Shown here: positions 1-64,000 of the stretch, one piece after another | How positions within the stretch are numbered: position 1 is the first letter of the stretch | Layout: every line of letters starts with the position of its first letter | Assembly: GCA_964016885.1 (NCBI GenBank) | Contig: OZ024745.1 | Span: 133,982,001-134,046,000, forward strand | Length of the DNA stretch: 64,000 nt | Origin: Eledone cirrhosa | Taxonomy: Eukaryota | Direction: 5' to 3' | Notes under the pieces: generated by a model | What the model was told of the DNA's origin: nothing | Seen by the model: only the letters and a program-made list of their open reading frames with translations | Database searches by the model: none | Made by a program: the position numbers and the translations under genes

Positions 1-161
1 TTTTTTTTTCAAAATACATATAAATATATATCATTTTTTAACTGTGTTATATAATTAATCACATATTTGTATAAAATACAGATTAAGAATTACATTTTCT
101 GTCACTGATTTCAATTTTTATACAGAATGTTATTAAACTTTCACTTTGGAATCAATTGTTT

Positions 162-253
162 AAAATACAACATGTCATTCAGAAATACGACATGTCGTTC
201 GGAAATATGACATGGCGTTCAGAAATACGACATGTCGTTCAGAAATACGACAT
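162..253. repeat. 20-bp tandem repeat (~4.5 copies, AGAAATACGACATGTCGTTC)
   Basis: Unit read directly; contains internal palindrome CGACATGTCG. Confidence 0.85.
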
Positions 254-728
254 AGTAATCATTTTGTTGATGTTCAGTTCAATACTACAATTTACAATTA
301 CTGCGTTTTAATTTTATTCCAAAGAAAACAATTCAATTCAATACAGTATAAAAAATACTTAAAGAGTAGTAAAATCTAATATGTGTAAAATATAAAAATA
401 ATATTGATTTTATCAGATCATGAATGTGTGAGTTCTTAGCAGTTCTGTTTTGTTGTTGTTGTTGTTATTATTATTATTGTTGTTGTTGTTATTGTCGTTG
501 TTCTCTGTCTATTGTTATGGGTTGTTTTGTGGGTGGCGTTTTCTATTATTTGTGTTGGATATCTAATGGTTTGTCATTTACAAATGGAAGTGTCAATAAT
601 CATTTCAATAACAACACACTGACTATCGCAATTAATGGACTCTTATTTGAATACGAAGCAGATATTTATAGAGAAGAAGTATAATCGATCGAATCGATTT
701 CACTCACTTATAAGTATTTTATTGACTG

Positions 729-760
<32 letters not shown>

Positions 761-929
761 CCTACACGTGTAGGTACACAAACGCACACAAACGCACACA
801 TATACACGTACACACGCCCAAAAAGGAAAGAATGATGAAATAGACCGTGGTATGATTTTAAATTCCGAAAGAAGATGGATGAGATTGAGAGCATGTTGCA
901 GTCAGGCTAATGTTACTCTAAATTACATT

Positions 930-1022
930 AATAATTGTTTCTGATTTAGGCAGGCGACCAGCAATTTTCAGAGAGGGGAAAGTCGATTAAATCAACCCGA
1001 GTGCGTGACTGCTACTTTATTT
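930..1022 (-). mobile_element. tRNA-derived SINE, 3' fragment (long subfamily)
   Basis: Matches 3' half of the SINE at 17391-17613, including the GTCGATTAAATC hairpin segment. Confidence 0.75.
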
Positions 1023-1119
1023 TACAGAAGACTTTCCTCAGACTGTCCTTATCGACGCTCAGAACAGCTCATACCTTCCGCTAACATAGAAATCTAAACT
1101 GAAAACAGATCTCCTCCAG

Positions 1120-1282
1120 AATGGGATGCTAAAACTCTGTCAAGAAAATCCCTTACATGATCAATACCAGTAAAAGCTGAGTCGAGAGGAAGTAGACAAG
1201 AAAAATTCACAAAACTGGTTCAGAAGTGCTGGCCTAAAAGCCAAAACTGAAACATTTTTTTATTGAAGCACAAGACTAAAGT
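1120..1282 (+). mobile_element. R4/Dong-like non-LTR retrotransposon fragment (decayed)
   Basis: Manual translation from 1141: QENPLHDQYQ*KLSREEVDKKNSQNWFRSAGLKAKTETFF/IEAQD*S, equivalent to the WLKRGDLKKATEGMLMVAQEQ block of the element at ~32340-32420; stop codons and a frameshift. Confidence 0.7.
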
Positions 1283-1283
1283 A

Positions 1284-1475
1284 AATAATTGTTTCTACAT
1301 TTGGCACAAGGCCAGCAATTACCCAGTGCATTACTGGTACTTTATTTTATCGACCCTGTAAGGATGAAAGGCAAAGTTAACCTCGACGGGATTTGAACTC
1401 AGACCGTAAAAGGACATAACTATGCTGGAAAGCATGGCGCCCGACCCTCTACTGATACTGCCAATCCAGCGCCCT
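1284..1475 (-). mobile_element. tRNA-derived SINE, full length (short subfamily)
   Basis: A-box-like TGGCAGTATCAGT, B-box GAGTTCAAATCCC, core GCCTTTCATCCTTAC..GTCGATAAAATAAAGTACCAG on minus strand. Confidence 0.9.
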
Positions 1476-1494
1476 GGATATATAAGACCAAAGT

Positions 1495-1699
1495 AAATAA
1501 TGATTTCTGATCAACAATTTTGGGAGGGGGAAAAATTGATTAAATCTACCACAAAGCATTACTGGTACTTTATTTTATCAACGCCGTAAGGATAAAAGGT
1601 AACCTCGACGGGATTCGAAATCATAACGTAAAGGGTGGTAACTCTATGCCAGGAAGCATGTTGTGCGACGCTCTGCCGATATTGCCAATTTACCGCCCT
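1495..1699 (-). mobile_element. tRNA-derived SINE, diverged (long subfamily)
   Basis: Same head and core as neighbour; AAAGTAAATAAT repeated at both junctions. Confidence 0.8.
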
Positions 1700-1859
1700 A
1701 AACCAAAAGTAAATAATAAAGCAGAACACATTCAGTAACTGCAGATATTTAGGGGTGGCAATGAAGGAATTGACCATATTGTCGTTGGCTATCTAGTGTT
1801 AGCAAAAGACATGATGGAGTTGGGATTTATATAAAGTTGAGGTTCTGCCAACACTACGA

Positions 1860-1943
1860 AACAGTTGTGGTAGAGATATACAACAGTTGTGGTAGAGATA
1901 TACAACAGTTGTGGTAGAGATATACAACAGTTGTAGTAGAGAT
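1860..1943. repeat. 22-bp tandem repeat (ACAACAGTTGTGGTAGAGATAT x~4)
   Basis: Read directly. Confidence 0.85.
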
Positions 1944-3029
1944 TATTTCCATTATAAATGATTAGAAGATAAAGCATTATTAAAGTTTTATAAGCCTTTA
2001 TGATTTATATTTTCAACAGTTGATGATGTACGTCTAAAAACCAGGCTTGGTTGCTTACTGTTTTTTCCTGACTTTATCCGAAGCCTGGAATGTAGACAAA
2101 GCTTTATGAAGGCAATTTGAGAATAATTCACTTTTTTTGTTAATTAAGTTTTCATAATTATTAATTATCAATAGGGTCTCCATTGTACAGAGGGCGCAGT
2201 TACTTTAATAATGCTTTATCTTCTAATCATTTATAATGGAAATAGTGTTTGAATGAGAGACACTTGTTTAATAACTTGTAGGCAGGTTGGATACACATAA
2301 CCTATGGCTTTGGGGATACTTTTAACTTTGATTCAGATCTCTATTTTTCTATCTCTGTTTTAAATATATAGTTTAGATATCTAATCTGTAAATTTTACTG
2401 ACTTTAATTTGAACTGTGGATCATTCATGCGTTTACATTTATATATATATTTATGTATTATATATATATATATATGTATTTTACTCATTTAGGGATGGTT
2501 TTTGAGGACTCAGAAAGTTGGCTTTGTTTTTTATATTTTATGTATTTTTAGCAAACAATATTAGCAGACAAATATTGGTTTATATCTCCACTAAACTGGA
2601 GGTAAGACTACTAACAGTGTTTTTAATCGATATGTTTTATTGGATATATACCGTCTTATTAATATCTAGTATATCAATGTATAGTTTGTGCAAATATCTT
2701 TATTTAGTGTAATAACATAATAGTAGTTACACATGTATGAAACTACTAACAAAGATTATAATCGTTATTCTTTATTAAATGTATACCGTCTCATTAATAC
2801 TTAGTATATCTCTATATATAGTTTGTGCAAATATGTTTATACTGTATAATAACATAATCATAATTATAGTTCGGTATGACTCTATATATAGTTTGTGCAA
2901 ATATATTTATATTGTATAATAACATAATCATAATTAGAGTTCGGTCTTCTCTAGAAGGTAGAACTAATGTAATGATTAAATATAATATATGAACAAATAA
3001 TAATTTATAGTCCTGATATTATGATCAAT

Positions 3030-3079
<50 letters not shown>

Positions 3080-3785
3080 CTGAAAACTCTGACTTCTTTA
3101 GGTTTAATTATTATACTTTAGGCACTATAACTATTTAACAATAAATTCCTTGATAGTTATAACTGTAAATACTTCATAAATTATATTATGGAAAATGTTG
3201 TCAATGTTACAAGTAATTTTGTTAAAGATTACCTTTGTGAGAATATTGGACAGTATATATTTTTCTTTCGCGGGCCTCGTAAATCCTTTAAATTTGTTTT
3301 CATAAAACTTTGAATTTTAGAAATTTAACACAATTATAAAATTAATACAAATAACCATCAACTTTTAAAACCTAAAATTTTGATTCTTTACCCTAAAATA
3401 ACATAAATTAAATATTTTGAAATTTAACCGCCAAAGCTATATATGTTTATATGTGTCTGAAGAAAATTTGAGCATAAATGACTCCGCTTTATCTCTCTCT
3501 CTCTTTAATTATCTATCAGTTGTCTTCTCAAACTAAATACTAAATAAATTATAACTCCAGATACGTCTTCCTCTATAGTTCTATAGTAGTATTTCAGATT
3601 TTAAAAACTCTATAACTGTTGCATTAAGGCAATGTTTTTCTTACTCACACTCTCTCTATTGATTCTATTACGTTTTCGCATGTTCTCAATATTAGGGTAT
3701 AAATATTGAGTTTTCTCATAAGTTAATCACTACCTTGATTAAATCTTAACCATCTAACATGTCAGGGTATGTCATGTATCATTTT

Positions 3786-3850
3786 ATTTTATCTGATGAG
3801 GACGTACTGTTGAACTTGATTCAGTACCTCTGAAATATGTATAATAAAAT
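3786..3850 (+). ncRNA. Minimal type I hammerhead ribozyme (C-C mismatch class), PLE terminal-repeat relic
   Basis: ATTTTAT-CTGATGA-GGAC GTACTG..CAGTAC CTCT-GAAA-TATGTA-TA|ATAAAAT; 7-bp stem I, intact core; flanks resemble 26870-27070. Confidence 0.85.
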
Positions 3851-3893
3851 TTAATTGATCACAAGAATATCTAGTTTGTTAATATTTGAATTA

Positions 3894-3925
<32 letters not shown>

Positions 3926-4091
3926 CCATATCTATATATATATATATCTATATCCATATATATATAGAGATATAGATATATATATACATACATACACACA
4001 CATATACACTCACACACACACACATACACTCACACACACACACATTTATATCTATACACATATACATAAATATACGTATACATACATACAC

Positions 4092-4122
<31 letters not shown>

Positions 4123-4181
4123 AATATACATACACACACATATATACATATATATATATATACAAATATATACATACACAG

Positions 4182-4225
<44 letters not shown>

Positions 4226-4828
4226 ATATATATATATATATATACACACAATCATTATCAGTATTTTATCCCTAATGAAAGAAATATTAGTTTCGAATGA
4301 ATGCCTATACACTATCTTTTCGTAGCATCTTCTGATCACAACAAATCACTCAAGCTAATTTCATCTGTTAATGATGTTTATCGGGAAGATATATATTTTT
4401 TTCATAAAGTTACTGTTATTCTCTTTAACTTACTTGTGTGAAATTAATTAGCGTTAATATTTATATTTTTGAAGAGTATGTTAAGTTGCGACAAGCTACC
4501 TTATACTATATATTTGTCTTTTTGTGTTCGACACTAGAATTACGCCGAGGTGGATTATGACTTTCATCATTCGGGGTTGATAGTATAAAGTACTAATCAG
4601 GTATGAGATGAAATCGATATAATCGAATGTCCCTTCTCGTAAACTAGTTAGCCGTGTTCTGTTTGTTAGAAATTAATTGATATAAACAATGCACGAAGCC
4701 GAATAATAAGAATATTTATAGAGAAAATTCACATTTTTTGTCTGTAGTTTTCTTTCTCTGTTGGTGTTGACCTTAGCTGTGTCACTATCAATAGTGGATG
4801 TATCAGGGAAGAATCAGTTCGTTCTGTT

Positions 4829-4925
<97 letters not shown>

Positions 4926-5291
4926 TATTAAAAAAAAGTGGTCAAGCATAGAAATGCTATAAAGATAGCCTATAAAATAAGGTGAAAACCCTATTTTATA
5001 CGCTATGAAGAATATTTGAGGAATATACTTTTATTCTACCTAACCAGTAACATAAAACTCGAAGTAAGTTCCTGGTTATTTGAAGCTGCATCGAGGTTTC
5101 AATCTTAATTGAAGATCATTCATTTCATTTAGACTGATCCTAGCTTTGAGAAAGTCATTCATATTATCATCTCTTCCCATTTGCCAGCTTCCTATAATAT
5201 GCATTTTCTTGTGTAATATCGTGGACAACTAATCTCGATTCTAGGTTAATGTCAATTGTTTTCACTAATACAGTTAAAGAACACTATTAAC

Positions 5292-5382
<91 letters not shown>

Positions 5383-5420
5383 CATTAGAACATCTGACTG
5401 ATAAAATGACAAGTCAGTCA

Positions 5421-5642
5421 ATCATATTGGTGGCCTCCCCACCGCCCCGGCGGACAGAATGGAGAAGGCGTTTCCCCGGAGGACGCCAAGGGAGATGCAC
5501 TGGAAAAGCCATTCCAGCTCGCGAGGCTCACACCTGCGGCTGGCCAGCTCAGCGCCTATGGTGGTGAATAGGGAGGTAGCCCTAGGGCCGAGGATACCAG
5601 AAGTCTCCACTGCCAAGGGTACAACCGCAAACCTGTCGGAGA
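5421..5642 (-). mobile_element. CRE-like non-LTR retrotransposon, short 3' fragment
   Basis: LAVETSGILGPRATSLFTTIGAELASRRCEPRELEWLFQCISLGVLRGNAFSIL, near-identical to the C-terminus at 47640-47830. Confidence 0.85.
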
Positions 5643-7286
5643 ATGGTTAACCATTACAATAAAGCAGGTAAGTCGTGATTTATCTTCTTCCCTGTAATGT
5701 TATATGGTTATTTTCTCTGTTTCTATTTTGTGACAGAGTCAATTTTGGAAAATAGAGTAGAGATATATCCAAGACGTGGTCACTATTGTTTATTACAATA
5801 GTTACTCCACTGCATCTGGCACTGCTAATGTCGGTAAAGAAGTTACAAACTCTGCTCAAGTTTCTTATAGAACTAATAGGCTTTGTTGTGCTTATTCTTT
5901 TGCTGCAAGTAATATACTCTACATGTCTGGGTATTTCAGGATAATTTTACAATGTCACACTAGTTTAAGTATACGTCGTAGTATATTTTAGTATAAGTTC
6001 TAATATAACATCTAGATAACAACTCTGTCTGACGAACGATCCAGACGTATATTATTATCGTCTGTGATCCAGAAACCTTTGGTAATGGAGTAGTTATATT
6101 TTGTGGTGTTCACTTTCCAATTAAATAGCTCTGTTCTATACATGAGCACTCCTTTTTCCCTTGTTTTTCCTTTGGAATTATGTAACGCATAAGTTCTAGT
6201 ATATTCGACATTTCTATACTTCAGTGAAATAGATTATAGTTTATTCTATTAATTACACCTCTCCAACGCTCTCTTTCTTTCTCAGGACCTCTCTCGTTGA
6301 TAAATGGAAAACTTGTAGTTTGTTTCGTGTAGGTGACTGTCCAACCTTTTCCGTCTACATTGCTAATTTACCCGGCTAATTCCTAGTTCCACATATTCCA
6401 CTATTTTAATGTTAATATACGAATTCTGACAGTTATTTACGACAAAATCAAACAAATTTCAAATATTTAAACTTGTCCAATTTCCTGATAATTTTATCGA
6501 TCTATTGTTATGTTTTCTATTATTGTTGTTTTTATTATAGTGTATTTTATTATATAAGCTAATGTCTGCATCTATTATACTGGCCAATACTTCAGCATCT
6601 AGGTTTTAAATTCCAGCGCCCACTTTATCTACCATCTCTATGTGAACGATTAAATTAGTAGCAATTCCGAACTCCGTTAGTCGATTAGATCAACAAACAC
6701 TCTTTATAACAAAGATTGGTGTAATTCCAGATAATATATGACTCTGTTATTTGATGTGAATTAGCTCAAAGTTAGCCTAGATTAAATAGACCTTTGATCA
6801 GAGATCTATATATCCTATCTTGTTTCAAGCTAGTGTCCATCAACTACATCTAAATTACAATAATTTAAGGAGCTCGGGACTGCGTACGGTTTATAATTTT
6901 TCATCCCATTAGTAAAATAAGTTGGATTACTTTGAATAAATAATGAATGAATATTACATAATTTATCTACTAAATTTCGTGGTTGTTGATATTTTGTTTA
7001 TTTAAAGATTCGCTTCTTTAAAATTACTGAAATGTCAACACTTCCGGTTGGCATCGCTTAAATAAACATACTAATTTTCTGTCACTAATTTTCTCCTAAT
7101 GCAGTTTATATATAATATCGTCTTTTTTAATGTATCATGGATTACGTTACTGATTAAATAAGACAGTGTAACGCAGTCTTCGTTCAATTTCTATTTATTA
7201 TATATTGTCAATTACGATGTTATTTGATGTATCATATCTACATGTATATATACCTGCGTATAATATCAATATACACACTACACATG

Positions 7287-7324
7287 CTAGCAGAAAACCA
7301 CCCCAAGGGTGGTTTTTCTGCTAG
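7287..7324. repeat. Short near-perfect hairpin CTAGCAGAAAACCACCC-caa-GGGTGGTTTTTCTGCTAG
   Basis: Inverted repeat read directly. Confidence 0.7.
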
Positions 7325-7562
7325 TTATTTTAATAAATGATCATTTTTTTAAAAGCTTTATTGGATGCGATTTGAAAGAGATTTGTCTGCTATTTCTAAC
7401 AGATAGAATGGCCATGTAGAGGCTCCGTCATTTACTACAGATGCATGGTTTGTTAATATAGGCGTGTAATTCTGTGCTAAAGTTTTCATTTTAGGCTTTT
7501 TTAGGGGAAGAAAAAGTGTTAGCAGCAAAAACTAAATATTTCAAAATGTGATTGAAATCTAT

Positions 7563-7686
<124 letters not shown>

Positions 7687-7786
7687 TTATGTTTCTATAT
7701 ATACAAACAGACAGATACACATATATATGTATATATATATATATATGTGTGGGTGTGTGTGGGTGTGTGGGTGTGGGTGGGTGTGG

Positions 7787-7863
<77 letters not shown>

Positions 7864-8239
7864 GATTACACATAATATATATATGATATCACAACACATA
7901 ATATATATATATGATATTACAACAGAGTGGAATATATGATTAAGGTAAGGTAGAGGAAAACTTGAATTTTTGTGTCCATACAAATTATATAGATTCGAGA
8001 ATCTAGCAACATTTTTTTGATCATCTAAACTATATACTTCGCAGTCAGATACTGTGATCATTTCTTAGCTGCAACTATAATTCTTTGCAAATCTTCCAGT
8101 ATTAGTATACGTATGTACGTATATATATATATATAAATGCATATATATATATATATGTATTTATATATATATATGCATTCGTATATATATATGTACATTC
8201 GTTCATATATATATATATATGCATCTATATATATATATT

Positions 8240-8337
<98 letters not shown>

Positions 8338-8536
8338 TATATATATGTGTGTGTATGAGTGTATATTTATATATAAGTGATATTGAATAAGAATTTCATG
8401 GAATATATCATTAAAGTTGAAATGTCTGGGTGTGCTATAATGTTAAATAGAATAACAGAAATATAGTGAATACAATTACAATATAAACAGCGACTAGTTT
8501 AGTTTGATCTCAATCTAACGTGTATTTAGCTCTTGA

Positions 8537-8593
<57 letters not shown>

Positions 8594-9004
8594 CATGAAG
8601 ATTTAATCTCTAATTATCGGCTACATTCACCCTGGATATTGTCTAGAACCTCTTATTTACAACTTCAGGAATGGCATCATTCTGTAATATTTAAAGATGT
8701 GTATTATCAACAATATTATTAGTTATGTGAAGCTTAAAGATTTTAAACATTTCGCAATAATTTCACATGATATTTCAGAAATAGATATTATATCTGTATA
8801 TTGAGATTTCTTATATATATTTAAGGTCTTAAATTTAAGGTAATGATTAAATTCGTAATGGTATTGGGTTTTGAAGCAGCGATGAACACTTAATATACAT
8901 GTAATGATTTAATAAGGGAATCTACTGGTAATTGTCGCCATTCCTTCTTCTAGCTTACATGTAACTTTTATGAGTTTGTTTCTGTTTTTTTTTTGTAACA
9001 CAGT

Positions 9005-9255
9005 TGCCGCCAAATTTAACGTTACACTGTCGCCTCCAACTTTAACGTTACACCGTTACCGCCAACTTTAACGTTGTAATATTACCGCCAACTTTAACGT
9101 AATATTATCGCCAACTTTAACGTTGTGATATTACCGCCAACTTTAACGTAATATTACCGCCAACTTTAACGTTGTGATATACCGCCAACTTTAACGTTGT
9201 GATATTACCGCCAAATTTAACGTAATATTACCGCCAACTTTAACGTTGTAATATT
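9005..9255. repeat. Minisatellite, 21-26-bp units (ACCGCCAACTTTAACGT[TGTG]ATATT)
   Basis: ~10 units of two lengths. Confidence 0.85.
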
Positions 9256-9388
9256 TCCAACCCACAAATCGTCACTGTTAAACTCTTACAGTCAATATTT
9301 AAATATAATCTAAAAAAGAAACAAAATTCTGTTCTCGAAGAATATCTTTCGGGTCTAAGACTCAAACCTCTCTCTCTCTCAGGCGCGC

Positions 9389-9484
<96 letters not shown>

Positions 9485-9843
9485 GACCTGTATCGGTTCC
9501 GACGATGAGTGTTCCAATTGTTCCAACTAAATCACCCGCTAATCAGCAGTGCTAACGTGTCATCACAATAATATCACTGTAGAGAAACTATGTTCAATCC
9601 ATCAATAGTTATTCCTATCATGGCTGAAATATGGCCATTTAATGTCTTAAAGACAGCCTAGCAATGGAGCTACTCGAGCCTTACCATTTACACAAGGATA
9701 AATTTGGCTGTGGAAACGATTCTAGGGCGCTTCTTTCTCTTCATACATAACATTTTATTTTTTAAGGCTTAATTCGGTTTTGATGCTAGCACTATCTCAT
9801 GAAAACAACACACTGCACATAGACTACACACTACACATAGACT

Positions 9844-10968
9844 ATAGCCACATATAACACATTACTACCTGTAATACAGCCACATATAACACATTACTAC
9901 CTGTACTACAGCCACATATAACATATTACTACCTGTACTACAGCCACATATAACACATTACTACCTGTAATACAGCTACATATAACACATTACTACCTGT
10001 AATACAGCCACATATAACACATTACTACCTGTACTACAGTCACATATAACACATTACTACCTGTACTACAGCCACATATAACACATTACTACCTGTAATA
10101 CAGCTACATATAACACATTACTACCTGTAATACAGCTACATATAACACATTACTACCTGTAATACAGCTACATATAACACATTACTACCTGTACTACAGT
10201 CACATATAACACATTACTACCTGTACTATAGCCACATATAACATATTACTACCTGTACTACAGCCACATATAACACATTACTACCTGTAATACAGCTACA
10301 TATAACATATTACTACCTGTAATACAGCTACATATAACACATTACTACCTGTACTACAGTCACATATAACACATTACTACCTGTACTATAGCCACATATA
10401 ACATATTACTACCTGTACTACAGCCACATATAACACATTACTACCTGTACTACAGCCACATATAACACATTACTACCTGTACTACAGCCACATATAACAT
10501 ATTACTACCTGTACTACAGTCACATATAACACATTACTACCTGTACTACAGTCACATATAACACATTACTACCTGTACTACAGTCACATATAACACATTA
10601 CTACCTGTACTACAGCTACATATAACACATTACTACCTGTACTACAGCCACATATAACATATTACTACCTGTAATACAGCTACATATAACATATTACTAC
10701 CTGTACTACAGTCACATATAACACATTACTACCTGTACTACAGCTACATATAACACATTACTACCTGTACTACAGTCACATATAACACATTACTACCTGT
10801 ACTACAGTCACATATAACACATTACTACCTGTACTACAGTCACATATAACACATTACTACCTGTACTACAGCTACATATAACACATTACTACCTGTACTA
10901 CAGTCACATATAACACATTACTACCTGTAATACAGCCACATATAACACATTACTACCTGTAATACAGC
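9844..10968. repeat. 32-bp minisatellite (CAGCCACATATAACACATTACTACCTGTACTA x~35)
   Basis: Period 32 measured (9851 to 9883); highly homogeneous. Confidence 0.95.
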
Positions 10969-11694
10969 ATGGCCAGTGTCGTTCTCTACTAGATGGAGAC
11001 TTGGTATATGTAGAACAATATATCTGCAGGTGACACCTGATTGTTCCACCGACTACATAAGGTGTGAGGAGTTCGATCAATGAGGGGTGATTGATGTCTT
11101 AACAATATCAACACACCGAAAGTCTATATATTCATAAAATGTGTATTACGAGGCTGCATCCTTCAATCTAGTCTGTTTCTGCTTCTGTATTCCTAGCATT
11201 CTTACTCCTGTTCATATACTCCCATTCACACATAGAAACAGTGTCATGGTCAGACGACGTGTTACTTCTCTCAATGTCCTTTACTTCAACTAGACGTCAA
11301 ACTCATATGAACCTCGTTCCAAACAAATAGACTAATGTCAGTTCCTATCAAATCCACCATCTTTCTTCTTACTATCCGAAAACATTAAGAATTGTCAAAT
11401 ATTGCGCTCAAAACTATACAAATAAGGCGACCCACTGAAAACAAAAAAAATATTACATACTTCCTAAAAATGCTTTTACATAATTCTCATCATAAACAGA
11501 ACTTATTAAAGAAATTTAGATTGGTGTACAAACATACTAAAAATCTCACATATACTAATGTGACCAACGCAATGAAACAATATATACCTCTTTACAGCGC
11601 CTTCAATTTCATAAATTGTGTCTGCCCCGTTTAGTATGGTACTTATCATTACAAGGTGCAGTCAGATCACATCCACGTCCATGTATACAATTTA

Positions 11695-11950
11695 ATAAAA
11701 ATATGATCCCTACAGATATAAGTTAAAAACATGGTCCCTATAGCTACAAGTTAAAAACATGGTCCCTTCAGTTACATGTTAAAAACATGGTCCCTGCAGC
11801 TACAAGTTAAAAACATGGTCACTGCAGCTACATGTTAAAAACATGGTCACTGCAGCTACATGTTAAAAACATGGTCCCTGTAGCTACATGTTAAAAACAT
11901 GGTCCCTGCAGCTACATGTTAAAGACATGGTCCCTGCAGCTACATGTTCA
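11695..11950. repeat. 28-bp minisatellite (GTTAAAAACATGGTCCCTGCAGCTACAT x~9)
   Basis: Period 28 measured (11822 to 11850). Confidence 0.9.
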
Positions 11951-13107
11951 ATTATCATGAATCAGAATGGGGGACTACAACAGGCCGTATTACGACATTA
12001 TTATAACACTATCATTAGAATATTATCCCACTCCGTATAGACAACACAGACAAAAGTAGCGTCAACATCACTAGTTTGAAACTAGTGTCCTGCGCAGGAG
12101 TAGTTCTTGCTATCTATTTATCTCTAGTCCATGCCGAGATATATAGTTGTGTAGGGCTAAAATACATGCAATTATTGTAATAGAAACATCCAGAATTCTA
12201 TATCTTTACATTGTAACAAGTCATTTGAGAGTATACATACGTATTATAGATCTGTTGAGACAATTCTTGGTTAGAGTAGGCAGCAACCACACAGCAACCT
12301 CAACAAGGTGAATTGTTCAATTGGGAGTAATTTATAAATGTACAAAACAGAGCTGATAACGGGATATTAAAAACCCAACTATTTTCTTATTTACTCTATC
12401 AACTGGACATGGACATGTTTGCATTTTCTTAGAAATATGTATGGACGACATGGAGATAATTCTGGAAGACATTGAGAGTCAAAATATGACAAAGTTCAGT
12501 GCATGATTAGCCAATGTTTTGCCATTTTCTTCATTGTGGACATCATTTTCCAAATTTTCTGAAGATTAAAATAGAGTGTAGTGATGGTCATGTTTTGTCC
12601 AAAGACATTGGCAGTATAATTGAAGTCAAATTACGACAAATCATGTATGAAAACCGATTTATAATTTCCAAATACTGGCTGCTTGGTTCTACTAAATATT
12701 TCTATGCTGTGTATTGTTACATTATCCGTTATTTTCCATCCGATTCTTTCAGTTTGACAATAATACAAAGCAATAATTACGCAATACACTAAACAGCAAA
12801 ATTGTTTCGTTAGTTATTTAATTATTGTAGTTACTGAAATGATTGTGCACATTATTTTCATAATAGTATGTCTATATGTTTAGTGTCAGCTTATCAATCA
12901 TCTTATATGACTCTTATTTTTACAGTAGTTTTTACAGTAGTTTTTACAATAGTTTTTTACAGTAGTTTTTGCTGTAGCTTGATAAATAATTTATAAATCT
13001 GTAGTTATAATACGACCATTTGTATGCAATACGATTATATTTTCATTTATTTTGTAATAAATTCGCCATTTCCTGAAGTTCTAAATTTGATTATAAGGAA
13101 GTTAGCT

Positions 13108-13317
13108 CTCATTATCGGGAGAGCGTTGGACAGCAAGCCTTGTGGCATGTAGTTACGGCCCTTTACGTCTAAGTTCAAATCCCGCCGAGGCTAGCCTTGC
13201 TTTTTATCCTTACAAGGTCGATAAAATAAAGTACCAGCAATGCACTGGGGTCGATTTAATCGACTTTCCCCCCTCTCCCAAAATTGCTGGCCTTGTGCTT
13301 ATAGTAGAAATCATTAA
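13108..13317 (+). mobile_element. tRNA-derived SINE (long subfamily)
   Basis: B-box AAGTTCAAATCCC, core, GTCGATTTAATCGAC hairpin, AGAAATCATT end. Confidence 0.85.
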
Positions 13318-13454
13318 TTGATCACAATCTCAACCATCACTACAACAAATAGCAGCAACAACAACAGCAACAACAACAACAACAACAACAGAAATAACAA
13401 TTAATAAGAAATGTGACAAAGTACTTAAATCCTCCTCCATTACCAACAAAATCA

Positions 13455-13630
13455 ATAATTGTTTCTACTTTTGGCACAAGGCAAACAAATTACCCAGTAC
13501 ATTACTGGTACTTTATTTTATCGACCCCCGTAAGGCAAAATTAACCTCGACGGGATTTGACCTCAGACCGTAAAGGGACGTAACTATGCTAGAAAGCATG
13601 TCGTCCGACCCTCTACATATGCTGCCAATT
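13455..13630 (-). mobile_element. tRNA-derived SINE (short subfamily)
   Basis: Homology to 1284-1475. Confidence 0.85.
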
Positions 13631-13812
13631 CATCAATTATTAACTACAGGAATGTTAATTAAAAAGAATGGGGTAAACGTCTTCTTCATTGATGAATATA
13701 ATTGTGGGTAACCCCCCGTACCGCTACCGTCACTGATATCATCACAACATATGAAAGTAACAAAAGCAACAAGAACAACAAGAACAACAGCAACGACAGT
13801 AACAACAACAAC

Positions 13813-16507
13813 CACATCATGTGGTAGACGTAGTAAGAGAGAGTCACATGTGGTAGACGTAATAAAAGAGAGTCACATCATGTGGTAGGCGTAGTAAGAG
13901 AGAGTCACAGTCACATCATGTAGTAGACGTAGTAAGAGAGCGTCACATCATGTGGTAGGCGTGGTAAGAGAGAGTAACAGTTACATCATGTGGTAGACGT
14001 AGTAAGAGAGCGTCACATCATGTGGTAGGCGTAGTAAGAGAGAATCACAGTCACATCATGTAGTAGACGTGGTAAGAGAGAGTAACAGTTACATCATGTG
14101 GTAGACGTAGTAACAGCAACAAGCACATCATGTGATAGACGTATTAAGAGAGAGTCACATCATGTTGTAGACGTAGTAAGAGAGGGTCACATCATGTGGT
14201 AAATGTAGTAAGAGAGAGTCACACAATGTGGTAGACGTAGTAAGAGAGAGTCACATCATGTGGTAGACGTAGTAAGAGAGCGTCACATCATGTGGTAGAC
14301 GTAGTAAGAGAGCGTCACATCATGTGGTAGACGTAGTAAGAGAGCGTCACATTATGTGGTAGGCGTAGTAAGAGAGAGTCACAGTTACATCATGTGGTAG
14401 ATGGGGTAACAGCAACAACCACATCATGTGGTAGACGTAGAAAGAGAGAGTCACATCATGTGGTAGACGTAGTAAGAGAGCGTCACATCATGTGGTAGAC
14501 GTAATAAGAGAGAGTCACGTCATGTGGTAGACGTAGTAAGAGAGCGTCATATTATGTGGTAGGCATAGTAAGAGAGAGTCACAGTCACATCATGTGGTAG
14601 ACGTAGTAAGAGAGAGTCACATTATGTGGTAGACGTAATAAGAGAGAGTCACATCATGTGGTAGACGTAATAAGAGAGAGTCACATCATGTGGTAGACGT
14701 AGTAAGAAAGAGTCACATCATGCGGTAGACGTAGTAAGAGAGAGTAACATCATGTGGTAGACGTAGTAAGAGAGCGTCATATCATGTGGTAGACGTAGTA
14801 AGAGAGCGTCACATCATGTGGTAGACGTAGTAAGATAGAGTCACATGATGTGGTACACGTAGTAAGAGAGAGTCACATCATGTGGTAGACGTAGTAAGAG
14901 AGCGTCACATCATGTGGTAGACGTAGTAAGAGAGAGTCACATCATGTAGTAGACATAGTAAGAGAGCGTCAGATTATGTGGTAGGCGTAGTAAGAGAGAG
15001 CCACAGTCACATCATGTGGTAGACGTAGTAAGAGAGAGTCACAGTTACATCATGTGGTAGACGTAGTAACAGCAACAACCACATCATGTGGTAAATGTAG
15101 TAAGAGAGAGTCACATAATGTGGTAGACGTAGTAAGAGAGAGTCACATGATGTGGTAGACGTAGTAAGAGAGAGTCACATGATGTGGTAGACGTAGTAAG
15201 AGAGAGTCACATCATGTGGTAGACGTAGTAAGAGAGAGTCACATCATGTGGTAGACGTAGTAAGAGAGAGAGTCACAGTTACATCATGTGGTAGACGTGG
15301 TAACAGCAACAACAACATCATGTGGTAGACGTAGTAAGAGAGGGTGACATCATGTGGTAAATGTAGTAAAAGAGTCACATCATGTGGTAGACGTAGTAAG
15401 AAATAGTCACATCATGTGGTAGACGTAATAAGAGAGAGTCACCTCATGTGCTAGACTACTAAGAGAGAGTCACATCATGTGGTAGACGTAGTAAGAGAGG
15501 GTCACATCATGTGGTAAATGTAGTAAGAGAGAGTCACATCATGTTGTAGACGTATTAAGAGATAGTCACATTATGTGGTAGACATAGTAAGAGACAGTCA
15601 CATCATTGGTAGACGTAGTAAGAGAGAGTCACATCATGTGGTAGACGTAGTAAGAGAGCGTCACATCATGTGGTAGGTGTAGTAAGAGAGAGTCACAGTC
15701 ACATCATGTGGTAGACGTAGTAAGAGAGAGTCACAGTTACATCATGTGGTAGACGTAGTAACAGCAACAACCACATCATGTGGTAGACGTAGTAATAGAG
15801 GGTCACATCATGTGGTAAATGCTGTAAGAGATAGTCACACAATGTGGTAGACGTAGTAAGAGTGAGTCACATTATGTGGTAGACGTAGTAAGAGAGTGTC
15901 ACATCATGTGGGAGACGTAGTAAGAAAGAGTCACATGTGGTAGACGTAGTAAGAGAGCGTCACATCATGTGGTAGACGTAGTAAGAGAGCGTCACATCAT
16001 GTGGTAGGCGTAGTAAGAGAGAGTCACAGTCACATAATGTGGTATACGTAGTAAGAGAGAGTGACAGTTACATCATGTGGTAAACGTAGTAACAGCAACA
16101 ACCACATCATGTGGTAGACGTAGTAAGATAGAGTCACATCATGTGGTAGACGTAGTAAGAGAGAGTCACATCATGCGGTAAATGTAGTCAGAAAGAGTCA
16201 CATCATGTGGTAGACGTAGTAAGAGAGAGAGTCACATTATGTGGTAGACGTAGTAAGAGAGAGTCACACCATGTAGTAGACGTAGTAAGAGAGCGTCACA
16301 TCATGAGTTAGACGTAGTAAGAGAGAGTCACATCATGTGGTAGACGTAATTAAAGAGCGTCACATCATGTGGTAGGCGTAGTAAGAGAGAGTCATATCAT
16401 GTGGTAGACGTAGTAAGAGAGAGTCGCATCATGTGGTAGACGTAGTAAGAGAGAGTCACATCATATGGTAGACGTCGTAAGAGAGCGTCACATCATGTGG
16501 TAGACGT
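13813..16507. repeat. 32-bp minisatellite (CACATCATGTGGTAGACGTAGTAAGAGAGAGT, ~80 units with variants)
   Basis: Period 32 measured (15121 to 15153); recurrent variant units. Confidence 0.95.
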
Positions 16508-16788
16508 GTTTGAAACAGTTGAAAATAGACACTTTTCTCTTTGGTCAAGCACTCATCTCCTGAAAAAAGAAGAGGGAAGTCCTACCTTCCAGCAAAGGTT
16601 TTGGGGGTGGATATAAATGGCGAGCATGACAGAACATTCTCTGAACCTGTTAAAACTGGGAGAAAATCTGTTTTATTGGGATATTTATTGAAACTGTAGC
16701 ATTATTACATTAGGAACCATTGAGGTGTTTGTGCCTGAATAATGGGTTTCCTTTTAAGTAAACAACTACAAAAAGAAATGAATAAATA

Positions 16789-17274
16789 TAGATAGATAGA
16801 TATGTTTCTTTATTAGCCACAGGGGCACAAAAGAAGGGGACAAATACATACAATTACATACAATAAAAACTCGTAAAATACTATCACAAATGCAATTTAA
16901 AAATTAATCGATTTTCCTCAATAGAGGGAGACATTTCATATGGGTAACACATACCCCCGAAAAAATGTGCAACCCTCATCTCCAGGAGTACGAAAAGTTT
17001 GTACCCCTTTTCTCTCTTCCTCTTTTTCCTCAACCTACAGGCTGATATAGAGAGAAGGCCCATTCACTCGGGCCATTCTCGCCACTTTCACCCACCTTTC
17101 ATAAAACTTGCTGGGGTACAGCACCTCTCTCTCCATCCTGATTCTTCTTCCAAAGTGGTATTTGAAAAAAAGAATCAGTAGTTGGCCGGAGAGAAAGGTG
17201 TCTGACCTCAGCCCTTTTAACCTCGTCCACCATACAACCTCTTTCGCCATAGCTATCACACAAAGGAAAACCAT
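16789..17274 (-). mobile_element. L1/Tx1-like LINE 3' end (ORF2 C-terminus, 3' UTR, AATAAA, (CTAT)n tail)
   Basis: ORF 17274-17035 ..AMAKEVVWWTR..FYERW.. resembles the AKxxIWxxR..F..W end of Tx1/L1 ORF2; ends GTGGCTAATAAAGAAACATATCTATCTAT. Confidence 0.6.
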
Positions 17275-17390
17275 AGATAGATAGATATGTTTCTTTAATT
17301 ATAGATAGATAGATAGATAGATAGATAGATGGATGGATGTGTACATAGATGGATGGATAGATAGATATACACTATGCATATTGTTACTAA

Positions 17391-17613
17391 AGGGCGGTGG
17401 ATTGGCAGTATCGGTAGAGCGTCAGACATCATGCTTTGCAACATAGAGTTACGGCCCTTTATGGTCTGAGTTCAAATCCCACCGAGGTTAACTTTGCCTT
17501 TCATCCTTACGGGGTCGATAAAATAAAGTACCAGTAATGTACTGGGGTCGATTTAATCGACTTTCCCCTCCCCCAAATTACTGGCCTTGTGCCTATACTA
17601 GAAACAATTATTA
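17391..17613 (+). mobile_element. tRNA-derived SINE, full-length reference copy (long subfamily)
   Basis: AGGGCGGTGGATTGGCAGTATCGGTAGAGCG (A box) .. GAGTTCAAATCCC (B box) .. core .. GTCGATTTAATCGAC .. AGAAACA(ATT)n. Confidence 0.92.
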
Positions 17614-18745
17614 TTTAATGTTATTTTAATCAATTTTACTAACATCAAATATTTAAAGGGGACTAAATTAATCACTGACTCTTAGCTTATAATTAACAAT
17701 CTCTTGCATTCGGCCCCATAATCTTTTCTTTTGCTCTTCCGTTATCTGCGCTAAACGATTTAATAGAAATCAACTGATTATTAAAATATGTAGAAAGTTA
17801 TAAAAAATAAAAAATAATGAAGTAGCGAACAGAATGGATTTAATCAGGAAGAAATATTGTTGGCATTCATCTGCTTCGATAGAAATGAATAACTGAGCAG
17901 TTTGATGTTGATGGTAAAGCAACGTTCCATTAAATATTTTCACCAAAAAATACACATACATATATATAAACGATAATGCGTTGCATTTTTATTCAAATTT
18001 TTCATAAATTTCGGAAGCGTCCGGTAAAATATCTAGAGTGCGTTGTAAAGCTCATGATTAATTCATGAGATTTTATGACATCGTTAACTCTAGAAAATTT
18101 AAAGGGAAAAAAATGAAACGACTTAGTTCCCATATCCATCACAACTTAGCCATTACGGTACTCAACTTGTTAATTAAATGATTAGTTCTCAATTCCCATT
18201 CGTTAATGCCGCATTTTCTCCATGCTTATATTTTTAAGTAGTAATAGCTAATACAATGGAGTCAGTGTGTCGTGGCTAAGAGAAACTGGTGTTTCTATCA
18301 AAACAGTTGATCGTAGATGACCTCTGCTGGAAACTTATATCTCACTCATCTTTTGTAATAGTCTAAAAAAATAATTCCATCTATATATAGTTTCCATGCA
18401 CAGTAAGTTTACAGTTAGGTTGACTAATTCAAACCTAAAACAGGTGAATTTCTTATGAACATATTGCAGCTCCAGTGATGTAATATTACCCGTACTCCTA
18501 GACATATACTAATCTATTTGCAGTATAATGTCTTCTCCAGGGATAATAACATTCAATCTGTTAGCCATCTTTTTAACGTCAAATGCAACGACTTTTTTAT
18601 TTACCCTCTGTATTTTATCTGTTTATCTATTTTTACTGACTTCAGTCATTGAACTGTAGTAATGTCAAGACAGCTACAATAGTTTCAGTCATTTGACTGT
18701 AGTAATGTCAAGACAGCTACAATAGTTTCAGTCATTTGACTGTAG

Positions 18746-18934
18746 TAATTGTTTCTACTTTAGGCACAAGGCCAGCAATTACCAGTGCATTACTGGTACT
18801 TTATTTTATCGACCCCGTAAGGATGAAAGGCAAAGTCAACCTCGGCGGGATTTGAACTCAGATGGTAAAGGGACGTAACTATGCTGGAAAGCATGGCGTC
18901 CGACCCTCTACCGATACTGCCAATCCACCGCCCT
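18746..18934 (-). mobile_element. tRNA-derived SINE (short subfamily) with 20-bp flanking duplication
   Basis: AGTCATTTGACTGTAGTAAT at 18730-18749 and 18936-18955; inserted in a local ~44-bp tandem repeat. Confidence 0.9.
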
Positions 18935-19319
18935 TAGTCATTTGACTGTAGTAATGTCAAGGAACAGCTACAATAGTTTCAATCAGTTGACTGTAGTAAT
19001 GTCATGGAACAGCTACAATAGTTTAAAATTAAATCAATACGAGTGATTTGTCTGGTACTTATTACATTTATATTGCAGGTGTAAATTGTGGCAACCCAGT
19101 CAGGTAAAACTACACTCAAAGTATTTTCGTTCGATGCACCGATTTAACATTTCATGCGGCGTCCTTTTCTACAAAACACCATACCAAATATGATTGTCTA
19201 GCAAGACCTCTGCAGAGTGAAGCTCTGAATTTATAAATATTTATCTGAATTAAGTTGTTTAAACGATATTGAAACTTTCTGGCTATCATTCAAACGTTTC
19301 GAATATTTTTAAGGTTCGT

Positions 19320-19405
19320 TTCATCCGTCGACTATTTCTAGCGTGCAGTTTTCGTCGACTATTTCTAGCGTGCAGTTTTCGTCGACTATTTCTAATGTGC
19401 AGTTT
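19320..19405. repeat. 27-bp tandem repeat x3 (CGTCGACTATTTCTAGCGTGCAGTTTT)
   Basis: Read directly. Confidence 0.8.
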
Positions 19406-20291
19406 TTATGCTTTAACCACAGTTGTGTGATTGCAATTTCAAGTTGAAATGTGTGTCGATTCAAACGTCTGTAAATGTTCCTTTAAAAATGTGTGAATGT
19501 GCTTCACTGTCAAATACGACAATATTTATTTACACCGGGGAGTTAGGCGAACTTCTGTTCATGTCAAATTTGTTACGCGAATTCCACCTCCCGTTGAAAG
19601 CTATTTTCAAATCACTTACGCTGCTAATATGTTTGGAATAATCATTCTCGACATAACTTCCAATTTTGATCTCCTCCTAAAATCTGAGACCTTCATACTA
19701 AGTCAAGAAAATACAACTATATCTAGTGTAAAACGTTTCTTGGTAATATAAAACAAGTTTAATATGTTTTCTCCACAGCATTTTATTACATCCATAAAAC
19801 ATAGTTATAAGTATTATTGAATGTTTTCAATCATAGTTTGTACGTAAGCCATTCCCAACACTTTGATGTCTTCGTTTTTAATCTCGCTATCTATTATTAA
19901 GCTCTTAACTCCTCTTTCAAAATCTCAGCTTAAAGACAGTTTGTTTTTAAAGTGATTTTTAAAATATCATTTTCACCATATATATTAAAATAGTATTAAA
20001 ACTGAAACAAGCGTTACTCAGACAGGGTAAATTTGATTGTGTTGTCATCATAAAACTTTGAGTGAACCACGAAAAAGCAAACATACGCATGCGCATGGAT
20101 TATAATCAAAATGAAATCAATTGATTTGGCGTGTTTAAAATGTGTCTGATGTCTTATAGCAGAATAAACATTAGAAAGCTTACCAGTAAGTATATGTTTT
20201 CAGCCTTCTACGTAAATGCATAGATTCGTATATACACACTGAAATATATAAAACATATGTCTATGCATTCACACGTAAAGTTTTTGTGTGC

Positions 20292-20400
<109 letters not shown>

Positions 20401-20624
20401 CATATATATATATATGTCATTATATGTGTATGTATATGTGCATGTACATGGATCTGTATATGCATACATATGTACATATATACATTATTATATACACACA
20501 CATACATACACACACATACACAGAGATTTGGGAGATTTGCTTTCATATTTTACGAACATAAATGTGATTTAAACATTTTTATTATTTCATCTGAATACGT
20601 GTGTCAAGTTATATAACTACTCCA

Positions 20625-21266
20625 TACGTGTTTGTCTGTGTATCTATGTGCGACCGTGTGTGTGGAAGTATGTGGGTGGGTGTGTGGACGAGTGTGTGTG
20701 TGTCTATGTGCATGTGTGTCTGTGTCTATTTGTGTGTGTGTGCGTCTGTGTCTGTGTGTGTCTGTGTATGTGTGTCTGCCTGTGTGTCTGTGTGTCTGTG
20801 TGTATGTGTGTCTGTGTCTGTTTGTGTGTCTGTGTGTCTGTGTGTGTGTGTATGTGTATCTGTCTGTGTGTCTGTCTGTGTGTGTCTGTATGTCCGTGTG
20901 TCTGTGTGTGTGTCTGTATGTCTGTGTGTCTGTATGTCTGTGTGTCTGTGTGTCTGTCTGTGTGTGTCTGTATGTCCGTGTGTCTGTGTGTGTGTCTGTA
21001 TGTCTGTGTGTCTGTGTGTCTGTTTGTGTGTCTGTCTGTGTGTCTGTCTGTGTGTGTGTATGTGTGTGTGTGTCTGTGTGTGTCTGTGTGTCTGTGTGTC
21101 TGCCTGTGTGTTTGTCTCTCTGTGTGTGTGTGTGTGTGTATGTGTGTCTGTGTGTATGTGTGTCTGTCTGTGTGTGTGTGTGTGTGTGTCTGTCTGTGTG
21201 TGTCTGTCTGTATGTGTCTGTATGTCTGTGTGTCTGTGTGTCTGTCTGTGTGTCTGTGTGTGTGTC

Positions 21267-21304
<38 letters not shown>

Positions 21305-21710
21305 TGTGTGTGTCTGTGTGTCTGTGTGCCTGTGTGTTTGTCTGTGTGTGTGTGTCTGTGTGTGTCTGTGTATGTGTGTGTCTGTGTTTCTGTGTGTCTG
21401 TGTGTCTGTCTGTATGTGTGTCTGTTTTGTGTGTGTGTGTGTCTCTGTGTGTATGTGTGTCTGTGTGTCTGTCTATATGTGTGTCTGTCTGTGTGTGCGT
21501 ATGTTTGTGTGTGTGTGTGTATGTGTGTCTGTGTGTCTGTCTATCTGTGTGTCTGTCTGTGTGTGCGTATGTTTGTGTGTGTGTCTGTCTGTGTGTGTGT
21601 ATGTGTGTCTGTGTGTCTGTCTGTGTGTGCGTATGTTTGTGTGTGTGTCTGTCTGTGTGTGCGTATGTTTGTGTATGTGTGTCTGCGTGTATGTGTGTCT
21701 GTGTGTCTGT
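20625..21710. repeat. Compound (GT)n/(GTCT)n microsatellite
   Basis: Low-complexity tract; source of the spurious 370-446 aa ORFs. Confidence 0.95.
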
Positions 21711-21799
21711 GGAAGATAGAAGGGGAACATTCAAAGTTCCTCCCCGTCTCTACAACAATTGTTCTTTATTTATGTTGCTCAATAGTTGTGTCTGTGTAT

Positions 21800-24700
21800 C
21801 TCTGTGTGATGTTCCCATCATCCTCTCTGATATATCCCATCATCCTCTCTATGTGATGTTCCCATCATCCTCTCTGATATTTCCCATCATCCTCTCTGAT
21901 ATTTCCCATCATCCTCTCTATGTGATGTTCCCATCATCCTCTCTGATATTTCCCATCATCCTCTCTATGTGATGTTCCCATCATCCTCTCTGATATTTCC
22001 CATCATCCTCTCTATGTGATGTTCCCATCATCCTCTCTGATATTTCCCATCATCCTCTCTATTTGATGTTCCCATCATCCTCTCTGATATATCCCATCAT
22101 CCTCTCTATCTGATGTTCCCATCATCCTCTCTGATATATCCCATCATCCTCTTTATGTGATGTTCCCATCATCCTCTCTGATATTTCCCATCATCCTCTC
22201 TATGTGATGTTCCCATCATCCTCTCTGATATTTCCCATCATCCTCTCTATGTGATGTTCCCATCATCCTCTCTGATATATCCCATCATCCTCTCTATCTG
22301 ATGTTCCCATCATCCTCTCTGATATATCCCATCATCCTCTTTATGTGATGTTCCCATCATCCTCTCTGATATTTCCCATCATCCTCTCTATGTGATGTTC
22401 CCATCATCCTCTCTGATATTTCCCATCATCCTCTCTATGTGATGTTCCCATCATCCTCTCTGATATATCCCATCATCCTTTCTATGTGATGTTCCCATCA
22501 TCCTCTCTGATATTTCCCATCATCCTCTCTATGTGATGTTCCCATCATCCTCTCTGATATATCCCATCATCCTCTGTATGTGATGTTCCCATCATCCTCT
22601 CTGATATTTCACATCATCCTCTCTATGTGATGTTCCCATCATCCTCTCTGATATATCCCATCATCCTCTCTATGTGATGTTCCCATCATCCTCTCTGATA
22701 TTTCCCATCATCCTCTCTATGTGATGTTTCCATCATCTTCTCTGATATTTCCCATCATCCTCTCTATGTGATGTTCCCATCATCCTCTCTGATATTTCCC
22801 ATCATCCTCTCTATGTGATGTTTCCATCATCTTCTCTGATATTTCCCATCATCCTCTCTATGTGATGTTCCCATCATCCTCTCTGATATTTCACATCATC
22901 CTCTCTATGTGATGTTCCCATCATCCTCTCTGATATTTCCCATCATCCTCTCTATGTGATGTTCCCATCATCCTCTCTGATATTTCCCATCATCCTCTCT
23001 ATGTGATGTTCCCATCATCCTCTCTGATATATCCCATCATCCTCTCTATTTGATGTTCCCATCATCCTCTCTGATATTTCCCATCATCCTCTCTATGTGA
23101 TGTTCCCATCATCCTCTCTGATATTTCACATCATCCTCTCTATGTGATGTTCCCATCATCCTCTCTGATATATCCCATCATCCTCTCTATGTGATGTTCC
23201 CATCATCCTCTCTGATATATCCCATCATCCTCTTTATGTGACGTTCCCATCATCCTCTCTGATATATCCCATCATCCTCTCTATGTGATGTTCCCATCAT
23301 CCTCTCTGATATTTCCCATCATCCTCTCTATCTGATGTTCCCATCATCCTCTCTGATATATCCCATCATCCTCTGTATGTGATGTTCCCATCATCCTCTC
23401 TGATATTTCCCATCATCCTCTCTATGTGATGTTCCCATCATCCTCTCTGATATATCCCATCATCCTCTGTATGTGATGTTCCCATCATCCTCTCTGATAT
23501 TTCACATCATCCTCTCTATGTGATGTTCCCATCATCCTCTCTGATATATCCCATCATCCTCTCTATGTGATGTTCCCATCATCCTCTCTGATATTTCCCA
23601 TCATCCTCTCTATGTGATGTTTCCATCATCTTCTCTGATATTTCCCATCATCCTCTCTATGTGATGTTCCCATCATCCTCTCTGATATTTCACATCATCC
23701 TCTCTATGTGATGTTCCCATCATCCTCTCTGATATTTCCCATCATCCTCTCTATGTGATGTTCCCATCATCCTCTCTGATATTTCCCATCATCCTCTCTA
23801 TGTGATGTTTCCATCATCTTCTCTGATATTTCCCATCATCCTCTCTATGTGATGTTCCCATCATCCTCTCTGATATTTCACATCATCCTCTCTATGTGAT
23901 GTTCCCATCATCCTCTCTGATATTTCCCATCATCCTCTCTATGTGATGTTCCCATCATCCTCTCTGATATTTCCCATCATCCTCTCTATGTGATGTTCCC
24001 ATCATCCTCTCTGATATATCCCATCATCCTCTCTATTTGATGTTCCCATCATCCTCTCTGATATTTCCCATCATCCTCTCTATGTGATGTTCCCATCATC
24101 CTCTCTGATATTTCACATCATCCTCTCTATGTGATGTTCCCATCATCCTCTCTGATATATCCCATCATCCTCTCTATGTGATGTTCCCATCATCCTCTCT
24201 GATATATCCCATCATCCTCTTTATGTGACGTTCCCATCATCCTCTCTGATATATCCCATCATCCTCTCTATGTGATGTTCCCATCATCCTCTCTGATATT
24301 TCCCATCATCCTCTCTATCTGATGTTCCCATCATCCTCTCTGATATATCCCATCATCCTCTGTATGTGATGTTCCCATCATCCTCTCTGATATTTCCCAT
24401 CATCCTCTCTATGTGATGTTCCCATCATCCTCTCTGATATATCCCATCATCCTCTGTATGTGATGTTCCCATCATCCTCTCTGATATTTCACATCATCCT
24501 CTCTATGTGATGTTCCCATCATCCTCTCTGATATATCCCATCATCCTCTGTATGTGATGTTCCCATCATCCTCTCTGATATTTCCCATCATCCTCTCTAT
24601 CTGATGTTCCCATCATCCTCTCTGATATATCCCATCATCCTCTGTATGTGATGTTCCCATCATCCTCTCTGATATTTCCCATCATCCTCTCTATGTGATG

Positions 24701-24905
24701 TTCCCATCATCCTCTCTGATATATCCCATCATCCTCTGTATGTGATGTTCCCATCATCCTCTCTGATATTTCCCATCATCCTCTCTATGTGATGTTCCCA
24801 TCATCCTCTCTGATATATCCCATCATCCTCTGTATGTGATGTTCCCATCATCCTCTCTGATATTTCACATCATCCTCTCTATGTGATGTTCTCACCATCC
24901 TCTCT
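21800..24905. repeat. 47-bp minisatellite (25+22-bp subunits, CCCATCATCCTCTCT core, ~66 units)
   Basis: Period 47 measured (22391 to 22438). Confidence 0.95.
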
Positions 24906-25300
24906 GTATAATATCTATCTGAAAAATATAATTATACAAGCAACATAATTCCTGTTTAATACTTCAGTGTATCTCTACATACCGCATTCCTAAACTTTCT
25001 TTTGTGTAAACTTCAACAAAGATTTAACACAACAATAAAATATTTGTAGATATGTTTATATATCTACATGTCATATATGTGTGTCTATAATGTATAAAAT
25101 ATACATTATAACTTATATTATATATTTTGAAAGATGCAGATTTGCTAATAAAGAAGTGCATTTAGAATCGAGTATATATATATATATACACACTCACTCG
25201 ATTCTAAATTTCTAAATGCACTTCTTTATATATATATATATATATATATATAAACAATTAAGTTAAAACGAAACGAAATTTAATTTCGTTTCGTTATTTG

Positions 25301-25375
<75 letters not shown>

Positions 25376-25759
25376 CACTTTCGTAATGAAGGGATTAATG
25401 AAATCTATAATAACGTCCATACACACACAAACTTACACACTCACATACACAGAACCATGAGAATAAGTCACACGTACATATTATAAACTTCACATACATA
25501 CACACGTTATAATGTATCATACACTCACACGTACTAACCCACTCTTCTCACAGAGATACGCCACACTAACCATACTTTCTACACACACACAAAATTACTT
25601 CAACACACAAACAATACACACATTCAAACTTACACACATACATGGTTATACACACACACTCACTATCTGTGTTACTTTACACATTTTCCCTTTAAAATCA
25701 CACACATTTAAATTTATACATACACTCACACATAACTATACCAAAACACACACTCCACT

Positions 25760-27070
25760 TTGCTTTCCTACTCGTTACCAAGACGACCTAACGGCCATTT
25801 TGCAGGTATCGGCACTAGAATCTCTAGCCTCTCTTCTAATAAAACAATCTTTGACAGAGTGACCTCCTACTACAACACGGCGTTAGCTAACAGCGGCTTC
25901 TCGCAACCAATTACTTACTCCCTACTAACACCAATAACAATAAGCAGAGAAATCCTGCTAATAGAAAAACGTTAATACTAAAGTAGGTAAAAGAGTTTTA
26001 GCTCTCTTAGATAGACACTTCCCCATAAGTCATAAATACCGCTCCATCTTTAACAGACTGAGGGTGAAACACCTGCGCTAAGAATATTAAAGCCCACATT
26101 ACCAACAACCCTAAGAGCAGAACCCCACCAGATGCTCTTGCCGAGGCCTGAAGCTTGTCCACTTCAACAACAATGTAACACGCCCGCTGTAATTTACGAA
26201 GCTGTGGTCACTTCTAACCGACCAAATTAACAACAAAAGGTCAAATCCTATGTAGGTTTGGCGGAGGGCCGGTTTAAAAAACGCTTCCTGAATCATCTGT
26301 CGACATTCAGACACCCGAACAAACGATCATCCACGAAGCTTGCGAGCCACGTATGGTCCCTCAAGGACTCAGGCGTGGATTACTCCATGCAATGGAAAGT
26401 CATTACTAAGTCTAAGCCATACGGAAATGGGAATCCGTCTTGTTGGCTGTGCATTGAAGAAAGAATCAATATCCTGAGATAGTTGCGTAATAGCGCTTGT
26501 CTAAATTCAAGGAATGAGCTTTTTTCGCGTTGTTCACACGTCTGGAAACACTTATTACGTAATTACAAAGCTCCAGACTGACTAACATGAATAATCTATA
26601 ATATTCTGGACTGAATAACATGAATGATCTATTATTATTCTGAGCTTCCACAGTTACCTCCCAACCACCGATCTAACGCTATTACTATCCTTATAACTAA
26701 TATTCTCTCTCACTTAAATATACTCACGTTTTTTCTCTTTCTTTCGTTTTTTCTCTTTTTCTCTTTCTTTCTCTCTCTTTTTTCTTTTTTTCTTTTTTCC
26801 GTATTCCAACGGCTTAATTTAAATATACTGTTATTTAAACCTTTCCGACACTAATTTGCATAATAAACCAACAATAAATCTAATAACTCCACTATCCAGG
26901 AGATTCCAACCAGAATGGTTGCATGTTTTCAGGGTATATCAATATTTATTTATAAAACTAACCTATATTATATTTTATCTGATGAAAGCGCACCATAATT
27001 TGCCTTGGTGGCCCTTGAAATATGTATAATGAAATAAATATGGTTTTATAAATATAGTTTCCATTTGTTA
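25760..27070 (+). mobile_element. Penelope-like element, Naiad-like, 5'-truncated: RT thumb, Cys-rich linker, GIY-YIG endonuclease, 3' UTR, hammerhead
   Basis: Frameshifted translation: IGTRISSLSSNKTIFD..YNTALANSGF; CSCR..CPLQQQC; AVIYEAVV..SYVGLAEGRFKKRFLNH..TKLASHVWSLK..CWLCIEE..LNSRNELFSRCSH; stop at ~26581; HHR at 26971. Confidence 0.88.
26971..27036 (+). ncRNA. Minimal type I hammerhead ribozyme (C-C mismatch class)
   Basis: TATTTTAT-CTGATGA-AAGC GCACCA..TGGTG(G)C CCTT-GAAA-TATGTA-TA|ATGAAATA. Confidence 0.85.
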
Positions 27071-27570
27071 ATATATTGTATATTTACTCCAATAATTTGT
27101 TGAGTGCTTTATATCAGTTATAAAAATATTTTGCTTGTTGTATCCCAACAAATTAAATATAACCTCTACATATATATATATATATATATATACATATTTA
27201 TATATGTTTATGTTTATATATGTATATATATACATGTGTTTATATATGTATATATACATGTAGATGAATTGAATTAACTATTAACATGTTAACTATATTT
27301 CACAAACGGGTCTTATACAATGATGGCAATGTGAAAAGAAAGGATACAAACAAAACTAAGTAATGAAAAAATGGCGGAGGGTTAAGGAAGGGCAGATCTG
27401 GCTGCGACAGAAAGAGGAGGAAAGGCCTACAAGTGCCATAAATGATAGGAAAGGGAGGGAAAGAGCAAGGACTACTAGGTGACGGAAGAATGAGGAGGAA
27501 GGGGAGAGTGTGGTGGGCTCTATGCCTAGGGTGGGGTGGTGTTTTGGCTGCTCACTGCGGAAATACAGTA

Positions 27571-28050
27571 TGGACACCGGCAGGTGGTGTCGGTTGCCAG
27601 TGTTGTTCATAGCTACGGATTTCTAAATATTTATTTATAAACATACTGTATTTCTTTAGAAATACGAAATTCCAATACATATTTGTATACAGCTATGTTC
27701 GGAGCTAAATTCTAATTCTATTTTATTATAAGTTGAGGCAACTTAAGCAGCTTCATATGCAAACGAGATTAATCACCTCATTAACACAGATGAAAAGACT
27801 ATATATTTTCGCCTGTTTTCAAAGTCTGGCAGTTGCAAGATCGTCCTGACAAGAACCAGTTGAGTTCGAAATACATCGACGATTGTACCTCTTTGTTCTG
27901 CCGGACACCGCTTGGTGGCGTTATCTCCCAGTGTGTTATTCATAGCTATAGCTTTCCAAATGTTTATTTATAAACATACTATATTTCTTTAGAAAACGAA
28001 AATCAATTACATATTTGTATACAGTTAAGTTCGAAGCTAAATTCTAATTA
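27571..28050. repeat. Local ~150-bp diverged direct duplication (27571-27720 and 27903-28050)
   Basis: GGACACCG..GGTGG..CCAGTGT..TTCATAGCTA..ATTTATAAACATACT..AGCTAAATTCTAATT shared. Confidence 0.75.
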
Positions 28051-28060
28051 TATATATATA

Positions 28061-41515: not shown

Positions 41516-43673
41516 GTGTGATAATAACCTTCTCCTGCGTAAAACAAAAATAATATCTATTACAAACCGTATTCAATTTCTTGCATGCTTTATTAGCATT
41601 ATATCCTCACAATCTTCCATAATTCCAAGTACCATGACATTTAGGAGATTTATCAAAATATTATTTTATTCACCTATATTTTCACATCATTTAAAATTAT
41701 GGCCTGCTCCTTGTTGACAGGCTACTTCCATGTTTTAACTATCGTGTTGTCCAGCAATGTATGGTTAGAAAAAGCAAGTATTATTGCAAATCAAACATGG
41801 GCTACTTAAAAACTCGTCTCTCCTCAGTAAATAATAATTATATCTTTTTCTTGAGCAGAAAGCTACACATATGGGATGCGAAAACAACTAATTAAATCAA
41901 CCGTTGAAGTTGATAAATGTTATTGATCACAGGATGACGAAAGGCAAAGATGTAAATTACTGAGTTTGAAAAAATCTAACTAAATCCTGCAAGTCTATCG
42001 CTCCATCAATTCTACCGCTCCCCTGTAAATACGTATCAATCAGTCAGTCAATGATTGTTTTTGTAACATCTGATTCCTTTCAAAGTCGTTAAATATACTA
42101 GCGCCATCCTCAAATAAATCTAAACCGACTTTATAACACACTTTCCTTTTTAACACATAACTTTCTGTGGAGTCGTAGAGGCGCCGTAGTGTCATAGGAC
42201 GTTTAAATACTGTGTATTTCTTCCAGAGGAGGGGAGAGAGTGATAGGGAGAGGGAGTGAGAAAGAAGAACGAATAACACCACTACTTGACTGGTACCAGG
42301 AAAAGTTGACCTCGTTGGGATTTGAGGTCAGAGTGTAGATAGCCGTGATGAGAACCACACACAATTCTATCCCACGTTCTAACAACTGTCAATGCCTTTT
42401 CCAACATACATCCAACTACACTCTGCTTCCTTCCATTGTTTAATCTAAGAGAAATCCTTCGAATTAAGAATCGTTTTACTTCATCTATGTATTAATTCAA
42501 CCTGCTAGAAATAGTAGCCGAATTCCACCAACTTGCCGCCTATCTTTGTAATAAGAAGAATGTAGTCTTCAATATTAAAAAAGAACGATGTCGTGATGAT
42601 CATAGGTTTTCTCGACCTAAGTTGACATATGGCCAACAACAATAATTTAATGACCTTTAAATCCCGTACTAAATACTTCGTCTGACATTTTTTCCAGAAT
42701 CTTGGACCCCTCAAACTGTCAGTTATGTAACATTTTCCCCTACATATCCCCTTTCCAACGTCTGTTGACTTATGTTGAACATAATAAGAGACGTGTCACA
42801 TATCTCATTAATTATGGGTGCTGTGTAGTCTTGTAGAATATTATGTTCCTGATATGGGCTGAAAGGGAAAACAGCACTAACAAGATTCGTCCGGTATTCT
42901 CGAGAGACGTCAATATCATTAAATTAAATCAAACCTAATATAGTAATGTTAATTTGGCCAATAATAACGATTCTATTATTTCACCACCTACATTCACCTA
43001 GAATAATTAAATCAAGTTACTATATGCATTGACCCTGCCTGAGGCGGACTTGGAAAGCCAAAGATGCCGCACCTCCTCCTAGGAGTAAACCTAAAACATT
43101 TTTATGGACATTTATTAGAGTAGGAGATTAATTCTTGGAAATATGTGTCTGAATTTTTAGAAGTATCACATGAACTAGGCTAGAGTCATATCATGTTAAC
43201 TGGTCCTATACCGTCCATATAATTATTTCTACTTTAGACACAAGGCCAACAATTTTATGGAGAGAGGAGAGGAAACGTCGATTGAATCGACCCTGAAAGA
43301 ATAATAGGTAAAGTTGATATTTCGGTATTTTGTCCGACGTCCTAACAACCAATCCAGCGACCATCTTGTTCACTGCCACCAGATCACACTTATCCACCGG
43401 ATATTCTGAACAGATCACACTTATCCACCGGATATTCTCAACGACTCCTGGCTCTTAGAAATATTATTTATTTCCTAAATTATATATTTAGAAAAGAAAT
43501 TAAGTCAAATCTTTTATTTAATTTGTATTTTACTTTAGATTGACATATTATCGATATGAATTCAATCAATTCTAAGGCATAACCAATGTTACTACATATA
43601 AATAAATATATATACATATTTACACACACACATATATACAAACCTATATGTATATATATATATATATATATAC

Positions 43674-43724
<51 letters not shown>

Positions 43725-44164
43725 TGTGTGTGTGTGAGTGTGTATGTAAACGAATGTGTTTGTACGTGTATGTGTGTATATATGTAGACATTCACATCTA
43801 CATTCATAGACACATAAACATACATACGCAAATAGATATTTTCAGACAACAAAAACAAATAGCTCGATTTTCCTTCATTACTAAGAAACTGTAATATATG
43901 GTAATGTTCATAATACGTGCTTAGCTCCTTAAAAAACATATATTCATTTAATGGATGTCTGTTCTTAGTAATTATCCTTTGGAAAGTCTTGCTGCCTCCA
44001 CCAGTCGTAAATCAGGGAGATAGATACTATGATTATCATCAATTTATATCAATTTCTCTATAAAGAAAATAAGGTGTGCGTAAATGTGTATATATGGTGT
44101 ATATATGTATAAATATACATATACAAGAGTATGAGCATACATTTATATATGCATATATTTATAT

Positions 44165-44260
<96 letters not shown>

Positions 44261-44263
44261 ATA

Positions 44264-44325
<62 letters not shown>

Positions 44326-44363
44326 TATATATATATACACACATATATATACATATATATATT

Positions 44364-44468
<105 letters not shown>

Positions 44469-44510
44469 TATATTTTGTATATATATACATATATTTTAAT
44501 TAATAAATAA

Positions 44511-44570
<60 letters not shown>

Positions 44571-45264
44571 ATACAGAGATACACAGAGGGATAGATAGAT
44601 ATTTCAGTTCATATATTAGTATGTGAGAATGTGTAACAGTTCTTATACGTGTATGTATGTGTGTGTGTGTATGTATGTATATGTGTATGTATCTGTGTGT
44701 ATGTGTGTGAATGTATGTGTGTGTATGTATGTGTGTTTATGGTTGCCATCAGTCTAGTAAATCAAATTGTAAAACTTCAATAAATATAAGTGTCTGTCTG
44801 TGACTATCAAACAATTGACTGCTACGAGTCAATTATATAGAGGGGAAGAAAGGATAAAACCGGTAGCGGCGAATACATATGTTTCTTCCGACCTGTGTGT
44901 ATTTATATATATAGGATAACAAGTTATCGTTTTAGGTAATCCAGTTAGAGGTTGTGAGTACTCTGTACTGTGGATAGTTTTAACGTACGGCATTGTTTGA
45001 CTCAACAAGAGGTTTCCTTAGTTAGGTGGTGAGTTTACGAGAATTCCCATGCAGGTTATTCTTGGAGTAATGATAGTGAAAGAGTGAAAAATAACATGGT
45101 CGGCTGTACAAAAAGGGTTTTATTTATAGCATTAACAATTGCTTCATTGATCAGGTGAGTCTAAAGGTCGCTGATTACTCGAAGTTGCGTCACTTGACCT
45201 TAAATACAGTGTGTCTCTGATCCGATACTGCCAATTCCCCGAATGGTTCAAAATTATTTAGGTC

Positions 45265-45400
<136 letters not shown>

Positions 45401-45499
45401 CACACACACACCAATTGTTAACATATTAATAATTTGTAAAGGGAAACTATACAAGCGCGAAATTATAAAACTATATCAGGTGAAATGTTGTTCCTTTAA

Positions 45500-46135
45500 A
45501 TAGAAACCGAAAACTGGCGGATTAACGGAAGAAACCTAAATACGTTAAATTCAAACTTGAAACCATAAATTCCCGAATTAAGTGTAGAAATACTGGTGTG
45601 TCGGATTGAATGTTTAAACTATCGACCGCCGAACTAAATGCAGAGACTGTAGAATGCCCAGTTATAGCTAGAAACCACAAAGTGCATGATAAAATGTATA
45701 ACCAATAATATCTCGTTAAATTTGGTGTTAATGTAGAAGCCATTAGGCGTGGGATTAAATGTTGAAAGAGTTAAGTGCCGGGTTAACTGTAGAGTGTCAG
45801 ACTAAATGTAGAAAAAATAAAATGTCGGATTAATTGTAGAAATTTGAAAGTGCTGGACAGGTTGTAGAAACTGCAACATGCCAGACTAATTATAAAAATG
45901 TTGCGCTATTAAATGGAGCAACTGAAAACTGTCGGATTAAATGTTAAAATCATAAAGTGCCAGATTAGATGCAGAAACGCTTGAGGGCTGGATTAAAGGT
46001 AGAAAGAGAAAAGTGCTAGATTAAGAGTAGAAACGGTTATGTGACAAACTAAGAGAAGAAACAGGAGAATGCCGTGTTAAATCTAGAAAGCATTAAGTGC
46101 AGAAACAATAGAGTCTAAGGCTGAATGTAGAAATG
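45500..46135. repeat. Cryptic, highly diverged 28-bp tandem array (~TGTAGAAACnnnnAAGTGCCGGATTAA)
   Basis: AGAAA and GATTA recur at 28-bp spacing, clearest at 45970-46090. Confidence 0.7.
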
Positions 46136-46137
46136 GT

Positions 46138-46888
46138 TAGACCCCCGCTTCTGTCAGATATAGACTCCGCCTCTGTCAGATATAGACCCCGCCTCTGTCA
46201 GATGTAGACCCCGCCTCTGTCAGATATAGACCCCGCTTCTGACAGATGTAGACCCCGCCTCTGTCAGATGTAGACCTCGCCTCTGTCAGATATAGACCCC
46301 GCCTCTGACAGATGTAGACCCCGCCTCTGTCTGATGTAGACAGACCCCGCCCCTGTCAGATGTAGACCTCGCCTCTGTCTGATGTAGACACACCCCGCCT
46401 CTGACAGATGTAGACCCCGCCTCTGACAGATGTAGACCCCGCCTCTGACAGATGTAGACTCCGCCTCTGTCAGATGTAGACACACCCCGCCCCTGTCAGA
46501 TGTAGACACACCCCGCCCCTGTCAGATGTAGAAAGACCCCGCCCCTGTCAGATGTAGACCCCGCTTCTGTCAGATGTAGACACACCCCGCCCCTGTCAGA
46601 TGTAGACACACCCCGCCCCTGTCAGATGTAGAAAGACCCCGCCCCTGTCAGATGTAGACCCCGCCTCTGTCAGATGTAGACACACCCCGCCCCTGTCAGA
46701 TGTAGACACACCCCGCCCCTGTCAGATGTAGAAAGACCCCGCCCCTGTCAGATGTAGACCCCGCCTCTGTCAGATGTAGACACACCCCGCCCCTGTCAGA
46801 TGTAGACACACCCCGCCCCTGTCAGATGTAGACCCCGCCTCTGTCAGATGTAGACACACCCCACCCCTGTCAGCTGTAGACCCTGCCT
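46138..46888. repeat. GC-rich 22/26-bp minisatellite (GTCAGATGTAGA[CACA]CCCCGCCYCT)
   Basis: Read directly, ~30 units. Confidence 0.93.
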
Positions 46889-47010
46889 ACCTTTTGTCTT
46901 TATGTCTGTGTTGATGTTTAAACCTGTCTAAAACGTTTTATTGATATTGAGTTCCTTTATGTCTGGTAGAATGAAGTAAGTACAGTGATCGATATGATCA
47001 GTGATCGATA

Positions 47011-47885
47011 GATGTCCCTCCTCCTTCTCCCCCTGTTGACGTCAAGTCCTCCCAAAGCACTTGGGATGCCATCCAGTGCAGCCTGGCCTCAGACAGGCTC
47101 ACGCGCCAGCTCGACCAGCACCACCTTGCTTGTTTTCGTGCGGCCTCCAAATCCCAGTGGTGCCTAGCTCAATGCTCTGCCCTCCTTCTCCACTGGCACG
47201 CAGCTAGACAACCATAGCCTGCGAATCGGTGTTTCCCTGAGGCTCGGCCTCCGGATCTGCCAGCCACACCAATGTCGCTGCGGTTCCACAGTGGACTCTT
47301 TCGGCCTCCACCCGGTTTCCTGTCGCCACACTGCCGGCCGCATTCCACGCCATACTACCCTCAACGAGGTCATTAAGCATGGATTGGACGCTGCAGGCTT
47401 CCCTTCCCAGCTCGAGCCGGTGGGGCTGGATCGAGGAGACGGCAAAAGGCCAGATGGCATGACTATCTTCCCGTTCCGCGGTGGCAAACCCCTCGTCTGG
47501 GATGCCACTTGCACCGACACTTTCTGCAGCCGCAACCTGGTGCAGTCTGCGACTGACCCAGATTCTGCTGCACGTCGGGCTGAGGGGGCCAAACTCCTCA
47601 AATACCGGTCGATCTCCGACAGGTTTGCTGTCGTTCCCCTGGCAGTGGAAACTTCTGGTGTCCTCGGCCCCAGGGCTACCTCCTTACTCACTGACATAGG
47701 CGCTGAGCTGGCCAGCCGCAGGTGTGAGCCCCGCGAGTTGGAGTGGCTTTTCCAGCGCGTTTCCCTTGCCGTCCTCCGGGGAAACGCCTTCTCCATTCTG
47801 TCCGCGGGGGCTGTGGGTGGGCCCCATCGCGTACTAATACATTAGTTAAATACCATTCTTTCATCTCATACAACACAATAAAGTA
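47011..47885 (+). mobile_element. CRE-like non-LTR retrotransposon, 5'-truncated (Zn knuckle + PD-(D/E)xK restriction-like endonuclease)
   Basis: SQSTWD..AAS/GA*LNALP..LRLGL..CRCG..DSFGLHPVSC..RHTTLN..LEP..DGKRPDG..LVWDATC..KLLKY..PLAVETSG..FQRVSLAVLRGNA; GC-rich island. Confidence 0.88.
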
Positions 47886-49135
47886 CTTTTATCCTTAATA
47901 CATTAAATAACAATGTGTGTGTGTATATGTATGTGTGTGTGTGTATATGTGTGTGTGTGCGTGTGTGTGTGAACCGTTTGCGTGAATTACGTCGTTGAGA
48001 CTCGTTTCTAATCATATTCCTGGCGTCTGGAATTTACTCAATATAATTACCATATACATACCATCAATTCAACACGGACACTGACACATACTCTCTCTCT
48101 CTCTCTATCTATCTATATATCTATCTATCTATCTATCTCGGTCCACCCACCCACCCCCACACTCATTCATTATATATATGTATTATATATATATATATAT
48201 AGGAACGAGTAGGACCCCGACGGCTGAGCTCAAGCCGTTTCGACGGCTAATTCTGGACTATATATATATATAATACATATAAATATTCACTATGTTTTAT
48301 GAGAAGGGAAAGAGTTTTAAACTAAATGCGTTTTTTATTACAATTTCTCATCATTAAGTGTTGTAGTTTTATATTGTGTCCGTATGTGTGTGAGCACATG
48401 TGTGTGTATCTGTGTACGTCTATATGTGTGTGTGTGTGTGTGTGTGTCCTTTTGTGTCCATGTGTGTGTGTGTGTGTGTGTGTGTGTTTGTGTGTGTATT
48501 TGTGTGTATGTCGTGACATAAACAGAATTATGAAAAACAGTAGTCATAGCATCACTGTGCAGTCATTTAGGTGATTTAAATGTGAACTGCTACTAACAAT
48601 AAGTCATATTAGTAGTTAGGTCTATTGTACTAATAGTTTAATTTATTGTGATAGAGAGATATAGAGTGAGACAGAAAGAGAAGCACGAACAGATAGGATG
48701 TATAAAATGGTGAGGTGGAATGTTACAGACAAATCATAAATCGGTTTTGAAATGATTTCGCGACTATCTGTCACATTTTCTGACGTTATGGCCGTCGGGT
48801 GCTTTTTACCGGAAGCAGCAGATATGACAGGAACTCCAACCAAGTGGAAATCCTCAGAGACAGCTAGTTGTAAATGTTTTCAACATTTCAAACTGTATTT
48901 GACATGAAAAAGCTCGGATTAATTCTGACGATAATCCGAATAAATGGTAACATCTTGAAAGGCACACATGATTTCAATTTGTTTTATCTGTGTGTACATT
49001 TATATTAGTTGATGTTTCTTACTTATTCAACTATGTATTTATGTATCTACAATTCAATTGAAGTTTTTCTACGTCTGTCTCTACACATATACATATACAC
49101 CCATTCATCCATATAATTATATGTGTGAGTGTGTG

Positions 49136-49211
<76 letters not shown>

Positions 49212-49216
<5 letters not shown>

Positions 49217-49826
49217 ACTGGAAGGTAATATCCGTAGTGGTAGAGCACTCAGTCCATGGGACGAGTTTGATAGAAGTAGTTCCACAACAGTTGTTGTGTT
49301 ACTACTTCTATATATATATATATAACAAAGAAGGTGTGGTAAGATACCAGGTGGACCATAACGCACCAGAGTACTCGATACGTAGGGTAGTAGAGTGGGT
49401 TATAGGAAAAGAGTCAGGACCCCGACGGCTGCCCCAGCATGGCCTCAGCCGGATGGCTGGAACAGGTAAAAGAGTAAAAGAGTATATATATACACACACA
49501 CACATAAAAATATATATAAACGTATATATATTAGAAAAGGGAAGTAAGGTTCTATACAAAACAGTGAATATAGAGTAAAGGTGAAGTTGGAAATAGCATG
49601 GAAAATATATTTAAGGGTCTGTTTTTCTTTTTTTTTATCCTTTCTTTGATTCGTTAAAGTGACATAATTGAAAAGATGACATTATTGAAAAAATGAGGGG
49701 GACAATTCTTTTTAAAAATGTTTTATAATATATATATATAATAGTAGAACACTGGAAGGTAATATCCGTAGTGGTAGAGCACTCAGTCCATGGGACGAGT
49801 TTGGTAGAAGTAGTTCCACAACAGTT
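49212..49826 (+). repeat. ~80-bp near-identical direct repeat (49212-49292 and 49746-49826)
   Basis: AGAACACTGGAAGGTAATATCCGTAGTGG..TTCCACAACAGTT, 1 mismatch seen. Confidence 0.85.
49431..49484 (+). mobile_element. 3' end of a third short retroposon (inverse copy at 62571-62630)
   Basis: GCCCCAGCATGGCCTCAGCCGGATGGCTGRAACAGG(TAAAAGAG)2 in both places. Confidence 0.65.
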
Positions 49827-49836
49827 AGTTCACCAT

Positions 49837-49879
49837 ACCGAGAACAATTGTTTCACCTTATTCGGATCATCAGCCCGGT
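49837..49879 (-). ncRNA. Minimal type I hammerhead ribozyme
   Basis: Minus strand ACCGGG-CTGATGA-TCC GAATAA GGT-GAAA-CAATTG-TT|CTCGGT; 6-bp stem I, palindromic stem III. Confidence 0.8.
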
Positions 49880-50118
49880 CTAAATGAAGTTGTACGGAAA
49901 AGGAAAAACAACTGTACCAATACACATGTGCAAAAAGAGTCACTTTTCCTGGAGGAGGTAAACCCACAATAGATCGATGTAAGGGATATATAATATATAT
50001 ATAAGGGTTATATATGTGTGTGTGTGTGTGTGGAAAAGGTAAACAGAAATAACAACACAATCGGTACAGTATATGGAAGAAATATATTAGGTTAACGCTT
50101 GAAATAGCAGGAAGAGGG

Positions 50119-50154
50119 TCTTAACGTTTCGGACGCTAGTCCTTCATCGGAAAA
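50119..50154 (-). ncRNA. Hammerhead variant (CCGATGA core)
   Basis: Minus strand TTTT-CCGATGA-A GGAC TAGC GTCC-GAAA-CG-TT|AAGA. Confidence 0.55.
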
Positions 50155-50285
50155 AAGAATAAGAAATGAGAAAGATTGAGGTGACGGGCGGGGTGGAATT
50201 GGAAAAAATGTTTTTAGAAAATGTTTGATATTGGCGTTTTGTGTATGATATATTTTTTTAGAAAAGTGGATGATGGAGTGCGTCT

Positions 50286-50409
<124 letters not shown>

Positions 50410-50453
50410 AAGTTAAATAAAAGTCAAATGATTAAAATTTAGCTTCGTTTATT

Positions 50454-50508
50454 ACTGCTATATATATTTCAGTGACAGCCATCTTTGGCTGTGACCTCTT
50501 CAGGCAGT
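50454..50508 (-). ncRNA. Minimal type I hammerhead ribozyme (left arm of palindrome)
   Basis: Reverse complement of 50739-50793. Confidence 0.9.
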
Positions 50509-50738
50509 TTGAATTAGTATGGTATAGACAAGTACATATGTTGTTTAGGTGTATGATATTGTCAATACTCTGATATGCCCAGTTCCTTGTTGGGTTGTTA
50601 ATTCACTGGGGAACTGGAGTCATATGACTCCAGTTCCCCAGTGAATTAACAACCCAACAAGGAACTGGGCATATCAGAGTATTGACAATATCATACACCT
50701 AAACAACATATGTACTTGTCTATACCATACTAATTCAA

Positions 50739-50793
50739 ACTGCCTGAAGAGGTCACAGCCAAAGATGGCTGTCACTGAAATATATATAGCAGT
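50739..50793 (+). ncRNA. Minimal type I hammerhead ribozyme (C-C mismatch class, right arm)
   Basis: ACTGC-CTGAAGA-GGTC ACAGCC AAAGAT GGCTGT CACT-GAAA-TATATA-TA|GCAGT. Confidence 0.9.
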
Positions 50794-51338
50794 AATAAAC
50801 GAAGCTAAATTTTAATCATTTGACTTTTATTTAACTTTATTTTACACTACTCCGGAGTAACCAAACCAACCTGCGCACTTCGTCGAGTGCTCCAGCCTGC
50901 ATACTGAGGTGTTGGTATACAACCAACATAAACTCAAAATATATATATATATATATATATATCAAAAGTATATATTGAGTTAAAAACTCACAATAGTCCC
51001 TTATAATTAAAATAACTCAAGGAAAATATTTTCCGAGCCTTATAATATAATAAAGAGAGGCAACCACAGGTATAAACATATATGCGTTCAAATCATAAAG
51101 GACGTAAACCGCCAGGTGAAGAAAATAATAACTAAGGATAATACGGTTTGCTAGACTCAATTAAAAGGATAAAAGATTTACAAACCGAATTATAACTATC
51201 AACATCCAGACAGCTTTGGGTAAAACTGTTTCACAATTAAGTGGAGAGTATATATCTGTCTTTGTCTCTCTTTATTATTATTATTATATATAAGGGTAGA
51301 AATGTATATATACACACACACACAGACACACACACACT

Positions 51339-51396
<58 letters not shown>

Positions 51397-52190
51397 TGTG
51401 TGTGTTTGTGTGTTTATGTGTATATATATATATATATGTATAGATGTGTGTGTGTGTGTATATGTATATGTGATGGTATGTATATATGTATTTGTGTGAG
51501 TATATATATGAATGTGTGTGTCGGTGTTATATATATATATATGTGTGTGTGTCTGTTCCTATTTCTATGTGAGAGTTATTTTTGTATGTGTGTGCCTATC
51601 TTTCTCTGTTTTCTATTTTTTATTTTTTGTTTTCAATAGATCTTGTATGTTTGTATTTATATGTGTCTATGTATGTATATATGTGGGTGTATTTGTGTGC
51701 GTGTGTGTATGTGTGTATATTTACAGATGTGTGCATGTGAATGTATATATATATATATATGTGAGTTAGATACGGATTTATGTCTTTTTTGTTTATGTAT
51801 GTGTATATATATATATATATATATACAAGTGGAAGGTTAGTAAAATCGAAGTTATGGCGGTGGCCAAGCTAACCAGATACAATTAGGTTTACACAAAAGC
51901 ACTCAATACGGATGTATCGATGAATCAATAGGCTATACTTTAGAGTAATTAACATACGTTAGATAGCGTGACAAACTGAAAACTACGGCAGGCGGGCCTA
52001 GCTACATAATTCACCAAAACAACGAAAATATAATCAGGTTAGATAACGTATGGAAGGGCATTGTGCAATAACTCCGATAGGTTTCTATGAATCCAAAATC
52101 GACAATCCTAAATTTTATTCGTCGAAACACTGATTCTCCGTTTCTTATGTGATAATCTTGCAAAACAAATTCAAAAACGAATTTATATAT

Positions 52191-52720
52191 AACGAACATG
52201 CCAGACTACAACACAACGGTAACATAGACAACATAGAAGTTAGAATAATATCTAAACATAGAAATGACCCAGCAGATAGGCAAATCAGAGAGGCCAGCGA
52301 AATAGAACTTAGAAGGCCAAGGCTAAACAGAAAAAAGGAATGGAATAACAACAACACCCAAACAAACAACACTGACCTAAGATAAATAAATAAATAAATA
52401 AATAAATACACAAGCACAATAACAACAAACACATATAAACACACACTAGTAAACTAAGATAGAATACATTAACCAATACACAGTCACCCAAACAAGAACA
52501 CACATCAAACAAAACACTATACACACACAAACGCATGCGGAGAGAAGACAAAAAAATAAACAAATAAATAAATAAATAAACAGACTAAATAAAGATGGCG
52601 TAGGCATACAATGCAACGGGAGGAAACTTAATAGCACCACTGACGATGTTGCAGATGTGCAACGAAAGAACTTTGATAGACTATATATATGTGTTTGTGT
52701 CTATATTGTATCTGTATTTT
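52191..52720 (+). mobile_element. Penelope-like element 3' relic (GIY-YIG C-terminus, UTR, hammerhead)
   Basis: EHARLQHNG..IEVRIISKH..DRQIREASEIELRRPRLNRKKEW fits the RxIxEAxxI..PxLN end of PLE endonuclease. Confidence 0.7.
52636..52677 (+). ncRNA. Minimal hammerhead ribozyme
   Basis: ACCA-CTGACGA-T GTTGCA GATG TGCAAC-GAAA-GAAC-TT|TGAT. Confidence 0.7.
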
Positions 52721-52981
52721 TGACCGTTGGTCAGTAAATGGTAACATTGAGGACCGAATAAATTAAATTAACCGATATAAAAGACACAGAAGCGAAAACC
52801 AACCAAACAGTGGGTATGTTCTGTTATTAATTCTGGCAATATTATTACACAAATATGACCCTCCCCAAGTATAACAATATTTGTTTCGACACGATTTCAT
52901 ATCAAAAACCTCGCAAAACTAATTTATATATATATATGAAACAAGAACAAAGAGCGCTTACATCATCAATTAATCTTTATT

Positions 52982-53028
52982 TGTTGACAGTGTTTCGTCC
53001 TTGCAGAATTGCAGGACTCATCAGAGCG
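52982..53028 (-). ncRNA. Hammerhead with canonical core, eroded stem I
   Basis: Minus strand CGCT-CTGATGA-GTCC TGCA ATTC TGCA(A) GGAC-GAAA-CACTG-TC|AACA. Confidence 0.75.
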
Positions 53029-53544
53029 TTATAAAGAGGAATTAGATCAATAGTATAAACTCTACCGACCTATATCACAAGAACGATCCATATTTAGCAC
53101 AGAGGACTAAGAAGAGTGGGGTGCTTGGAAAACAAATTCAAAAACGAATTAATATATATATATATATTAATTCGTTTTTGAATTTGTTTTGCAAGATTTC
53201 TTATCTGAAAAAGTGTGTTGAAACAGATATTGTTATACTTGGGAGGGCCATGCTGCTAGTAAAAACACACGCACCTGTTGGTTTTCACGTCAATTTATTA
53301 TAAGTTTCCGCTTTGTTGGTTGGTTCGATAATCGGAAGATTGTTTATATATTGTCAAAGCTCTTTTGTCACAAATTCTGTGACCTCCTCAGTGACTAGGT
53401 TTTAATTTTGTCTGTCCCTCCTTTGTTCTGTCCTACACCATCTTGTTTTTGTGTGTTGTGTGTTGCGTGTTGTGTGTTTAGTTTGCGCATGCGTTACGTC
53501 CGTGTGTGTGTGTTTATTTATTTATATATATATATAAGTATATA

Positions 53545-53602
<58 letters not shown>

Positions 53603-54089
53603 TGTATATATATGTATATATATATATGTATATACATATATACATGTGTATATATACTGGCAGTCACTCATATGCACAAATATTCTCTCTCACATCAACA
53701 GCTAGATTTAAGAGACAATCTCTAACAACAACCTCAGGCGATTTCAAAACAATACAACTTAGTTTTGATTTTCTCTCCACTATTTTCTGGAACAAACGAA
53801 GGAAGCAAATTATAAAATATGAATAAAAAAGAGATTAACTAAACAAATGATTTTCAAACAAAATGTTTGAAAATGTTAATTTACTCTGTTTAACTGACTT
53901 CTACTGAGATTGCTATCTCACTTTGTTAGATTATTTATAAACAACAGCAACTACTACTACTACTACTTCTACTACTACTATTACTGTTGCTGCTGCTGCT
54001 GCTGCTGCTACTACTACTACTACTACTACTGCTGATACTACTACTACTAATGCCACTGCTACTGCTGCTTCTACTACTACTACTACTAA

Positions 54090-54120
<31 letters not shown>

Positions 54121-55335
54121 CCTAGACAAAAGACAACGAAAATTGTAATTAATTTGAAATTATTTAATGTCTGAAAGTTAGGAATGGAAGTGACATATAA
54201 ACAGCAACAGACAATGATGCAATATAAGAATTATAAGAAAAACCACTTTTCCTCCATTTTTGTTTTCAATTATTGTTGGTGGAACAATGAGTGGACATTG
54301 CTGAGTAAACTCTCATCATATGGTGTCATGTCAAATCGTAAATACTCATCATCATTGATGTTAACCTCAGACCAGCTCAAATCAACTACCCCTATAACCA
54401 AAGGCCTTCTAAACGTGACCATCTTGTCTCTTTTTAGACATAGCGTATTCAAGTCTATAGTATTCAACATCCTTACTTTTATAAGTTGTTAAGATGTATT
54501 TTGAGGGAGATTTGGCTGCTATTTGTTGCAGGCCAAGCAAATTCTTAGGGGCCGTTTTGTTGGTTCCTCGACGTTGTCGTGTAATCCTTCGTATTTACAC
54601 AAAATATAAAATAGCCAATATCTAACGTGACATTGCTCCAAGTACTGGTGTTTATTAAGTGGTTTGTTTAGCTAAGGTTTCATATTTTAAGCGTATGGGA
54701 TCTATCTCTAATCTGTTAATCTAGATAGAAGTTTAGTATATACTGTTGACATTTCAAGACTGATAGACGTCTAAACACGTTCTTTCAAAGGTGCCTGCGT
54801 GAGATTCTCGTCAACTGGTGAGATCAGGTTAGGATCGAAGAGACCCTGGGGTGAGCAGGGTCGTGTACACTTCAGGAGATTTTCACAGAGTGTCGGTTTC
54901 GTTTTGCGGGTCACATTATGCGCCTCCCAGAACACCGCCTGTTCAAAACATGACGTGAACTCCCCGCGAAGGTCGACCGAAGATGACGCCGGACATTCCA
55001 AGGCGATCTAAAAACCGTCAACGTCACCTGGCACTCAACGAGCTGCCACTGACTGACAGTGTTTGAGACGATTGACTTATGTTTCTCGCGGAACAAGCCG
55101 GACTAACACACGGAACAAGCCGGACTAACACCTAACAATTGACGTCTCACCGCTACCATGACAACCAATGTCATTTTTCCAATTCAAGAAAGCTTTTATA
55201 TAAGGTAGTTAATTTAGGTGGATAAACAATTTAATTGTAAAATTACACACATATGTACACCAGGTCCGAACACAGAGGGACCAAACTCCCATTGTCATCG
55301 CCTCCGTCCCCATCTCTCACTATTATGAGCAAATA

Positions 55336-55628
55336 GGGCCCCACGTGCTGGCCGCGCCGCGGCCTCGGCGGATAGAATAGAGAAGATATTTCCGCAGAGG
55401 ATGGTGAGGATAAAGCGCTGGAAGAGCTATTCCAGTTTGCGGGGCTCACACCTGCGGCTAGCCAGCTCTTCGCCGATGGTGGTGAGTAGGGAGGTGGCCC
55501 TAGGGCCAAGGACACCAGAAACTTCCACTGCTGTGGGTTCGACTGCAAACCTGTCAGAGAGCGACCGATATTTGGAGAGTTTACCCTCCTCAGCCCGAAG
55601 TGCAACAGAGCCTGGGTTAGTTGCAGAC
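55336..55628 (-). mobile_element. CRE-like retrotransposon 3' fragment, diverged subfamily
   Basis: Minus-strand homology to 47545-47830 (SATNPGSVALRAE..KYRSLSDRFAVEPTAVEVSGVLGPRATSLLTTIGEELASRR). Confidence 0.82.
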
Positions 55629-56113
55629 TAATAAAATAAACAACACAGATAATGGGATAGTGGAAGAGGTAAAAGAGTAATATATATATTCTCAGGAAAC
55701 TGGGAAAACTCGGCGTTAGAACAGCAAAATACCGTGGAAGCGGCGTTGGGTTAAATATTACCCCGGAAGACAGATATCAGCGGCTAGATGTGAGTTAACT
55801 CGGGGGGAGTAAGAGAAGATAGGAAGGATGAAATAGAATGGATGAAAGCGAACAGGTCACAAACATTTGAATACGTTCTTCAGATCTCAACCTCCTGCAG
55901 TTTCGACGAATTAATGAGATTACTGCGGGTGATAGGAGGCTCGTAACGGAGAAACAAATATCTTCGTTCAGATAATGTTTGTGTTGGGACAGGCTAGAGG
56001 GGAAGAGAAATATGGAGTGTGTCTGATCGACCCCAAGTCGTCGCGATAAAGAAACAATATTGGTGTGAGTAGAGCTGGCCTGTAGAAGGGGGAGAGGAGG
56101 GGGAGGAAGAAGG

Positions 56114-57060
56114 TGTAAATGTAAATGTAACAAGTTTTACATAGGTAGCACCATCCGACCCCTACATGTTCGTATCAAGGAACATATCAACACCAACGCA
56201 TCTTCCTTCCGTAAACATATCCTTAAATGCGGAAACCCACAGGGTAGACCCTTGGTCACAGTCCTAGCGACTGAACGCAGCATCGGATCCTTAAGGATAA
56301 AGGAAGCACTTGTTATTAAGAACCTCAGACCCCCACTTAACAACCGGGCTGAGAGAAATGAGCTGACATGGCTAACTTAACCATAATGACCATTTACAGC
56401 CTACGGCCTGCTATCTTCACACACACGCACGTATATGCATACCCATACGCATACACACACACATCTATATTTATACACGCACACATGTTTTTACAACCTA
56501 CCACCTTTCACACCCTTTGATTTCCAGCTTCTACAGCCCACTATCTTTCACACACAAACGCACTCACACATATACACACACAGTTACACACACATGTATA
56601 CCCATACGCTTACACACACACATCTATATTTATACACGCACACATATTTTACAACCTACCACCTTTCACACCCTTTGATTTCCAACTTCTACAGCCCACT
56701 ATCTTTCACACACACACACACTCACACATATACACACTTACACTTATACACACACAGTTACACACACATATATATCTACATACACATATCTTACGGCTTT
56801 CACACGCTAACGCACCCTCTAGATTTAACCCATTTGGTCAGTAGCTTTTGCCACAGCCTATCACGCGCACGCGCATTCTTTCCCTCGTTTAAATTTTAAA
56901 TATTTTTCTCCCCATAACGGCATTCCTGTCTTAACGACATCACAACTTTCTCCGCTTGGCCTGTTCCCCCCCTTTTGGAACTTTTCCCCCGTTGATGGGC
57001 GTGAGCCCGAAATATTGGGATTAAATCTCTACTACGGTAACCCTTCTACCTTTGTTTTGT
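56114..57060 (+). mobile_element. Penelope-like element 3' relic (GIY-YIG second half 56114-56380, UTR with 159-bp duplication, hammerhead)
   Basis: Open frame without ATG, missed by the ORF track: CKCNKFYIGSTIRPLHVRIKEH..SFRKHILKC..LRIKEALVIKNLRPPLNNRAERNEL. Confidence 0.88.
56985..57020 (+). ncRNA. Degenerate minimal hammerhead
   Basis: TCCC-CCGTTGA-T GGGC GTGA GCCC-GAAA-TA-TT|GGGA; GNRA-capped stem II, 2 core substitutions. Confidence 0.65.
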
Positions 57061-57283
57061 TTTCATCTTTGTCTCTCTCAATTTTCACTTTCACCTGTTT
57101 TTCCTATCTATATTTCACTTCCTACCTCGAGATTTCCCTTTGCATTGTTGTGGCTTTCTTAAATACGTATTTTTACACATTTCACAATGCTTCAAGCAAA
57201 CTTTAACACCCTCTTATATTTACATATATATATTTACATATACATATATACATATATATATATATTTACAGATGAGAACACCG

Positions 57284-57359
<76 letters not shown>

Positions 57360-57408
57360 CATATATATATTTACATATATATATATACATATATATATAT
57401 ATATTTAC

Positions 57409-57489
<81 letters not shown>

Positions 57490-57493
57490 TATT

Positions 57494-57526
<33 letters not shown>

Positions 57527-57841
57527 TTACATATACATATATATATATTTATATATGACGGTGTTCTCATCTGTAATCATATCAGTCTCATTACTTATCC
57601 TGGCAATCTGAACCTTCTCATTGACTCTGTAATATTTGTCAATCTTTGTCTTTACGTTGGTGTCATCTTGTTTATAGTCTGAAGATTACTGATCTCACCA
57701 GGGCAGATATTTTGAGGGGGATCCTGACACTCACACACACACATACACTGACACATACACACATACACATACATTGACACAGACAAACAGAGACACACAC
57801 AGACACACACATTGATATACACACATACACACACACACAGA

Positions 57842-57906
<65 letters not shown>

Positions 57907-57948
57907 GAAAAAGTGGAGAATAACATGGTATATATGTATATATATATG

Positions 57949-58001
<53 letters not shown>

Positions 58002-58002
58002 G

Positions 58003-58175
<173 letters not shown>

Positions 58176-58176
58176 G

Positions 58177-60232
<2,056 letters not shown>

Positions 60233-60493
60233 ATGTGTATATATATACTGTAAATACATTGATGTAATCCAAGTCGAGACTTCAACGCTCATACAGCGAT
60301 GTTCCCTGTCTGTCCGTTCCCTTGTCACTTCAAATTTGGATTACCTCCTTCATTGTAACTTTATTATGTAAGGTGCTGTCTGAAAAGATCGTCGCAGTGG
60401 TTCTACGTCGAATAGCCTGGCCCCTGTCATCATCGATATATGTATCACGGCTATATTATTTTAAGAACTTTATTATCTAAACCTTGTATTTTC

Positions 60494-60533
<40 letters not shown>

Positions 60534-60641
60534 AATAAGTATATCTACCAACATATATATACAGATGCATACCTATGCTAGCAAATATATAGGTTTTGTC
60601 TTAGTAACTTTGTGGTTCAATGCAAGGGGATGCAGAACAAT

Positions 60642-60834
60642 TATATGAAAGACGTAAAATAAGAAAATTATAAAAATTAACTTACTTACTAAAATTTCAC
60701 TCCACCTAATTAGTTTCTGAAAGGGAATAAACATGGTTTCCAAATGGTAAGCATGGAGAAGCCATTTAGAAACTAATTAGTTGGAGTGAAATTTTAGTAA
60801 GTAAGTTCATTTTTATAATTTTCTTATTTACGTC

Positions 60835-60844
<10 letters not shown>
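60642..60844. repeat. Inverted repeat (~75-bp arms) of the HHR-bearing repeat also at 28645-28780
   Basis: ATGAAAGACGTAA..CTAATTAGTTTCT / AGAAACTAATTAG..TTACGTCTTTCAT; arms carry only the GAAA half of the HHR. Confidence 0.85.
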
Positions 60845-60930
<86 letters not shown>

Positions 60931-60932
<2 letters not shown>

Positions 60933-60973
60933 GATTCCTGATGATTTCTAATGAATGAAACAGTTCTAGTCCT
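60931..60973 (+). ncRNA. Probable minimal hammerhead (degenerate inverted partner ~61147-61185)
   Basis: GGGATTC-CTGATGA-TTTC TAAT GAAT-GAAA-CAGT-TC|TAGTCCT. Confidence 0.55.
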
Positions 60974-61009
60974 GTAGAATCTCATCTATATTAAAACTGT
61001 TATACTCTG

Positions 61010-61051
<42 letters not shown>

Positions 61052-61234
61052 ATATGTATATAATATATATGAATATATATATAATCAAAATATAGATGGA
61101 AAGTGATAGATATAATTTATTTCAGATTTAAATATCCTCTGTTGGGAGTAGAACTGTTTCTTTGAGCAGAAATCATGAAGATTATTGTACAGTATCTACT
61201 CTATATATTCATTAACTAATACACACACACACAC

Positions 61235-61331
<97 letters not shown>

Positions 61332-61485
61332 TATATACACGGGTGTGTATCATTGTGTATACAAGTTATATTAATAAAAGGAATTCCAACTTTGTCTGAT
61401 TTACTCGTTTTATTTACAATCCTTTAAAATTATAATGATAATATAATGAAATAGTATGGTAGAATATTAACTGTCAAGTGTTAAT

Positions 61486-61524
61486 TGAACAAGTACTTTC
61501 ATGCTTTCGCAATCTTCAGGTTCA
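61486..61524 (-). ncRNA. Minimal type I hammerhead (left arm)
   Basis: Minus strand TGAAC-CTGAAGA-T TGC GAAA GCA T-GAAA-GTAC-TT|GTTCA; GNRA tetraloop. Confidence 0.85.
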
Positions 61525-61613
61525 TATTCTGTGGTGACAGTCAAGTTTGCAATTTTCAACTGTTTGAAATTTACAAAGTTGAAAATTGCAAACTTGACTG
61601 TCACCACATATTA

Positions 61614-61652
61614 TGAACCTGAAGATTGCAAAAGCATGAAAGTACTTGTTCA
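61614..61652 (+). ncRNA. Minimal type I hammerhead (right arm)
   Basis: TGAAC-CTGAAGA-T TGC AAAA GCA T-GAAA-GTAC-TT|GTTCA. Confidence 0.82.
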
Positions 61653-61965
61653 ATTAACACTTAGAATTTAATATTCTACCATACTATTTCATTATATTAT
61701 CATTATAATTTTAAAGGATTGTAAATAAAACGAGTAAATCAGACAAAGTTGGAATTCCTTTTATTAATATATATATATATATATATGGAGTGCCGATGTG
61801 CGGAGAAGCTATAATATAGAATGACGACCCTTAAAGACGGATAAATAAGTTGCCATTATATGTGTGTGTGTGTGTATTCAAAAATACACATATATACGCA
61901 CTCACAATCCACGCGTCCCAACTGTATATCTCTCTTTTTCTCTCTCACTCACTCTACTTTCCCTC

Positions 61966-62105
<140 letters not shown>

Positions 62106-62231
62106 TATATAAATGTCTGTGTTTATGTAACACACAGTCATTTATTTAAAGTATGAGCAAAAGTAAATGAAAATATGTTACTTAGCAACTTTTACAATAT
62201 TATATATACAAGTTACACTGAAATTAAGAAG

Positions 62232-62281
<50 letters not shown>

Positions 62282-62359
62282 AGAGCGTGAAACTAATAAA
62301 CCTTTGTTTGTACTGCCTCTCTGTTTTTGTTCCCGTTCCAGTTTTCACTATATATTTAA

Positions 62360-63337
<978 letters not shown>

Positions 63338-64000
63338 GAAACAAAAATGACAGTTTACTTTGAAAATAGTCAACGAGTCGCTATTGGAGATCAATTGTTA
63401 ATAAAACGAATTTAAATAGAATAAAATAAAATAAATATCGATAAAATTAGTTTTAAAAAGAACTGAACAATGTTCAAATGATAGTGTCAAGTATGGAATA
63501 CCCGAAAGGCAACATTCTGGATTGAAAAATATCATGTCTGAATAGGAATCTATGAATGGTTAATCGCATTCGGTGGGCATACGAGACATGCTTGGTCCTC
63601 GTCTCTGTCTTTTCTGTCTCCAGGGGCGGCACTTTACTATATTTATTGAGCTATTATTTATAGTTGTTAACTATTATTATAATGCTTTGCATTGTGGCAA
63701 CTATGTTTTCATATAGATGTGTATGTGTGTGTGTGTGTGTGTGGTTTAGTAGACAGGGTGTTTGGCTCAGTGAGTTGATTGTACTTGTAATTCAAAAGGC
63801 ATATGTGTGTGTGCGCGGGGGTGTATGTGTGTGTGTATGTGTATGTGTATTGTGTCTGTGTCTGTATGTCTGCGTGTGTGTGTGTATATATTTATATATG
63901 TGTGTGTGTGTGTCTGTGTCTGTCTGTGTGTGTGTATATGTATTTGTATGTGTGTATGTGTGTATGTGTCTGTTTGTCTGTATGTATGTGTGTGTATATG

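Follow-up and report, generated by a model that had tools for sequence, protein, structure and literature searches.

How does a palindrome come to lie beside (TA)n microsatellites with an outward-pointing hammerhead motif in each of its arms? This question is raised by positions 61367-61771 of a 64,000-nt stretch of the Eledone cirrhosa genome (contig OZ024745.1; the whole stretch is called the window below), which is AT-rich animal DNA and rich in microsatellites. We argue, at a probability of roughly 0.85, that the structure is what is left of a single insertion into a (TA)n microsatellite, either of an endonuclease-bearing (EN+) Penelope-like element (PLE) or of a non-autonomous RNA using the PLE enzyme. 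It is most likely ordinary in kind, representing a doubly truncated pair of PLE ends with passenger hammerheads, and its head-to-head, one-tailed layout has already been described.

The palindrome and its hammerhead motifs

A palindrome with arms of about 200 bp had been reported in a first-pass annotation of the window, and its presence was confirmed by a blastn self-match of 395 nt at 94.7% identity. The arms have about 195 bp each and meet in a centre that is imperfect over about 15 nt (Table 1). In ungapped register, seven substitutions separate the two arms. They are arranged in three clusters (61471/73/74/75, 61508, and 61527/29), and the differences between the arms are all substitutions, with no homopolymer indels. 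The four clustered substitutions of the right arm produce an exact 6-bp local hairpin at 61661-61677. The substitution at 61508/61630 is the loop mismatch GAAA versus AAAA that had already been noted. The symmetry of the palindrome halts at the arm ends, and the left and right flanks are unlike.

Table 1. Positions of the features at and around the palindrome, and of the elements with which it is compared. Covariance ranks refer to 16 window matches.
Feature	Position	Strand	Basis or remark
Left (TA)n run, taken as target	61237-61337		
29-nt one-sided 3′ extension ("tail") of left arm	61338-61366	-	AC-rich on the element strand; 41% GC
Left arm: 5′-truncated 3′ end (pLTR-like), read outwards	61367-61561	-	arm alignment
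Type I minimal hammerhead motif, 39 nt	61486-61524	-	predicted cut after 61491; covariance rank 2, rough E=0.005
6-bp DNA micro-hairpin terminating left arm	about 61554-61569		
Junction (imperfect centre), about 15 nt	61562-61576		arm alignment
Right arm: repeats the 3′ end of the left arm, flush in (TA)n	61577-61771	+	arm alignment, end comparison
Type I minimal hammerhead motif, 39 nt, loop II AAAA	61614-61652	+	predicted cut after 61647; covariance rank 3, rough E=0.007
Right (TA)n run, taken as target	61767-61786		first bases overlap the arm end
5′-truncated Hydra-type PLE remnant	26150-27170	+	GIY-YIG-type endonuclease C-terminus; hammerhead at 26979
Comparison: fold-back 40478-40608	40398-40608 with tail		left arm with 80-nt tail
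Comparison: 440-nt perfect palindrome with hammerheads, 50404-50843	50404-50938 with tail		left arm flush, right arm with 95-nt tail
Comparison: fold-back 60647-60838	60562-60838 with tail		right arm flush, left arm with 85-nt tail

By blastn, the arm matches nothing else in the window, and no head-to-tail tandem repeat of it was found there either. An ORF coding for a reverse transcriptase (RT) and a GIY-YIG endonuclease is absent from the arms, and the palindrome is not classed as an autonomous full-length PLE. One arm ORF was among the 140 of 284 window ORFs that were scanned against Pfam, and it gave no match. Part of the stretch is found in 12 of the 17 listed sequencing runs, with a share of at least 0.2 in six of them, small shares being no evidence; there is no RNA run among the listed runs that match the stretch.

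Each strand carries a 39-nt hammerhead motif in its 3′ arm, as had been proposed. Both motifs fit the core CUGANGA / GAAA / UH together with helices I and II. Stem I has 5 bp, stem II has 3 bp over a U.U mismatch, and stem III is self-complementary; in the motif of the left arm, stem II is capped by a GAAA loop. At the base of stem II, the U.U replaces the G10.1-C11.1 pair, which is common but not universal. The motif of each arm points outwards, and the predicted cut sites are located 119 and 153 nt before (TA)n. Throughout the window, seven motifs with a palindromic stem III and a stem I of at least 5 bp were found, while the mean was 0.017 in 60 block-wise dinucleotide shuffles. The motif had been called close to the smallest possible size. 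This is a fair description, although min-HHRs (minimal hammerheads) without any helix III or loop 3 have been published (PMC4209133). Rfam gave no match at the gathering score within the palindrome, and no hammerhead family is found among its 53 E-value matches, which are mostly sub-threshold miRNA models placed on the hairpin centre.

The 15.2-16.2 region of the motif is palindromic, which would allow a dimer. When two copies were cofolded, this palindrome paired in trans (-16.4 kcal/mol), over-extended by an A14-U17 pair, and the folding z-scores of the 39-nt monomer are unremarkable (0.3 and -0.4). As the two motifs are on opposite strands, a dimer in cis is not possible. A transcript reading through the whole palindrome is predicted to form a hairpin of -292 kcal/mol, and the folding prediction assigns the hammerhead stems in this transcript a pairing probability of 0.0; thus, the ribozyme is predicted to be silenced by the palindrome. 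As stem III consists of a self-complementary 6-mer and requires a dimer, and as the hammerhead stems are predicted not to form in the palindrome transcript, the monomer would probably not self-cleave. In published work, a min-HHR monomer that was tested did not cleave, and min-HHRs pair as dimers (PMC4209133). The folding predictions suggest that the hammerhead pair would be a by-product of the element's 3′ end and not a design, with the motifs sequestered in the long hairpin.

Further single type I hammerhead motifs occur at 3793, 26979, 49873(-), 53024(-) and 60938. Each is found 21-141 nt before a (TA)n run, and those at 60938 and 53024 have a stable stem III.

Fold-backs with one flush and one extended end

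The two ends of the palindrome are not equivalent. The right arm is flush with (TA)n, the element's own ATATA overlapping the target repeat, while the left arm continues for 29 further bases before its (TA)n run is reached. The outer ends had been described as AT-rich and abutting (TA)n. The former is correct (20% GC in the outer 100 bp of each arm), while the latter holds for the right end only.

We searched the window for other fold-backs of at least 130 nt after masking of microsatellites and found exactly four, at 50404-50843, 61367-61771, 60647-60838 and 40478-40608. Each of the four has a flush arm that abuts (TA)n directly and an arm that is extended, by 95, 29, 85 and 80 nt, respectively. 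The flush-plus-tail pattern occurs in 0.5-0.9% of random placements, by a criterion that was defined after seeing the data. For the length of the focal palindrome, the chance of having both ends within 100 nt of a (TA)4 is 2.7%. Each flush end sits where the TA-like letters of the element overlap the target repeat, and this is also the case at the related locus L007, which is described below. A whole or half hammerhead is contained in each of the four fold-backs, while such ends span only about 3.0 kb of the 64 kb. By our own count, the window has about 13 hammerhead-type 3′ ends, four of which are fold-backs.

The palindrome at 50.4 kb is 100% symmetric and has no loop. As stated in the first-pass annotation, it is unrelated in sequence to the focal palindrome (no blastn similarity at E≤0.01) and has the same layout. 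The view of the focal palindrome as a genuine genomic structure is also supported. In the fold-back at 60562-60838, each arm has only the 3′ half of a hammerhead and the junction is located inside stem II. A single-arm relative, at 28641-28790 (-), has the whole hammerhead with a long stem II region of 50 nt. This fold-back lies 600 bp to the left of the focal palindrome, and its loop corresponds to the hammerhead stem II of its own family.

The fold-back at 40398-40608 likewise retains in both arms a hammerhead-like motif reduced to its 3′ half, and has its junction within stem II. Its 80-nt tail is shared by an independent single copy (49327-49429), while its short end is shared by another single copy (48202-48258). 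As the former copy carries the extension and the latter stops at the short end, the extension belongs to the element, and these elements have two fixed 3′ ends that are 80 nt apart. Neither the fold-back nor either of the single copies has the 5′ half of the hammerhead, and the copy at 49327-49429 is fused to a SINE-like piece. By analogy with this family, and with the loci L007 and L006 described below, the 29-nt extension of the focal palindrome is probably also element sequence.

Thus, two of the four fold-back families are also present in the window as single arms, with different truncation points, which indicates that palindromes are formed in single insertion events. Within the window, each palindrome occurs only once.

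Inverted pairs of the opposite, tail-to-tail geometry are also found, centred on TA runs (53124-53195, 52154-52183; 62360-62475 with 63235-63337; 25267-25295). These probably represent two insertions into one microsatellite. The copies at 62360-62475 and 63235-63337 share GAAAGTACTT; they were rejected as hammerheads, having no valid core or stem I.

PLE remnants in the window and related loci

The window contains a PLE remnant that has retained part of its coding region. At 26 kb, an endonuclease remnant (about 26150-26580) is followed, after some 400 nt, by a hammerhead, with (TA)n 141 nt past the cut site. The endonuclease piece has 3538 homologues at E≤0.001. Their alignment shows a CxCx5C linker and CxxC and CxH motifs, the remnant itself showing the CxxC part. 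These motifs define the Hydra clade, which is described as (TA)n-targeting and hammerhead-bearing (PMC8557442). The Hydra label is based on the motif match to the text of that paper, since Pfam GIY-YIG matches were obtained for 3 of the 23 homologues scanned, all below the curated cut-off.

A second scrap of a GIY-YIG endonuclease is located at 56069-56377 (Pfam E=7e-4, below the cut-off; Atlas 0.95); its hammerhead may be the degraded hammerhead-like motif near 56990. Endonuclease C-terminal scraps are also found near 60197(-), 2198(-) and 52317, so that there are five PLE-type scraps of at least two kinds. Word-indexed protein searches with two of the endonuclease scraps and a PDB sequence search found nothing.

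With 12 of the homologues, 79 related loci were fetched, taken from the best 80 of 490 matches; several of these loci belong to the same family. In 44 of the 79 loci, the endonuclease is followed by a sense hammerhead at a distance of no more than 1 kb. When only loci with at least 400 nt of downstream sequence are considered, the sense hammerhead is present in 26 of 37, compared to one on the opposite strand and none in shuffled sequence. In the 79 loci, where contigs are short, an inverted copy of the locus's own downstream sequence was detected at the 5′ side in four (L007, L030, L070 and L078), none of which is a short symmetric palindrome like the focal one. In L007, head-to-head hammerhead ends in (TA)n surround an ORF, the main copy being flush and the inverted copy tailed. 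The inverted copy has about 70 nt of extra sequence, which match native element sequence in L006, and its own short AT run is found at 2 nt. Apart from having one long arm, the layout of L007 is that of the focal palindrome. In L029 (1-160) and L067 (1-52), ORF sequence is folded back over a short distance at the 5′ truncation side of Hydra-type elements; as both fold-backs are at contig starts, they may be assembly effects.

A covariance model was built from 40 distinct PLE hammerheads of the related loci. The focal motifs rank second and third among the 16 window matches of this model, with approximate E-values to which the universal hammerhead core contributes in part. The stem II frame T[TC]G..C[AG]T of the focal motifs is shared by 18 of the 44 Hydra-locus motifs, and the U.U variant is likewise seen in 18 of 44. 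Stem III of the focal motif begins with GAAAG, while GAAAC is found in 44 of 44 Hydra-locus motifs. A hairpin motif after the hammerhead is present in 25 of 30 Hydra loci; it is absent from the left focal arm and loosely matched in the right one. The stem III difference and the hairpin both speak against placing the focal family in the Hydra clade. An nhmmer comparison of the focal hammerhead and its downstream sequence with the Hydra loci gave E=0.17. L060 gave a weak blastn match with the arm (E=0.044), which was rejected as chance since it is out of register with the hammerhead.

Elsewhere in the window there is a dispersed SINE-like family of 140-230 nt with at least 11 copies (1284, 13110, 13450, 17390, 18746, 33100, 33330, 34561, 37142, 40742 and 41344), which we take to resemble octopus SINEs. 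The regions 32236-32778(-), 38282-38704(+) and 47168-47845(+) are presumably broken non-LTR retrotransposon-like ORF fragments, judged by their motifs; Pfam gave no match for these three. Long minisatellite arrays occupy 21799-24910 (47-bp unit), 13798-16519, 9816-10968 and 46138-46888.

Origin of the palindrome

Four hallmarks of a PLE insertion are present at the focal locus: a sense hammerhead at the 3′ end, a 5′-truncated head-to-head copy, a tail on one side only, and a (TA)n target. For this family, the PLE origin is suggested by architecture and not by homology, as the palindrome has no ORF, and window blastn and pattern scans revealed no further copy and no ORF-bearing parent. Scans with the exact pattern of the focal motif gave 0 matches in IMG/VR viral contigs and 0 in metagenome contigs.

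Palindromes are a known class of sequencing and assembly artefact, and so a fold-back read chimera has to be considered. The symmetry, however, does not extend past the arms into the flanks, which are unlike each other, the arms are distinguished by substitutions and not by homopolymer indels, and both ends lie at (TA)n in a reproducible pattern. We therefore see hardly any probability for an artefact. The first-pass annotation had likewise dismissed a chimera, taking the mismatches as signs of an aged structure. The age is weakly based, since the substitutions are confined to three clusters, one of which, the four-base cluster in the right arm, may be one templated event, as by a single template switch. 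Long inverted repeats in a TA context also resemble a fold-back DNA transposon or a MITE with a TA target duplication, in which the hammerhead-like motif would occur by chance. This reading is largely refuted and very improbable in our view. The termini are asymmetric with a one-sided extension of 29 nt, sister families have single arms, the motif count is far above that of shuffled sequence, and four unrelated fold-backs all carry hammerhead parts in the same orientation.

It is also conceivable that the palindrome itself is mobile. It would then be a MITE-like derivative of a PLE, non-autonomous, and the PLE enzyme would copy its hairpin, as RNA or DNA, and insert it in one piece. The presence of four such structures in 64 kb would fit, as would the perfect, loopless symmetry at 50.4 kb and the finding that words of the stretch reach a share of at least 0.2 in runs under three organism labels, which concerns word content only. 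We nevertheless consider whole-palindrome mobility improbable: none of the palindromes recurs in the window, the two multi-copy families are single arms with different truncation points, and a transcript forming a hairpin of -292 kcal/mol would be a poor template. There is likewise little probability that the arms derive from a non-LTR retrozyme, a small circular RNA with a type I hammerhead, of which an inverted pair of monomers was inserted by the PLE RT. An arm of about 200-230 nt with no ORF would agree with this, and the U.U at the base of stem II is also found in the axolotl retrozyme HHR_Amex2 (PMC7229834). Moreover, retrozymes have been proposed to be derivatives of PLE pLTRs and to occur as monomers (bioRxiv 10.64898/2026.07.22.740005). 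Against a retrozyme, the arm is without a tandem head-to-tail repeat in the window, its ends are fixed relative to the hammerhead, and the tail is as in PLEs; the mechanism would in any case equal that of a PLE insertion.

We thus return to the insertion of a PLE, for which published work suggests a course of events. The GIY-YIG endonuclease of the element would nick AT-rich DNA. Reverse transcription would begin at either of two internal positions past the hammerhead, the tail being the difference between them. For the PAc protein, nicking and extension of both strands of AT-rich DNA have been shown; its RT starts at two internal sites with the tail between them, and hammerhead cleavage is dispensable for PAc insertion in vitro (PMC11167929). 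At the focal locus, a first cDNA may have started at the outer site, giving rise to the tailed left arm, and may have stalled after about 230 nt. To produce the second, inverted copy, either this cDNA would have folded back and copied itself, or the other nicked strand would have primed a second cDNA, which was then joined head-to-head. Folding back of the cDNA is slightly favoured (about 60:40), as the two arms end at almost the same position. The inverted arm would have been closed where the element's own ATATA pairs with (TA)n, leaving the right arm flush, and the hammerheads would be dimer-type passengers of the element's 3′ end.

A more far-reaching reading is that short, ORF-less fold-backs make up a large part of what PLE insertion produces here, the tailed arm being the primary cDNA, which is self-primed by a hairpin, while the copy-back is closed at ATATA versus (TA)n. 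We regard this as possible but doubtful. In two of the four fold-backs (at 60.7 kb and 40.5 kb) the junction is located at the ribozyme's own stem II. If the reading were true, the origin of PLE inverted ends would be settled, and there would be thousands of near-perfect 200-bp hairpins as possible sources of dsRNA for editing or silencing.

Very short symmetric inserts reduce an insertion to two ends and a junction and thus provide a clean record of PLE insertion. A genome-wide census of such inserts could decide between self-priming of the cDNA and priming by both strands, a choice that is left open in PMC3846280 and PMC8557442. In addition, ORF-less PLE inserts are easily misannotated as MITEs or as miRNA hairpins.

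Comparison with known systems

The recurrence of the layout had been taken to imply a general mechanism. This is supported, but the design is not a new one: it is that of PLE insertion, which is already in print. Inverted 5′-truncated copies, a one-sided tail of 30-40 bp and a bias for (TA)n have been reported for PLEs (PMC8557442). Head-to-head inverted PLE ends with junction palindromes have been ascribed to self-priming on an antisense template (PMC3846280), and the optional tail of 30-40 bp has also been described (PMC3846280, PMC11167929). Inverted pLTRs and 3′ extensions are listed as curation features (PMC8969392). Dual min-HHRs have been found about 100-700 bp apart on opposite strands, and scattered motifs have been related to truncated PLEs (PMC4209133). 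In one octopus genome, 31 recently active Penelope-like families are described, with hammerheads and palindromes unmentioned in the available part of the paper (PMC13282606). A search by title and start of abstract, with most of the subscription literature outside its coverage, found no publication on ORF-less symmetric hammerhead fold-backs; this motif class or short palindromic inserts may be shown in the supplementary figures of PMC4209133 or PMC8557442.

Non-LTR retrozymes (Cervera and de la Pena 2020, PMC7229834; bioRxiv 10.64898/2026.07.22.740005) resemble the focal element in being short non-coding units with a dimer-type type I hammerhead. They are, however, head-to-tail tandems as described there, while the focal copies are head-to-head and their motifs are never on one RNA strand. 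With the minimal hammerheads of metazoan PLEs (Cervera and de la Pena 2014, PMC4209133), the focal motifs share type I topology, a short helix I and a small palindromic helix III that requires a dimer. They differ from the hammerheads described there in having a helix II of 3 bp, a U.U in place of the conserved G10.1-C11.1, and a cleavage triplet ending in U. The U.U at the base of stem II is a described hammerhead variant (PMC7229834).

As in the Hydra clade (Craig et al. 2021), the focal element targets (TA)n and has a 3′ hammerhead, and a Hydra-type remnant is found in the same window. Unlike in the Hydra-locus motifs, stem III begins with G and not with C (G in 0 of 44), and the downstream hairpin is not clearly present. 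The length of the tail fits descriptions of Penelope/Poseidon or Naiad rather than those of Hydra. The closest counterparts are EN+ PLE copies with an inverted pLTR (Arkhipova et al. 2013, PMC3846280; Craig et al. 2021, PMC8557442), which have head-to-head 3′ ends with a junction palindrome, a tail on one end only (30-40 bp as published, 29 nt here), a (TA)n target, and no discernible target duplication. The inverted copies reported in these two papers flank a longer unit, while at the focal locus both copies are cut to about 200 bp, there is no ORF, and the whole insert is one palindrome.
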